Origin: an uncultured Spirochaetota bacterium
GTDB taxonomy: Bacteria > Spirochaetota > Spirochaetia > SZUA-6 > DRHE01
Assembly: GCA_963736785.1 (NCBI GenBank)
Contig: CAVTQG010000030.1
Coordinates: 7,206 to 71,205, forward strand
Reading direction: 5' to 3'
Length of the DNA stretch: 64,000 nucleotides
The notes under the pieces are model-generated. The model worked only from the letters and a program-made list of their open reading frames with translations, was not told the origin of the DNA and ran no database searches. Both the position numbers and the translations under genes were made by a program. Shown here in pieces: positions 1 to 64,000 of this stretch; the stretch's first letter is position 1, and every line of letters begins with the position of its first letter.

Positions 1-234
1 GAGGCCACCATGGTGTACAGGGGGCTCTTCTCCGGCGAGCCCGGGGTTACCCGGGCTCGGGTCGGCGATGCCCTGGAAGGAAGCCGCCCAGTCGTGGCAG
101 GCCGAGCAATTGGCCTCCAGGACCTGGCGCACGGTGAGGAAGCCCTGGTTGGCTTCCTGGGAGCCGGCGGCGAAGGGAAAGCACAGGAGCAGCAGCAGGC
201 AGGCCGAAAGGCGAAGAACCGATTGCGAGCGCAT
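1..234 (-). CDS. Secreted c-type cytochrome-like protein, N-terminal part (gene continues past window start)
   Basis: ATG at 234 is preceded by AAGGAGG. My translation MRSQSVLRLSACLLLLLCFPFAAGSQE... is a signal peptide, followed by CSACH (CxxCH haem-binding motif). The frame is open to position 1, so it is absent from the ORF track because it has no in-window stop. Confidence 0.5.
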   Translation of the reverse strand, partial: MRSQSVLRLSACLLLLLCFPFAAGSQEANQGFLTVRQVLEANCSACHDWAASFQGIADPSPGNPGLAGEEPPVHHGGL

Positions 235-326
235 GGGCACCTCCTTTGTGCCGTCCAGGCCGGTCGCCCGGATCCGCGGCTGGCCCTCATCGTACCACAA
301 TCCCACCGGGCATGGTAGGATCGGGC

Positions 327-740
327 ATGCGCGAGACCGCCTGGTGCCGGCTGGCCGCCGCCGCGGCGCTGGCCGCCGCCGGCGCATCGGGGCAGGGTGC
401 CGGCGGGGTGGGCGTGGGCGGCACGGGCGGCACGGGCGGCGTGCTGGAAGCGCCCTGGACTATGGGGGACTGGCCAGGACCGGGCAGGCCCTCGTTCGAG
501 GCGCGCTGGGACCGGGTGGGACGGGAGGCGATCCCCATCGTCGGGCGGGCGCCCCTGTTTCTCAGGGCCCTCTCCGAGCGCATGGGCGAGGCCGCCTTCG
601 ACCGCTTGCTGGAAGGCTACGTTCGGCGCTGGACCTGGCGGATGGCCTCGGCGGGGGATTTCCTGGCGCTGGCTGAAGAAACCTGCGGCTGTCCTCTGGC
701 GGAGCTGGCCGGGCGCTGGGGCGCGATCAGCCGGCCGTAG
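327..740 (+). CDS. Hypothetical secreted protein with M1-peptidase-like C-terminal segment
   Basis: In-frame ATG inside track ORF 246..740. MRETAWCRLAAAAALAAAGASGQG looks like a signal peptide. FLRALSERMGEAAFDRLLEGYVRRWTWRMASAGDFLALAEE resembles the helical region downstream of M1 peptidase catalytic domains, but there is no HEXXH. The antisense frame is also open. Confidence 0.35.
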   Translation: MRETAWCRLAAAAALAAAGASGQGAGGVGVGGTGGTGGVLEAPWTMGDWPGPGRPSFEARWDRVGREAIPIVGRAPLFLRALSERMGEAAFDRLLEGYVRRWTWRMASAGDFLALAEETCGCPLAELAGRWGAISRP

Positions 741-804
741 CGGCAACCGGGGCGGGAGCGCCCGGACGGCCGGCGCCGGGAGCGCCGCCGCAGGTCCCGT
801 GCCG

Positions 805-2058
805 TCAGGCCCGCCGCGGTGCGCGGCCGCGGGGGCGCGCAGGGCGAGCAGGGCGTCCATCCACTTCAGCGGGCTTTCCCGGCGGAAGGGGATGCGGTAC
901 AGGCGGCCGCGGAACACGAAGTGCAGCTTGTCGCCGGGCTCCACGCTCAAGCTGTCCAGCTCGGCCAGCGGGGCGTCCAGGCGGATGCCGGCCTTGCCCT
1001 TGAACAGCAGGCGGCGGTCGGTCAGGAGCGCCCGGCCGAAGGCGAACAGCCTGAGGCGCGGGAAGCGCTTCTCCCGGAACAGGAAATGGGCGCGGCTCAC
1101 CAGGTACAGCTTCTCGCCGGGATCCAGGCGCACCAGCGCCGAGCGGATCGGGGTCAGGGGCAGCGCCCGGATGCGCCGGTACCATTCCGCCACCGTGCGG
1201 CTCTCCCCCACGTCCCGGCCGTGCTCGTCCACCGGGGTCACCCGGCTGCGCAGGTCCACCCGCCAGGTGGAGAAGCAGCTGCGGCATTCGATCTGGTTGG
1301 TGGACAGGGGGCGCACGGCGCTCAGGCCTTCCACGGTGTGGCAGTTGGGGCAGCGGTACAGCACCTTGGACAGCCCGGCCGCCAGCCCGGTGAAATGATG
1401 GTGGGGGTCGTCGATCGGCAGCTCGTAGTCGCGGATCTCGATGGCCCGGGCGATATCGCTCAGGATCTGCTGTTCGGATTCCGGGATGTCATCGCGGGCG
1501 TACAGGCGGTTGAAGATCATGCGCACCGGGATGCGCCGCCATTTGGAGGCCCAGCGCGGCCAGGCCAGGTAGCCGCCCTCCAGCCGGCAGGTGTACACGG
1601 GCACCTTCATCCGGCGGATCAGGCGGGCGATCGTGGGGATCAGCGGCCCGTTGGTGCCGTCCCAGGTGCGCACCCCCTCCGGGTACAGCCCCAGGAGGCC
1701 GCCGCGCCCCAGGACCTGCATCATGTTCTTCATGGTCTTGAGGTCCGAGGCGGCCTTGCGCTTGGGGAAGGCGCCGAGCCAGCGCAGAGAGCCCGCCGAG
1801 GAAGCGGCCGCGGAACAGCTCCTCGGTGGCCACGAAGTAGACCGGCCGCCGCAGCGCGTCGTAGATCCAGATCGGGTCGAAGAGGGTGACGTGGTTGGCC
1901 ACCAGGATTCCGCCGCCGCTGCGGGGCACCACCAGGGCGTTGACCGGCTGGAGTCGAAACAGGTATTGGATGGGCTTCCGCAATAACAGGAGAACCAGCT
2001 GGTAGAACCAGCGCCGGACCGGGCGCACCTCCCGCGGCTGGGACCTGGAGCTGCTCAC
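805..2058 (-). CDS. PlsC-family acyltransferase with internal zinc ribbon and C-terminal beta-rich domain (frame-disrupted; 3' end uncertain)
   Basis: Track ORF 1489..2058 gives the N-terminus with the HX4D motif (ANHVTLFD). After a frame break near 1775 my minus-strand translation continues FPKRKAASDLKTMKNMMQVLGRGGLLGLYPEGVRTWDG..., then CPNCH...CRSC, then ...KLHFVFRGRLYRIPF, colinear with the paralogue at 12154..13767. That frame stays open to position 1, so the end at 805 (first stop in the adjacent frame) is a guess. Confidence 0.6.
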
Positions 2059-2070
2059 CTGCTGTTTCCT

Positions 2071-2841
2071 CTATCCAGCACAATAGGGGCAGCGCGGCCG
2101 GCAAGTCAAGCGCGGCGAGCCCCCGCGCCGGCGCGGCCGGCGCGAAAGGCCCTCCAGCGCTCCCCCGCCTGGGCCCGCCCCTCCAGGAGCACGCGGCCCG
2201 GGCGCTTCTCCTGCTGCCGCCCGCCCCGCCTCCTCCAGCAGGCCCGCGACCCGCTCCTCCAGCCAGCCGGCCTCCGGGAAGGACGCCCGGCGCCGGCCTC
2301 GCAGGACGCGGTCGAACAGGAACAGGGCTTCCGGGCGCTGGTTCTCGTAGAACTCGCAGCGCATGGCCAGGGGCAGGATCGCCACCGGGGCGCCGTGCTC
2401 GCGCCAGGATGCGCTCCACGCCGCGCTGAAAGCCCAGCGGCCGGTCGGAGGGATGGCGGATGCCGCCCTGGGGAACAGGCCCAGGGCGTTGGCCGGATCG
2501 CGAAGCACCGAGGCCGCGTAGGCCAGGGAGGCGGCCACCTCGCCGCCGCAGCCCGGCCGGATGGTGAAGGCCCCCACGCGCCGGAAGAATCGGAAACGGG
2601 TCACGTGCTCCTCCAGCACCATCAGGTGCAGGCGCCGCCCCAGCAGCCGGCGGTTCAGCTCATAGAGGAACAGCCCGTCCCACCAGCTGCCGTGGTTGGG
2701 CAGGATCAGCAGCGGCAGCCCGGGCGGCGGGAGGGGGGCTCGCCCAAGAGGCGCAGCGCGTGGAAATGCCGCCGCAGCAGACGGGTGAGGTAGATCGAGA
2801 AGAGGGCCTCCGCCCAGGGCTGGTGCCGCGCGGTGATCATA
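2071..2841 (-). CDS. Lysophospholipid/glycerol-phosphate acyltransferase family protein (frame-disrupted)
   Basis: MITARHQPWAEALFSIYLTRLLRRHFHALRLLG (tail of track ORF 2706..3245) joins, after a frame break, to LLILPNHGSWWDGLFLYELNRRLLGRRLHLMVLEEHVTRFRFFRRVGAFTI (HX4D motif; track ORF 2071..2622). At least two frame changes. Confidence 0.55.
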   Translation of the reverse strand, partial: YDHRAAPALGGGPLLDLPHPSAAAAFPRAAPLGRAPLPPPGLPLLILPNHGSWWDGLFLYELNRRLLGRRLHLMVLEEHVTRFRFFRRVGAFTIRPGCGGEVAASLAYAASVLRDPANALGLFPRAASAIPPTGRWAFSAAWSASWREHGAPVAILPLAMRCEFYENQRPEALFLFDRVLRGRRRASFPEAGWLEERVAGLLEEAGRAAAGEAPGPRAPGGAGPGGGALEGLSRRPRRRGGSPRLTCRPRCPYCAG

Positions 2842-2946
2842 CCCCCCGATTCTGGGGGAAGTTGAATTCCTGTGTCAACGAACTTGCCCGGTATCGTAGG
2901 ATTGCGGTAATGTTCCTGGAGTAAGCGGAAACGCGGAGGAGGGAAC

Positions 2947-3650
2947 ATGAAACGACTGGTGGCATTCTGCTGATGCTGGCCGCGGCGGCGGCCTTGCTTT
3001 CGGCCGCGGAGCAGGAAGTGGATGTGGTGTACCTGAAGGACGGCAGCGTCCTGCGCGGGACGATCGTCGAGCGGCAGACCTATCCCGTGGAGGGCATCGT
3101 CTTGCGCACCGGCGACGGCCTGAAAATCCCCATCCCCATGGACAAGATCCAGCGCATCACCCAGGAGGTGGCGGAGGGGCAGGCGAGCGGCGGAGCTGCC
3201 GGCATGGGGGGCGCGCTGATCGAGCCCGTACGCCATCGAGGTCAACCTGCTGGGTTTCCTGCAGTTCGGGCCCTTCGCCCGCTTCCACTTCCGCGTCGGC
3301 GACGGCCTGACCGTGGCCCCGCACCTGCGCGTGGGCTACGCCGGGCTCCTGCCCTGGGTGCTTTTCGGCAACCCGGACATCGGCGTGGGCACCTCCGTGC
3401 TGGGCTTTTTCCCCGCCGGGCTCGGGAACAACCGGATCTACGCCGGGGGCTTCGCCGAGGTGTCGCTGAACCTGGAGAGCAACCTGCATCGTCACCGGCG
3501 GGGGCAACGCCGGCTACCGCTTCCGCTTCCCGGGCGGGCGCTACTGGAACGTGGGCGGCTTCGCCGGCGCTGTTCTACGACACCTGGTGGGAGACGCTGT
3601 ACTTCTTCGGCATGGTGGAGCTGGCCTGGGGCAAGGAGTTCGGCAGATGA
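2947..3650 (+). CDS. Hypothetical exported protein (frame-disrupted)
   Basis: ATG at 2947 (MKRLVAF..) stops after 8 codons. The rest lies in track ORFs 2973..3650 and 3313..3786: a hydrophobic leader, EQEVDVVYLKDGSVLRGTIVE, a Gly/aromatic beta-strand-like middle, and an end ...LYFFGMVELAWGKEFGR. No family recognised. Confidence 0.4.
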
Positions 3651-4345
3651 AGCGCTCCCAGATCAACCGTTACATGAAGCAGACGATCAGCCTGCTCGCC
3701 AAGAACCGCTTCCACCTGCCGCCCTTCGCCTTCTGGTCGCCGGCGGACTGGGCAGTGCAAGGGGACGGAATGCCAGGAGATCGTGAAGCAGCAGCTGGGC
3801 TGGGACATCACGGATTTCGGGCTCGGGGACTTCGAAACCACCGGCCTGATCCTGTTCACCATCCGCAACGGCACCCTGGAGGAGCTGCAAAAGCCGGGCG
3901 GCAAGACCTACGCCGAGAAAATGCTGATCGTGCGCGAGCGGCAGGTCACCCCCACCCATTTCCACTTCCAGAAAATGGAAGACATCATCAACCGCGGCGG
4001 CGGGCGAGCTCGAGATCCAGCTGTGGAACTCCACCGCCGGAGGAGGAGCTGGCGGACAGCGAGGTGAGCGTCAGCGTGGACGGCACGCGCCGGACAGTCC
4101 CGGCCGGGGGCACCGTGATCCTCAATCCCGGGGAGTCCATCTGCCTGCCCGCGCGGCTGTACCACAAGTTCTGGGGGCGGGAGGGCAAGGGCACGGTGCT
4201 GGTGGGCGAGGTGAGCCGGGTCAATGACGATTACGTGGACAACCGGTTCTACGAGAAGGTCGGTCGCTTCGCCAAGATCGAGGAGGACGAGCCCCCGCTG
4301 CACCTGCTGTACGACGACTACAAGCGCTACTATCGCCTGGCCTGA
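3647..4345 (+). CDS. D-lyxose/D-mannose ketol-isomerase-like cupin (frame-disrupted twice)
   Basis: MKRSQINRYMKQTISLLAKNRFHLPPFAFWSP (frame of ORF 3551..4345) is followed by GWDITDFGLGDFETTGLILFTIRNG...KMLIVRERQVTPTHFHFQKMEDIINRGGG (ORF 3783..4067). It then returns to the first frame with ...ICLPARLYHKFWG...VSRVNDDYVDNRFYE. The ATG overlaps the upstream stop (ATGA). Confidence 0.7.
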   Translation: MKRSQINRYMKQTISLLAKNRFHLPPFAFWSPADWAVQGDGMPGDREAAAGLGHHGFRARGLRNHRPDPVHHPQRHPGGAAKAGRQDLRRENADRARAAGHPHPFPLPENGRHHQPRRRASSRSSCGTPPPEEELADSEVSVSVDGTRRTVPAGGTVILNPGESICLPARLYHKFWGREGKGTVLVGEVSRVNDDYVDNRFYEKVGRFAKIEEDEPPLHLLYDDYKRYYRLA

Positions 4346-5169
4346 ACGGCCGCCGCCGGCCTCGCCTGCGGCGCGTGCTGGAGGCGGATCGGCCGCCGGT
4401 CGCGGTAGCGCACCTGCCGCAGCCCGGGGCAGGCGGCGATCCACTGGTCCACCTCGTCGAAGCCGTAGCCCACCAGGTGCGGCTCGTGCGCGTCCGAGCC
4501 CGTGATCACGGACAGGCCGCGGGCGGGCGGCCAGCGGCAGGATGTCCGGCAGGGGGTAGGGCAGCCTCCAGGAGCGGCGCATGCCGGAGGTGTTGATCTC
4601 CAGGCTCATGCCCGCCTGGGCGGCCAGCGACAGCACCTCCTCCACGTCCTGCGCATTGGAGGGCAGCACCGGGTGGCCGGGCTGGCGGATCAGGTCCAGG
4701 TGGGCCACCGCGTCGTACAGACCGCTGCGCGATCCCGCGCTTCAGCGCCTCGAAGTAGTCGTGGTAGATCGCCGCCAGGGGCCGGCCCGGGAAATCGAAG
4801 TCGAACACCCAGTTCTCCCCGGGCCAGTCGCGCACGAAGTGCACGGACAGGAGCACCAGGTCCAGGGGGTAGCGGCCGAGGAACTCCTCGACGGTTTTCT
4901 CGAAACCGTCGTAGAAATCCGCCTCGACGCCGCAGAGGATGGAAAGCTCCGGGTAGCGGGCGCGCAGGCGCTCGACCTCCCGGAAATAGCGGTCCGCGTC
5001 CGCGGGCTCCATGCGCAGCCCTTCCGGCCCGCGGGCGAAGCCGGGCAGGGGGATGTGCGGGGTGAAGCAGATCTCCTGCAGGCCGCGGGCCAGGGCCTCG
5101 CTCCACGTACTGCTCCATGCGGCCCACCGCGTGGCGGCAGAAGGGAGTGTGCAGGTGATAATCGAACAT
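4330..5169 (-). CDS. Histidinol-phosphatase, PHP family (frame-disrupted)
   Basis: MFDYHLHTPFCRHA (start at 5169) is followed by ...ILCGVEADFYDGFEKTVEEFLGRYPLDLVLLSVHFV... and ...SLEINTSGMRR..PYPLPDILPLAA. My translation then gives RGLSVITGSDAHEPHLVGYGFDE. The gene is spread over three track ORFs (4690..5580, 4506..5012, 3908..4708). Confidence 0.75.
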
Positions 5170-5204
5170 GCGCGGGGAAGGGTTTCCTTGCGGCGAGACG
5201 GCGC

Positions 5205-5672
5205 TCAGCCGACCTGGGTGGTCAGGAAGATGGGCAGGGTCATGTGCCCGATCTGGTCCTGCAGCTCCTCGATCTCGTCGATGTGCCGGTCCTCGTCCTC
5301 CAGGATCTCCTCCAGGATCTCCCGGGTGGCGAAGTCGTTGACCTCCCCGGCCAGCTTGATGCCCTCGTTGTAGGCCTTGATGGCCCCGGCTTCCGCCGCG
5401 TGGTCGTTCTCCAGCATCTTGGGCACTTCCGCGCCGATGCTGATCTTGTTCAGCTGGCTCACCACGGGCCGGCCCTCCAGGAACAGGACGCGGGCGATGA
5501 GCTTCTCGGCGTGCTTCATCTCCTCGATGGCGCGCTTCTCGAAGTACTTGTGCAGCTTCTCGTAGCCCCAGTTGTCGCACATCTCGGAGTGCACCATGTA
5601 CTGGTTGATGGCCGTGAGCTCGTCGGCCAGCAGCGCGTTGAGCGTGGTGATCAGTTTGTCGTTGCCTTTCAT
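5205..5672 (-). CDS. bfr: Bacterioferritin
   Basis: Intact 155-aa ORF. MKGNDKLITTLNALLADELTAINQYMVHSEMCDNWGYEKLHKYFEKRAIEEMKHAEKLI...EDEDRHIDEIE matches bacterioferritin over its full length, including the di-iron ligand pattern. Confidence 0.95.
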   Translation of the reverse strand: MKGNDKLITTLNALLADELTAINQYMVHSEMCDNWGYEKLHKYFEKRAIEEMKHAEKLIARVLFLEGRPVVSQLNKISIGAEVPKMLENDHAAEAGAIKAYNEGIKLAGEVNDFATREILEEILEDEDRHIDEIEELQDQIGHMTLPIFLTTQVG

Positions 5673-5739
5673 TGTTCGCCTCGGGTGAACCTATAATAGA
5701 TCATTTCCGGGCCTTGAAAAGGCCATGAAGGGAGAGAGG

Positions 5740-6288
5740 ATGAAACGCAAGACTTGGGTCGTGGTTTGCCTGGTAGTGGTGCTGGTCTGCGGCGTGGCGC
5801 TGGCCGCCGGGGCGCAGGCCAAGAAGGCGAGAAGAAGATGGACTGGGGGGCGAGCGGCTGGGCTCATCTTCAACATCTGGGACCTCGGTGGGGTCGCCGC
5901 TCCAGCGACGGATTGTCGACCGGGCCTGGGCGTGAAGTACTGGATTGCGGATAAGATGGCGATTCGCGCGCTCTCTGGATTTCGAGTACCTGCATAACAC
6001 AGGCGGCCGGGACACCACGACACCGTTTTCGGCCTGTCGGGGGCTTTCGAGTACCACTTCATGACAGGGCAGGGTTTCCCCGTACACGGGCGGCCTGGTG
6101 GGATTCGAATCCAGCGTGACGGCGACACCAGCGACCTGAGCCTGCTCCTCGGCGGCCTGTTCGGCGTCGAGGTGCGGGTGCTGGAGTCCCTGGGGCTGTT
6201 CGCCGAGTACAACCTGCGCCTGTCTTACGAACGAGCCGGTCGTCAATATCGACGCTGGCAGCCGGCAACAATGCCTCGCTCGGGGTGA
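5740..6288 (+). CDS. Small exported beta-barrel-like protein (frame-disrupted, boundaries uncertain)
   Basis: Signal peptide MKRKTWVVVCLVVVLVCGVALAAGAQA (inside ORF 5725..5997). The later segment LGGLFGVEVRVLESLGLFAEYNLRLSYE (ORF 6061..6288) has alternating beta-strand character. Confidence 0.35.
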
Positions 6289-6320
6289 GTCGTCTACCTG
6301 CCGAAAGGCAGGGACGGCGC

Positions 6321-7125
6321 TCAGACGCCGACCAGGCGGGAAAGGCCCAGGCCGATCCCGTAGGCCGCGGCGGCGGCCAGGCCGCCGACGACGAGCATCT
6401 CCGCGCCCGCCGGCCAGCCAGCTGCGCCGGGTGAAGCGCGACTTGAGCGCGCCCAGGACGAAGAGGGTCAGGCCGGTGAGGGCGATGGACAGCGGCGAAG
6501 GTGCGGCCGGCGAGCGCGGGCAGGAAGCGCGCGCCCACGTAGGCGGCCAGGGGGATGAAGCCGAACAGGGCGAAGGACAGGAAGGTGGCCAGGGCGTGCT
6601 TCCAGGGGCGACTCGCTCGCTTTCCACGATGCCCAGCTCCTCGGCCATCATCACCGACACCCAGGCCTGCTTGTTGCGCGCCAGGACCTCGGTGACGGCC
6701 CGCGCGTCGCCGGGGTCCATGCCCCGCGCGGTGTACAGCTCCACCATCTCCCGCTTCTCGCCCTCCGGGTAGTTCTCCACCTCCCAGGCCTCGCGCTCCC
6801 GCTCCGCCCGGTTGTACTCCTGCTCCGCCTTGGTGCTCAGGAAGTCGCCGATGGCCATGGACAGGCCGTCGGCCACCAGGTTGGCGAAGCCCATGATCAG
6901 CACCACCCCGGCCGAGAGGGAGGCGCCGGCCACGCCGGCCACCACGGCGAAGGTGGTGACGATCCCGTCCAGCCCGCCGTACACCATGCTCTTGATGTAC
7001 TGCCCCTGGGCCTGCTGGTGCTCCTCCAGCGCCTCGTCGCGCGGGCGGTCGTGGGCGTGGCGCGAGAGCTCGGCGTTGCGGCTCTTGTAGGCCTGCAGGG
7101 CCTTGTCCAGGTTTCTCGACAGCAT
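6321..7125 (-). CDS. VIT1/CCC1-family iron/manganese transporter (frame-disrupted)
   Basis: MLSRNLDKALQAYKSRNAELSRHAH...YIKSMVYGGLDGIVTTFAVVAGVAGASLS..ANLVADGLSMAIGDFLSTKAEQEY..REMVELYTARGM lies inside track ORF 5701..7683. The C-terminal TM helices are recovered in other frames, ending ...GGAEMLVVGGLAAAAAYGIGLGLSRLVGV-stop at 6321. Confidence 0.8.
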
Positions 7126-7126
7126 A

Positions 7127-7577
7127 CTACCCTTGAGTATCGGCAGGCCCCTGCGTTTTCTCCTGCTCCCCCGTCTGGCGGCGCTCCAGGAAGCGGTCGA
7201 AGGCCTCCCGCCCCTCCTGCTCCCAGAACTCCCGCCAGTAGCGCCAGCGCTCGGGTCCGGAGTGCCGGCCGCCCCAGTCCCCGTGCCTCCAGTCGTGGCC
7301 GGGGGCCGCGCCAGCGCCGGCCATGCCCGCGACCGCCCCCTACGGCCCCGAAGATCAGCTTGGCCAGCACCACGATGCCGAAGGCCTGCCAGTAGGTGAT
7401 GCTCCCCAGTCCGAAGATCGCGGGCATGAGCCAGTTCCACAGCAGCATCACGAACCAGCCGAAGGCCAGGGCGAACACCGCGGCGGCCAGCACCCCCAGG
7501 ATCACCAGCCCGACGATGCGCAGCACGCGCAGCGGCGGGAAGGAAACGGGAAACTCTTCGTCCATACGGTCGTTCAT
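7127..7577 (-). CDS. Small two-TM membrane protein with Trp/Arg/Glu-rich tail (one frame break)
   Basis: MNDRMDEEFPVSFPPLRVLRIVGLVILGVLAAAVFALAFGWFVMLLWNWLMPAIFGLGSITYWQAFGIVVLAKLIFG (ORF 6897..7577) joins ...DWRHGDWGGRHSGPERWRYWREFWEQEGREAFDRFLERRQ (ORF 7127..7324). It lies directly downstream of the ECF sigma gene. Confidence 0.5.
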
Positions 7578-7595
7578 ACTCCTCCTCCAGGTTCT

Positions 7596-8108
7596 TTAGG
7601 TTTTCAGGTGCGCGAGCGAGGCGCGCAGGGTCTTCACCGCCCGGTGCTTGCGGGCCAGCAGGGTGCCGATCGGAACGCCCCACCTGGCCGCCAGCTCCCG
7701 GAAGCTGGAACCCTCCATCTCCGTGGCCAGGAACACGGCCCGCTGCGGGGCCGGCAGCCGGTCGATGGCCGCGAACAGTCCTTCCCGCAGCTCCCGCCCT
7801 GCCGCCACCCCGGCGGCCTCGGTGCGCTCGTCGGCCAGCTCCTCGGGCAGAGGCTCGCTCGCGCGCCGGCGCCTGCGGTACAGGTCCACGACCCGGTTGC
7901 GCAGCGCCCGGTACACGTACGCGGACAGGTCCCGTATTGGCTCGGCCAGGTTCGTGGATTCGAACAGGCTCAGGGCCACGTCCTGCACCACGTCCTCCGC
8001 GTCCCGTTCGGCCGTGTCAGCCAGCCAGGAGCGCGCCGAGCGGACCAGCTGTTGCCACTCCGCGGCCAGGAATTGGGACAGGCGCTGGCGATGCCGTTCC
8101 GCGCTCAC
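7596..8108 (-). CDS. RNA polymerase sigma factor, ECF (sigma-70 group 4) family
   Basis: Intact 170-aa ORF. Region 2 is DVVQDVALSLFES...YVYRALRNRVVDLYRRR. Region 4 is LPAPQRAVFLATEMEGSSFRELAARWGVPIGTLLARKHRAVKTLR. Confidence 0.9.
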   Translation of the reverse strand: MSAERHRQRLSQFLAAEWQQLVRSARSWLADTAERDAEDVVQDVALSLFESTNLAEPIRDLSAYVYRALRNRVVDLYRRRRRASEPLPEELADERTEAAGVAAGRELREGLFAAIDRLPAPQRAVFLATEMEGSSFRELAARWGVPIGTLLARKHRAVKTLRASLAHLKT

Positions 8109-8157
8109 ATTCTTACCGACGCGCGGAGGGGAGTTTTATTGCACCCGCCGGCAGGAT

Positions 8158-8992
8158 TCAGGTGTGGGGCATGAAGCCGTACAGCTCGGTGGAGAAGAAG
8201 ATGCGGTTTTCCACCTGGGTTCACCCCCGGGACGGCGCGGGCGATTTGCTCGCAGCGGGATGACCGCCCCATGGGTGTTCACCGTACCGTTGAGGGTGAC
8301 CACCCCGTCGCGCGCCTCGGTCTCCAGGAACTTGACCGGGATGTTCTCGGTGTACAGGATGGCCGTTTCCACCCGCTGCTTCAGGCACAGGTCGGCCAGG
8401 CGCTTCTCCCGCTGCCTTCTGGGTGTCCTTGCCGTCCAGCAGGCTGATGACCTTGCGCAGCAGCTCCGCGGCAGCTCTCGCCGTCGATGGTCTGGGTGTT
8501 GAGCACCAGGTCGTAGAGGCTGGCGTCTTCCCAGTTGACGTTGAAGAAGAAGCGGTGGAAGCCGGTCCGGGCCTGGTCGCTGTGACGGATGATGGCCTCG
8601 GCGTGCCGGTCGTCGCACTTGTAGGCCTTCTTGATGCGCTCGATGCGGGTGGGCAGGGGGGCGATCACCCGCACGTGGTAGACGCCGGGCACTCCGGCCA
8701 GCAGGACCTGGCCGCCGCGCCCCAGCACGATCCCGTTTCCCTGCAGGGCGAACTCGTAGATGACCGTCTTGAGGAAGTGCAGGTAGCGATTGCGCTCCGA
8801 GGAGAAGATTTCCCAGAAGGAGGGGCGCTTTTCGTCGTACTTCTGCAGGCTGGCCGACGACACGCCGTAGCCCGCCAGCGCCTTCTCCAGTGACTCCTTG
8901 TCCAGGAACCGGTACTTCAAAGGCTCGACCAGCGCCTTCGCGATCTGGGTTCCGAAACTTCCGCTCTGGCGGGACAAGGTCAGGATCGCCAT
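8158..8992 (-). CDS. Cytidylate-kinase-like family protein with C-terminal BON domain (frame-disrupted)
   Basis: MAILTLSRQSGSFGTQIAKALVEPLKYRFLDKESLEKAL...GRGGQVLL...YHVRVIAPLPTRIERI (ORF 8381..9118; GGAGG upstream of ATG 8992). The BON-like LKQRVETAILYTENIPVKFLETEARDGVVTLNGTVNTHG is in ORF 8136..8618. My translation gives the end ...QVENRIFFSTELYGFMPHT-stop at 8158. Confidence 0.65.
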
Positions 8993-9111
8993 ACTCCTAC
9001 CTCCTTGCCAATGAGCTTCTACTTCATACGATAGCGGAGTCGATGCGGGAAATGCAAGCGAAAGCCGGCCGGCTTCCGGCCGGGTGCCGGCTAGATACCT
9101 GACAATTCCAG

Positions 9112-9139
9112 TTGACAATAAGCCGGTGAGGTGTAGGTT
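9112..9139 (+). promoter_or_regulatory. Candidate sigma-70 promoter of the cop operon
   Basis: TTGACA (9112-9117), a 16-nt spacer, then TAGGTT (9134-9139), about 55 nt upstream of the copA ATG. Sequence inspection only. Confidence 0.4.
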
Positions 9140-9155
9140 GAGGGGAGAAATTGAT

Positions 9156-9172
9156 CCCCCCCCCAGGGGGGG
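9156..9172. promoter_or_regulatory. C9-A-G7 palindrome, candidate CsoR operator
   Basis: CCCCCCCCC-A-GGGGGGG lies between the putative -10 element and copA. CsoR operators are known to be GC-tract inverted repeats, and a csoR gene is in the same operon. Confidence 0.5.
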
Positions 9173-9193
9173 AGGGGTAGCGGGGTAACAAGA

Positions 9194-11673
9194 ATGAAGG
9201 TCGATGAACTGACGGTCACCGGCATGACCTGCGCGTCCTGCTCGGCCCGCGTGGAGAAGGTCGTGGGCAAGCTCGCCGGGGTCAAGAGCGCGAGCGTCAA
9301 CCTGGCCACGGAAAAGCTGAGCCTGGAGTACGACGAGGCGGTGCTCTCCGAGGAGCAGGTCGCCCAGGCCGTGCGAAAGCGGGGTACGGGATCGCTCCGA
9401 AGCAGGAGGCCAAAAGAGTCACCATCCCGGTGGAGGGCATGACCTGCGCCTCCTGCGTGGCCCGCATCGAGAAGGCGGTGGGCCGCCTGGAGGGCGTGGC
9501 GAGCGTGGCCGTGAACCTGGCCACCGAGCGGGCCGACGTGCTGTACGATCCGCAAACCGTGCGCCTCTCGGAGATCAAGCGCGCCATCACCGCGCTGGGC
9601 TACACCCCGCGGGAAATCGACGCCGGGGAGGCGGTGGATCTGGACGCCCAGCGCAAGCAGAAGGCCATCCGCACCCTGCGCACTCGCTTCATCGTGGCCG
9701 CCGCCGCCGCGCTGCCCCTGCTTTACCTGGCCATGGGGCACATGCTCCCCGGGGCGCGCCTGCCCCTGCCGTATTTCCTGGACCCGATGCAATACCCCCT
9801 GGTGTACGCCCTGGTCCAGCTCCTGCTGGTCATCCCGGCCATCGGCGCCGGCAGCCGCTTCTACAGCGTGGGGCTGAAGGCGCTGTGGCACCGCGCCCCG
9901 AACATGGATTCGCTGATCGCCATCGGCACCGCGGCGGCCGTGCTCTACAGCCTGGCCTCCACCGTGCGCATCGCCCTGGGAGACTTCGCGGCGGCCGGGG
10001 AGCTGTACTTCGAGACCGCGGCGGTGATCATCGCCCTGATCCTGCTGGGAAAGACGCTGGAGGCGGCCTCCAAAGGCAAGACTTCGCAGGCCATCAAGAA
10101 GCTGATGGGGCTGGCGCCCAAGACCGCCGTGATCCTGGTGGACGGCAAGGACACCGAGGTGCCCATCGCCGAGGTGGAAGTCGGCGACCTGGTGCGCGTC
10201 AAGCCGGGGGAGAAGATCCCCGTGGACGGGGAGGTGGTGGAGGGCTACACCGCGGTGGACGAATCCATGCTCACCGGGGAGAGCATCCCGGTGGAGAAGA
10301 AGGCCGGCGACCCGGTCACCGGGGCCAGCCTGAACAAGAACGGCTCCATCGTCTTCCGGGCCACCCGGGTCGGCGCCGACACGGCCCTGGCCCAGATCGT
10401 GAAGCTGGTCGAGCAGGCCCAGGGCTCCAAGGCCCCCATCGCCCAGCTGGCCGACGTGGTGTCCGGATACTTCGTGCCCATCGTCATGGGCATCGCCCTG
10501 CTGGCGGGCCTGGCCTGGCTGGTCACGCGGCGAGAGCGTGGTGTTCGGCCTGACCATCTTCACCGCCGTGCTGGTCATCGCCTGCCCCTGCGCCCTGGGG
10601 CTGGCCACCCCGACGGCCATCATGGTCGGCACCGGCCGGGGCGCGGAGAAGGGGATCCTGTTCAAGGGCGGAGCGGCCCTGGAGCAGACCCACCGCGTGC
10701 AGACGGTGGTGCTGGACAAGACGGGCACCCTGACCGAGGGCCGCCCGGTGGTGACCGACGTGGTGCCCGTCGACGGCATTGCCCCGGCGGAGCTGCTGCG
10801 CCTGGCGGCGGCCGCCGAGCGCGGTTCGGAGCACCCCCTGGGGGAGGCCATCGTGCGCGGGGCCGCCGAGCAGGGCCTGGCCGCCACCTCGGCCGACCGC
10901 TTCCAGGCCATCCCCGGCCGGGGCATCGAGGCCAGCATCGAAGGCCGGGAGGTGCTCCTGGGCAACGAGAGCCTCCTGACCGAGCGCGGCGTGGCGGTGG
11001 GGCCGCTGGCCGGGCGCTGGGCCGAGCTGGCCTCCGCCGGCAAGACCCCGATGTTCATCGCGGTGGGCGGGAAGGCGGCCGGGATCGTCGCGGTGGCCGA
11101 CCTGCCCAAGCCCTCCAGCGCGCGGGCGGTGCAGCACCCTGCGGGAGATGGGCCTGGAGGTGGTCATGCTCACCGGCGACAACCGCCGCACCGCCCAGGC
11201 CGTGGCCGCCGCGGTGGGGGTGGACCGGGTGCTGGCCGAGGTGCTGCCCAAGGACAAGGCGGAAGCGGTGAAGAGGCATCCAGGCCGAGGGCCGGCGGGT
11301 GGCCATGGTGGGCGACGGGATCAACGACGCGGCCGCCCTGGCCCAGGCGGACATCGGCATCGCCATCGGCTCGGGCACGGACGTGGCCATCGAGTCCGCG
11401 GACCTGGTGCTGATGCGCGACGACCTGGAGGACGTGCCCGCGGCCATCGCCCTGAGCCGGGCCACGATCCGCAACATCAGGCAGAACCTGTTCTGGGCCT
11501 TCGGCTACAACGTGCTGGGCATCCCGATCGCCGCGGGGCTGCTGCACGCCTTCGGCGGGCCTCTGCTCAACCCGATCTTCGCGGCGGCGGCCATGTCCAT
11601 GTCCTCCGTGTCCGTGGTGAGCAACGCGCTGCGCCTGCGGCGTTTCCGCTTCCGGCGGGGAAAGGGTGAGCGG
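9194..11673 (+). CDS. copA: Copper-translocating P1B-type ATPase (four frame breaks; no stop before csoR)
   Basis: Two HMA domains ([26 protein letters not shown]), [41 protein letters not shown]-type [10 protein letters not shown]. The gene is spread over track ORFs 9194, 9430, 10538, 11148 and 11299, with breaks near 9380, 10525, 11130 and 11275. Confidence 0.9.
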
Positions 11674-11949
11674 GTGGACCACGACAGTCAGGAAAGCCGC
11701 AAGGCCCTCGATCTGTTGAAGACCGTGCGCGGGCAGGTGGAAGCCGTCGTGCGCATGGTCGAGGAGGAGCGCTACTGCATCGACGTGTCCCGGCAGGTGC
11801 TGGCCGCCATCGCGCTGCTGCGCAAGGCCAACCTGCTGATCCTGCGCCAGCACATGAACACCTGCGTCAAGGACGCGATCCATTCGGACCGCGGCGCCGA
11901 GAAGATCGACGAGATCACCATGATTCTGGAAAAATATCTGGAGAGGTAA
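11674..11949 (+). CDS. csoR: CsoR-family copper-sensing repressor (in frame with copA; GTG start assumed)
   Basis: [55 protein letters not shown] carries the C..H..C ligand pattern of CsoR/DUF156. There is a candidate GTG at 11674 after GGGGAAAGGGTGAG. No stop codon separates it from copA in this sequence. Confidence 0.75.
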
Positions 11950-11962
11950 GGAGAGAAACTTC

Positions 11963-12172
11963 ATGACCAGCAAGACGCTGAAAGTCGAAGGAATGAGCTG
12001 CCACCACTGCACGGAGGCCGTGACCCGGGCGGTCCGCGCCCTGGCGGGGGTGGAGCACGTGGAGGTCAGCCTGCAGAAGAAGTCCGCCGAGGTGCGCTAC
12101 GACGAGTCCGTCCTGGCCGAGGCGCAACTGGCGGCGGCCATCGAGGGGGAAGGCTACCAGGTCGTGCGCTGA
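11963..12172 (+). CDS. copZ: Copper chaperone (HMA domain)
   Basis: Intact 69-aa ORF: MTSKTLKVEGMSCHHCTEAVTRAVRALAGVEHVEV... (MxCxxC). Confidence 0.9.
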   Translation: MTSKTLKVEGMSCHHCTEAVTRAVRALAGVEHVEVSLQKKSAEVRYDESVLAEAQLAAAIEGEGYQVVR

Positions 12173-13767
12173 GCGGCCGGCTCCAGTTCGACGCGGCCGG
12201 AGCCCCGATAGCGGGCGTAGGGGTTGGCGAAGGCCCGCAGGCGCAGGAAGTGCTGGAGAAACAGGGTGTAGCGCAGGGGTGGGAGGAAGACGATGCTGCC
12301 CTGCCGCCCCGCGCTGCGGTACGAGACCTCCAGCTTGCAGTTGCTCTCCACCAGCACCGAGGTGAGCTCCCCGTAGGCGATACGCTTGGCGGGGGTCTTT
12401 CCGCCCTCGACCAGTAGTCCGTCGGTTTCCAGCACCAGGGCGCCGGCGCGCAGCCCGGCTACGCCGGCACGCTGGCGGCGCCCGTCCTCCAGGTCGACCA
12501 GCTCCCCGGCGATGCGCCTCCCGGCCGGCTCCAGGCCCTGAACCCAGGCCAGGTTCTGCTTCTCCAGCTCCGGCAGGCTGAAGACCCCGGCCGGACCGCG
12601 CAGCCCTTTTCCCTCCAGCAGCGTGAAGATGGTGCCGCAGGCCGCGCAGGCCAGGCGCCCGTCGTCGTACCCCCGGCAGCGGAAAGGCACCCCGCATTGA
12701 GGGCAGCGGTATACGAGCTGCTCGGCGTTGCGGGCCGGCTGCGGGCGGGCGAGGAAGCGGCGGCGCGCGTCCCACAGCCGTTCGCCGCGCAGCAGCTCCT
12801 GCACCAGCCTCCGGGCGTCCCCGGGCGGATGAACCCGGTAGCGGATCCGCAGCCGTGAACGGCGCAGCCGGCGGGAAAAGCGCGGCTGCTGCTCGAAAGT
12901 CCCGTACAGCTCCACGGTGACGATGGGCACCCGGCGCTTCTCCAGCACCTTGAAAACCGCCGGCTCGCAGGCCGTTTCCCCGTACCAGCTGCGCGCCCCC
13001 TCCGGGTACATGCCCACCGCCCCGCCGGAGTCCAGCAGCTGGAAGGCGGTCATGATCGGCCGTAGGTCCGGCCGGCTGCGCACCAGGGGGATGCATCCCA
13101 GGCTCTTGAAGTACAGACCGGTAAGCCATTGCCGGAACAATACGGCGGTGGCAATGTAGTTCACCTGTCGTCCGATGCGGAAGGCCATGAAGTAGGGGTC
13201 CATGTAGTTGCGGTGCAGCGCGATGAGGAAGAACGGGCCGCTGCGCGGCACCCTGGCCAGGCCCCGCAGCTCCAGGCCGCACCACAGGCGGTAGAATACG
13301 TAGATCAGGCGCAGCGACCAGAAATATATCGAAGGGATGAAGAAGCTCGTGCCGCGACGGTAGCGCTGGTACTGGCGGGTGAAGCGCCGCAGGAGAGCCG
13401 GCTCCTCGATGAAGCGGGCGTGCGCGGCCCACAGCAGGAAGGCCAGGGGACCGGAAGCGAGCAGGCAGCCGGGGCTGCCCAGCGCTAGGGCCGAACCCAG
13501 CAGGACGAGCTGGAAGCCGGCGGACAGCGGGTGGCGCATGACCTGATAGGGACCGCTTTCCGTTAGTTTGCCCGGCCCCGCGGCGGCCAGCTCCTGCGCC
13601 GTGCGGAACAGCACCAAAGCGCCCAGAGCTGCCGTCAGCGCCGCGAAGCCGGGCGCAGGCGGGAAGCGCCGGAAGCCGGCCAGCTCGTCCAGCTCCATTC
13701 CGGCGGCGAGCAGTCCGGCCCCCAGCAGGCAGCGCAGCAGGAACCATGGAACAAGCCTGACCAACAC
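12154..13767 (-). CDS. Fusion protein: ICMT/PEMT-like methyltransferase + PlsC acyltransferase + zinc ribbon + C-terminal domain
   Basis: Intact 537-aa ORF. The N-terminus has RHPLSAGFQLVLLG...ARFIEEPALLRRFTRQYQRYRRGTSFFIP (ICMT-type motif). The middle has ALHRNYMDPYF (HX4D) and GMYPEGARSW. These are followed by CPQCG...CAACG and the tail KLEVSYRSAGRQGSIVFLPP. Confidence 0.8.
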   Translation of the reverse strand: MLVRLVPWFLLRCLLGAGLLAAGMELDELAGFRRFPPAPGFAALTAALGALVLFRTAQELAAAGPGKLTESGPYQVMRHPLSAGFQLVLLGSALALGSPGCLLASGPLAFLLWAAHARFIEEPALLRRFTRQYQRYRRGTSFFIPSIYFWSLRLIYVFYRLWCGLELRGLARVPRSGPFFLIALHRNYMDPYFMAFRIGRQVNYIATAVLFRQWLTGLYFKSLGCIPLVRSRPDLRPIMTAFQLLDSGGAVGMYPEGARSWYGETACEPAVFKVLEKRRVPIVTVELYGTFEQQPRFSRRLRRSRLRIRYRVHPPGDARRLVQELLRGERLWDARRRFLARPQPARNAEQLVYRCPQCGVPFRCRGYDDGRLACAACGTIFTLLEGKGLRGPAGVFSLPELEKQNLAWVQGLEPAGRRIAGELVDLEDGRRQRAGVAGLRAGALVLETDGLLVEGGKTPAKRIAYGELTSVLVESNCKLEVSYRSAGRQGSIVFLPPLRYTLFLQHFLRLRAFANPYARYRGSGRVELEPAAQRTTW

Positions 13768-13818
13768 AGGCTGATACCGTATCGTTTGTACCCGCTGGCT
13801 GTAAAGGCACCCTCGAGC

Positions 13819-16251
13819 TCAGTCGACCGCGAGCACCTCCACCAGCGCGCGCCGCCAGGCCTCCGGCTCGGGAAACAGCTCCAGGTAGCGGCGCAGGCGG
13901 AAGCGCGGCCCGACCGTGAGCTCGGCGACCACGCCGTCCTCGGCCGCGCGCACGCACCCCCGACAGCAGCACCTTGCGCTTCAAGGCCCGAGCTCCCGGC
14001 TCCAGGCGCAGCTCCGCCCCGACGCGCCGGACGGTGGCCGGGGCGTGTTCCGCGGCCAGGTACTGCAGCAGGCGCTCCGCGGCCTGGGGGAAGAAGCGCT
14101 CGGGCAGGTACAGCCGCAGGCGGATCGTCGGCGATGGCCGGCGGCCGCGTCCGGCGGCCGCGAGCGCGACTTCCGCAGCGACGGCGGCCAGCGCCTCCGG
14201 GTCCCAGGCGGTGAGGGCGAACACGGAACGGCCGAACCAGGGGGGAAAGCGGTCCCGGGCGGCCCTTCGCCGGCGAACAGGGTTTCCCGGACCGCCAGCA
14301 GGTTCTCGGTCAGCGCAGGGTGCCGCGCCAGGAGCCGGCGCAGCATCCAGGCTTCCAGCCACTCCGGGGAGCTGCCCGCCGCCTCGCGCGGCACCTCCAG
14401 GACCGCGAACCGGCTTCAGGCGGGCCTTGCGCCGCATCAGCTCCGCCATCGCCGCCGGCGCATCGGCGGGCAGCCGGATCTTCACTGACGCCGGCGGGGG
14501 CCGGTCGCGCGGCGCCGGAGGCCAGGCTCTCCACGGCCCTGCGGTACTGCTCGTGGCGCGCCGCGGCCTCCACCGGGGTGCGCACGAAGCCCAGGGGGAA
14601 GGGGTAGTCCGCGGGCTTTTCGGCGGCCAGCTCCCGGGCGTCCAGCGGGTGGGCGCCTGAGCCATCGCGGACAGCAGCCTCCAGGCGGCGGCGGGCAGCT
14701 CCCGGTCGTAGCACAGCCCGGCCTCGGCCAGGGCCGCCAGCGGCTCGTGCAGCCAGTAGCCCCCGAGGGCCAGCACCTGGGAGGCGGCGTACTCCGGCCA
14801 GGAGGAGGCCAGCCGGAACTCGCCGACCGGTTCCACCGCCGCGCGCGCCTCCCGGACCAGGGGCTCCCAGTCGCGCTCCTCGAGGAACAGCCGGTCATGG
14901 GCCAGCGGGGTGAAGGGCATGCGCACCAGGCGGTTGAAGCTGAAGACCAGGCGCAGTCCGCGCTCGCGCTTCTCGCCCCGCAGCCAGCCCAGGAAAGGCC
15001 CGGAACTCCTCGAAGTCCTCGCGGTTCTTCGTAGCCCGTCAGCAGGTAGAACAGCTTGACCTCGCGCGCCCCACCGGCCAGCAGGCGCGCCAGGAGCTGC
15101 CGGACCGGGCTCTCCTCCAACCCTTTCTGCAGGTAGGCGCGCAGCCGCCGGCTGATGCCCTCGATGCCGAGGGTGTAGCTGCGCTTGCCCGCCGCCAGCT
15201 CCAGCTCCAGCAGGCCGGGGGTGTCGTTCAGGATGTCCGCGCGCTGGCTCATGAAGTTGACCTGGGCGAACAGGCGGTTAGCCTTCCAGCAGCAGCCGGG
15301 GCAGGTCGGGGTGGGTGTTCACGTTGAAGCTGGCCAGCTCCAGGGTGTGGGCCCCGCGTGGCAGCGCTTCAGGCGCCGGGCCTCCTCCAGCAGCTCGCCG
15401 GCGGGCATCGGGCGGTAGGGCCGGCGCTCGTAGCCTTCGAAGCAGAAGGAGCAGCGGAAGGGGCAGCCGTAGGAGAGGGTCAGGCGGGCCGTGGCGGCCT
15501 CCGGTCCGGGCAGCACGGGGTAGGGCGGCAGCGGTCGGCGGCGGCGGCGGAGCCGCCGAGCGGCGAGTAGACCGCCTGGCGGCCAGACCGCCTGGGTCAC
15601 CTCTCGCTCCAGGCTGCCCGCCGGCCAGAAGCCCCGCACCGCGGCCGCTGCTTCCAGGCGCGCCTTCTTGGGCTCGCCCGCGCCGCGCCGGCCAGGATGC
15701 GCACCAGGGCCTCCACCTCGCCCTCTCCCTCGCCGAAGAACAGGCCGTCGGCCAGGCAGTCCCCGTCCGGAAAGATCAGCCCCTGCGCGGCCATGGCGCT
15801 GGAGCCGCCGACGACCAGCAGCGGGAAGGACTCGCCGCGCTCGCTGGCCCGCAGCGGCACGCCGGCGCGGGACGAGCAGGTAGTACAGGTTGAGCAGCTC
15901 CAGGTGGTAGGAGCAGGAGGCGAGCAGCAGGTCGAAATCCTCCAGGGAGCGCCGCGAGGCGATGCCGGTGGCGGGGGGCACGCCGGAGGATTCCAGCAGG
16001 CGGCGGTCGGCCTCGGGGGGGAAGAAGCAGAAGTCCAGGAAGGCCCCGGGCTCCGCGGCGCGCACCGCCTGGGCCAGGAAGAGGTGCGGGGTGGAGCGGT
16101 CCACGTCCCGGAAGGGGGACAGGCGGAGCACCAGCACGCGCAAGGCGGCCTCCGCCCAGCCGGGGTTTCCCAGGCTCGGGCCGCAGGCGTAGAGCTCGGC
16201 CTGCCGCAGGCGGTGCCAGGTCCCGGCGAAAAAGGCTCCGTAGTCAGCCAT
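13819..16251 (-). CDS. Large radical SAM protein (TIGR03960-like core with DUF2344-like C-terminal extension; many frame breaks)
   Basis: MADYGAFFAGTWHRLRQAELYACGPS...LEDFDLLLASCSYHLELLNLYYLL...LTLSYGCPFRCSFCFEGYERRPYR (CX3CX2C) is in ORF 15319..16251. It continues in ORF 14482..15252 (NFMSQRADILNDTPGLLELELAAGKRSYTLGIEGISRRLR...KLFYLLTGYEEP) and in the N-terminus of ORF 11915..14926 (RMPFTPLAHDRLFLEERDWEPLVREARAAVEPVGEFRLASSWPEY...). My translation ends ...RFRLRRYLELFPEPEAWRRALVEVLAVD-stop at 13819. Family assignment is from memory. Confidence 0.7.
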
Positions 16252-16292
16252 GCGCGGGACTCCGGGGGATCAGGGCCTCCAGCGGCTCTCGG

Positions 16293-17085
16293 CTACAGCC
16301 GCAGGAAACCGAACACCAGGCCCGCGGCCGCCAGCAGGCTGAAGATCACCAGCACCAGCCCACGGCCGGCTGCCAGCGATACGCCCGGCTGGTCTTGTTC
16401 AGGCTGGAGGCGAAGTGCAGCGTCTCCACGTCGAATCCTTTTTCCCAGGTCAGCTCCAGGGCGGTCAGGAAGGCGGCGCCGACCAGCAGCGCCAGGGCCA
16501 GCACCCAGCCCGGGGCGCCGTGCAGGGCGCCGTTCGCGCGCAGGTAGGCGGCGGGCAGCTCCGAGCCGAAGAACTCGCCGGCCAGCAGGAACAGCGGCGC
16601 GTAGATCGACAGCTCGTGGGCGAACAGCAGGGCCGCCGCGGCCGCGGCGGGCAACACCCACAGCGCGTCGGGCCAGCTCAGGGGCACCAGCAGGAACAGC
16701 AGGGCCGCCGCGAGCGCGCGAGCCGCGCGCGGCGGCGCACCAGGCACCAGGTTCTGGGCGAGGCCGAACACGAACAGGGCGCTGGCCAGGCGGGCCAGGG
16801 TCAGGTACGGCTGGCCGGCGTGCGCCGAGGGGCAGGGAGTCGAACAGCGCCGGGAAGCGGCGGGAAGGCCGGCGGCCGCCAGGAAAGCCCGGAGGCCTGC
16901 AGGCTGAAGAAGGCGGCGCCCAGCAGCGCGCCGATCAGCGTGGGCAGCAGCACGGTCCGGGCGCGGAAGGCCCGGAAGCGCAGGAGGACGAAGGGGTTCA
17001 GCCCGCGCGGCAGCAGGAACCAGAGCAGGGGCAGGAGGGAGCCCAGCAGCGGCGGCAGCACCTGCGGCATGAAGTCCGGCTTCAC
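16293..17085 (-). CDS. Polytopic membrane protein, unknown family (frame-disrupted)
   Basis: GTG start at 17085 overlaps the upstream stop (GTGA). MKPDFMPQVLPPLLGSLLPLLWFLLPRGLNPFVLLRF... (ORF 16801..17085), ...LLFLLVPLSWPDALWVLPAAAAAALLFAHELSIYAPLFLLAGEFFG... (ORF 16346..16771), tail LVLVIFSLLAAAGLVFGFLRL (ORF 16293..16661). Confidence 0.45.
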
Positions 17086-18192
17086 AGGCCAGCAGGCTCA
17101 GGCCGGCGCTGCAGGCCCCAGGTCAGCAGCGCGAACAGGGCGATCATCCAGGCCAGCGGCTGCCCGCTGCGCCGTGGCGCGCCGCGGCCGCCGCTCGGGG
17201 TTCTTCTCCGCATTGCGCTTGAAGGACAGCAGCTTGTTGGCGAACCAGGAGCCCCCGGACCAGGCGGCCATGCCGCCGCCTTTCTCCAGCGGGGCCAGCT
17301 CGGCGGCGGGGATGGAGCAGACCAGGTACTGGGCGTCGGCGCCGGGAGGCCCGGGCTCCGTCCCGGGCGCTGAACACCAGGACCGGCTGGCGCAGGCGGG
17401 AGATCCGGCGATAGGGCGACAGCGTGGCGCATGGAGCCTGCTCGCCGCGGCGGTACAGCGGCGGAGGTGAGGCCCGGGGACAGCAGGCGCGCCAGGCCGC
17501 GCACGTGCGCGTCCGGCTGCGGCAGGCCCCAGCGCTCCGTGGCCAGGAGGCGCACCGCCTCGGCGGCCTTCTCGCGGGAGAGCTCTCCGCCGGCTCGTGC
17601 TCCAGAGATGCCGGAGGAGTCGCCGGCCAGCAGCGGGTCCAGCAGGATCAGGGAGGCGATGTCCCGCGGCCGGGCCTCCGCCAGGCGCAGCGCCAGGCGG
17701 CAGGAATCCAGGTGCCCGAGCAGGTGCACGCTGGTGGCCTTCAGCTTCAAGCGCAGCAGGTCCAGCGTGGCGCACAGCGGCTCCAGCAGGTCGTCCTGCG
17801 TCCGCGGCGGCGGGGTTGCGCTTCGAGCCGGGAAACTCCAGGTAGCACACCGGGAAATACTCCCGGAAGGAATCCAGCAGGTCGTGCATCACCTCGTGGC
17901 TGAAGGCGGGGTGGGCCTGCAGGGCCACGACCGGCGGGGTGCCGCCGCGGGCCCCGGTGATTTCCACCCACAGCGAACCCAGGCGCTCCCCGGCGCAGTC
18001 CAGGGCGCCGGGGACCAGGGCGTCGTACGCGCCGGCGGAGTCCTGGGGCCACAGCCGCCCCACCGCCAGGGTGAAGGAGTGCTGGCAGCGGCCGCAACGC
18101 AGCCGCGCGCTGCGCCCCCGCGGGAAGTGCGGAGGCACCCGCACCTGCCCGGCGAAGCCGCAGGAGGGACAGCGGAAGCGCATGGTGAGCAT
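17082..18192 (-). CDS. MJ0042-type zinc-ribbon protein fused to alpha/beta-hydrolase-like domain (frame-disrupted)
   Basis: MLTMRFRCPSCGFAGQVRVPPHFPRGRSARLRCGRCQHSFTL is followed by PPVVALQAHPAFSHEVMHDLLDSFREYFPVCYLEFPGS (ORF 17098..18219). Then comes LKATSVHLLGHLDSCRLALRLAEARPRDIASLILLDPLL (ORF 17082..17750) and a hydrophobic C-terminus LAWMIALFALLTW. Confidence 0.55.
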
Positions 18193-18257
18193 CTTGGGGG
18201 ATTTCCGCGGAATTGTCAAATCGGCCGCGACCCACTATCCTGGAGGTCAAGGCCGCG

Positions 18258-19172
18258 CATGAAGACGCTGGTGATCGTGAACCCGAAGGCCGGGAAAGCG
18301 GGTGTTCCTGAACCTCTACCTTCCTCAAGTGCTGCGGGTCCTGAAGCGCGGGGGGGTCGTCGTATCGGGTCCTGCAGACGCGCTACGAGGGGCACGCCAC
18401 CCGGATCGTGGCCCGCCTGCGCCACAAGGTGGACTTCATCACCGTGTTCGGGGGGGACGGCACCGTGCGGGAGGTGGTGAAGGGGCTGGGGGAAGAGCCG
18501 CTGCCGATCGGCATCATCCCCTTCGGCACGGTGAACGTGCTGGCCCTGGACCTGGGCATTCCCTTCAACCCGGTGCAGGCGGCCGCCGTCGGTGGTGGGC
18601 GGCAAGAAGCGGCGCATCGACGTCGGGTACATGAACGGCGAGCCGTTCCTGCTGATGGTTTCCACCGGCCTGGACGCCCTGACGGTGCACAACGTGGACC
18701 TGCGGACCAAGCGGGTGATCGGCCGCATCGCCTACCTGGTGTCGGCGCGTGGTCACCGTGGCTGACCTACCGGGCGCGGCGCGTCCGGATCCTGATCCCG
18801 GAAAGCGGCGTGTCCGACCGCGGCTACCTGGCCATCGTGGCCAACTCCCGCTTCTACGCGGGCCCCTACCGCATCGCCGACCAGACGCGCATCGACGACG
18901 GCCTGCTGGACGTGGTGCTGTACAAGCGGCGCTCGGTGGCGGCCATGCTGCGCCTGCTGGCCGGCATTCTCTTCAACCGCACGCGCTTCCTGCGGGACGT
19001 GGCCTACTACCGCTGCACGGAGGTGCGAGCTGAGCTCGCGCCGCCGGCAGAAGATGCAGATGGACGGGGACAAGGCCCCGAGCACCCCGGCGCGGGTCTG
19101 GGTGAAGAAGAGGCACTGAGCGTGCTGGTGCCGCGCCAGCGGGCCGCGGCCTTCACTCCCCGACGATCTTGA
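18258..19172 (+). CDS. Diacylglycerol-kinase-catalytic-domain lipid kinase (YegS/BmrU-like; frame-disrupted)
   Basis: [15 protein letters not shown].., ..[45 protein letters not shown].., ..[34 protein letters not shown]... Spread over track ORFs 17431.., 18302.. and 18408..19172. Confidence 0.7.
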
Positions 19173-19570
19173 CCAGGACCCGCTTGCGCCGCTTGCCGTC
19201 GAACTCGCCGTAGAAGATCCTCTCCCACGGCCCGAAGTCCAGCTTGCCCCCGGTCACGGCCACCACCACCTCCCGGCCCATGACGGTGCGCTTCAGGTGG
19301 GCGTCGGCGTTGTCCTCGTAGCCGTTGTGCCGGTAGCGCGAGTAGGGCTTTTCCGGGGCCAGCCCCTCCAGCCAGGTCTCGAAGTCCTGGTGCAGCCCGC
19401 TCTCGTCGTCGTTGATGAACACGCTGGCGGTGATGTGCATGGCGTTGACCAGCAGCGAGCCCCTCCCGGATGCCGCTCTCGGCCAGGGCCTGCTCGACCT
19501 GGGGGGTGATGTTCAGGAACTCGCGCCGCTTCCGGGTCTCGAAGGCCAGCTCTTTGCGGAAGCTCTTCAT
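19153..19570 (-). CDS. YjbQ/UPF0047-family protein (one frame break near 19450)
   Basis: [37 protein letters not shown] (ORF 19007..19570) joins [82 protein letters not shown] (ORF 19153..19440). Confidence 0.8.
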
Positions 19571-19660
19571 CGGAACACCTCGCCCCCGATGCCTAGGCGG
19601 GCGGCCGGGCGAGTGTCAACCGCGTAGGCTGGATGGCCGCGGGCCGGTTATAATGCTCCC

Positions 19661-20412
19661 ATGCCCGCCACCGACCTGCTGATCCTGTACGAGGACAACC
19701 ACCTCATCGCCGTGAACAAGCGGCCCGCGGACATCGTGCAGGGGGACAAGACCGGGGACCAGCCTCTGTCCGAGAAGGTCAGGGAATACATCAAGAGCAA
19801 GTACGCCAAGCCGGGCAGCGTGTTCGTCGGGGTGCCGCACCGCCTGGACCGGCCCACCAGCGGGGTGGTGCTGTTCGCCCGCACTTCCAAGGCCCTGGAG
19901 CGCCTGGCCCTGCTGTTCCGCGAGGGCGGGGTGGCCAAGAAGTACTGGGCCATGGTGCAGACCCGGCCGCCGCGCGACGAGGACACCCTGGTGCACTACC
20001 TGACCCGCAACGCCGAGCAGAACAAGAGCTACCTGGCCGACCAGCCCGGGCCCGGCGCCCGGGAGGCCCGCCTGCGCTACCGCCTGCTGCTGAGCCTGGA
20101 CCGCTACCACCTGCTGGAGGTGGAGATGCAGACCGGGCGGCACCACCAGATCCGGGCGCAGCTGGCCCGCATCGGCTGCCCGATCAAGGGCGACCTGAAA
20201 TACGGGGCCCGGCGCTCCAACCCCGGCGGCGGCATCCACCTGCACGCCCGGGAGGTCTCCTTCGTGCACCCGATCCGGCAGGTGCCCGTGCGGATCGTCG
20301 CCGACCCGCCCCCCGATCCCCTGTGGGACGAGGCCCTGCGGAGGCTGCGCGAGGCTCGGCAGATGGCGCTCCGGCGGGCGGCCTCCGGCCGGAGGCCACG
20401 GCCGAGGGATGA
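19661..20412 (+). CDS. RluA-family pseudouridine synthase (3' end undetermined)
   Basis: LILYEDNHLIAVNKRPADIVQGDKTGD...VGVPHRLDRPTSGVVLFARTSKA...YHLLEVEMQTGRHHQIRAQLARIGCPIKGDLKYG. The track ORF 19661..20848 never stops and runs into xdhA. The end at 20412 is the first stop in a neighbouring frame. Confidence 0.8.
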
Positions 20413-20469
20413 GGGGCGGCCACTTTCCCTGTACCCGGCACGGCCGGTGGGGTATACTGGCAGCCGGCC

Positions 20470-22050
20470 ATGGAGCGCACCGTCCGTTTTCTGCTCAATG
20501 ACGAGATTTCCCAGGCTGACCCTGCCCTCCGGGCTGGCGGTGCTGGACCTGCTGCGCCGGGAGCGGCGCCTCACCGGCACGCGCGAAGGCTGCCGGGAGG
20601 GGGACTGCGGGGCCTGCCTGGTGCTGCTGGGCGAGCCGGAGGGCGGGGAGGTGCGCTACCGGCCGGTGAACTCCTGCCTGTCTGCCCCTCGGGGAGCTGG
20701 AAGGCCGCCACCTGGTCACCATCGAAGGGCTGAACCCGCCCGCCGGGTCCGGGCCCGGCCCCGCGCTGAATCCCATCCAGGCGCGCTTTCGTCGAGGAAG
20801 GCGCCACGCAGTGCGGCTTCTGCACCCCCGGCTTCATCGTCGCGCTGACCGGCTACTTCCTGGGCAATCCGAGACCCCGACCCCGAGTCGGCCGAGGACG
20901 CGGTGGCCGGGAACCTCTGCCGCTGCACGGGCTACGCCTCCATCCGCCGCGCCATCGGCCGGCTGCTGGCGCAGCACCGGGCCCTGCCGGCGGGGCCCGT
21001 CCTGGAAGCTGCGTCGGCTGGGGCATCGCGCCGGCCTGGCTGGCGGAGGCCCCGGCGCGCCTCGCGGCGTTCGGGCGGAGGCGGCGCCCAGCGCCAGGCG
21101 GGGCCGTCCCGCGCCGCCGTCGCAGCGAGGCCGCCACGAGCCGCCCGGCCGCCGGCCCCGCGGCCAGCGCCGCCGTGCTGGTGGCCGGCGGCACCGACCT
21201 GTTCGTGCAGCGCCCCGAGGAGCTGCAGGACGCCCCGCTGGTCTTCCTGTCGGAGCGCGACCTGGCGCGCACCTGGGTCCGGGACGGGCGGCGCTTCCTG
21301 GGCGCGACGCTGCCGATGGAGGACCTCTGCGGTCGTGCCCCCGTTCGCCGACTACCTGTCCTGCGTGGCCTCCGGGCCGGTGCGGCAGCGGGCCACGGTG
21401 GGGGGCAACCTGGTGAACGCCTCCCCGATCGGGGACTTCACGATCATGCTCCTGGCCCTGGACGCGGTCCTGGGCATCCGCGGGGCCGACCTGCCGGCGC
21501 GCGAGACACCGGCGCTGCGCGAGCTGCCGCTGCGGGACTTCTACCGCGGCTACAAGAAGCTGGACCTGGCCGAGGGGGAGGTCGTGGAGTGGGTGGCCTT
21601 TGCCGAGCCGCGGGACGCCGGCTTCCACTTCGAGAAGGTGGGGCGCCGGCAGCACCTGGACATCGCCAGCGTCAACACGGCGGCGGTCCTGCGGGTCGAG
21701 GACGGCCGCATCCGGGAGGCGCGCCTGGCCGCGGGGGGCGTGGCGCCGGTGCCGCTGCTGCTCGCCCGAACCTCGGAGTACCTGCGCCGGCCGCGACGCC
21801 GGGCCCGAGGCATTGCCGCAGGCGCTGCGCCAGGCGCTGGCCCTGGCCCAGGAGGAGATCGCCCCGATCAGCGACGTGCGCGGCAGCGCGCACTACAAGC
21901 GCCGGCTGCTGAAGCACCTGCTCGATCGCCGTGTTCCTCCGGCTGCTGCCCAGGCATTCCCGGTCGAAGCGGTGGCACTTCTGGACGCGGCGGCGGCAGG
22001 CGGGTCGGGCGCGCCGGGCGGGGCCGGCACGGCAGGCGGGGGCGGGATGA
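20470..22050 (+). CDS. xdhA: Xanthine-dehydrogenase-type small subunit: 2Fe-2S + FAD-binding domains (several frame breaks)
   Basis: MERTVRFLLNDE.., [115 protein letters not shown]. Removing one base near 21925 gives a stop that overlaps the xdhB ATG (ATGA at 22047). Confidence 0.75.
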
Positions 22051-24325
22051 GCGAGCGCCCGGACCGCCTGCTGGACATGGCCCTGCACGTGCGGGGCGAG
22101 TCCCGCTACGTGGACGACCTGACCCCGCCCGCGGGTACGCTGCACGCGGCGGTGTTCGCTTCACCGGTGGCGCACGGCCGCATCCGCCGCCTGGACATCT
22201 CCAAGGCCCTGGCCCGCCCCGGGGTGCGCGGCGCGTTCACGGCCGCGGACATCCCCGGGGAGAACCAGATCGGCGGCATCCTCCCCGACGAGCCCCTGCT
22301 GGCCGACGGGGAGGTGCATTGCGTCGGGGAGCCGGTGGCGCTGGTCGTGGCGGACACCGCGCGCCTGGCCCGCGCCGCCCTGGGCGCCGTGGAGCTGGAG
22401 GTGGAGAAGCTCCCGGCGGTGTTCGACCCGCGCGAGGCCTTCCGGCAAGGCCTGCTGATCGCCGCCCGTGCGCACCTTCGCCATCGGAGACGTGGAGGCG
22501 GCCTGGAAGAACTGCGACGTCGTGGTGGAAGGCCGGGTGGACTCCGGCGGCCAGGAGCACGTGTACCTGGAAACCCAGGCCGCGCTGGCCCTGCCCGGCG
22601 AGGGAGGGTCCATCAAGGTGATCTCGGCCACCCAGGGTCCCACGGCGGTGCAGAAGGCCGTGGCCCGCGTGCTGGGACTGCCCATGCACCTGGTGGAGGT
22701 GGAGGTCCTGAGGCTGGGCGGCGGCTTCGGCGGCAAGGAGGACCAGGCCACGCCCTGGGCCTGCCTGGCCGCGCTGGCCGCCTTCCGCCTGGGCCGGCCG
22801 GTCAAGCTCGTGCTGCAGCGGCAGGAGGACATGCGCCTGACCGGCAAGCGCCACCCCTACTCGTCGGACTTCCGCCTGGGGGCCGACTACGACGGACGCC
22901 TCCTGGCTTACCAGGTCAGCTTCTACCAGAACTCCGGCTGGACGGCCGACCTGTCCACCCCGATCCTGGAGCGCACCCTTTTCCACGCCACGGGCAGCTA
23001 CCACATCCCCAACGTGCGGGCCACGGGGGCCTGCTGCCGCACCAACCTGCCCTCCAACACGGCCTTCCGCGGCTTCGGCGGGCCCCAGGCCATGCTGGTG
23101 ATCGAGGCGGCCATCGTCCGGCTGGCCGAGACCCTGGGCCTGGAGCCCGGCGGCAGTGCAGGAGAGGAACCTGCTGGCCGACGGGGACGCGCTGCCGTAC
23201 GGGCAGCGCTTCCGCGGCGGCCAGGCCCGCCGCTGCTGGCAGATGGCCCGGACCCGCTACCGGCTGGAGGAGCGACGCTGGCAGGTGGCGGAGTTCAACC
23301 GCACCCATCCGCTGGCCAAGAAGGGGCTGGCCCTGATGCCCGTGTGCTTCGGCATCTCCTTCACCAACCAGACGCTCAACCAGGCCGGGGCCCTGGTGCA
23401 CGTGTACACCGACGGCAGCGTGAGCCTGGCCACCGGCGCGGTGGAGATGGGGCAGGGGGTGCACCGCAAGCTGCGTGAGGTGGTCTCCCGCGCCTTCTCC
23501 ATCGACCGGGAGCGCGTGCGCCTGGAGCCCACCAGCACGGCCCAGGTGCCCAACACCTCCCCGACCGCCGCTTCCACCGGCACGGACCTGAACGGCAGGG
23601 CGGCGGAGCTGGCCTGCCGGGCGATCTTGGAGCGCCTGCGGGAAGCCGCGGCCCGCGAGCTGGGCAAGGACCATCCGGAACAGGTGGAGATCCGCGAGGA
23701 GCAGGTGTTCTACGAAGGCCGGCCCACCTCCCTCACCTGGGAACGCCTGGCGGCCGCCGCCTATGCCCGCCGGGTGAGCCTGTCCGCCCAGGCGCACTAC
23801 GCCACCCCGGGCATTCATTTCGACCGCGCCACCGAAAAGGGGGAGCCTTTCGCCTACCACGCCTGCGGGACCGCCTTGTGCGAGGTCACCCTGGATTGCC
23901 TGCGCGGCACCTACCTGGTGGAGTCGGTGGAGGCCGTGCACGACCTGGGCCCCAGCCTGGACGCCGCGGCGGATCGCGGTCAGGCCGAGGGAGGCATCGT
24001 GCAGGGCCTGGGCTGGCTGACCCTCGAGGAGGTCCTGCACGCCGAGGACGGCAGCCTGCTTTCCGCCGCCCTGGCCAGCTACAAGGTGCCGGACATCCAC
24101 TTCGCGCCGCGCCGGCTGGAGGTGCATTTCCTGGAAGACACCGTGAACCCCCTGGGGGTGTTCAACGCTAAAGCCATCGGGGAGCCGCCGTTCATGTACG
24201 GAATCGGAGTGTTTTTCGCCCTGCGGGCCGCCATGCGGGCTTTCCGCCCCGATGGCGAGCTGGCCATTGTCGCCCCGCTCACGCCGGAGCGGGTCCTGAT
24301 GCAGCTGGCCGGCGAATCGCAGTAG
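22047..24325 (+). CDS. xdhB: Xanthine-dehydrogenase-type molybdopterin-binding subunit (frame breaks near 22460 and 23150)
   Basis: MSERPDRLLDMALHVRGESRYVDDL..., [81 protein letters not shown]. Spread over track ORFs 21600.., 22468.. and 23156..24325. Confidence 0.85.
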
Positions 24326-24326
24326 C

Positions 24327-27300
24327 ATGGCCGCCAGCCTGGAAACCCGGGTTCGCAAAACCGCAGTGCGGCTCCTGAAAGCCATGGGAGCCGAGAAGCC
24401 CGCCGTGTTCCGGCGAGACACCTGGGCCGGCAAGGCGGTCCAGCAGTGCCTGGCCAACGGCGTCTTCCGCGCCGCTTTCCTGCGCTTCCTGGACGTGTTC
24501 CCTGCTCTGGCCTCCCCCGCGGCCCTGTCCCGGCACGTGCAGGAGTACTTCGGCCGCCCCGAGCTGGCGCCCCAGGCCGAGGCGCTGGGCATCGTGCGCG
24601 CCGACCCGGAGTCCACGGCGGCCCTGGACACCGCCTCGGTGCTGTCCGTGCGCCTGGCCCAGATGGCCGGAATCTTCATCGCCGGGGCCGGCTTCGCGGA
24701 GGCCGAGCCCGTGCTTACCGCGCTGCGCGGTCAGGGGACGGCCTTTTCGGCGGACATCCTGGGGGAGGCGGTGGTCTCGGAGCGCGAGGCGGAGGCCCAT
24801 GTCGCGGCCTACCTGAAGCTCCTGGACGACCTGGCGGCGCTGGCCGGCTCCTGGCCGCCGCTGGGCAGCGGCACCTTGAACCTGGACTGGGGGCACACGC
24901 CCAAGATCAACATCTCGGTAAAGCCCTCCGCGCTGTATTCGCAGCTGCGGGCCGTGTCCTTCCGGCACTCCGTGGAGCGGGCCAAGGAGCGCCTGGCGGA
25001 GATATATCGCCGGGCGATCAAGCTCGGCGCGCACGTCATCCTGGACATGGAGAGCCGCGAGCACAAGAACCTCACCCTGGAGACATACAAGAGCCTGAAC
25101 CTGGAGCCGGAGTTCGCGGACTTCCCGCACTCCGGCCTGATCGTGCAGAGCTATTTACGGGAGAGCGAGCGCGACCTGGACGAACTGCTGAGCTGGGCGC
25201 GCAACCATCGCCAGCGCTTCACCGTGCGCCTGGTCAAGGGCGCCTACTGGGAGGCCGAGCGGGTATGGGCCATCCAGCGCGGCTGGCCCCTGCCGGTGTA
25301 CCTGGACAAGGTCGAGACGGACCTGAGTTTCGAGCGGCAGGCCCGGCGCCTGCTGGAGAACCACCCCTTCCTGGATTTCGCCTGCGCCACCCACAATGTC
25401 CGCACGATCGCCTGGGTGCTGGAGAACGCCCGCCAGCTGAAGGTGCCCGCCGATCGCCTGGAGTTTCAGGTGCTCTACGGCATGGCCGAGCCCCTGGCGC
25501 GGGCGCTGGTAGCCGAGGGTCTGCGCGTGCGGGTGTACGCTCCGATCGGGGGCATGGTGCCCGGCATGGCCTACCTGATCCGCCGCCTCCTGGAGGTGAG
25601 CTCACCCCAGGCCTTTCTGCGCAAGGCCTACCAGGCGTACGACCTGAGCGAAGGCCCGGGACTGGATGAACTGCTGGGCGCCCCGCAGGAGCCCTCCGGC
25701 GCGGCGAAGCCCGCCAGCGGCGCGAAGCCCGCCTTAAGCGGCGCCGCCAGCGTGCCTGCTGCGGCGGCGAGCCAGGCCGCGGGCGCGCCCAACGCGGGCC
25801 TGGGCCGCCATTTCCGCAACGAGCCGGTGCGCGACTGGACCCTGGCGGAGACCCGGGAGCGCTTCGCCGCCGCGCTGCAGGCGGTGAGGGAGAAGCTGCC
25901 CTACCGCATCGGCCCGGTCATCGGCGAGCGGGAGCGGGCCAGCTCCGCCTCCGGCCGCAAGGAAGCGGAGGCGCGGCACGAGATCGTCTCGCTGAACCCC
26001 AACCAGCCCGGGGAGGTGGTAGGCCTGGTGGCCAGCTCCGACCGCCGGGAGCTGAAAGCCGCCGTGGCCGCCGCTGCCGGGGCCTTCCCGGCCTGGCGCG
26101 ACACGGCGCCGGAGACGCGCGCCGAAGCCCTGCTGGCGGCGGCCGCCACGGCGCGGGAGGCCCGCGACGAGCTGGCGGCCCTGGAGGTCCTGGAGGCGGG
26201 CAAGGCCTGGGAGGAGGCCGACGCGGACGTCTGCGAGGCCATCGACTACCTGGAGTACTACGCCCGGCACATGGCGCGCTTGGGGCGGGGAGTGGAGCTG
26301 GGGGTGGCCGGCGAATCCAGCCGCCTGGACTACGCCCCCCGCGGGGTGGCCGCGGTGATCGCCCCGTGGAACTTCCCCCTGGCCATCGCCATGGGCATGG
26401 TCTCCGCGGCGCTGGTGGCCGGCAACACCGTGGTGTTCAAGCCCTCTTCGCTCACCCCTGTGCTCGGCTCCATGGTCCGCCGGCTCCTGGCCGGGCTGCC
26501 GCCGGGCGTGCTGAGCTTCCTGCCGGCCGCCGGGGCCCAGGCCGGGGACCTGCTCACCGGCCACCCAGGGGTGGCCCTGGTGGCCTTCACCGGCAGCAAG
26601 GAGGTGGGGCTGCACATCCTGGAGCGCGCCGGGCGCTACGCCCAAGAGGCCGGGCAGGTGCGCGTCGTGGTCGCGGAGATGGGCGGCAAGAACGCGGTCA
26701 TCGTCGACGCGGACGCGGACCTGGACGAGGCGGTGGTCCAGGTGGTGCGCTCGGCCTTCGACTACCAGGGCCAGAAGTGCTCGGCCTGTTCCCGGGTGGT
26801 GGTGCTGGAGGAGGTCTACGCCCGTTTCCTGGAGCGCCTGAAGGCGGCGGCGGAAAGCCTGCCGATGGGCCCCGTGGAGGACCCGGCCAACCTGGTGGGG
26901 GCGGTGATCGACGCGGCCTCCCGGGCCAGGATCCGGCGCTACATCGACCTGGGCAGGAGGGAGGGCAAGACGCTGCTGGTGCGCAAGCCTCCCGCCGGTC
27001 CCGGCTTCACGGTGCCGCTGGCCATCTTTCACGACGTGAAGCCCCGCTCCCGCATCGCCACCGAGGAGATTTTCGGGCCGCTGTTGAGCGTGTTCAAGGT
27101 GCGGGACTTCGACCAGGCACTGGCGCTGGCCAACGACAGTCCCTACGCCCTGACCGGGGGCGTGTTCAGCCGCAGCCCCGCGAACCTGGCCAAGGCGGCG
27201 CGGGGCTTCCGGGTGGGCAACCTGTACCTGAATCGCGGCGTGACCGGCGCGGTGGTGGGGCGCCACCCGTTCGGGGGCTCGGGGCTTTCCGGACTGGGCA

Positions 27301-27398
27301 CCAAGGCGGGGGGCCCGGACTACCTGCTTTCCTTCCTGGTTCCGCGCACGATCGCGGAAAACAACCTGCGCCGGGGTTTCGCTCCGGACGCGTTCTAA
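24327..27398 (+). CDS. putA: Bifunctional proline dehydrogenase / L-glutamate-gamma-semialdehyde (P5C) dehydrogenase
   Basis: Intact 1023-aa ORF. The PRODH part has RLVKGAYWE and FQVLYGMAEPLA. The ALDH part has APWNFPLAIAMG, FTGSKEVG, EMGGKNAVIVDADADLDEAV, QGQKCSACSR and EEIFGPLL. Confidence 0.9.
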   Translation: MAASLETRVRKTAVRLLKAMGAEKPAVFRRDTWAGKAVQQCLANGVFRAAFLRFLDVFPALASPAALSRHVQEYFGRPELAPQAEALGIVRADPESTAALDTASVLSVRLAQMAGIFIAGAGFAEAEPVLTALRGQGTAFSADILGEAVVSEREAEAHVAAYLKLLDDLAALAGSWPPLGSGTLNLDWGHTPKINISVKPSALYSQLRAVSFRHSVERAKERLAEIYRRAIKLGAHVILDMESREHKNLTLETYKSLNLEPEFADFPHSGLIVQSYLRESERDLDELLSWARNHRQRFTVRLVKGAYWEAERVWAIQRGWPLPVYLDKVETDLSFERQARRLLENHPFLDFACATHNVRTIAWVLENARQLKVPADRLEFQVLYGMAEPLARALVAEGLRVRVYAPIGGMVPGMAYLIRRLLEVSSPQAFLRKAYQAYDLSEGPGLDELLGAPQEPSGAAKPASGAKPALSGAASVPAAAASQAAGAPNAGLGRHFRNEPVRDWTLAETRERFAAALQAVREKLPYRIGPVIGERERASSASGRKEAEARHEIVSLNPNQPGEVVGLVASSDRRELKAAVAAAAGAFPAWRDTAPETRAEALLAAAATAREARDELAALEVLEAGKAWEEADADVCEAIDYLEYYARHMARLGRGVELGVAGESSRLDYAPRGVAAVIAPWNFPLAIAMGMVSAALVAGNTVVFKPSSLTPVLGSMVRRLLAGLPPGVLSFLPAAGAQAGDLLTGHPGVALVAFTGSKEVGLHILERAGRYAQEAGQVRVVVAEMGGKNAVIVDADADLDEAVVQVVRSAFDYQGQKCSACSRVVVLEEVYARFLERLKAAAESLPMGPVEDPANLVGAVIDAASRARIRRYIDLGRREGKTLLVRKPPAGPGFTVPLAIFHDVKPRSRIATEEIFGPLLSVFKVRDFDQALALANDSPYALTGGVFSRSPANLAKAARGFRVGNLYLNRGVTGAVVGRHPFGGSGLSGLGTKAGGPDYLLSFLVPRTIAENNLRRGFAPDAF

Positions 27399-27417
27399 CC
27401 AAGACAGGGGGACTGGA

Positions 27418-30400
27418 GTGCGGCGGTTGGGACTGGACATTGGCTCTCTGTACCTTGGAGCCGTGCTCCTGGAGGAGAACGGGGTTGTCGGCTCGGCGTA
27501 TCGGGAGCACAAGGGCGACATCGCCGCGGCCCTGCGGGAGCTGCTGGCCGAGCCGGCCCTGAGCGGCTACCAGGCAGTCGGGGTGACCGGCAGCCTGCCG
27601 GAGCCTGCCCCCGGGATTCTGGACCCCGCCCTGGCAGTGATCGAGGGCGCGCGCTGCCTGCTGCCCGGGTGCCGCAACGTGTTCTCCGTGGGCGGGGAGT
27701 CCTTCGCCCTGATCCTCTACGACCAGGCCGGGCGCTACCGCGAGCACAACGTCAACCCGCCGTGCGCCTCCGGCACCGGGAGCTTCATCGAGCAGCAGGC
27801 CCGGCGCCTGGGGCTGTCCGTGGAGGAACTGGACCGCAAGGCGGGGGAGCACCGCGGCCGGCGCCCGCGGATCGCCACCCGCTGCGCCGTGTTCGCCAAG
27901 ACGGACATCGTGCACGCCATGCAGGAGGGCTACTCCCTGGAGGCCGTCTGCGCCGGCCTGTGCGATGGGCTGGCCGGAACGCTGGCCGACAGCCTGGTGA
28001 AGGGGCGCGAGCTGGCCGAGCCCGTGGGGATCGTGGGCGGGGTGGCCCGCAACGCGGCCATCGTGGCGGCCCTGGGCAAGGCCCTCGGCTTGACCGTGAC
28101 CGCCCCCGCGCACGCCCACCTGGCCGGCGCGGTCGGGGCGGCGCTGCTGGGGCGCGAGGAGAGGCCGGAGCTGGAAGCGCTGCTGCGCGGCACCTCGCGC
28201 CGCAGGGCCACCCGGCCGCCGCTGCCCGCTTCGCCGGCGGTATCCGGCGACGTGGCCGGCTCGCCCCCCGGCGGCTTCCAGTTCCGGCAGGATGGCGAGG
28301 TGGAGGTGATGTCGCGCGACGGCGCGAAACCCGGCGGCGAAGGCACGCTATACCTGGGCGTGGACGTGGGCTCCACCAGCACCAAGACGGTGCTCCTGGA
28401 CGGGCACGGGGGTTTCGTGGGCGGGTTCTACACCGCGACCGCCGGCCGCCCGGTGGAGGCCATGCGCCGGCTGCTGGCCTCTATGCGGACCTTCCTGAGC
28501 GCCGGCGTGTCTGCGCGCATGGACGCGGCTTCGCGCGCTGAGCGCGGCTGGCAACCCGGCAGGAGGCCGGCCAGCTGGCCGGCGCGGCCACCACCGGCTC
28601 GGGCCGCGCCATGATCCGGGAGCTGTTCCGGGCCGAGCTGGCCATCGACGAGATCACGGCCCACGCGCGGGCGGCCGTGCACCTGGACCCGGCCGTGGAC
28701 ACAATCACTAGAGAGTCGGCGGCCAGGACTCCAAGTTCACGCGCCTCCGGGACGGGGAGGTCTACTTCTCCACGATGAACTACGCCTGCGCGGCGGGCAC
28801 CGGGAGTTTCATCGAGGAGCAGGCCCGCCGGCTGGGGGTCAGCCTGGAGCGCTTCGCGGCCATGGCCGCCGGCTCCGAGGCCCCGTTCACCAGCGACCGC
28901 TGCACGGTGTACATGGAGCGCGACCTGGGCTTGCTGCTGGCCGAAGGCTGGTCCGGCGAGGCGGTGGCCGCCGCCGTGCTGCACTCGGTGCGCGACAACT
29001 ACCTGTCCAAGGTCGTGGGCCGCAGCCCCCTGGGCGAGCACATCGTGTTCCAGGGGGCCACCGGGCGCAACTCCGCGCTGGTGGCGGCCTTCGAGCAGCG
29101 CCTGGGGCGGCGCATCCACGTGTCCCCCTTCTGCCATCTGACCGGGGCCCTGGGCGCGGCCCTGATCGCGCGCGAGGCCTTTCCCGCCGCGCGCGGGCAG
29201 GACTCGGCGTTCCTGTGGGAGAGCGAGGGCATTCAGCTTTCCCAGGAAGCCTGCGCCCTGTGCGCCAACCGCTGCCTGCTCACCGTGGCCGCCGTGGACG
29301 GGCGGCGCGCGGGCTGGGGCATGAAGTGCGGCCGGGAGTACGCAAGCCAGCGGAGGGCGGAGGAAACGGCCTCCGCGCCGGAGCGCCGTTTCGCCGAGGC
29401 CATGCGGCCGCTGCTGGAGCCGCAGGCCGGAGAATCGGCGGGCGGCGCACAGGCTGCGGGCGCCGGGAAGGCCGCGGCCACCGACGCGCAGGTCACGGCC
29501 GCCGCAAAGGCCGCAGCCCGCGCCCAAATTCGCATCGGCCTGCCCCTGGCCCTGTACGGCGTCTCGCTGTACCCGCTGTGGCGCTTCTTCCTGTCCCGCC
29601 TGGGCTTCCGGGTCGGAGGCCAGCCGCCCCGGGCGCCGCACCCTGGAGCGCGGCAAGGGGCTGGTCAACTCCGACTTCTGCGCGCCCATGGTCGCCGCCC
29701 ACGGGCACGTGGAGCAGCTGGCCGAAGGCGGCGTGGACTGGCTGTTCTTCCCGGCGGTGATCAACGAGCACGACCCGGACCTGGAAGGGGAGCTGCAGTT
29801 TCGAAAGAAGAAGAGCGACGACTACTTCTGCTACTACTCGCAGTACCTGCCCACAATTGTAGCGAAGCTCACCACCCTGGAGCTGGGAGAGCGGCTGCTG
29901 TCGCCGCTGGTCTTCTTCCACCGCAAGAGTCTGGAGGAGGTGGCCCGAGACATCCACGCGGAGTTGAGCCGGGCTTTCCCCGACCTGGGCCTGGAAGAGA
30001 CCCTGGAAGCCCTGACCGAGGCCCGCCGCCTGTACGCGGAGGCGCGCAGCCGTTGGGTGGCCCTCGCTTCCGAGGCGTTGCGGTCGGGGCGCGGGGCGGC
30101 TCCCGGGGCGGCCTCCGAGGGCCCGGGCCCGCGGGTGGTGCTGCTGGGCCGGCCCTACGTGGTGTTCGACCCGGCCCTCAACCTGGGGCTGCCGCGCAAG
30201 CTGGAGGAGCTGGGCGCGGAGGTCTACTGGCAGGAAGAGCTGGACCTGGACGGGTTCGAGCCTTCGTATGCCCGCCAGTACCTGGAGCGCATGCACTGGC
30301 ACTACGGCAAGCAGATTCTCAAGGCCGCCGAGTATTGCGCCGCCACGCCGGGGCTGTACACCGTGTTCCTGACCTGCTTCCGCTGCAGCCCGGACGCCTT

Positions 30401-31733
30401 CCTGATCAGCTACGTGAAGGACATCTGCGAGCGCTACGGAAAGCCTTTCCTGGTGCTGCAGCTGGACGAGCACGCCTCGGACGTGGGCTACACCACGCGC
30501 CTGGAGGCGGGCCTGCGCTCCTTCGCCAACCACCTTCACCAAGGCGCCCTCCCGCCCCGCCCCGCGCGCACGCACCCGCGTGATGACGCGCTGGCTGTCG
30601 GGGACACGGTGCTGGTGCCGTACCTGGACCGCCTGATCAGCCGCTTCTGGGCCGACAGCTTCACCCGGGCCGGCTACCCGGCGGTGGTGCTGGAGGCCGA
30701 CGAGAAGGCCCTGAACACCGGCTACCGCTACGCCAGCGGCGGGGAGTGCCTGCCCCTGGTGTCCATCATCGGCGGGGCGATCGAGAAGCTGCGGGGGGGC
30801 GGCCTGGACCCGGCGCGCACCTTCTTCTTCATGCCCACCTCCTGCTACGCCTGCAACTTCCCCCAGTTCAACGTCCTGGCCGAGCTGGCCTTCCGCACCG
30901 CCGGCTTGAGCGGGGTGAAGATCGGCTCAGATCAACGGCATGGCCCTGGCCGAGCGCCTGCCCCAGAGCGTGGCGGCCAGGATCTTCGAGTCCAACATCG
31001 CCGCGGGCCTGCTGTACAAACTGCGCTACCGCATCCGGCCCTACGAGGTGCACGCGGGGCAGACACAGGGCGTGTTCGACCGGGCCGTGGAGCGGGTGAG
31101 CGCGGCCATCCGGGCAGGCGCGGACCTGCGCGCCGCGCTGTCCGCCGCGGTCGAGGAGTTTCGCGGGATCCGTCGCGACGAGTCCGCCGGCCGCCGGCCG
31201 CGCGTGGCCGTGCTGGGCGACCTGTACGTGAAGTACAGCGAGGAGGCCAACCGGCGCGTGCTGGACCTGGTGGAGAGCAGGGCGGGGAGCTGGTGGTGCC
31301 CTCCATGACCGAGTACGCCTTCTGCTACTACTACGCCGACGCCCGCTTCTACGGCGACGACCCGCGGCACTACCGCCTGCTGCGCTCCATCGAGAGCCGC
31401 TACGAGAAGCTGGCCGCGGACCTGATCGGCGAGCAGCTGGAGCCGGACTTCGCCGAGTGCGTGCGCCTGATGGAGGCCTGGCGGGTGAAGCACTTCATCG
31501 TGGGGGAGACCTCGATCAACCTGGGCCGCGCCCTCTACTACCTGGAGCACGGCGAGGCGGAGGCGGTGCTGCACCTGAACCCCATGTTCTGCTGCCCCGG
31601 GGTGGTCACCGCCTCGATCTACCGCAAGATGCAGGAGGACTACGGGGTGCCGATCGTGGACCTGTTCTACGAGGGCACGGGCAACCCCAACCGCATCCTC
31701 ATCCCGCACCTAAGCTACCTGCGGCGCAGGTGA
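27418..31733 (+). CDS. Giant BcrAD/BadFG-type CoA-enzyme activase fused to 2-hydroxyacyl-CoA-dehydratase-related domains (about 1430 aa; multiple frame breaks)
   Basis: Two ATPase modules (LGLDIGSLYLGAV..CASGTGSFIEQQARRLG; LGVDVGSTSTKTVLL..CAAGTGSFIEEQARRLG) are followed by ...CANRCLLT..., FCAPMVAAHGHVEQL, VVLLGRPYVVFDPALNLGLPRKLEELGAEV, FLTCFRCSPDAF, LQLDEHASDVGYTTRLEA and HLNPMFCCPGVV. Spread over track ORFs 27418.., 28775.. and 29688..31733. Confidence 0.8.
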
Positions 31734-31760
31734 GAAGGCAGCGGCAGCGCGCGGGCAGCC

Positions 31761-32722
31761 CTACCGGACCTGCTTTTCGAAGCCGGCCAGGGAGGCGGGC
31801 AGTCCGTCGGCAGCCGACTGGCGGGCGAACTCCAGTGCCACGGCGGCGAACATCCGCTCGCGGTACCTCTCGTCCACGGGCACGAACAGGAAGCGGCCGC
31901 CCGGCAGCTCCCGGGCGATTCTCGGGTAATGGCTCTGATCGTGCACCTTGTCCGCGGTGCCGTTGAGCACGAACAGCTCGCGCGCCAGGCTGCGCAGGCG
32001 GCCGAACAGCTCGAAGTCGCGCGCCGCCTCGGCGGCCTTCTTCCACTTCCAGATGTCGGCGCTGTTCACGAAGGCGAAGGTGCGCTGCTTCTGGGCGCTC
32101 TCCTTCATGTCCCCCAGCATGGCCTGGCGCAGGAAGGGGCGCAGCAGATGCACCACGGCTGAGGGCAGGAGCGGGGAGATCCAGCGCAGCACCCACTTGG
32201 GAAACCACAGGGTGTGCATGGGGTCGGCCAGGATCACCGTCGGGGCGTCCAGCTCGCCGGCCAGCAGCCCCTCCAGGATCATGGAAGCCCCCCAGCAGGT
32301 GCCCACCAGCACGAAATCCCTCTTGCCGGCCAGGCCCAGGGTCTGCAGGGCTGCCTGGATGTCGCGCGCCGCTGCGCAGCACGGACATGTCCGGCTTTCG
32401 GCCGAGGCGGCTGGAGTTCTTTTCGCGCGTCTCCAGGTAGTACAGCTCGGCCTGGCCGTGGACCATTTCGTAGAAGCTCTGGAAGCCCTGGGGGATGGTC
32501 CCCCAGCCGGGGACCAGCACGATCGGCCGGCGGGCCGCCGGGCTCGGCGGGCCGGCTGTGGTACACCCGCAGCTCGGCGCCCGGCACCGGCACGTAGAGC
32601 TCCCGACTCACCTCCGGGTTCCAGAACTCGGGCGCCCGCCGCCCGTCGGCGCCGAGCAGCTCGCCCACGCGGCGCAGGTGCGCCTCGTCGGCCTGCAAGG
32701 CCAGGCTCATCAGCCGTTCCAT
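31761..32722 (-). CDS. Alpha/beta hydrolase family protein (frame-disrupted)
   Basis: MERLMSLALQADEAHLRRVGELLG...ELRVYHSRPAEPGGPP (ORF 32279..32911), PIVLVPGWGTIPQGFQSFYEMVHGQAELYYLETREK (ORF 31699..32520), FVLVGTCWGASMILEGLLAGE...LFVLNGTADKVHD (ORF 31761..32312). Confidence 0.6.
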
Positions 32723-32956
32723 CGGGGAGGAGAATAGTACGCCTCCTGCGCTCGGGTCAACCCGGCGGAAGCGGGCGGCAGGATCCCGCCCGTATTCAGC
32801 GCCATGTCCCTCCGCCTTTCCGGCGGCGAAATTGAAATCATGCTCTCGGGGTGATATGCTTGTGTATGTCAGTGGTCGAACGTTGCATGCCCGAGAGGCC
32901 CATGGAACCATCTAGCCGGCCTGATATTTCATTTCCGAAAAGGCAGGAGTAACCTC

Positions 32957-35024
32957 ATGGTGAAACGGTGCGTCCTCGCGTGCGCCGCTGGCGCTGGCCT
33001 CTCGTCCTGGCCGGCGCGCAGGTCACCAGCGACTTCTCGCTGGTGCTGAATCCGGTGCTGAATATTCCCCTGGCCCCGAAGCTGGCCGACGGCACGCCCT
33101 TCTACTCCATGGGCGGGGGAGTCTCGCTCAAAGGGCGAGTACGTTCTGCCCTTCGCCCCGCTCCTTTACACAGGGGTGGGGCTGGACGTGGACTTCGCCC
33201 CGATCAACTCGGCCGGCAAGGCGGTGACCTTCCTGGCGCTGGGCCCGCAGCTGGGGGTGCGTTACTCGCCGATACCCCGTTTTACCCTCAAGCTGGCCGG
33301 CTTCGGTGGTATGTACTTCGGGATGATCGAGGCGGGCACGGTGATCGACCCCTATTTCGGAGGGCCTGCTGGACGCCAGCTACCTGGTCACCCCCGCCCT
33401 GAGCCTGGGCGCCGGTGCGGCCTACAAGCAAATGCTGACCCCGGAGGGCACGGTGTACCAGGGTATCGGCGTGAACCTGGGGGCCCAGTACCACATCGGC
33501 GCCGGCAGGAAAAGGGCCGACCTGCAGATCAAACCGCAGATGATGCCCATTTTCCCGCTGTTCTACAGCTATTACGACAAGAACCCCGCCGGGAGCCTGC
33601 TGCTGCGCAACGAGGAGCGCGGCGAGGTTACCGGCGTGAAGGTCAGCTTCTTCGTGAAGCAGTACATGGACCAGCCCAAGGTTTGCGCCGAGTTCCCGAA
33701 GCTGGCGCGCGGCCAGGAGGTGGAGGTCCCCGTGTACGCCCTGTTCAAGGAAAGCATCTTCTCCGTCACCGAAGGCACCAAGGTCGCCGGGGACATCAGC
33801 GTGGAGTACAGCTACCTGGGGCGCGAGCTGACCAACAGCTACCCGGTCACTGTCACCGTCAACAACCGCAACGCCATGACCTGGGACGACAACCGCAAGG
33901 CCGCGGCCTTCGTCACCGCCAAGGACCCGCTGATCCTGAGCTTCGCCAAGCGCATCGCCTCGGCCGTGGACAACGCGGGCCGGACGGCCTTCAACGCCAA
34001 GTTCCGCATCGCCATGGGCCTGTTCGAGGCGCTCTCCTCCTACGGCATCGGCTACGTTCAGGACCCGACCACGCCCGTACGCCGAGCTCTCCGAGAACAA
34101 GACGGCCCTGGACTTCCTGCAGTTTCCGGGCCAGACCCTGGCCTACAAGGCGGGGGACTGCGACGACATCTCGATCCTGTACTGCGCCCTTCTGGAATCC
34201 GTGGGGGTGAGAACCGCCTTCATCACCGCGCCCGGGCACATCTTCATGGCCTTCAACGCGGAGATGGAGGACGAACAGGCCAAGAGGACCTTCCTAAACC
34301 CGAAGGACCTGATCTTCCGAGACGGGGAGACCTGGGTGCCGGTGGAGATCACCCTGGTGCGGGACGGCTTCCTGAAGGCCTGGGCTATCGGGGCCAAGGA
34401 GTGGCGCGAGGCCAGCGCCGCGAGCCAGGCCGGCTTCTACCCCGTGCGCGACGCCTGGAAGGTGTACGAGCCGGTGGGCTTCTCCGAAATCAAGGAAGCG
34501 ATCATGCTGCCGGATTCGGAGAAGATGCTGAAGGACTACAAGGGCGAGCTGGAGCGCTTCATCGGCAACGAGGTGCAGCCGCGGTCCTCGAAGCTGAAAG
34601 AGGAGCTCAGGAAGAACCCGACCAGCCCCAAGCTGCTGAACAGTCTGGGCGTGCTGTATGCCCGCTTCTCCATGCTGGACGAGGCCGCCGCCGAGTTCCA
34701 GAAGATCCTGCAAAGGCGGCGAGGTGCCCTCGGCGCTGATCAACCTGGGCAACATCGCCTACCTGAAGGACGACATGAAGGCGGCCCTGGGCTACTACAA
34801 CCGGGCGCTGCAAGAAGTCCCCGGACAACTCCGCGGCGCTGCTCGGGGTGGCCCGCGCCAGCTACGAGCTGGAAGACTACAACTCGGTGAACGGCGCCCT
34901 GGCCCAGCTCAAGGCCTCGGATCCCGCCGCGGCGTCGAAGTTTTCCTACCTGGGCTCCGGAGGGGGCGAGGCACGCGCCGCCGAGGCCGGCAAGAGGGAG
35001 GTGGAAGAATGGACCGAAGAGTGA
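32957..35024 (+). CDS. Large envelope protein: exported beta-rich N-terminal region + transglutaminase-like Cys-protease-fold core + TPR C-terminus (frame-disrupted)
   Basis: ATG 32957 gives the MVKRCVLACAA.. leader. Then TSDFSLVLNPVLNIPLAP...GVGLDVDFAPINSAGKAVTFLALGPQLGVRYSP... The middle is in ORF 33432..34739. YKAGDCDDISILYCALLESVGVRTAFITAPGHIFMAFN...ETWVPVEIT has a Cys/His pattern of the transglutaminase-like superfamily. TPR-like LNSLGVLYARFSMLDEAAAEFQKIL..LINLGNIAYLKDDMKAALGYYNRAL. My translation ends ...KREVEEWTEE-stop at 35024. Confidence 0.6.
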
Positions 35025-35646
35025 TCCGGCGCCTGGTGGCTGCCGCCAGCTTCCTGCTGGCGACGAGCGTTGCTGCTTGACCTGCTCCAATCCGATCGAC
35101 CTGCTGGCCACCCTCGAGACCGAGGTGAAGATCGCCAACAACAAGTTCCTTGTCGTGAAAGACTTCACTCCGGGCAATAGTGACACTAACATCAACCCGG
35201 GCGCATCCGTGACCGTTCAGTTCGACCGGGCACTGGATATGGCGACGGCCACCGATTCCACGCTGACAGTGACCCCGATGGACGAGATTGATCACCTCGA
35301 GTACTCCTTTAACTCCAGTACGAACACGCTTTCGATCGACGCCTACCCGCTCTACGCCGACACCACCATCTATACGGTCACGGTCACGAAAGGCGTGAAG
35401 GGAACCGACGGCAGCGAAGTGCAGAACGAGCTTTCCTGGTCGTACACGACCGGATCGTTCCCGAACGGGAACGTGAAGATCAAGGCGGGGGGTGTCCTCG
35501 ACGCTCCCTACCTTCTCACGGCTTCCGGTCCGGTTACGCTGGTGATCACGACGAATCTCGTGGCGGCCAAGTATCGGACGGGAACCTCGGAGGCGAACCT
35601 GCCTAGCCAACCCCACCTGGACATCGACGCCTTCTACCTTCTTTGA
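35009..35646 (+). CDS. Putative lipoprotein with bacterial Ig-like (SbsA-type) domain (one frame break at the lipobox)
   Basis: MDRRVIRRLVAAASFLLATSVAA-stop is followed, after a shift, by TCSNPIDLLATLE... (ORF 35077..35646). PGASVTVQFDRALDMATATDSTLTVTPM...YTVTVTKGVKGTDGSEV resembles Ig-like surface-protein domains. GC is visibly lower than in flanking DNA. Confidence 0.5.
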
Positions 35647-35647
35647 G

Positions 35648-36307
35648 GTGTCTAACTTTTATCTGAATGGCGGGGAAGGAGTGCAGGAAGCCTGGGTCCA
35701 GTTCAGCAACCTAGCAGGTAATGTGCTGTCGCTCACGCGGTTCGACACCATCATCCGGGACACGATCCCGCCGGATCCGCCCACGTGGAATCTTGCTTAC
35801 ACCACCCCTTCGCCTTCGGTAGACAACACTCCTACCTGGTACTGGACGCCGAGTGAAGGGAGCGCTGCGATGTACGCGCGCAGGCTGAACGGGGTTGATT
35901 TGACCAACTCGACGCTCGCCTATTACACCGGCGGCGGCAAATTCGGATTCGCCGACAACACGAACAACTATCTCGAAGTAGCCCAGCAGGACGCTGCAGG
36001 CTGGTGGTCAGGCTACAGCGCTCCGCGTTACATATACGTTACGCCGTGTATCCCGTTGAATGGCGCCACCGGTGAGACGACAAAGGGATATCTGAAGTGG
36101 CGTTCACAAAGATACGACCTGGGCTACACGCTCTATATGAAGCGGTTGAAAGATCTCGAATATGCAAGGGTCAGACTCGAATTGCCGGAATACAAGCTTG
36201 AGCTCTATCCCGCTACGCTATATCAATGGTACGTCGAGGTAGAGAACAAGGAAACCGGCGATTACGTGCTTCCGGATGTCGGGGTTTTCACTTTCACTAC
36301 GAAATAG
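35648..36307 (+). CDS. Hypothetical surface-protein-like ORF (possibly a continuation of 35009..35646)
   Basis: The 219-aa ORF starts at GTG one nt after the upstream stop. DTIPPDPPTW...DNTPTWYWTPSEG...NYLEVAQQDAAGWWSGYS resembles adhesin-type repeat domains (D-x-AGN-like). The C-terminal LKWRS...LYPATLYQWYVEVENKETG is FN3-like. Confidence 0.45.
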   Translation: MSNFYLNGGEGVQEAWVQFSNLAGNVLSLTRFDTIIRDTIPPDPPTWNLAYTTPSPSVDNTPTWYWTPSEGSAAMYARRLNGVDLTNSTLAYYTGGGKFGFADNTNNYLEVAQQDAAGWWSGYSAPRYIYVTPCIPLNGATGETTKGYLKWRSQRYDLGYTLYMKRLKDLEYARVRLELPEYKLELYPATLYQWYVEVENKETGDYVLPDVGVFTFTTK

Positions 36308-36319
36308 GCTGTAGTTCGT

Positions 36320-37009
36320 TCACCTGCGTTCGCGGGCCCGCGGTCCTAACGGATCGTGGGCTTTTCTTTGTCTGGCGTAAAACCTCTTCGCTTTCGCGCG
36401 GTTGCCGCAGGCGGCCATATCGCACCAGCGCCGGCTGGCGTTGCGCGTGCTGTCCAGAAAGAGCCACCCGCACTTCGGGTTGCTGCAGATCTTCAGGCGC
36501 GCGGTATCCAGGCTGGTCAGGAGATCCGCTGCCTGCTGGGCAAGACGCAGGGCGATATCCTCGAGAGGTTTTTCGCTGTGCTCCAGATCCAGCGCGAAAC
36601 GCTTCCCCGGCGTTGAACCTCCGCGCAGGAAGGCCCGCGCCAGCGCCTGCCTCAGGTGCCGGTTGAAGATTGCCAACTGCTCGGACGGGGGCGGGCGTCC
36701 TTGCAGCCAGGCATGAAGAAGGCCGAACACGGCCTCCCGCAGCTCGCGGGCCTTCTCCAGGGCGGCGGCCGCCTCCTTGGGGTGCCGGGCGGCATGCTGA
36801 GCCAGCTCGTTGATGGCCGTCTCCGGCAGGTATCCGGTGCGGTGGCACCAGGCCAGCAGGTCCAGGTAATCGCCCAGATAGTCATCGTCCTTTCCGGTGC
36901 CGCGCAACTCCACGGTGTCGGTGGTGTTGGTGAAATCCAGCACCGGGTGGCCGCCGTCCAGGTCGAAACGCTGGAATTTGGTGTAGCGCTCCTGCAGCTC
37001 CTTCTGCAA
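36320..37009 (-). CDS. CGNR zinc-finger (ABATE + zf-CGNR) domain protein
   Basis: Intact 229-aa ORF ending ...LKICSNPKCGWLFLDSTRNASRRWCDMAACGNRAKAKRFYARQR. Confidence 0.9.
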   Translation of the reverse strand: MQKELQERYTKFQRFDLDGGHPVLDFTNTTDTVELRGTGKDDDYLGDYLDLLAWCHRTGYLPETAINELAQHAARHPKEAAAALEKARELREAVFGLLHAWLQGRPPPSEQLAIFNRHLRQALARAFLRGGSTPGKRFALDLEHSEKPLEDIALRLAQQAADLLTSLDTARLKICSNPKCGWLFLDSTRNASRRWCDMAACGNRAKAKRFYARQRKAHDPLGPRARERR

Positions 37010-37037
37010 TTCATCCTCCTATAACCATCAAAAACCA

Positions 37038-37110
37038 CTTGACAGGTTATTACGATTTCACTATTCTATAACCTGTATAGAGTGTAATGCTGGTTATAGA
37101 AACTGTCAAG
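37038..37110. promoter_or_regulatory. Nested inverted repeats in divergent intergenic region (candidate operator/promoter)
   Basis: CTTGACAGGTTAT (37038-37050) pairs with ATAACCTGT (37068-37076) and with GGTTATAGAAACTGTCAAG (37092-37110). TTGACA at 37039-37044. Confidence 0.35.
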
Positions 37111-37119
37111 GGGGACAAG

Positions 37120-37365
37120 ATGTTCGACTGGCATTCCGAGTACCTGGTGATCCAGGCGCGGCAGCGGGAAATGGCCGGCGCGGCGGAAGTCGGGCGCCTG
37201 CTGGCGGAGGCGAGGGCTCTCAGGCAGGAGAGGGCCGGGCGGCGCGGGGAGAAGCCCGGCCCAGGCCTGCGCTATCGGCTGGGCGCGGCGCTGGTCCTGC
37301 TGGGCCGCTGGCTGCAGGGGCCCTCTTCCCGGCTGCCGGCCGCTTCGGGAGCTGAAAGCCGTTGA
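37120..37365 (+). CDS. Small hypothetical protein
   Basis: ATG at 37120 inside track ORF 37087..37365. MFDWHSEYLVIQARQREMAGAAEVGRLLAEARA...LGAALVLLGRWLQG. No family recognised. Confidence 0.3.
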   Translation: MFDWHSEYLVIQARQREMAGAAEVGRLLAEARALRQERAGRRGEKPGPGLRYRLGAALVLLGRWLQGPSSRLPAASGAESR

Positions 37366-37397
37366 CTCCGACTTGGGTAAGCAGTACCTTACCGTAA

Positions 37398-37724
37398 GTG
37401 GAAACTAACCTTAGGGGATCGGAGCGCGTTCTCGACGCGTTGGGCAACCCGACCCGGCGCAGGGTCCTGGCGATCCTGCGCGGCGGGGCCAAGCCCGTGG
37501 GCGAAATCGCCCGGCGGGTGCCGGTGTCGCGCCCGGCCGTGTCCCAGCACCTGCGCGTCCTGAGTAAGGCCGGCCTGGTGCGGGGGCAGCGGGAGGGGGC
37601 CCGGCGGCTGTACGCCGTCGACCCGGCAGGGCTGGCGGCGCTGCGCGCGTATCTGGAGCTTTTCTGGGACACGACCCTGGCAGCATACAAGGACAAGGCG
37701 GAGAAGCGTGGAGGGGGGCGATGA
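37398..37724 (+). CDS. ArsR/SmtB-family transcriptional regulator
   Basis: LDALGNPTRRRVLAILRGGAKPVGEIARRVPVSRPAVSQHLRVLSKAGLV (winged HTH). Its stop overlaps the next gene's start. Confidence 0.85.
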   Translation: METNLRGSERVLDALGNPTRRRVLAILRGGAKPVGEIARRVPVSRPAVSQHLRVLSKAGLVRGQREGARRLYAVDPAGLAALRAYLELFWDTTLAAYKDKAEKRGGGR

Positions 37725-38197
37725 GCTCGAAGCCGGAGCCGATTCGAAGAAGCATTCTTGTTCGCTGTTCCCTGGAGCAGGCTTTCCGGGTGTTCAGCCA
37801 GGAGATGTCCAGCTGGTGGCCCCTGGACACTCACTCGCGCGCCGTGGACGAGGAGCTTCCGGGAGTGACTGCGGTGGGCGTGGAAATGGAACCGCGCGAA
37901 AACGGGCAGGTGCTGGAACGTCTGTCCAGCGGCGAGCGGCTGCCCTGGGGCAGAATCCAGGTCTGGGACCCGCCGACCAGGCTGGTGATCACCTGGAAGC
38001 CCAACAGGAGCCCCGTGCCTCCGACCGAGCTGGAGGTAAGCTTCCGCGTCGAAGGGCTGGGGACCCGGGTGACGCTGGAGCATCGGGGATGGGAGCGCCT
38101 GGGGGAAAAAGCCGAAAAGGCTCGTGCCGGCTACGTCAAGGGTTGGCCGAAGGTTTTCGACGAGCGATACGGCGAGGCCGCCGGGCGGGCGGGTTAG
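37721..38197 (+). CDS. SRPBCC (AHSA1-like) domain protein
   Basis: Intact 158-aa ORF. RRSILVRCSLEQAFRVFSQEMSSWWP...RLVITWKP...VTLEHRGWE. This is the classic ArsR-SRPBCC gene pair. Confidence 0.85.
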   Translation: MSSKPEPIRRSILVRCSLEQAFRVFSQEMSSWWPLDTHSRAVDEELPGVTAVGVEMEPRENGQVLERLSSGERLPWGRIQVWDPPTRLVITWKPNRSPVPPTELEVSFRVEGLGTRVTLEHRGWERLGEKAEKARAGYVKGWPKVFDERYGEAAGRAG

Positions 38198-38210
38198 CCG
38201 TACGGCAAGT

Positions 38211-38780
38211 TCATCGGCCGGTCGCTTCAGGGGCCTCCCGCTTCCGGCAGGTGAGGTGGTCGCGGGTCTCCTCCAGGACTTCGAACCGGCCGCAGGCCGC
38301 CAGCTTGGCGCGCGTGGCCGCCCGGCTCTGATGGCCGTCGTCCAGGAGCAGCAGCCCCTCCGGCTTTAGCAGCCGGTCGATCTCGGCCAAAAAGGCTCCG
38401 GGGTCGCGCACGCTGAAGAACATGTCGATGGCGCACACCCGATCGGCCAGCGCGGGGGGAAGGCCGGTATCGTAGCCGCGGGCCAGTACGGCCTCCAGGT
38501 TGGCCAGGCCATGCTGCGCGCGCAGCCGCCGGACCGCCTCGACGGCCAACTCGTGAATGTCCACCGCGTACACTTTGCCGGACTCGCCCACCAGCCGCGC
38601 GAAGCGCAGGCTGTAGCGCCCGGGACCGCAGCCGTAGTCCACGACGGTCATCCCGGGGGCCAGTCCGAAGCTGCGCACCCGCCGGTCGATGTAGGGGAAG
38701 AAAGTATCCAGCAGGCGGAAGACCGCGTTCATGAGGCGGAAAGCGAGGTCCGACATGCGGTCCGAGCGGCGCATGCGCAA
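38211..38780 (-). CDS. Class I SAM-dependent methyltransferase
   Basis: Intact ORF with VVDYGCGPGRYS (motif I) and KPEGLLLL. Confidence 0.85.
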   Translation of the reverse strand: MRMRRSDRMSDLAFRLMNAVFRLLDTFFPYIDRRVRSFGLAPGMTVVDYGCGPGRYSLRFARLVGESGKVYAVDIHELAVEAVRRLRAQHGLANLEAVLARGYDTGLPPALADRVCAIDMFFSVRDPGAFLAEIDRLLKPEGLLLLDDGHQSRAATRAKLAACGRFEVLEETRDHLTCRKREAPEATGR

Positions 38781-38798
38781 GCCTGGTAGGCTGGCCGC

Positions 38799-40031
38799 CT
38801 AACCCAAGCTATCCCGGCTGCCGGCCCGCTCGGCCAGCACGAAGGGGAACAGCGCGTAGAACAGCGCCGCCTTGGACAGGTCGGCCAGCTCGATGCGCTC
38901 GCGCGCGGTGTGCGCCAGCTCCTCCTTGCCCGGGGCAAAGCCGATGGTCGGGATGCCGTGGTGCCCGGCGGTGGCCACGCCGTTGGTGGAGAAGCTCCAC
39001 ACCCCGCCGCGGGCCTTGCGCCCGGTGGCCAGGTGCGCGGCCTCCATCCCGGCCTGCACCAGCAGGGCGTCTTCTTCCATGACCCAGGTGGGGAAGTACG
39101 CCTCCTGGCGTACCTCGGTGCCCTTCCAGCTCTTGGCGGTGTACACCGGCATTTCCACCCTGGCCCCGCCGAGCTTGGCGGCCAGTTCTTGCAGCTGGGT
39201 CAGCGCGCCTTCCCGGGTCTCCCCCGCGGTCAGGCGCCGGTCGAGGTGGATGCGGCAGCGGTCGGGCACGGAGCACAGCGAAGGCCCGCGGCTGCCGATA
39301 TCCGACACGGTGACCGAGCCCCGGCCCAGCGGGGCGGCCTTGGGCAGGGCGCGGTCCAGCTTCTCGATGGCCCGGATCAGCGGGGCCATCTTGTAGATGG
39401 CGTTGACCCCCTGCCGGTTGTGCGCGCCGTGAGCCGCCTTGCCCTCGGTGCTGATCTCCAGCTCCATGCGCCCCCGCTGCCCGCGGTAGACCCTCAGGTC
39501 GGTGGGCTCGCCCAGCAGCACGTAGTCGGGCTTCAAGCCCTCTTTTTCCATGAGGTACAGTAGAGGGAAGCCGTCCGCGTCCTCTTCCATCACCGAGCCC
39601 ACGACGTAAAGGCTGAAGGGCAGGTCCCCGCGCGGGAAGAGTTTGGCCAGCGCGGCCCCGGCGACCAGGAAGCCGGCCATGGCCGCCTTCTCGTCCACGG
39701 CCCCGCGTCCGTGTACCGCCCCGTCGGCGATGCGGCCTTCGAAGGGCGGGTACTCCCACTGCTCCGCGTCCGTGACCCGCACCGTGTCGAGGTGCGCGTC
39801 GTAGAGGATGGTCAGAGGCCCGGTGCCGATGCGCCCCACCGCGCTGCCCAGGCCGTCGGCGCGCACTTCGGCGAAACCGAGGCTCTTCATCTTCTCGAGG
39901 ACGAAGGTCACGATCGGGCCCTCCTCCCCCGTGAAGCTGGGAATTCGTACCAGGCCCTGCAGCAGCCCGGCCAGCTCCTCACGCCGGGAGGTGATCTGCC
40001 GGCGCAGGCGCGCTTTCAACTTGGAATCCAT
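38799..40031 (-). CDS. ygeY: YgeY-family M20 peptidase-type hydrolase
   Basis: Intact 410-aa ORF. EPTDLRVYRGQRGRMELEI, HLDRRLTAGETREGAL, YFPTWVMEEDALL and WSFSTNGVATAGHHGIPTIGFAPGKEELAHT are colinear with E. coli YgeY as I recall it. Confidence 0.85.
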   Translation of the reverse strand: MDSKLKARLRRQITSRREELAGLLQGLVRIPSFTGEEGPIVTFVLEKMKSLGFAEVRADGLGSAVGRIGTGPLTILYDAHLDTVRVTDAEQWEYPPFEGRIADGAVHGRGAVDEKAAMAGFLVAGAALAKLFPRGDLPFSLYVVGSVMEEDADGFPLLYLMEKEGLKPDYVLLGEPTDLRVYRGQRGRMELEISTEGKAAHGAHNRQGVNAIYKMAPLIRAIEKLDRALPKAAPLGRGSVTVSDIGSRGPSLCSVPDRCRIHLDRRLTAGETREGALTQLQELAAKLGGARVEMPVYTAKSWKGTEVRQEAYFPTWVMEEDALLVQAGMEAAHLATGRKARGGVWSFSTNGVATAGHHGIPTIGFAPGKEELAHTARERIELADLSKAALFYALFPFVLAERAGSRDSLG

Positions 40032-40056
40032 TGGATCCTCCTTTGCTACTCGAACT

Positions 40057-41235
40057 CTACTCCAGGCTCAAAGCGTCGCGCGGGCAGACGGTGCAGCACA
40101 GCCCGCAGCTTACGCACTCGGTGCGGTTTAGAAAAAAGGTCTTATCCTGGAACTCGATCGCGCGATGGATGCAGGCGCGCTGGCAGGCCAGGCACAGGTC
40201 GCAGAGCTCCGGCTCGATGGCCGGGTACGGGTTGGCCGCGGGATCGCCGGGGTCGCGCAGGCGCTCTCCCGCAGCCCCCGCGGCTTGTGCGGCGGCGGAC
40301 GGCCCAACCGCGCCTCCGCCTGCGGCCTTTGCGGCCGCGGCCCGCTCCCGGCGGTACAATCCGCGGATTTCCTGCACCGAGGCGAAGCCGTGCGTGTCCA
40401 GCCACATGGAGAGGCCTTCGGCCAGCTTGCCGTAGACCTCCTGTCCCTGCAGCACCGCCAGGGTGCAGATCTGAACGGCCGCTGCCCCGGCCATCAGGTA
40501 CTTGACCACGTCCACGATCGAGCGCACCCCGCCCACCCCGATGACCGGCTTGGAGGTAAGTCCGGCGATGGCCTCCACGTAGTGCAGGCCTACCGGGAGG
40601 ATGGCCCGCCCGGAAAGCCAGCCCCGGCCGTCCCGACTGCCCAGCAGAGGGCGGCGGGTGGACACGTCGAAGTCCAGGGCAGGGCCCAGGCTGTTGATGG
40701 CCACGAACCCGTCCACGATCGGCTCCAGGATGCGAACCACCGCGCTCAGGTCGGCTACCGCGGGGCTCAGCTTGGCCAGCACGGGCAGGTGGGTGGAGTG
40801 CTTGAGGGCCCGGGCCTGGGCCGCCAGGGTGATCGGGTCCTTGCCGGTGTAATGGATGGAAAACTCCACCGCGGAGGCCAGGCCGGTTTTCTCCACCTCG
40901 TGCCCCAGCAGTGCCAGCTCCTCGGGACTGTAGCCCAGGGACACCACCACCGGCAGACGGGTCGCCTGGGCCTTGGGCAGCTCCGTGTCGAGGAAGGCAC
41001 GATAGTCGATTTCCGACCACAGCTCGGCGTTGAGCAGGCTGCCGCTGAAGGGGGTGGCGATGTTGGGCACCGGCACGCGGGCCGGAGAGACGCTCAGGGT
41101 CTTGGTCACCAGGCCCCCGGCCCCGCCGCGGGCCGCGGCGACCAGCAGCTTTCCGTCGGCGCCGCCGGGCCCCGCCGCGGTCCAGATGGGGTTGGGGAAG
41201 CGGATGCCGCACACCGTCACGGCCAGCTCAGCCAT
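40057..41235 (-). CDS. Dihydroorotate/dihydropyrimidine-dehydrogenase-like (PreA-type) flavoprotein with C-terminal 2x[4Fe-4S] ferredoxin domain
   Basis: Intact 392-aa ORF. VCGIRFPNPIWTAAGP, NSLGPAL, VIGVGGVRSIVDVVKYLMAGAAAVQICT. The C-terminus has CDLCLACQRACIHRAI and CVSCGLCCTVCPRDAL. Confidence 0.85.
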   Translation of the reverse strand: MAELAVTVCGIRFPNPIWTAAGPGGADGKLLVAAARGGAGGLVTKTLSVSPARVPVPNIATPFSGSLLNAELWSEIDYRAFLDTELPKAQATRLPVVVSLGYSPEELALLGHEVEKTGLASAVEFSIHYTGKDPITLAAQARALKHSTHLPVLAKLSPAVADLSAVVRILEPIVDGFVAINSLGPALDFDVSTRRPLLGSRDGRGWLSGRAILPVGLHYVEAIAGLTSKPVIGVGGVRSIVDVVKYLMAGAAAVQICTLAVLQGQEVYGKLAEGLSMWLDTHGFASVQEIRGLYRRERAAAAKAAGGGAVGPSAAAQAAGAAGERLRDPGDPAANPYPAIEPELCDLCLACQRACIHRAIEFQDKTFFLNRTECVSCGLCCTVCPRDALSLE

Positions 41236-42632
41236 GGACTTCCTCCCGCAGGCGCTCGAACAGCCGCTGGCCCTGCGCGGCCGCCGCCGCGGCGCAGGGC
41301 TCTTCTCTTATAATCGTAAGCCTGCCGTCGCGCAGCAGGGGCCGCCCCGCTTGCAGCACCGCGGCCGGGGCGCTCTCCAGCACGCCGTACAAGTAGTGTC
41401 CCCAGAAGGTTTCGGCGTCAAGCGGGGTGGGGGGGCGGTACTCCCAGAGCGCCAGGTCCGCCCGCTCACCGGGCCGCAGCCCCGGATGGTCCGGGAAAAA
41501 GCGGCGCGCGAAGTCCTGCTGGTCGAAGAAGATTTTCCGGGCCAGCTCGAAGGCCCTGCCGGTCGGGAAGCCCTGGTGGCGGGCCAGAAGGAAGAGCTGC
41601 TTCAGCGAGCGGCCCGGGTTGCCGTGCATGCCGTCGGTGCCGCACAGCACGGGCACGCTTTTCGGCAGGGCATCCAGGAGAGGCAGCCCGACCGCGTTGT
41701 TCAGGTTGGAGTCCGGGTTGTAGGCCACCGCGGCCCCGCTGGAGGCGATGGCGGAGCGGTCCTGAACGCTCAGGTGCACGGCATGCGCCAGGATGCTTTG
41801 CGCAGTGAGCAGGCCGAAGCGCCGCAGACGCTCGACGGGGGACAGGCCGTGCCGGGCCGCGCTGGCCTCCGGGTCCGAGCGGTCTTCGGCCAGGTGGATG
41901 TGGATGCCGCAGCCCTGCCTCTTGAGTCAGGGCGGAGGCCTCGGCCAGGGTCGGGTCGCCCAGGGTGAAGGCGGCGTGCAGCCCCAGCAGGCCGCGCGCC
42001 TCCCCGCCCGGGTGGGCCTCGAGGAAGCGCTCGTTTTCGGACAGGGCCGCCCGGACGCCTTCCGGCCCGTAGCGGTCCGAGGTCTCGAAGCACAGCACGC
42101 AGCGCAGGCCGCTTTCGGCCAGCACGCGGGCGATGATCTCCAGGCTGCCGGCGGTGCAGCCCGGGGAGGCGTGGTGATCGAAGATCGTGGTGACCCCCGC
42201 GCGGATGGCCTCAGCGGCTCCCAGGCGCGCGCAGGCTTCGACCATTTCCGGGTCCAGCGCCCGGTCCAGGCGCCACCACAGGTTCGATAGCACGAGCGGA
42301 AAGCTGTCCGTCGGGCGCCCGGGGTCCCAGCCTTTGGCCAGGCGGGAGTAGAGGTGCTCGTGGAAGTTGGCCAGCGGGGGAGTGAGAACCCTGCCGGAGG
42401 CGTCCAGCTCTTCCGCGGCTGCCGGGGTCGCCGCTGGCCCGGCAGCGGCTGCGCCCCCCGCCTGCTGCGCCCTGCTCAGGTACTTCCGATAGTCGACGGG
42501 ACGCACTTCCGCGATCCGGCCGGATTCCAGGAGCAGGTCCGCGAAGAGGGGCTTCACTTCTCGCTGGCCCGGCGCACAGACCCAGGCATTACGGATGCGG
42601 CGCAGAGGTTGGGCAGGCGGCGCAGATCTCAT
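41228..42632 (-). CDS. ssnA: SsnA-like amidohydrolase (one frame break near 41900)
   Basis: LTPPLANFHEHLYSRLAKGW...AGVTTIFDHHASPG...LRCVLCFETSDRYG (ORF 41466..42632) joins, in my translation, GCGIHIHLAEDRSD, then VHLSVQDRSAIASSGAAVAYNPDSNLNNAVGLP...LCGTDGMHGN (ORF 41228..41779). It overlaps the next gene's start by 8 nt. Confidence 0.75.
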
Positions 42633-42745
42633 GGAGCTCGTAGTTTAAGGATAGAGTGTGCGCGCGGTCGCGTCAAGAAACGCAGTCTCGGTGGGCTGCC
42701 TTGGTTCTATTGCCAGGGAGGCGCTCTTGCCTTATCGTTGGGGGT

Positions 42746-43882
42746 ATGGTCGTACGATATCAGGACATCAGAAGGGCGGAAGACTGCCGTTACGACGGGG
42801 TGTCCCTGGGCGAGGTGATGATGCGCTTCGACCCTCGGGACGTACCGACAGCCCGCATGCGCGACGGCGTGCGCGTGTTCCAGGGCGGCGGGGAAACCAA
42901 TGTGGCCTGCGGGCTGGCCTACACCTTCGGGCTTCGTACCGCCGTGCTCACCGCCCTGGTGGATGATCCGGTCGGGGAGAATATCCGCAACCAGCTGCGG
43001 GAAGCCGGCGTGGATACGGGCAGGATCCGCTGGTGGAACACGAAAAACGACGGCAGCCGCTATTCCACGGACGGCAAGGGCGGACTGCACAATGGCGTGA
43101 ACTTCACGTACAACGGCGCCGGGGTCATCCCTTCCGCGACCACCTACTATCGGGCGCACACTCCGGCCACCCTGCTGCAGCCCGGGGACTTTGATCTTGA
43201 GGACCTGTTCGCCACTCAGGGTGTGCGGGTGTTCAACACGGGGGGAATCTTCACGCTCATCGGCCGACGCACCGCGGAGCTGGCCATCGAAGCCGCCCAG
43301 CGGGCGGCTGGGGCCGGCACTTTCGTGGCGGCGGACCTCAACTACCGCTCCAAGGTGGAACCCGACAAGAACCGGGCCCGGGCCATCAACAGGCAAATGG
43401 CCCCTCACCTGGGGTTCCTGGTCGGCAACGACTCGGACCTGGCGGACGCGCTGGGCTACGAAACACGCAAGGCCAGGGGCTTCGAGGAGTGGCTCGAGGC
43501 CTACAGAGAGACCATCCGGCAGGTCGTAGCGGACTTCCCGAACCTGAGCCTCGTGGGCACCCAGTGGCGCGGCGCGACCAATGCCGACCTGATCAGCTGG
43601 GGGGCAGTGCTGTACGACGTGGCGGCCGACACCTGGTACGCGGCGCCGGTCCGGGAAAACGTGCCCATCCGGGATCGCACGGGCGGCGGGGACTCCTTCG
43701 CCTCCGGGGTGCTGGCGGCGCTGCTGCAGGGCAAGGAATTGTCCACGGCGGTCAACTGGGGCGCCGCTCACGGCATGCTGGTGCAGGAGACGCCGGGGGA
43801 CATCACCATGGTCAACCAGGCGGCCGTGGAAGCGGAGGCAAGGCGCGCCCAGGGGGGCGCCGGGGTCAAGGCCGTCCGCTGA
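42746..43882 (+). CDS. PfkB-family sugar(-acid) kinase (2-dehydro-3-deoxygluconokinase-like)
   Basis: ATG at 42746 inside ORF 42656..43882. GEVMMRFDP...VFQGGGETNVACGLA...DLNYRSK...RDRTGGGDSFASGVLAALL. Confidence 0.85.
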   Translation: MVVRYQDIRRAEDCRYDGVSLGEVMMRFDPRDVPTARMRDGVRVFQGGGETNVACGLAYTFGLRTAVLTALVDDPVGENIRNQLREAGVDTGRIRWWNTKNDGSRYSTDGKGGLHNGVNFTYNGAGVIPSATTYYRAHTPATLLQPGDFDLEDLFATQGVRVFNTGGIFTLIGRRTAELAIEAAQRAAGAGTFVAADLNYRSKVEPDKNRARAINRQMAPHLGFLVGNDSDLADALGYETRKARGFEEWLEAYRETIRQVVADFPNLSLVGTQWRGATNADLISWGAVLYDVAADTWYAAPVRENVPIRDRTGGGDSFASGVLAALLQGKELSTAVNWGAAHGMLVQETPGDITMVNQAAVEAEARRAQGGAGVKAVR

Positions 43883-43884
43883 GC

Positions 43885-44682
43885 CTAGCTCGCCGCCCCC
43901 ATTCGCCTGGAGATCTCATTCGCCGCTTGGGTGACCAATTCCCGGAAGCGGGGGATTTCGCTGTCTGTCAGCCGCACCGAGGGCATGGAAACGCTCAGCG
44001 CGGCGATGGTCGCCCCCTGCCTGTCGCGCACGGGCGCGGCCACGCAGCGCACGCCCACCTCGTGCTCCTCGTCGTCGAAGGCGAACCCCTGCTGCCGTAT
44101 GGTTTCCAATTCCCTGGCCAGCAGGGTGCGGTCGGTGATGGTGTGGTCGGTGAAGCGCCGCAGGCCTTCCCTGTCCAGGATGCTCTCCACCAACTCGGGC
44201 GGGGCATGAGCCAGGAGGAGCTTGCCTATGCCCGTGCAGTAGGCCGGGGCACTCTGCCCGATGCGGGAAGACATGGAGACCCGCAGCGCCTGCGTCGAAT
44301 CGAACTTTCCCAGATAGACCAGCCGGCCGTCGTCCAGCACGGCAAGGTGGATCGTTTCGCGGGTCTGCTCCGCAAGCTGCTCCAGAATCGGATGGGCCTG
44401 TTCCCAGAGCTCCATTCCGGCCAGGACGAACGAGCCCAGCTCGAAGAGCTTCAAAGTCAGGCTGTATCTCTCGTTCGCGGCGTTCTGGCGGACGTAGCCT
44501 GTTTCCTTCAGGGTGTTCAGAAAGCGATACGCCGTGCTCTTGTGCATGCCCGCGCGAGCTGCCAGGTCGGTGACCCCCAGCTCCTTCTGTTGGGCCAGGG
44601 CCTCCAGCAGGCACATGGTCTTGTTCACGGCCTTCACGGGTTCCGTTCCGGCCGTATCCTTACTTCGAGGGCTTCCCTTCAT
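43885..44682 (-). CDS. IclR-family transcriptional regulator
   Basis: Intact 265-aa ORF. AVNKTMCLLEALAQQKELGVTDLAARAGMHKSTAYRFLNTLKETGYV plus a C-terminal IclR effector domain. Confidence 0.9.
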   Translation of the reverse strand: MKGSPRSKDTAGTEPVKAVNKTMCLLEALAQQKELGVTDLAARAGMHKSTAYRFLNTLKETGYVRQNAANERYSLTLKLFELGSFVLAGMELWEQAHPILEQLAEQTRETIHLAVLDDGRLVYLGKFDSTQALRVSMSSRIGQSAPAYCTGIGKLLLAHAPPELVESILDREGLRRFTDHTITDRTLLARELETIRQQGFAFDDEEHEVGVRCVAAPVRDRQGATIAALSVSMPSVRLTDSEIPRFRELVTQAANEISRRMGAAS

Positions 44683-44686
44683 GATT

Positions 44687-45659
44687 TCACTTGACGATGG
44701 GGGTCTTGGTCCGGTCGAAAGTCAGGGTGACGCCGATGATGACCATGATGCCCAGGATGGCCTGCTGGAGATACTGATCGATGCCGACGACGTTCATCCC
44801 GTTGTCCAGCATGCTCATGAAGATCGCCCCGAACAGGGTGTTCACCACGCCTCCCGTGCCGCCGGTGAGGGCCGTGCCGCCCACCACGACTGCCGCGATC
44901 GAGTTCAGCACGTACGCGGTCCCGACCACCGGGTCGCCGCCGTAGCGGATGGAGGACATCGTGATGCCCACCAGCGCGGCGCCCAGCCCCGACAGCATGA
45001 AGGCGATGTTGCGCGTCTTCACGATGTTGATGCCCGACATCCAGGACATCTTGATGTTGCTGCCGATGTAGAAGATGTTGCGGCCGGTGCTGGTGAAACG
45101 AAGGATGGCGAAAAACAGCAGGAACACGGCCAGGCCGATGTACAGGACGTTGCTCACCCCGAGCAGCGGAGCCGTTGACCACGGTGTCCACGACGTGGTA
45201 GCTGTCCGGGGACAGGTTCACCGGTCGGGGCGACACGAGGTAGGCCAGGCTGGTGAGAATGCCGCCGGTCCCCAGGGTGGCGATGAATGAAGGGATCTTG
45301 ATCCGGGTGAGGATGAGCCCGTTGATGTATCCGGCCAGCACTCCCATCAGGATGCAGGCCGGATAGGCCCAGTAGCCGATCGGCTTGATCAGCAGGATGA
45401 AGGCGACGGAGATGAACGAGACCAGCCCGCCGACCGAAAGGTCGATCCCGCCGACGAGGATCGTGCACATCTGGCCCAGGGCGACCATCAGCAGGATGGC
45501 GGAGAAGCTGATGATCGTGTTGAGGTTGTAGGGAGTCAGGAAGTTCGGGTTTCCCAGGTAGAAGGCCAGCCCTACGACCACCAACAGCGCGACCGTGATG
45601 TACACCGGGGGAATCTTCAATTTATGTGTCAGTCTTTTTCTCGTTGCCGGTTGGTCCAC
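44687..45659 (-). CDS. Sugar ABC transporter permease (one frame break near 45170)
   Basis: N-terminal half in ORF 44679..45659 (LTPYNLNTIISFSAILLMVALGQMCTILVGGIDLSVGG...). C-terminal half in ORF 44687..45157 (GRNIFYIGSNIKMSWMSGINI...VVVGGTALTGGTGGVVNTLFGA). Confidence 0.8.
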
Positions 45660-45677
45660 TGCATTCTCCTTCTGCGG

Positions 45678-47216
45678 CTAGACGATCAGGCTGATGATGT
45701 CCTGCGGGCTGGGCTTCTGCTGCGGGGAGCTCGCGATCTCCTTCACCAGACGGCCGTCCTTCATGATCAGCATCCGGTTGGCCAGCCCGATGTCCTCCTC
45801 CAGGGTGTCGCACATCATCAGCATGCCGATCCCTTCCTTGGCCAGGCGCCGGATGATCTTGTAGAGCTCGTCCTTGGCCCCGACGTCGACCCCCCGCGTG
45901 GGGTGATCGAGGATCAGCAGGCGCACGCGGGAGCTGAGCCACTTGGAGATGACCGTCTTCTGCTGGTTTCCCCCGCTGAGATTGGCGCAGAGAGTGCCCA
46001 TCGAGGGGGTCTTGATCTGGCATTCGGCAATCCAGTGCTGCGCGTTCTTCTTCTCGCGCGCCGGGCTCAGGAAGCCCGCCGTCTTCAGGCGGTTGAGAAC
46101 CAGGAGGTTCACGTTCTCGGCCACGCTCATCATGAGGGCCAGGCCCTCGCTGCGGCGATCGATCGGGATGTGACCGATCCCCGCCCTGACCGCGGCGCTC
46201 GGAGAGCCGCTGGGCAGCTTGCGCCCGTCAAGGATTACGGCGCCGGTGTCGGCCCTTTCCAGACCCGCGACGCATCTGCAGACCGCTTCCTTCCCCGAGC
46301 CGACCAGCCCGATCAGGCTGACGATCTCCCCTTCGCGCACCGTGAAGTCAAGCGGCTGGAAGAGCCCCGCCTTGCTCAGGTTTTCCACTCTCAGGATCTC
46401 TTTTTCCGACTGCCTCCACTCTTCATCCTGGTGGAAGCGGTCCACCGCGAAGGAATGCCCCACCATCAGCTGCTCGATTTTCAGGAGGCGCGACTCGGCG
46501 GCGGGCATCTCCGTGACATTCTTCCCGTCCTTCAGAACGACGATCCGGTCGCAGTTCTCCAGGACCTCCTGGATGCGATGGGAGATGAAAACGATCGAGG
46601 CCCTTTTCTTGAGCTCATGCAGTATTTCGAACAGCGTTTCCCGCTCGCTGTCGGCCAGCACCGTGGTCGGCTCGTCCAGGATCAACACGGGATTCTCCTG
46701 TCCGTACAGCCTGGAAAGCCACAAGAGGCGCGCGATCTCGACCATCTGCCGCTCCGCCGAGCTGATCTCCGCGACCGGCAGGTCCACGTCGATGCTGTGG
46801 AGCTTCATCTGGGCCAGCAGCTCCCGGGCGGCCGCCCGCATTGGCCGCAGGGACAGGATGCCGACCCGGCGGAATTCCGCCTCATGACATAGGAAAAGGT
46901 TCTCCGTGACGGAGAGGTTGGGAACCAGGGAACCTTCCTGAAAGACCATGCCGATGCCGCTCCTGATGGCATCGGCTGGGCTCTTCAGGGTGATCGGCTG
47001 GCCGTGAAGCTTGATGGTCCCCCCATCCGGTTGGAGGAGCCCGATCATGATCTTCATCAGCACCGATTTGCCCGCGCCGTTTTCACCCACCAGCCCGAGC
47101 AGCTCGTTGCGACGGATCGTCAGGTCCACTCTGTCCAGCGCCACCACCCCGGGAAACTCTTTGGTAATCTGGCTCAGCTCCAGCACAGCTTCCTGGGTTT
47201 TGCCCGTATCGTTCAT
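45678..47216 (-). CDS. Sugar ABC transporter ATP-binding protein (tandem ABC domains)
   Basis: Intact 512-aa ORF. GLVGENGAGKS, LSSAERQMVEIARLL, ILDEPT, and a second domain with LSGGNQQK and LILDHPTRGVDVGAK. Confidence 0.95.
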   Translation of the reverse strand: MNDTGKTQEAVLELSQITKEFPGVVALDRVDLTIRRNELLGLVGENGAGKSVLMKIMIGLLQPDGGTIKLHGQPITLKSPADAIRSGIGMVFQEGSLVPNLSVTENLFLCHEAEFRRVGILSLRPMRAAARELLAQMKLHSIDVDLPVAEISSAERQMVEIARLLWLSRLYGQENPVLILDEPTTVLADSERETLFEILHELKKRASIVFISHRIQEVLENCDRIVVLKDGKNVTEMPAAESRLLKIEQLMVGHSFAVDRFHQDEEWRQSEKEILRVENLSKAGLFQPLDFTVREGEIVSLIGLVGSGKEAVCRCVAGLERADTGAVILDGRKLPSGSPSAAVRAGIGHIPIDRRSEGLALMMSVAENVNLLVLNRLKTAGFLSPAREKKNAQHWIAECQIKTPSMGTLCANLSGGNQQKTVISKWLSSRVRLLILDHPTRGVDVGAKDELYKIIRRLAKEGIGMLMMCDTLEEDIGLANRMLIMKDGRLVKEIASSPQQKPSPQDIISLIV

Positions 47217-47230
47217 ATTCCCGCCTTGTC

Positions 47231-48262
47231 CTACTTGATGAAGCCGAGCTTCTTCCGGTCCAGGGTGAGAGCGACGGCGCCGATCAGAACGAGGCCATTC
47301 ACCGCCTGCTGCGCGTACGGGTTCACCTGCATCAGGACCATACCGTCATTGAGCGCCGTGACGATCAGGGCGCCGAGCGCGGCGTTCTTGGCCCCCCCGA
47401 GGCCTCCGGTCAGGGCTACGCCGCCGACGGCGACCGCGGTGATGGCGGGAAACAGCAGGCCGTTTCCCATCCTTGAGGTGGCGACGCCCAGACGGCAGGC
47501 AAAAAGGAGCGATCCGAGCCCGTAGATGATCCCCGCGATCGTGAAGACGGCGATCTTGATCCGGTTGACCTTGACGCCCCCCTGCTGGGCCAGGGCTTCA
47601 TCGCCGCCGATGGCGTACAAATACCGCCCGAATTGCGTGCGGTTCTGTATGAACTGCATGATGGCGGTAAGAACAACCGCGAAAATCGCGATCTGCGGGA
47701 CGCCGAAGACCATCCCGTTGATGGCGCTGAAGATCCTCTCGTCCTGGATGATGACATTGACGGCCCTGTTGATGTAGACAGCCAGCCCATAGAGCACCCA
47801 GCTCATGCCGAGAGTGGCGATAAACGAGGGGATTCTCAAGCCCGTGTTCAGCAGGCCGCTGATCACTCCCGCCACCCCCCCGAGCCCCATGGAAATGGGG
47901 ATGATCCACAACCCCACATTGTTGCTGTTGTACTGATTCTTCATGAGCAGCCCGACGAAAACAGCAATCAGCGACGCCACGCCCTGCACGGAAAGATCGA
48001 TCCCTCCGAGCACGACGGTCAGGTGCAGCCCGATGGCCAGAATCGCGGGAATCGCCGCCAGGCTGAGAATGGTCTGGATATTGGTCCAGGAGAGATATTT
48101 GCCCTTCGTCCCGATGGCGAACACGGCCACGAGGATCACCAGGGAGAGGATCTGGGCAACCGTGCCGGTGCGGCGAAGCCACCTGCCCGCGGCCGCCAGG
48201 GGAGCGGGCAACCGTTTCCGCCAGGCAGCCAGGCGGCCTCCCTTGCTGCTCACTTCTGTCAT
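47231..48262 (-). CDS. Sugar ABC transporter permease
   Basis: Intact 343-aa ORF. LGGIDLSVQG, GRYLYAIGGDEALAQQGGVKV, GGVALTGGLGGAKNAALGALIV. Confidence 0.9.
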   Translation of the reverse strand: MTEVSSKGGRLAAWRKRLPAPLAAAGRWLRRTGTVAQILSLVILVAVFAIGTKGKYLSWTNIQTILSLAAIPAILAIGLHLTVVLGGIDLSVQGVASLIAVFVGLLMKNQYNSNNVGLWIIPISMGLGGVAGVISGLLNTGLRIPSFIATLGMSWVLYGLAVYINRAVNVIIQDERIFSAINGMVFGVPQIAIFAVVLTAIMQFIQNRTQFGRYLYAIGGDEALAQQGGVKVNRIKIAVFTIAGIIYGLGSLLFACRLGVATSRMGNGLLFPAITAVAVGGVALTGGLGGAKNAALGALIVTALNDGMVLMQVNPYAQQAVNGLVLIGAVALTLDRKKLGFIK

Positions 48263-48379
48263 GAGTCGTCAGCCCTCCTTCGGCGAATGTAGAACGCCAG
48301 AACCATGGCGGCAAGGGAGCAAAATCCTCCGCACGGCGGCCAAAGCCCCCGTGCGGAGGTGCATCCATTCAGGCGAGCG

Positions 48380-49423
48380 TTATTGCGCTTCTCCCGCCCA
48401 ATTCGCGAAGAAGTCGGACAAATCGTAGGTGGGCATCTTCTTGATGTACTCGTTCACGAACTCGTCGACGTTTTCGCGGTTCACCTTGACCCCGGGGATC
48501 AACCAGCTGCGGTACTTGGCGGGGAGCTTGGCCACATTGAGCTTTCCGTCCTTCGCCGCGAGGCACATGGTCAGGCCGAGCTGGGCCTGGTAGCGGGAGT
48601 CCTGGAATTCGGTCGAGATCATGTATCCCGCCTTGATCGCATCGAAGGCCTCGGGATTGCCGTCAGTGCCGGTCACCAGGACCTTGCCCGCGAGCCCGGC
48701 TTCCTTCAGGGCCTGGATGGCGCCCATGCCCATGTTGTCGTTGGCGCACCACACCCCGTCGACGTCCGGGTATGCGGCCAGCAGTGCCTTGGTGGCGCTG
48801 TAGGCCTTGGTCGTGTCCCATTCCGCGCCTTCCCACTGCAGGAGAGTCACGCCGGGGAACTCCTTCAAGGCCTTCTGCAGACCCTGGAACCGTCCGATGG
48901 CCGCATTGTTGGCCAGCATGCCCTGGATGGCGACGATCTTGCCCTGGTTCGGGGTCTCGAAGGTCTTGAACAGCTCCTTGGCATTGTAATAGCCCTGGCC
49001 GACGGCGTCGAAGGCCACGTGCGACACCCAGTACTTATAACTGGTCACTTTGACGTCGGGCGGCTTGTTCCACCAGTTGATCCAATAGGCCTTGGCGGAC
49101 TCGAGCATCTTGGCAATGGGGACGACGTCGGGGGCTTCGTTGGGGTCGACGCTCACGACGATGTTGCCGCCGGTCTTGGCGATTTCCGCTCTCAGGTCGG
49201 CGAATTGCTTCTGGCTGTTGCCCTCACTGGACAGCACATCGACGGACAATCCCAGCTTCTTGCCCAGTTCCCTGGCGCCCACCGCGTAGTTCGCGTGATA
49301 CGGGTTGTCCAGTCCCCGGATCATCACGACCAGCGTGGTCTTCTTCTGGGCGCTGAGCGACAGGCTCACCGCCAGCAGCAGGACCAGGGTCAGCAGAATG
49401 ACTACCAGCTTCTTTCCGTTCAT
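48380..49423 (-). CDS. Periplasmic sugar-binding protein (PBP1 / ribose-binding-like)
   Basis: ATG at 49423 is preceded by AAGGAGG. Signal peptide MNGKKLVVILLTLVLLLAVSLSLSAQ. Mature part LVVMIRGLDNPYH...VWCANDNMGMGAIQALKEAG. Confidence 0.9.
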   Translation of the reverse strand: MNGKKLVVILLTLVLLLAVSLSLSAQKKTTLVVMIRGLDNPYHANYAVGARELGKKLGLSVDVLSSEGNSQKQFADLRAEIAKTGGNIVVSVDPNEAPDVVPIAKMLESAKAYWINWWNKPPDVKVTSYKYWVSHVAFDAVGQGYYNAKELFKTFETPNQGKIVAIQGMLANNAAIGRFQGLQKALKEFPGVTLLQWEGAEWDTTKAYSATKALLAAYPDVDGVWCANDNMGMGAIQALKEAGLAGKVLVTGTDGNPEAFDAIKAGYMISTEFQDSRYQAQLGLTMCLAAKDGKLNVAKLPAKYRSWLIPGVKVNRENVDEFVNEYIKKMPTYDLSDFFANWAGEAQ

Positions 49424-49537
49424 TCTCAAAACCTCCTTGAAATGGATAGGAACTTCAGGATTCTCAAGCACACTTCTTGCAGAAGCTCTCTGTGTTGTCT
49501 GCCCACCTCCTTTCGGGCTTTCGCACGGGATCCGCTC

Positions 49538-50300
49538 CTACTGGGCCGTCAGGCCGCCGTCCAGCACGAAGATGGAGCCGGTCATGAACGCGGCGTCATC
49601 CGATGCGATGTACAGCGCCGCCTTGGCCACGTCGTCGGCGGTGCCGACGTGCCGGAGGGGCTGCCAGTTGCGCTTTTCCTCCGTCTGGTCCCCACCGGGC
49701 TTGTAATGGGCGACCACGGAGACTCCCTGCGCCGTTTCGGTCATGCCGGGGCACAGGCAATTCACCCGGATGTTGTAGGGCGCGAAGTCCAGGGCCATGC
49801 TCCGCGAGAGGTTGACGATCCCGCCCTTGGAGGCCGCGTAGCAGGACGCGTCCGGCGCCCCGACCAGACCGGCGACCGACGAAACGTTGATGACCACCCC
49901 CGCTTTGCGCTCCATCATGCCGGGCAGGAAATGCCGGGAGACCAGGAACATGCCCTTCAGGTTCGTGTCCAGGACGCTGTCCCAGGTTTTCTCGTCGAGG
50001 TCGACGACCCGGCCCGGCCGCCAGATGCCGGCGTTGTTCACCAGGATGTCGACCTGCGGGTAATCCTTGAGGATCTGCGCCGCCACCCTGGCGACCTGGT
50101 CCGACTTGGAAACATCCGCCACGTAGAACCGGCAGTCCCCGCCCTGGCCGCGGATGCTCTTGTGCGGTCTTCTCGCCGTCGGCGGCGGTTCTGCTGATCA
50201 GAGCCACGCGCGCGCCTTCCTGGGCAAAGAGGCGCCCGATTGCGGCGCCGATGCCGATGCTGCCTCCGGTGACCACCGCTACCTTGCCCCCAAGCTTCAT
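49538..50300 (-). CDS. Short-chain dehydrogenase/reductase (one frame break near 50150)
   Basis: MKLGGKVAVVTGGSIGIGAAIG (ORF 49596..50300) joins ILVNNAGI...NVSSVAG...YAASKGGIVNLSRSMALDF (ORF 49538..50122). Confidence 0.85.
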
Positions 50301-50312
50301 GGCCAGCCCTCC

Positions 50313-51104
50313 TCAATCCCCGATATCCCGCAAGCTTCGGACCGTCTCGCGGCATTTCTCCGTGAACAGGCCCACGTCCACCGAATAGCACAGGTATTTC
50401 ACGCCCGCCGCGCGCCACTTCCTGGCCCCTTCGATCGTGTCGACGAAGGTGCCCACCACCACGCCGCGCCCCAGGCATTCGGCGACGATTCCGCTCATCG
50501 CCTCCGCCACGCGGGGATTGTCGACGTCGCCCGGGACGCCCAGCGATTGCGAAAGGTCGTAGGGACCGATGAAGATGATGTCCACGCCCGGGACCGAGAG
50601 GATTTCCCGGAGATTCCTCACGGCCTCCACGCCTTCCAGCTGCAGGACGATCGGCGTCTGGTTCGCGCGGGCGAAGTAGTCGTAGCGGTCCAGCGAGGAG
50701 TAGTCCGCGGCCCGGACGAAGCGGCACACCCCGCGCATGCCCAGGGGAGCGAAGCGCGCCGCCTGCAGCACCTTTTCCGCGTCGGCTTTGCTGCCGATGC
50801 TCGGAGCCTGGACCCCGCCGGCCCCTACGTCCAATACCTCGGAAATCTGGGACGGGGTGTGCGCCTTGACGCGGACGATGGGCAGGAGGTCCGTTACGGT
50901 GGCGGCCCGGATCAGGTTCTGCAGGGAAAGGACGGTGTTCGGCCCGTGCTCCAGGTCCAGGACCACGAAATCGAAGCCGGCGTGACCCATGATCTCGATG
51001 AAAGCGGGGTCCGAGGACTTGGAGAACGTCCCCACCACCGCTCTTTGCGAGAGCGCCTTCCGGAAGCGTTGGATGGAATCCGCCCGGACAGAATCCCGGC
51101 TCAC
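50313..51104 (-). CDS. HpcH/HpaI-family 2-keto-3-deoxy-acid aldolase
   Basis: Intact 263-aa ORF. FDFVVLDLEHGP, VRVKAHTPSQISEVLDVGAGGVQAP, LQLEGVEAVRNL, IFIGPYDLSQSLG. Confidence 0.9.
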   Translation of the reverse strand: MSRDSVRADSIQRFRKALSQRAVVGTFSKSSDPAFIEIMGHAGFDFVVLDLEHGPNTVLSLQNLIRAATVTDLLPIVRVKAHTPSQISEVLDVGAGGVQAPSIGSKADAEKVLQAARFAPLGMRGVCRFVRAADYSSLDRYDYFARANQTPIVLQLEGVEAVRNLREILSVPGVDIIFIGPYDLSQSLGVPGDVDNPRVAEAMSGIVAECLGRGVVVGTFVDTIEGARKWRAAGVKYLCYSVDVGLFTEKCRETVRSLRDIGD

Positions 51105-51253
51105 CTGACCACCCTCTCTAAATTGAAACGGTGTTTCATTATATCAGTGCCGGTCTGCTCCTGTCAAGAAGATTTTGAAACATCGTTTCATTCCGGTGAT
51201 CCTGGTTTGACACGGTCCGGGCGGCCCGTTAGTCTGCGGAAGGAGGTGCAAGA

Positions 51254-51781
51254 GTGAAACGAGCCGAGATAGCCCCGGACCGCCTGACCTGCCTGCCGGT
51301 GCACGATTGGCAAAAGCGCTGGTTCCTGCTGGCCTCCGGAGACTTCGCCTCCGGCGCCTTCAACTTCATGACCGTGGCCTGGGGCGGCCTGGGCTGCATG
51401 TGGGAACGCCCGCTGGCCATGATCGTGGTGCGGCCCACCCGCTACACCTATGAGTTTCTGGAGAAGTACCCGGACTTCACCCTGTGCCAGTTCTCCAAGG
51501 AGTATTCCAAGAAGCTGGCCTGGTGCGGGGCGAACTCAGGGCGCCAGGTGGACAAGGTGAAGCACACCGGCCTCACCCCGGAAGCCGGCCGGCTCGTGGC
51601 CGCCCCGGTTTTCGCCGAGGCGGAGCTGGTGCTGGAGTGCCGCAAGATCTACTGGAGCGACTTCGACCCGGCGCACTTCGTGGCCGGCTACATCGAGGGC
51701 AACTACCCGGACAAGGACTACCACCGCGTCTACTTCGGCGAGATCCTGGCCGCCGCCGGAACCGCGGCCTACCGGGGCTGA
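51254..51781 (+). CDS. Flavin-reductase-like (FMN-binding split-barrel) domain protein
   Basis: GTG start after GGAGG, 175 aa. FNFMTVAWGGLGCMWERPLAMIVVRPTRYTYEFL... Confidence 0.8.
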   Translation: MKRAEIAPDRLTCLPVHDWQKRWFLLASGDFASGAFNFMTVAWGGLGCMWERPLAMIVVRPTRYTYEFLEKYPDFTLCQFSKEYSKKLAWCGANSGRQVDKVKHTGLTPEAGRLVAAPVFAEAELVLECRKIYWSDFDPAHFVAGYIEGNYPDKDYHRVYFGEILAAAGTAAYRG

Positions 51782-51785
51782 GGCC

Positions 51786-53066
51786 GTGGCCCGGGCCGTG
51801 CGCTTCGAGGGCTATCGCTGCAGCGCCTGCGGCGCGGAGTACGGCCCGCAGGAGCCGCGCTACCTGTGCCCGCGCGACGGCGGCTGCCTGGAAGTGGTGC
51901 TGGACCTGAGGCGCGCGCGCGGGGAGCTGGCCGCCGCCGGCGTGGCGGGGCCGGGCGCCCGCCGGCGAACCCTCGCACTGGCGCTACCTGCCCCTGCTGC
52001 CCGTGGGCGACCCGGGCGGCCAGGGCACCCCCTTCCGCGCCGTGGGCGCCACGCCGTTGTATTCCGTGCCGGACCTGCGCGCGCGCCTGGGCCTGCCGCG
52101 GCTCTGGCTGAAGGACGAGGGCCGCAACCCCACCGCCTCGCTCAAGGACCGGGCCAGCTCCCTGGTGCTGGCCCGGGCCAGGGAGGTGGGCGCCGAGGTG
52201 GTGGTCACTTCCTCCACGGGCAATGCCGGGGCCGCCCTGGCCGGCATGGCCGCCTGCCTGGGGGTGCCCGCGGTGATCCTGGCGCCGCGCTCCGCCCCGC
52301 CGGCCAAGATCGCCCAGATGCTGGTGTACGGGGCCCGGGTCCTGCTGGTGGACGGCAGCTACGACCAGGCCACGGAGCTGGCCCGCCGGGCCTCCGAGGA
52401 GCTGGGCTGGTTCTGCCGCAACACGGGCTACAACCCCTTCAGCGCCGAGGGCAAGAAGACCGCGGCCTTCGAGATCTGGGAAGCCTGGCAGCGCGGCGAG
52501 CTGGGGGAGGCGGGCGGCGGCCAGAGATGCGCCTGTCGGTCTTCGTTCCCGTGGGCGACGGCAATATCATCGCCGGGCTGGACAAGGGCTTCCGCGACCT
52601 GGTCCAGGCCGGCCTGCTGGAGCGCGGGCCGCGCCTGTTCGGGGTGCAGGCCGAAGGCTCCGCGGCGATCGCCTCCGCCTTCGCCGCCGGCACGGAGACC
52701 ATCCGCGCCGTGCGGGCCCGCACCCTGGCGGACAGCATTGCCGTGGACCTGCCCGCCGACGGGCTGCGCGCCCTGCGCGCCGCCACCCGCACGGGCGGGG
52801 CCTACCTCACCGTGAGCGATGCGGCGATACTACAAAGCATCGCCGAGCTGGGGCGCTCGGGGCTGTTCGCCGAGCCCGCCGCGGCGGCCGCCTGGGCGGG
52901 CCTGCGCCGCGCGCTGGCCCAGGGGCTGGTGAACGCCGGCGAGCCGGTGCTGGTCCTGCTGACCGGCAGCGGCCTGAAGGACGTGGGCGCCGCGCAGCGC
53001 GCCACCGCCGCGGCGCCGGTGATCGAGCCCAGCCTGGAGGCGCTGAAAACGTTGCTGACTCCCTGA
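51786..53066 (+). CDS. thrC: Threonine-synthase-family PLP enzyme with N-terminal zinc ribbon (frame breaks near 51970 and 52520)
   Basis: YRCSACGAEYGPQEPRYLCPRDGGCLEV, LWLKDEGRNPTASLKDRASS...TSSTGNAGAALAGMAA (ORF 52003..52815), VPVGDGNIIAGLDKGF...FGVQAEGSAAI...LLTGSGLKD (ORF 51786..53066). Confidence 0.8.
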   Translation: MARAVRFEGYRCSACGAEYGPQEPRYLCPRDGGCLEVVLDLRRARGELAAAGVAGPGARRRTLALALPAPAARGRPGRPGHPLPRRGRHAVVFRAGPARAPGPAAALAEGRGPQPHRLAQGPGQLPGAGPGQGGGRRGGGHFLHGQCRGRPGRHGRLPGGARGDPGAALRPAGQDRPDAGVRGPGPAGGRQLRPGHGAGPPGLRGAGLVLPQHGLQPLQRRGQEDRGLRDLGSLAARRAGGGGRRPEMRLSVFVPVGDGNIIAGLDKGFRDLVQAGLLERGPRLFGVQAEGSAAIASAFAAGTETIRAVRARTLADSIAVDLPADGLRALRAATRTGGAYLTVSDAAILQSIAELGRSGLFAEPAAAAAWAGLRRALAQGLVNAGEPVLVLLTGSGLKDVGAAQRATAAAPVIEPSLEALKTLLTP

Positions 53067-53289
53067 GCCATCGGCTACAATAGGTCATGGCCAGCTCGGA
53101 AAAGAAGGCGTCTTCCCGGCCTCGCGGCGCGAAGCCCGGCAAGGGCCGCAAGCCCGCGTCGCGTAAACCAGGGGCCCCGGCGGCGCGACAGGCTGCGCGC
53201 AAGCCCGGGGCCCAGGCCGCGCGCAAACCCGCGGCGCAGGCCGGCCCAAGCCCTTCCGCCTGACCCCCTCCAACAACGAGTTCCTGGGC

Positions 53290-55744
<2,455 letters not shown>

Positions 55745-55749
55745 AAGCC

Positions 55750-56130
55750 ATGGGTCGCACGATTCGCCGCGAGGACAACCGCTTCCTCACCGCCCTGCTC
55801 AAGCTCATCCCCAGCGAGGTGGTGGCCGTCTACCTGTTCGTGCTGGGCATCCTGCCGCCGGAGCCGGTCCCGCACCTGGTGGTCGCCGGGCTGCTGGTGG
55901 CGCTCACGCCCCTGTACCTGCGCTTCGCCATGGGGGTGCGCTCGGCGGCCCAGCTCGCCATATCCTGCATCTCCATGCTGATCTGGATCTACGCCCTGGG
56001 GCAGGGTCCCGTCCGCTTCCTGCAGCCCCCCTGGTACGAGCCGTGGTACGGATCGGCGGCCCTGGCCATCTGGACCCTGATCCCGCCCATGTTCCTGTAC
56101 CGCGAGAACGGGGACGGGAACGGACATTGA
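55750..56130 (+). CDS. Small multi-pass membrane protein, unknown family
   Basis: ATG at 55750, 126 aa, in the same frame as the tail of track ORF 53290..56130. [19 protein letters not shown]...[18 protein letters not shown]...[14 protein letters not shown]... Confidence 0.5.
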
Positions 56131-58963
56131 GGATCACGGTCAACGGGCGCGCGCTGGAGGCGGCTTCGGGGCCGGCGCGCACGCTGCTGGACTGGCTGCG
56201 GGACGAGCTGGGGCTGACCGCGGCCAAGCGGGGCTGCGCGGAGGGACACTGCGGTTCCTGCACGGTGCTGGTCAACGGCCGGCCCGTGCTTTCCTGCCGC
56301 CAGCCCCTGGCCGGCCTGGACGGGGCGGAAGTGCTCACCCTGGAAGGGCTGGCCGCGCCCGGGAGGCTGCATCCGCTCCAGCAGGCCTTCATCCAGGAGG
56401 GGGCCGTGCAGTGCGGCTTCTGCACGCCGGGGATGATCCTGGCGGCCAAGGCGCTGCTGGACCGGGAGCCGCAGCCCACCGACCGGCAGATCGCCCGGGC
56501 CCTGGCGTCCAACCTCTGCCGCTGCACCGGCTACGTGAAAATCCTGAAGGCGGTGCACCGGGCCGCGGAGTGGCTGCGGCAAGGCCAGGACAGCTTCCCG
56601 CGCGCCGGCCTGCTGCCCGACGAGCCGGCGCCCTTCGGCCGGCCCGTGCCTCGCGTGGATGCCCTGGGCAAGGCCACCGGGGAGCTGAAGTTCGCCGAGG
56701 ACCTGCGCTTCCCCGGGCTGCTGCACGCCGCGGTGCTGCGCAGCGAGCATCCGCACGCCCGCATCGTGGAGCTGGACCCCGCCGCGGCCCGCGCCCGCCC
56801 GGGGGTGGTCGCGGTGCTCACGGCGCGGGACCTGCCCGGGCGCAACGCCTTCGGCCTGCTGGTGGCCGACCAGCCCGTGTTCGCCGCGGACAAGGTGCGC
56901 TGCGTGGGGGACGCCCTGGCCGCGGTGGTGGCCGAAAGCGAGGAGGCCGCCCGGGAGGCGCTGGAGCACATCCGCGTGCGCTACGAGCCTCTTCCCGTCA
57001 TCTCCAGCCCCGGGGAGGCCCTGGCTCCCGGAGCTGCGCGCGTGCACGAGCGGACGGCGGAGCGGGTGGGCAGCGAAGGCGGGCCGGAGGCTGGGCGGAG
57101 TCGAAGCGCTGCCGGCCAACGTGGTGGCGCGCAAGCGCTCCGGCCGGGGCGAGGTGGAGCGCGGCCTGGCCGAGGCGGAGGAGGTGCTGGAGGACGAGTA
57201 CTTCACGCCCTTCATCGAGCACGCCTACCTGGAGCCGGAGTGCGGCATCGGGGTGCCGGAGCCCGACGGCCGGGTCACGGTGCACGTGGGAAGCCAGGGG
57301 CCCTGGGAGGACCGGCGGCAGGTGGCCGCGGCCCTGGGCCTCGCCGAGGAGCGGGTGCGCATCGCCCACCTGCCCCTGGGCGGCGGCTTCGGCGGCAAGG
57401 AAGACGTCACGGTCCAGATCATCGCCGCCCTGGCCGCGCTGAAGACCGGCCGCCCGGTGCGCCTGCGCTTCGATCGCCGGGAATCCATCCGGGCCAGCGT
57501 GAAGCGGCACGCCGCCAGCCTCCGTTATACAACGGGGGTTAAGAAAGATGGCCAGATCACCGCCGTAAAGGCCCGCATCCTGGCGGACTCCGGCGCCTAC
57601 GCCTCGGTCGGGGAAGTGGTGATCCAGCGCGCGGTCAGCTTCGGGGCCGGCCCCTACGTGGTGCCGCACGCGGACATCGAGGCCCTGTGCGTGTACACCA
57701 ACAACCTGCCCGGCGGGGCCATGCGCGGCTTCGGCAACCCGCAGGCCACCTTCGCCGCGGAAGTGCAGCTGAACCGCCTGGCCGAGCGGCTGGGCCTGGA
57801 CCCTTTCGAGATCCGCCTGGCCAACATCCTCGAGGAGGGCAGGCCCACGGTCACCGGCGAGCGCATCCGCTCCAGCGTGGGCGCCCGGGCCTGCCTGGAG
57901 GCCGTGCGCGAAGCCCTGCGCCGCGCCCCGCCGCTCGCCCCGCGGGCCGGCTGGAAGGCCGGAACCGGCCTGGCCTGCTCCTACAAGAACGTGGGCCTGG
58001 GCACCGGCCTGGACGACTACGCCGGGGCGAGCGGCGAGATCCTGCCCGCGGGCCTGCTGCGGGTGCGGGTGGGCAGCGCGGACATGGGCCAGGGCTCGGA
58101 CACGGTCATGGCCCAGATCGCCTGCCAGGAGCTGGGCTGGCCCTACTCCCGGGTGGTGGTGGAATCCGGGGACACGGACCGCGACCCGGCCTCGCTGATC
58201 ACCACCGCCTCGCGCCAGACCTTCGTGTCGGGCAACGCGGTGCTGGCCATGGCGCGGGAGCTCAAGGCCCGGCTGCTGGAATGGCTGGCCGGGAGGTTCG
58301 GCGTCCCGGCGCAGGGCATCGGGCTGCGGGGGGACGCTTTCGTGGAGTCGGCCAGCGGCCGGAAGCTGGCCGCGCTGGACGGAATTGGCCGGGCTGGCCG
58401 CCGCCGACGGGGTGACGCTGAAGGCCGAGGTGCGCTACTCCGCGCCGCGCACCTGGCCGGACCTGCGCGAGCCGGGGGGCGGTTTCCCGGATGGCGAGCG
58501 GCGCCTGCACGCCGCCTACTGCTTCGGCGCCCAGGCCGTGAGCCTGGAGGTGGACCCGGCCAGCGGGCGCGTGAACGTGCTGCGCGTGATCGCGGCCTCC
58601 GACGCGGGCCGGGCCGTGAACCCGGCCAGCGTGGAGGGCCAGATGGAGGGGGGCGTGGTCATGGGCCTGGGCTACGCCCTGTCCGAGGAGTTCCGCCTGG
58701 AGCAGGGCCGCATCCTCACCGACACCCTGGCCCGCCTGGGCCTGTGGCGCGCCACCCAGGTGCCGCCCATCCAGTGCCTCATCGTCGAGAACCCGCACGA
58801 GGAAGGCCCCTACGGGGCCAAGGGCATGAGCGAGCTGCCCGTGTCCATGGCCGCCCCGGCCGTGGTGAGCGCGCTGCACGACGCCCTGGGCATCTGGCTC
58901 ACCCGCATCCCGGCCACCCCCGAGCGCATCCTGCAGGCCCTGGCCAAGGGAGGAAGCGCATGA
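56127..58963 (+). CDS. Fused 2Fe-2S + molybdopterin-binding hydroxylase (XdhD/aldehyde-oxidase-like, about 945 aa; frame breaks near 57080 and 58385)
   Basis: TTG start overlaps the upstream stop. RITVNGRA...[16 protein letters not shown]...[17 protein letters not shown]...[11 protein letters not shown], then [95 protein letters not shown]. Spread over track ORFs 56043.., 57121.. and 58385..58963. Confidence 0.85.
58843..58945 (+). repeat. Direct repeat copy 1 (103 bp, identical to 59632..59734)
   Basis: GTCCATGGCCGCCCCGGCCGTGGTGAGCGCGCTGCACGACGCCCTGGGCATCTGGCTCACCCGCATCCCGGCCACCCCCGAGCGCATCCTGCAGGCCCTGGCC was compared base by base with the second copy. Confidence 0.95.
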
Positions 58964-59580
58964 CCTTACGCTCTTGGGCGCGCTGCATAGCCGCCACGAT
59001 CCTTGTCCTGGGCGCTGTGGCCTGCTCCACCTTGGGCGGCGGGTTGGAAGCCGCGGAAGCGGCAGAAAAGCCCGAAAGCTTCCTGCCCGCGAATCCCTGC
59101 GACACCATTGCGTCCGCCAGTGAGCAGCGGTTGTACCGCCTGCTGATGGAGCACCGCCGCTCCCAGGGCTTGCCTCCGATTCCCTGGTCCTCGAGTCTTT
59201 CCTTCGTCGCCCGCGCCCATGTCCGCGATCTGCAGGCCCATCCGCCGTCGGGAAAGTGCAACTTCCACAGCTGGTCCGCGAATGGCCCCTGGACCCCCTG
59301 CTGCTATACGGACGACCACGCCCGGGCGCAGTGCATGTGGGACAAGCCCCGGGAGCTCACCCGCTACCCGGGAAACGGGTATGAAATCTCCGCCTGGAAC
59401 AGCGCCTCGCAGGATCCGGAGACGGCCCTTTCCTCCTGGAAGGGAAGTCCCCTGCACCACGCCGTGATCGTGAACTCCGGGGTCTGGGCCCGGATCCGGT
59501 GGAAAGCCGTGGGCGTCGGCATCTACGGTTCTTATGCCGTGGTCTGGTTCGGGGAGGAAGCCGATCCCTGTTTCGAGTAG
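58960..59580 (+). CDS. CAP/SCP/PR-1-like domain lipoprotein
   Basis: ATG overlaps the upstream stop (ATGA) and follows [34 protein letters not shown] has a lipobox. EQRLYRLLMEHRRSQGLPPIPWSSSLSFVARAHVRDL...SWKGSPLHHAVIVN..WKAVGVGI is CAP-like. It lies in the frame of track ORF 57121..59580. Confidence 0.8.
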   Translation: MTLRSWARCIAATILVLGAVACSTLGGGLEAAEAAEKPESFLPANPCDTIASASEQRLYRLLMEHRRSQGLPPIPWSSSLSFVARAHVRDLQAHPPSGKCNFHSWSANGPWTPCCYTDDHARAQCMWDKPRELTRYPGNGYEISAWNSASQDPETALSSWKGSPLHHAVIVNSGVWARIRWKAVGVGIYGSYAVVWFGEEADPCFE

Positions 59581-59631
59581 TTGAAGCCGGTCAGGGGAGA
59601 ACTCGCCCCTTCCGGCTCATTTGAGCGCGTC

Positions 59632-59743
59632 GTCCATGGCCGCCCCGGCCGTGGTGAGCGCGCTGCACGACGCCCTGGGCATCTGGCTCACCCGCATCCC
59701 GGCCACCCCCGAGCGCATCCTGCAGGCCCTGGCCGCGCGCTGA
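59632..59743 (+). pseudogene. Orphan 3'-terminal fragment of the Mo-hydroxylase gene (contains repeat copy 2, 59632..59734)
   Basis: In the correct frame it reads [36 protein letters not shown]-stop. Degenerate homology to the parent gene extends about 20 nt further upstream. Confidence 0.85.
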
Positions 59744-59823
59744 GCCCTGGTACTGCGCGTCGTGATTTCCGAAGGGGCTTCGTCCCCGAGTGGCTGGCTT
59801 ATTCGCCAACTATATGCCACGTG

Positions 59824-59871
59824 AAAAAGCAAAAAAGGAGGGCTGTCTGGAAATTGCATTCCCGACAGCCC
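59824..59871 (-). terminator. Rho-independent terminator of the DUF3494/repeat-protein transcription unit
   Basis: On the minus strand: GGGCTGTC(GGG) stem, 10-nt loop, GACAGCCC, then TCCTTTTTTGCTTTTTC. It lies 26 nt after the stop at 59897. Confidence 0.75.
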
Positions 59872-59896
59872 CCAGGCTACAGCCGCAGTAGCTCAG

Positions 59897-60214
59897 TTAG
59901 TTGGGGTACGTAAAGTCCTCATCGCCGGTGTGGGTGATGGTAATCGCAGCCGCACCGGTGGCAGTCACCGTGACGCGACCATTACCAGTGTTGGTAACCG
60001 TCACGGCGCCAGTGGCCGTGCTGTTGATCGTCATCACACCGTTGCCAGTGTTGGTCGCGGTAAGCGCCCCACCCGTGTTGACGATGTCGATCGTTCCCGT
60101 TCCGGTTTCAGTAGCCGCAACATGACCGCCGTTGTTTTCGACGTTGATGAAGCCGTTGCCCGGTACCGCGACCACGTCGGCCGCTGTGCTGCCCGTCACT
60201 GTAATGCTGGGCAC
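59897..60214 (-). CDS. Thr/Gly/Asn-rich decapeptide-repeat protein (T-x-T ladders); probably the C-terminal part of the upstream DUF3494 protein
   Basis: 105-aa ORF. About nine units such as ALTATNTGNG, VMTINSTATG, AVTVTNTGNG, RVTVTATGAA and AITITHTGDE. Its GTG start overlaps the upstream TAG by 1 nt (TAGTG), which equals one frame step from the upstream ORF. Confidence 0.55.
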   Translation of the reverse strand: MPSITVTGSTAADVVAVPGNGFINVENNGGHVAATETGTGTIDIVNTGGALTATNTGNGVMTINSTATGAVTVTNTGNGRVTVTATGAAAITITHTGDEDFTYPN

Positions 60215-61096
60215 TACTGCGGTTCAACGACGGGCACCACTACCGCCGGCACGCCGTTGGCGTTGATGACGGTGTTCACCATGGTGACCGATGCGAAGAG
60301 ACCCAACGCCCTGCCGTTCAGGGTCGTGAGGGTCAAGTTGCCAGCCGTCGAGAAGGTCATTCCCGCGCTCGCTATGATGGTTCCCACCATGGAGCCACCA
60401 CCGGCTCCGTTGATAGTCGCCGCGCTCCCTACCTGCCAGTAGACATTGCCGGCCTGGGCGCCGTTGACCAGAATGACGCTGCTCGGGGCCACCGGGGTAC
60501 CGACCGTGAGCGAGCTCGCCATCTGGAAGATCCACACCGCATCCGCGTTTCCCTGCGCATCGAGAGTAAGATCCGATCCCGTGATCAGGAATGCACCCGA
60601 AGCCGCTTTGTAGACACCGGGGAGGAGTGTAAGCCCGCCCAGCTGGCCCGCGCCGGGATCAATACCGTCGGGTCGTGAGGCCAGATCGTTGAATGCCGTC
60701 AGCGCATCAGCGGCGGCCGCCGTTGCAAACGCAAACGTATCTGCAGTTCCTTCCGGAGCGTCCGTATAAACGTTGCCATTCACCGCTCCAACATTCAGGG
60801 GCGTTTCCGCATAGCTGAAGGTTGAACTGTGAAATCCAGTGATCATCGTCGAAGCACCTGTGGTCCCCATATCCCCCGTAATCGCAGTCGCGGTTCCCTG
60901 GTTGGTAATGCCGGCACCACCACCAAAAACGGCGAAGGAAGCGGCCAAACCAAGGTTCGGCGCCTCAGAGCCTGTAAGAGCTATCCCTGCTGCGACACAT
61001 CGCTCAGCTCCGACATCATCGGGGAAGTGCATGCCGCGATAAAGGCCCAACATTAGAATCCCAAACCCGCCCAGAACCTCTCGTAAATGTTCTCAT
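60214..61096 (-). CDS. DUF3494 (ice-binding-like, IBP-1 fold) family protein
   Basis: Track ORF 60214..61053. LAASFAVFGGGAGITNQGTATAITGDMG, QLGGLTLLPGVYKAASGAFLITGSDLTLDAQGNADAVWIFQMASSLTVG, LVNGAQAGNVYWQVGSAATINGAGGGSMVGTIIASAGMTFSTAGNLTL..LNGRALG. An upstream ATG at 61096 plus a one-base frame correction yields a signal-peptide-like MRTFTR-VLGGFGILMLGLY. Confidence 0.75.
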
Positions 61097-61144
61097 CTTG
61101 TATACCTCTAATATTGAGAATATACATAATATAGCTAATAGTCA

Positions 61145-61170
61145 AGTATATTTAGTATATTAATTATACT
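61145..61170. promoter_or_regulatory. AGTATA/TATACT repeats in AT-rich divergent promoter region (candidate RHH operator)
   Basis: AGTATAT (61145-51), AGTATA-TTAAT-TATACT palindrome (61154-61170), and further TATAC half-sites at 61101 and 61121. It lies between the DUF3494 gene and the RHH gene. Confidence 0.35.
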
Positions 61171-61247
61171 ATCAATAGCTAAAGGATAGGGCACTTCCGT
61201 TGATATTTTGTGCCTTGTGCAATACTCTATGACTTGGAGGGACCATC

Positions 61248-61460
61248 ATGGGAGAGAAAAGAACGATGACGCTGAACCTTTCGGAAGAGGAGATGAACTC
61301 CTTGGACCAGTTGGCTCTCAGGAACGATATGAGCAAAACCGCGGTTATCAGGAAGGCCATTCGAATCTATCTTACTCTCGAGAAGAGAATGCAAAAGGGA
61401 GAGCACATATTCGTGGAAGATGACCTTCACCAGATAAGGGCCGAGTTGTTACTGGTGTGA
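61248..61460 (+). CDS. Ribbon-helix-helix (CopG/Arc/MetJ-like) DNA-binding protein
   Basis: GGAGG lies 8 nt upstream. MTLNLSEEEMNSLDQLALRNDMSKTAVIRKAIRIYL has the beta-strand plus two-helix pattern of RHH proteins. Confidence 0.7.
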   Translation: MGEKRTMTLNLSEEEMNSLDQLALRNDMSKTAVIRKAIRIYLTLEKRMQKGEHIFVEDDLHQIRAELLLV

Positions 61461-61505
61461 GCCAGACCAGCACTCTGTTGTAACTGCGTTAGGCGATAGT
61501 TTATC

Positions 61506-63098
61506 TTGAAAGCAAGGAGACAAGATACGTCCCGAAAAAAAACCGTAACAGGATCCCCGGAATACTCAGAGAGCATCATCAACACCGTACGGGAACCTTT
61601 GATAGCTCTGGATCAAGACTTACGGGTGGTTTCCGCCAGTCGTTCCTTCTATGGAGTTTTCAAGGTAAAGCCTGAAGAAACCGTGGGACAGCTCATTTAT
61701 GACCTGGGCAATAAGCAGTGGAATATCCCCAAGCTGCGGGAACTCCTGGAAACCATCCTTCCTCAAAAGACCTCCTTTGACAACTATGAGGTGGAACACG
61801 ATTTTACCACCATTGGCAGGCGCATCATGCTCTTGAATGCCCGGCAAATTCAAAGAGCGTCGGGGAAAGAGCGGATCATCCTGTTGGCCATCGAGGACAT
61901 CACCGAGCGAAGGGAGATAGAAAACGGGCTGGAAAAAACCCGCAGAGAACTGGAAGCAACGAAAATATCAGAAGATGAAGCCCGCGAATACGCCGAGAGC
62001 ATGATCAACACGGTGCGCGAGCCCCTACTCGTTCTGGATCAGGATCTGAGGGTAGTCACCGCCAGTCGTTCCTTCTATGGAGTTTTCAAGGTAAAGCCTG
62101 AAGAGACCGTGGGACAGCTCATTTATGACCTGGGCAATAAGCAGTGGAATATCCCCAAGCTGCGGGAACTCCTGGAAACCATCCTTCCTCAAAAGACCTC
62201 CTTTGACAACTATGAGGTGGAACACGATTTTACCACCATTGGCAGGCGCATCATGCTCTTGAATGCCCGGCAAATTCAAAGAGCGTCGGGGAAAGAGCGG
62301 ATCATCCTGTTGGCCATCGAGGACATCACCGAGCGAAGGGAAATAGAAAATGGGCTGGAAAAAGCCCATGAAGAGTTAGAGGAACTGGCCGCCGAGCTGA
62401 AACGTACCGCTCGGGTAAAGTCTGAGTTTCTGGCCAACATGTCGCATGAGCTACGGACACCGCTCAACTCCATTAACGGTTTCTCTGAGGTATTATACGA
62501 CGAAACGTTCGGGCCGCTGAATGAAAAACAGAAGATATACGTGAGCAACGTGTTATCCAGCGGAAAACACCTTCTCTTGCTGATCAACCAGATACTTGAT
62601 ATGGCCAAAGTTGAAGCCGGAAAGATGAAGCTGGCCTTATCCAGCTTACCCATGAAAAGAATATTGACGGAAATCTCAATGCTTGTTGCGGATATGGCCA
62701 GCAAGAAAAAGATTGATATGTCGATTGATATAGCCGAGGATCTGCCGGATATCGAGGCTGATGAGCTCAAGGTAAAAGAGATAATATACAACCTGCTTTC
62801 AAACGCAGTTAAGTTTACCACCGAAGGCGGCAAATTGGGCATGCGGGCGAAGAGAGCGGATTCCGAGATTGAAGTAGTGGTCTGGGATACGGGGGTCGGT
62901 ATCGCTCCTGAGAACATGGAAAGGATATTTGAGGGTTTTTTCCGTGTCGATACCCCATATTCTCGGTTGACCGAGGGGACCGGACTCGGTTTGCCGCTTG
63001 CTAGAAAGATGGTGGAGCTACATGGTGGGAAGCTGTTCTGTAGAATCGAAGGGCTTGAGGTGCGGCACCTCGGTCCGGTTTACTCTGCCTATTGCTAG
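61506..63098 (+). CDS. Sensor histidine kinase with two tandem PAS domains (TTG start assumed; frame break near 63040)
   Basis: Two PAS modules (INTVREPL..LDQDLRVV.ASRSFYGVFKVKPEETVGQLIYDLGNKQWNIPKLRELLE...LLAIEDITERRE), H-box FLANMSHELRTPLNSI, N-box LLSNAVKFT, and G-boxes DTGVGI and GTGLGLPLARKMVELHGG. The expected end VESKGL..GTSVRFTLPIA is in another frame. Confidence 0.85.
   Translation: MKARRQDTSRKKTVTGSPEYSESIINTVREPLIALDQDLRVVSASRSFYGVFKVKPEETVGQLIYDLGNKQWNIPKLRELLETILPQKTSFDNYEVEHDFTTIGRRIMLLNARQIQRASGKERIILLAIEDITERREIENGLEKTRRELEATKISEDEAREYAESMINTVREPLLVLDQDLRVVTASRSFYGVFKVKPEETVGQLIYDLGNKQWNIPKLRELLETILPQKTSFDNYEVEHDFTTIGRRIMLLNARQIQRASGKERIILLAIEDITERREIENGLEKAHEELEELAAELKRTARVKSEFLANMSHELRTPLNSINGFSEVLYDETFGPLNEKQKIYVSNVLSSGKHLLLLINQILDMAKVEAGKMKLALSSLPMKRILTEISMLVADMASKKKIDMSIDIAEDLPDIEADELKVKEIIYNLLSNAVKFTTEGGKLGMRAKRADSEIEVVVWDTGVGIAPENMERIFEGFFRVDTPYSRLTEGTGLGLPLARKMVELHGGKLFCRIEGLEVRHLGPVYSAYC
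61633..61940 (+). repeat. Intragenic duplication copy 1 (308 bp; 4 mismatches to 62059..62366)
   Basis: Aligned by eye at an offset of 426 nt (142 codons). The differences I saw are near 61679, 61916, 61925 and 61938. Confidence 0.9.
62059..62366 (+). repeat. Intragenic duplication copy 2
   Basis: See copy 1. It encodes the second PAS domain. Confidence 0.9.
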
Positions 63099-63116
63099 CC
63101 CGGAGAGAGGTGTGAA

Positions 63117-63482
63117 ATGCGGAAGAAAGCATTGATTGTCGACGACAATAGAAACAATCTTATGCTGGAAAAGGACCTTTTGGAGGTCGCTGGCTTCGAG
63201 GTTTTTACAGCCGAAAATGCTTCCAGCGGAATTGCCCTTGCCAGGAAGGAAAAACCGGACATTATCATCATGGATATGCGGCTTCCCGATATGCGTGGCT
63301 CCGAAGCCGCCAAGATATTGCTTCTAGATAATGAGACACGCAATATTCCTATCGTTTTTGTTACTGCTTCTGTGCTGGCGGAAGGCATAGAAGAGATAAA
63401 AGCCATACCGAATGCCGTATTCATTTGTAAGCCTATAAATACGCGTACCTTTGCGAAAGAAGTGATGCAATTCATGAAGTGA
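63117..63482 (+). CDS. Single-domain response regulator (CheY-like receiver)
   Basis: Intact 121-aa ORF. KALIVDDNRNNLMLEKDLLEVAGFEV, PDIIIMDMRLPDMRG, IPIVFVTAS, CKPI. Confidence 0.9.
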   Translation: MRKKALIVDDNRNNLMLEKDLLEVAGFEVFTAENASSGIALARKEKPDIIIMDMRLPDMRGSEAAKILLLDNETRNIPIVFVTASVLAEGIEEIKAIPNAVFICKPINTRTFAKEVMQFMK

Positions 63483-63512
63483 GTTGGATGCAGAGGCGGT
63501 GATGCCGGGCCC
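63471..63512 (+). repeat. 42-bp direct repeat copy 1 (40/42 identical to 63667..63708); spans the response-regulator stop codon
   Basis: TTCATGAAGTGAGTTGGATGCAGAGGCGGTGATGCCGGGCCC versus TTCATGAAGTGAGTTGGACGCAGAGGCGGTTATGCCGGGCCC. Confidence 0.9.
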
Positions 63513-63529
63513 CTCTGGTGGGGTCCGGC
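63504..63529 (+). terminator. GC-rich hairpin after the response-regulator gene (no T-tract)
   Basis: GCCGGGCCCC-TCTGGT-GGGGTCCGGC forms a 10-bp stem with one G.U pair. It is not followed by a U-run, so intrinsic-terminator status is doubtful. Confidence 0.3.
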
Positions 63530-63666
63530 ACGCGCGATTACCCATGGCAGTGGGCCCGTTGCCATTCCCTCTTCACCCGAAATCTTATTAAATTAGTTGG
63601 TATACTCGGTCCGCGCGGGAAAGGCCGTCGAAGGAGGCAGACCATGCACAAGCAGGCAGGGGACGG

Positions 63667-63708
63667 TTCATGAAGTGAGTTGGACGCAGAGGCGGTTATG
63701 CCGGGCCC
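63667..63708 (+). repeat. 42-bp direct repeat copy 2
   Basis: See copy 1. It lies about 170 nt upstream of the transposase ATG. Confidence 0.9.
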
Positions 63709-63876
63709 ATTTGTCGATACAAATCTCGACCGCTGGGCCTGTATGATGTCTTATGTAAGGCTTCCTGAAAAAGTAGCAACTTGCTTTTCGGCAATGACTT
63801 GTGCTACATATTTTGCGGGAGGGCTGCAAGGGAAACAGGGCAAACCCTGAAAAACCCTTGCAGATCAAACGCCAGC

Positions 63877-64000
63877 ATGTATCGAAAGCACGTCCAGCAT
63901 CCCGAGTTCGAAAGTTTCTTTCTTCCCTTTGGTGGGCACCTCGATAGCGACAACCGCTGGGTGCGCATGGCCAAACTGATTCCCTGGACCGAGGTTGAGC
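63877..64000 (+). mobile_element. 5' end of an IS5/IS1182-like transposase gene (runs off window end)
   Basis: My translation is MYRKHVQHPEFESFFLPFGGHLDSDNRWVRMAKLIPWTEVE. The F-LPFGG-L--DNRWV--A-LIPW pattern is the N-terminal (DUF772-type) signature I associate with IS5/IS1182-group transposases. IS ends were not identified. Confidence 0.6.

What the first reader, a model, noticed from the sequence alone, without database searches (positions are those of the whole stretch)
59897..61096. DUF3494 ice-binding-like domain followed by a T-x-T decapeptide-repeat module: a possible two-architecture ice- or surface-binding protein
ORF 60214..61053 carries sequence hallmarks of the DUF3494 (IBP-1 beta-helix) family. 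Its TAG overlaps by one base the GTG of ORF 59897..60214, so the two ORFs differ by one frame step. Frame errors are rife here, so the two are probably one protein of about 400 aa. Likewise, an upstream ATG at 61096 plus a one-base correction supplies a signal-peptide-like N-terminus.

The downstream part is about nine tandem 10-residue units with consensus x-[VIM]-T-[VIA]-T-N-T-G-N-G (ALTATNTGNG, AVTVTNTGNG, RVTVTATGAA, AITITHTGDE). These form regularly spaced T-x-T dipeptides separated by Gly/Asn turns. This resembles the flat Thr ladders of insect beta-solenoid antifreeze proteins and the 10-residue periodicity of midge AFP.

I am not aware of a described protein combining a DUF3494 domain with such a module. 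The unit has its own clean terminator, an AT-rich promoter region with repeated GTATA/TATAC sites, and a divergent RHH regulator. DUF3494 proteins are widespread and many are not proven ice binders, so the function is open (ice, mineral or polysaccharide surface adhesion).
Basis: partly seen in the sequence, partly recalled or inferred. Interest (0 to 1): 0.7.

Follow-up and report, generated by a model that had tools for sequence, protein, structure and literature searches.

The report
Frame-broken spirochaete DUF3494 lipoprotein gene
The two ORFs are one gene, broken by four small indels, for a roughly 397-residue spirochaete lipoprotein that joins an ice-binding-like DUF3494 beta-helix to a small threonine-ladder beta-solenoid domain; the family is common but unstudied, and nothing here shows that it binds ice.

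Summary
ORF 60214..61053(-) is a strong DUF3494 match (PF11999, E 1.5e-53). ORF 59897..60214(-) has a true 10-residue periodicity (z 5.4).

The two ORFs are one gene. More than 100 homologue clusters of 395-410 aa cover both parts. The orthologue in a Danish soil/sediment Spirochaetota MAG (93% nt identity) is an intact 396-aa ORF.

The window copy has four frame breaks, not two: near 61079, 61048, 60979-60983 and 60217-60219. pN/pS of 0.11-0.21 matches intact orthologues, so assembly error is the likelier cause.

The true N-terminus is a lipoprotein signal with an invariant Cys.

The "decapeptide repeat" is a fixed 105-aa domain built from 20-residue, two-strand coils. It is a distant relative of DUF2807/Toastrack (hhalign 97.7%, E 1.7e-12). 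A conserved T-x-T ladder is inferred on one sheet. The domain also occurs alone or in several tandem copies (5 full-length, up to 7 matched stretches), and DUF3494 is its only recurrent partner.

The gene sits in a conserved low-GC cassette with a divergent RHH regulator, a PAS histidine kinase and a response regulator.

Relatives come from aquifers, soils, lake sediments and Leptospira weilii, so ice binding is unproven. A surface-binding adhesin is the best reading.

Novelty is modest: a new member of multidomain DUF3494 surface proteins.

The parts
59897..61096 (-). Whole gene for the DUF3494 + Thr-ladder-module lipoprotein (about 397 aa once four frame breaks are repaired)
   Evidence: tblastn of the closest homologue P0036 (about 96% aa identity) maps to three frames: 61046-60984, 60981-60229 and 60217-59900, with the ATG at 61096 in a fourth frame segment. 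More than 100 full-length homologue clusters cover 100% of the joined query. The orthologue L013 2128..3318 is an intact 396-aa ORF.
61029..61096 (-). Lipoprotein signal peptide MRTFTRVLGGFGILMLAFIAAC (lipobox IAAC; Cys codon 61031-61029), interrupted by two 1-nt insertions near 61079 and 61048
   Evidence: Frame -3 of the window reads AFIAACTSPMMSELSDVSQQG, which matches P0036 and P0033. The Cys is invariant in 84 aligned full-length sequences. Indels relative to L001 are listed.
60979..60983 (-). Third frame break (net 4 nt missing relative to L001), in the flexible tether between the lipobox and the DUF3494 domain
   Evidence: Nucleotide alignment with L001; the frame changes from -3 to -2 in tblastn.
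60262..60921 (-). DUF3494 / IBP-1 beta-helix domain
   Evidence: PF11999 E 1.5e-53 over residues 45-264 of ORF 60214..61053. The AF2 model of P0033 (95% identical) has pLDDT above 90 here, with the long helix at 119-140. Foldseek matches solved IBPs 6eio, 6bg8, 9lhn, 7bwy, 3uyv, 4nu2 and 3wp9 at E 1e-9 to 5e-13 and TM (target) 0.78-0.91.
60215..60261 (-). Pro/Val-rich interdomain linker (NANGVPAVVVPVVEP...), containing the fourth frame break at 60217-60219. This break creates the apparent TAG/GTG overlap.
   Evidence: P0001 and P0032 read ...PVVEPPVVPSITVTG... continuously. Relative to L001 the window has 2 extra nt here. The linker has pLDDT below 50 in the model.
59900..60214 (-). 105-aa Thr-ladder beta-solenoid module: five coils of about 20 residues marked by a G-x-G turn (PGNG, TGTG, TGNG, TGNG), the last coil being the cap TGDEDFTYP. 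Stop codon at 59897-59899.
   Evidence: Periodicity. AF2 on the window sequence gives pLDDT 78.3, pTM 0.75 and ten short strands. hhalign against DUF2807 proteins gives 97.7% probability, E 1.7e-12, with column-shuffle controls. Presumed exposed Thr positions are 81-97% conserved in 172 copies.
59822..59873 (-). Intrinsic terminator: hairpin 59873-59838, then a U-run
   Evidence: Fold of -28.6 kcal/mol, z -3.95, 0 of 200 shuffles as stable. The hairpin and T-run are conserved in L001 and L002.
61097..61247 (.). Divergent AT-rich (32% GC) control region. It holds a -35-like TTGACT (61145-61140), a TAGCTA palindrome (61137-61132), a -10-like TATATT/TATTCT (61124-61117) and an AGAGG ribosome-binding site (61109-61105).
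   Evidence: Promoter scan. An alignment of 10 distinct genomes shows a conserved ATACTTG..TAGCTA..GTATA..AGAGGTAYA core. L002 carries the symmetric variant TGGCCA.
61248..61460 (+). Divergent 70-aa ribbon-helix-helix regulator
   Evidence: PF01402 E 5e-6. It is the divergent neighbour at 75-100% aa identity in 10 distinct genomes.
61506..63135 (+). Cytoplasmic PAS-PAS-HisKA-HATPase histidine kinase, with one frame break roughly between 63040 and 63098
   Evidence: Pfam. ORF 62998..63135 carries the missing HATPase C-terminal end in another frame. Its position is conserved in L002, L009 and L011.
63117..63482 (+). Single-domain response regulator, the last gene of the low-GC cassette
   Evidence: PF00072 E 3.6e-19. 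Similarity to L002 ends at 63483.

Best explanation
Window 59897-61096(-) is a single gene for a spirochaetal lipoprotein of about 397 residues.

Shown:
- The product has a lipoprotein signal peptide with an invariant Cys, then a tether of about 25 residues that the model places at very low confidence (pLDDT about 36).
- Next comes a canonical DUF3494/IBP-1 beta-helix, then a Pro/Val-rich linker, then a 105-residue beta-rich module.
- The module is built of about five 20-residue coils, with two strands per coil and alternating T-G-x-G and N-x-G-G turns.
- The module is a distant, shortened relative of the DUF2807/DUF4097 'Toastrack/GIN' beta-helix.
- The gene is one arm of a conserved, compositionally distinct (low-GC) four-gene cassette. 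The other arm encodes an RHH regulator, a PAS histidine kinase and a response regulator. The two arms share a conserved divergent promoter region.

Inferred:
- The four frame breaks in the window are most likely indel errors of a long-read assembly (about 0.8), not decay.
- The protein is lipid-anchored at the cell envelope and acts as a surface-binding protein or adhesin.
- It presents two flat, hydroxyl-rich beta faces to a repetitive hydroxylated surface, such as a polysaccharide or matrix, or possibly ice in seasonally frozen soil or sediment. One face is the DUF3494 b-face. The other is the A/T-x-T ladder of the module (A33/T52/T72/T92 and T35/T54/T74/T94).
- The RHH protein probably represses the promoter through the TAGCTA palindrome that lies between the -35 and -10 elements.
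- The PAS kinase and response regulator probably set when the gene is expressed.
For: Single gene:
- More than 100 homologue clusters of 395-410 aa have 100% coverage and 70-90% identity.
- Homologues read continuously across the junction.
- Intact orthologues are L013 (396 aa) and L001.

Frame breaks are probably errors:
- All four are located against L001.
- Neighbouring genes are also broken: XDH twice and the HK once.
- pN/pS for the window against L013 is 0.11 and against L001 is 0.21. The two intact orthologues compared with each other give 0.16.
- The closest genomes are Nanopore MAGs from Danish soil and sediment (PMC12313526).

Lipoprotein: Cys22 is invariant and the frame -3 segment matches.

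DUF3494 fold.

Module:
- Periodicity and ordered AF2 model.
- The profile finds only 116 representative proteins in 1.84e9. Its weak tail consists of bona fide PF10988/PF13349 proteins.
- hhalign gives 97.7% probability, and 15 column shuffles score 19 or less against 76.9.
- The module occurs alone as a lipoprotein of about 150 aa, in several tandem copies per protein (5 full-length copies, up to 7 matched stretches), and on either side of DUF3494.
- DUF3494 is its only recurrent partner, in 14 of 56 representatives.
- Presumed exposed Thr positions are 81-97% conserved.

Adhesin analogy: the DUF2807 protein PGN_1547 is needed for biofilm formation and host-cell attachment (PMC10949514). [quoted passage not shown]

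Cassette: synteny, GC content, conserved promoter and terminator.
Against: - No binding partner is known, and no experiment exists for any member of this family.
- Foldseek found no significant solved-structure match for the module (best E 3.2).
- The window module scores below the PF10988 gathering cut-off (18.6 against 24.2 bits).
- Frame-break density in this gene (4 in 1.2 kb) is higher than in its neighbours (3 in about 5 kb; post-hoc Poisson p about 0.006). A very recent pseudogene is therefore not excluded.
- Whether the protein faces the outside or the periplasm is unknown for spirochaetal lipoproteins.
- RHH binding to TAGCTA is inferred from position and conservation only.
Confidence: 0.6

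Rival explanations
1. It is a genuine ice-binding protein with two ice-binding surfaces. The DUF3494 b-face and the module's T-x-T ladder both dock onto ice, tethering or protecting soil and sediment spirochaetes during freezing.
For: - The DUF3494 domain is 26-34% identical to experimentally active IBPs and superposes on them at TM 0.78-0.91.
- The module has a conserved two-column Thr array on an inferred flat sheet. This is the geometry used by insect beta-solenoid AFPs (own knowledge).
- DUF3494 is the module's only recurrent partner.
- Some carriers come from boreal lakes and from soils that freeze seasonally.
Against: - Relatives are mostly from aquifers, temperate soils and sediments, and the mesophile Leptospira weilii.
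- The match to NCBIfam IBP_CFB is 72 bits against a cut-off of 400.
- The ladder has only four rungs.
- No sequence rule separates active from inactive DUF3494 proteins.
- No activity data exist.
Confidence: 0.15
2. The window copy is a true pseudogene. The four indels are real mutations in this strain, and no full-length protein is made.
For: There are four frame-shifting indels in 1.2 kb against about 0.6 per kb in neighbouring genes. None occur in the adjacent RHH and response-regulator genes.
Against: - pN/pS of 0.11-0.21 equals that between intact orthologues, and 50 of 67 differences from L013 are at third codon positions.
- There are no in-frame stops within the frame segments.
- The promoter, ribosome-binding site and terminator are intact and conserved.
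- Other genes in the window are also frame-broken, while their L013 orthologue is intact.
Confidence: 0.2
3. They are two separate, translationally coupled genes: a DUF3494 protein and a 105-aa repeat protein that starts at the GTG overlapping the TAG.
For: A TAG/GTG one-base overlap is a common coupling arrangement. Stand-alone module proteins do exist elsewhere.
Against: - All stand-alone module proteins carry their own signal or lipoprotein peptide of about 45 residues, which this ORF lacks.
- Every close orthologue is one continuous ORF.
- The junction differs from them only by a 1-2 nt indel.
Confidence: 0.03
4. The module is an envelope-stress or signalling Toastrack domain, like LiaG/LiaF or PspC partners, that feeds the adjacent two-component system. 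It is not a binding surface.
For: The module is homologous to the Toastrack superfamily, whose members associate with Psp/Lia stress systems (PMC11237479). It has a conserved neighbourhood with an HK and RR.
Against: - The kinase is a soluble PAS type with no membrane or periplasmic sensor domain.
- No PspC, LiaI or LiaF-TM genes are nearby.
- The module lacks the N-terminal intertwined part of Toastrack. It occurs in long tandem arrays and with Ig-like or cadherin-type adhesin domains.
- Leptospira copies have no HK or RR neighbour.
Confidence: 0.07

Closest known systems
Multidomain bacterial DUF3494 (IBP-1) surface proteins, e.g. Shewanella frigidimarina SfIBP_1 (PDB 6bg8), Flavobacteriaceae IBPv (5uyt) and EfcIBP (6eio)
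   Same: PF11999 domain with the IBP-1 beta-helix-plus-helix fold. It has an N-terminal secretion or lipoprotein signal and an extra non-catalytic beta-rich domain. Multidomain DUF3494 architectures are common: 237 architectures in Pfam and 116 in Arctic metagenomes (PMC9957290).
   Different: The partner domain here is a Thr-ladder, Toastrack-like solenoid rather than Ig-like, TSP3, DUF4842 or PEP-CTERM. The hosts are high-GC Spirochaetota from soils, sediments and aquifers plus Leptospira, not ice-associated taxa. Ice binding is untested.
DUF2807 (GIN domain) / DUF4097 'Toastrack' beta-helix proteins, e.g. Bacteroidales lipoprotein adhesin PGN_1547 and JCSG structures 3LJY, 3PET and 4OPW
   Same: Coils of about 20 residues are marked by a G-x-G turn (GSGD there, TG[NT]G here). 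Profile-profile probability is 97.7% over 83 columns. Both are often lipoproteins. PGN_1547 has an experimentally supported adhesin role (PMC10949514).
   Different: Only the last four to five coils are present (105 aa against about 180-250). The unique N-terminal intertwined region of Toastrack (PMC11237479) is absent. The composition is Thr/Asn/Gly-rich with a conserved T-x-T face. The Pfam score is below the cut-off for the single-copy form. There is no Foldseek match.
Insect beta-solenoid antifreeze proteins (Tenebrio TmAFP, spruce budworm AFP) and midge AFP
   Same: In-register T-x-T motifs on parallel strands of a solenoid, with the middle residue pointing inward (inferred; AFP features from own knowledge).
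   Different: There is no detectable sequence or fold relation. Coil length is 20 residues with two sheets, against 12, 15 or 10. There are no disulfide or Tyr ladders and only four rungs. The resemblance is at most convergent.

Membership tests
DUF3494 / IBP-1 (Pfam PF11999) | Sequence match to the family model above the curated threshold | tested here: met
   182 bits against a cut-off of 28.7, E 1.5e-53, model positions 3-208 of 208. The frame-corrected protein gives the same result.
DUF3494 / IBP-1 (Pfam PF11999) | Discontinuous beta-helix braced by one long alpha-helix (IBP-1 fold) | tested here: met
   The AF2 model of P0033 (95% identical to the corrected window protein) has pLDDT above 90 and a helix at 119-140. 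Foldseek to 6eio, 9lhn, 7bwy, 3uyv and 4nu2 gives E down to 5e-13 and TM (target) up to 0.91. The window's own corrected sequence could not be submitted.
DUF3494 / IBP-1 (Pfam PF11999) | Ice-binding activity (thermal hysteresis, recrystallisation inhibition, ice shaping) | not testable with these tools
   This needs recombinant protein. NCBIfam equivalog IBP_CFB scored 72 bits against a cut-off of 400, so it is not an equivalog of a validated IBP.
DUF3494 / IBP-1 (Pfam PF11999) | Occurrence in ice-associated organisms or habitats | tested here: inconclusive
   Carriers are MAGs from Danish soil and sediment, the Rifle and Horonobe aquifers and lake sediments, plus Leptospira weilii. None is a dedicated ice habitat, though some sites freeze seasonally.
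DUF2807 (PF10988) / DUF4097 Toastrack superfamily | Match to the Pfam model above the gathering threshold | tested here: not met
   The window module scores 18.6 bits against a cut-off of 24.2. The multi-copy relative P0152 passes at 30.9 bits.
DUF2807 (PF10988) / DUF4097 Toastrack superfamily | Remote homology by profile methods | tested here: met
   The module profile retrieves bona fide PF10988/PF13349 proteins at E 1e-4 to 1e-6 in 1.84e9 proteins. hhalign gives 97.7% probability, E 1.7e-12, over 83 columns. Fifteen column-shuffled controls scored 19 or less against 76.9.
DUF2807 (PF10988) / DUF4097 Toastrack superfamily | [quoted passage not shown] | tested here: not met
   The alignment covers only the C-terminal coils (template positions 153-236 of 266). 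The module is 105 aa. Foldseek against the PDB gave no match better than E 3.2.
Insect-type T-x-T beta-solenoid antifreeze proteins | Regular array of outward Thr (T-x-T) on one flat sheet | tested here: inconclusive
   Strand register from DSSP places A33/T52/T72/T92 and T35/T54/T74/T94 in two columns, with the Thr positions 81-97% conserved. Flatness and orientation could not be measured without coordinates.
Insect-type T-x-T beta-solenoid antifreeze proteins | Family-specific coil length and core (12-residue Cys-bonded coils, 15-residue coils, or 10-residue midge coils) | tested here: not met
   Two turn types alternate, giving a 20-residue coil. There are no Cys residues. No sequence or fold hit to any AFP was found.
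Bacterial lipoproteins | Signal peptide ending in a lipobox with an invariant Cys | tested here: met
   The corrected N-terminus is MRTFTRVLGGFGILMLAFIAAC. The Cys is invariant in 84 homologues. No dedicated predictor was available, and lipidation itself is not testable here.

The most novel reading that the evidence does not exclude
The 105-residue module is an independent ice-binding or ordered-water-binding beta-solenoid that evolved from the Toastrack fold. It would be convergent with insect T-x-T antifreeze proteins. On this reading the DUF3494+module lipoproteins, and the proteins with several tandem modules, are bivalent or multivalent ice adhesins. Soil, sediment and aquifer bacteria would switch them on through the PAS-kinase / response-regulator / RHH cassette.
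Probability: 0.1. Interest if true: 0.65.

Novelty: new member of a known kind. Interest (0 to 1): 0.3.

Why it matters
The work turns two puzzling ORFs into one well-defined gene and shows that apparent gene overlaps in this window are indel artefacts.

It also defines a compact, conserved domain of about 105 aa. The domain is a Thr-ladder offshoot of DUF2807/Toastrack and has no Pfam model of its own. It is repeatedly fused to DUF3494 in non-polar bacteria.

DUF3494 proteins outside icy habitats are an open functional question (ice binding versus general surface binding). This family has a cultivable carrier (Leptospira weilii), a small separable module and a dedicated regulatory cassette. 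That makes it a tractable test case, though not a surprising one.

Tried and rejected
1. Chimeric assembly at about 59.8 kb. I suspected this from the GC drop (74% to 47-61%), from the point where similarity to L001 and L002 ends, and from the 103-nt exact repeat. I rejected it because the independent MAG contig L013 carries the same XDH / DUF3494 / RHH / HK order, and because the flanking genes of related spirochaete loci are themselves 64-69% GC.
2. Two exact-pattern scans of metagenome contigs for the junction and the terminator found nothing.
3. The DNA-level tandem repeat search found none in the module.
4. A profile search of PDB sequences with the module gave nothing significant (best E 0.007, to a designed protein).
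5. Foldseek of the module model against the PDB gave no hit below E 3. The top insignificant hits were other beta-solenoids.
7. The search for related loci with the 51-sequence module alignment failed. The 14-sequence alignment worked.
8. Literature searches for DUF3494 with spirochaetes or Leptospira, and for the module's motifs, found no description of this family. One 'ice-binding' mention in a spirochaete flagella preprint was irrelevant.
9. The reading as two coupled genes was rejected (see rival explanations).
Full report
**Observation.** ORF 60214..61053(-) (279 aa) matches Pfam PF11999 (Ice_binding/DUF3494) at E 1.5e-53 over nearly the whole model. Its TAG shares one base with the GTG of ORF 59897..60214(-). 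The 105-aa downstream ORF is periodic. BLOSUM self-similarity peaks at offset 10 (z 5.4 against shuffles), 20 (4.2) and 30 (3.5). No tandem repeat exists at the DNA level. The terminator (a fold of -28.6 kcal/mol, z -3.95, plus a U-run), the AT-rich upstream spacer (32% GC) and the divergent RHH gene (PF01402, E 5e-6) are all present.

**One gene or two.**
- A search with the 105-aa ORF alone returned 31 proteins of two kinds.
  - The first kind reads continuously from the end of a DUF3494 domain into the module. P0001, at 96% identity, reads ...PVVEPPVVPSITVTG..., where the window reads ...PVVEPQ* followed by VPSITVTG.
  - The second kind is stand-alone proteins of about 150 aa, in which a signal or lipoprotein peptide precedes the same module.
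- A search with the joined protein returned more than 100 clusters of 395-410 aa with 100% coverage and 70-90% identity. Nearly all are from Spirochaetota MAGs, plus Leptospira weilii. They are named 'ice-binding family protein' or 'DUF3494 domain-containing protein'.
- tblastn of the closest homologue places consecutive parts of one protein in three window frames, with the ATG at 61096 in a fourth segment.
- Nucleotide alignment with the 95.6%-identical contig L001 pins the frame breaks:
  - 61079 (+1 nt)
  - 61048 (+1 nt)
  - 60979-60983 (net -4 nt)
  - 60217-60219 (+2 nt)
- The orthologue in MAG contig L013 (uncultured Spirochaetota MFD05674.bin.2.117; 93% nt identity) is an intact 396-aa ORF.
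- The repaired N-terminus, MRTFTRVLGGFGILMLAFIAAC/TSP..., is a lipoprotein signal whose Cys is invariant in 84 homologues.

**Errors or decay.**
- Neighbouring genes are also frame-broken. The xanthine-dehydrogenase-like (XDH) gene is broken at 57090-57096 and 58380, although it is intact in L013. The histidine kinase is broken near 63040-63098.
- The closest genomes are Nanopore MAGs from Danish soils and sediments (PMC12313526).
- The break density here (4 in 1.2 kb) exceeds that of the neighbours (3 in about 5 kb; post-hoc Poisson p about 0.006).
- Substitutions show no relaxation of selection, however. pN/pS is 0.11 against L013 and 0.21 against L001, compared with 0.16 between the two intact orthologues. 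Differences fall mostly at third codon positions.
- I put assembly error at about 0.8 and a very recent pseudogene at about 0.2.

**Genomic setting.**
- I first suspected a chimeric join at about 59.8 kb because of the GC jump and a 103-nt exact repeat.
- L013 refutes this. It carries the same order, XDH converging on the DUF3494 gene, followed by RHH and HK.
- Related spirochaete loci have 64-69% GC in flanking housekeeping-type genes. In the same loci the RR, HK and RHH genes are 46-57% GC and the DUF3494 gene is 60-64%.
- The RHH gene is the divergent neighbour in 10 distinct genomes.
- The PAS kinase and response regulator accompany the gene in every non-Leptospira context examined, and the outer flanks differ each time. 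This is a four-gene, low-GC cassette found at different chromosomal sites.
- Leptospira and Fibrobacteres copies lack the regulators.
- The intergenic region keeps a conserved core across these genomes: ATACTTGAC..TAGCTA..GTATA..AGAGGTAYA..ATG.
- The TAGCTA palindrome between the -35 and -10 elements is a plausible RHH operator, and L002 carries the symmetric variant TGGCCA. This is inference only.

**The DUF3494 domain.** The AF2 model of P0033 (95% identical to the corrected window protein) has pLDDT above 90 across the domain and shows the characteristic long helix. Foldseek matches solved ice-binding proteins (6eio, 6bg8, 9lhn, 7bwy, 3uyv, 4nu2, 3wp9) at E 1e-9 to 5e-13, TM (target) 0.78-0.91 and 26-34% identity. 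Membership of the family is secure. Ice-binding activity is not.

**The module.**
- It has a fixed length of 104-106 aa in 159 of 177 unique copies.
- AF2 on the window sequence gives pLDDT 78.3 and pTM 0.75, with ten 5-residue strands. It is ordered, not disordered.
- Two turn types alternate. T-G-x-G turns fall at positions 18-21, 37-40, 56-59, 76-79 and 96-99. N-x-G-G type turns fall in between. The structural unit is therefore a 20-residue, two-strand coil, and there are about five coils.
- A profile of the module finds only 116 representative proteins among 1.84 billion. The weak tail of these hits consists of bona fide DUF2807/DUF4097 (Toastrack/GIN) proteins.
- hhalign of the module against those proteins gives 97.7% probability and E 1.7e-12 over 83 columns, with TG[NT]G aligned to GSGD. 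Fifteen column-shuffled controls reach a score of 19 or less, against 76.9 for the real alignment.
- Three results weaken the link. The window module falls below the PF10988 cut-off. It lacks the N-terminal half of Toastrack. It has no significant Foldseek or PDB-sequence match.
- I therefore call it a distant, shortened relative of Toastrack, not a member.
- The strand register places A33/T52/T72/T92 and T35/T54/T74/T94 as two outward columns on one sheet, with hydrophobic residues pointing inward between them. The Thr positions are 81-97% conserved in 172 copies, which is as high as the core. The orientation is inferred, because no coordinates were available.
- The module also occurs in other arrangements:
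  - as a stand-alone lipoprotein;
  - in several tandem copies per protein (5 full-length copies by my domain count, up to 7 matched stretches in the representative search);
  - before or after DUF3494;
  - with a C-terminal membrane anchor;
  - with Ig-like domains.
- DUF3494 is its only recurrent partner, in 14 of 56 representatives.
- Carriers span Spirochaetota, Leptospira, Fibrobacteres, Latescibacterota, Geobacter and other Deltaproteobacteria, Gallionella, Burkholderiales, Nitrosomonadales and Thiotrichales.

**Function.** The best-supported reading is a lipid-anchored envelope protein that binds a repetitive surface through two flat beta faces. Three observations support it:
- Its composition is secretion signal plus two beta-solenoids.
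- A DUF2807 protein has a demonstrated adhesin role (PMC10949514).
- DUF3494 proteins are currently viewed as ice-binding or substrate-binding proteins, often fused to adhesion domains (PMC12337378, PMC9957290).

Ice binding remains possible, given the IBP fold and the T-x-T ladder. It receives no support from the habitats of the carriers or from the presence of the gene in Leptospira weilii. I give it about 0.15.

**Novelty.** No paper in the library describes this family or its motifs. Even so, the architecture is abundant in sequence databases, and multidomain DUF3494 proteins are well known. The gene is therefore a new member of a known kind. The small Thr-ladder Toastrack-like domain is the one feature worth a follow-up experiment.

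Noticed in passing
window 58843-59734: An exact 103-nt direct repeat (58843-58945 = 59632-59734) duplicates the 3' end of the XDH-like gene. It brackets an extra segment that encodes a 206-aa CAP/SCP-family lipoprotein (about 58968-59580; PF00188, E 1.5e-6). The orthologous MAG contig L013 lacks the whole 789-nt unit. This is either a real cassette insertion with a long target duplication or an assembly artefact.
   Followed up: partly
window 59822-63483; L002, L009, L011: The DUF3494 gene plus the RHH, PAS-kinase and response-regulator genes form a low-GC island (46-64% GC) inside 64-69% GC spirochaete genomes. The island lies between different flanking genes in different genomes, which suggests a horizontally moving four-gene cassette. 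No mobility genes were seen.
   Followed up: partly
window 63471-63517 and 63667-63713: A 47-nt direct repeat (91% identity) begins with the last codons and stop of the response-regulator gene. This is exactly where similarity to L002 ends. It mirrors the 3'-end duplication on the other side of the cassette.
   Followed up: no
window 61536-61835 and 61962-62261: A 300-nt direct repeat (89% identity) inside the histidine-kinase gene encodes two near-identical PAS domains. Orthologues have one PAS domain (L009, 379 aa) or two (L011, 525 aa). L013 and L002 have frame problems in this gene.
   Followed up: partly
window 57090-57096, 58380, and about 63040-63098: There are further frame breaks in the XDH-like gene (two) and in the kinase gene (one), relative to intact orthologues. 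This is consistent with an indel-prone assembly across the window.
   Followed up: yes
window 61132-61137; L002 intergenic region: The TAGCTA palindrome between the -35-like and -10-like elements is conserved in 8 of 10 genomes. L002 replaces it with the symmetric TGGCCA, a double change that preserves the palindrome, as expected for an operator.
   Followed up: partly
proteins P0005, P0163, P0178, P0190; loci L014/L015, L031/L034/L040: There are odd relatives of the module: a DUF3494 deletion variant joined directly to the module (P0005), a Cys-rich protein with three modules (P0163), and a 969-aa protein ending in an extended module (P0178). A eukaryote-like CH-LIM-bMERB protein (P0190) also matches the module profile at E 5e-17 and DUF2807 at E 1e-9. 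Some spirochaete MAGs carry two or three paralogous DUF3494+module genes.
   Followed up: no
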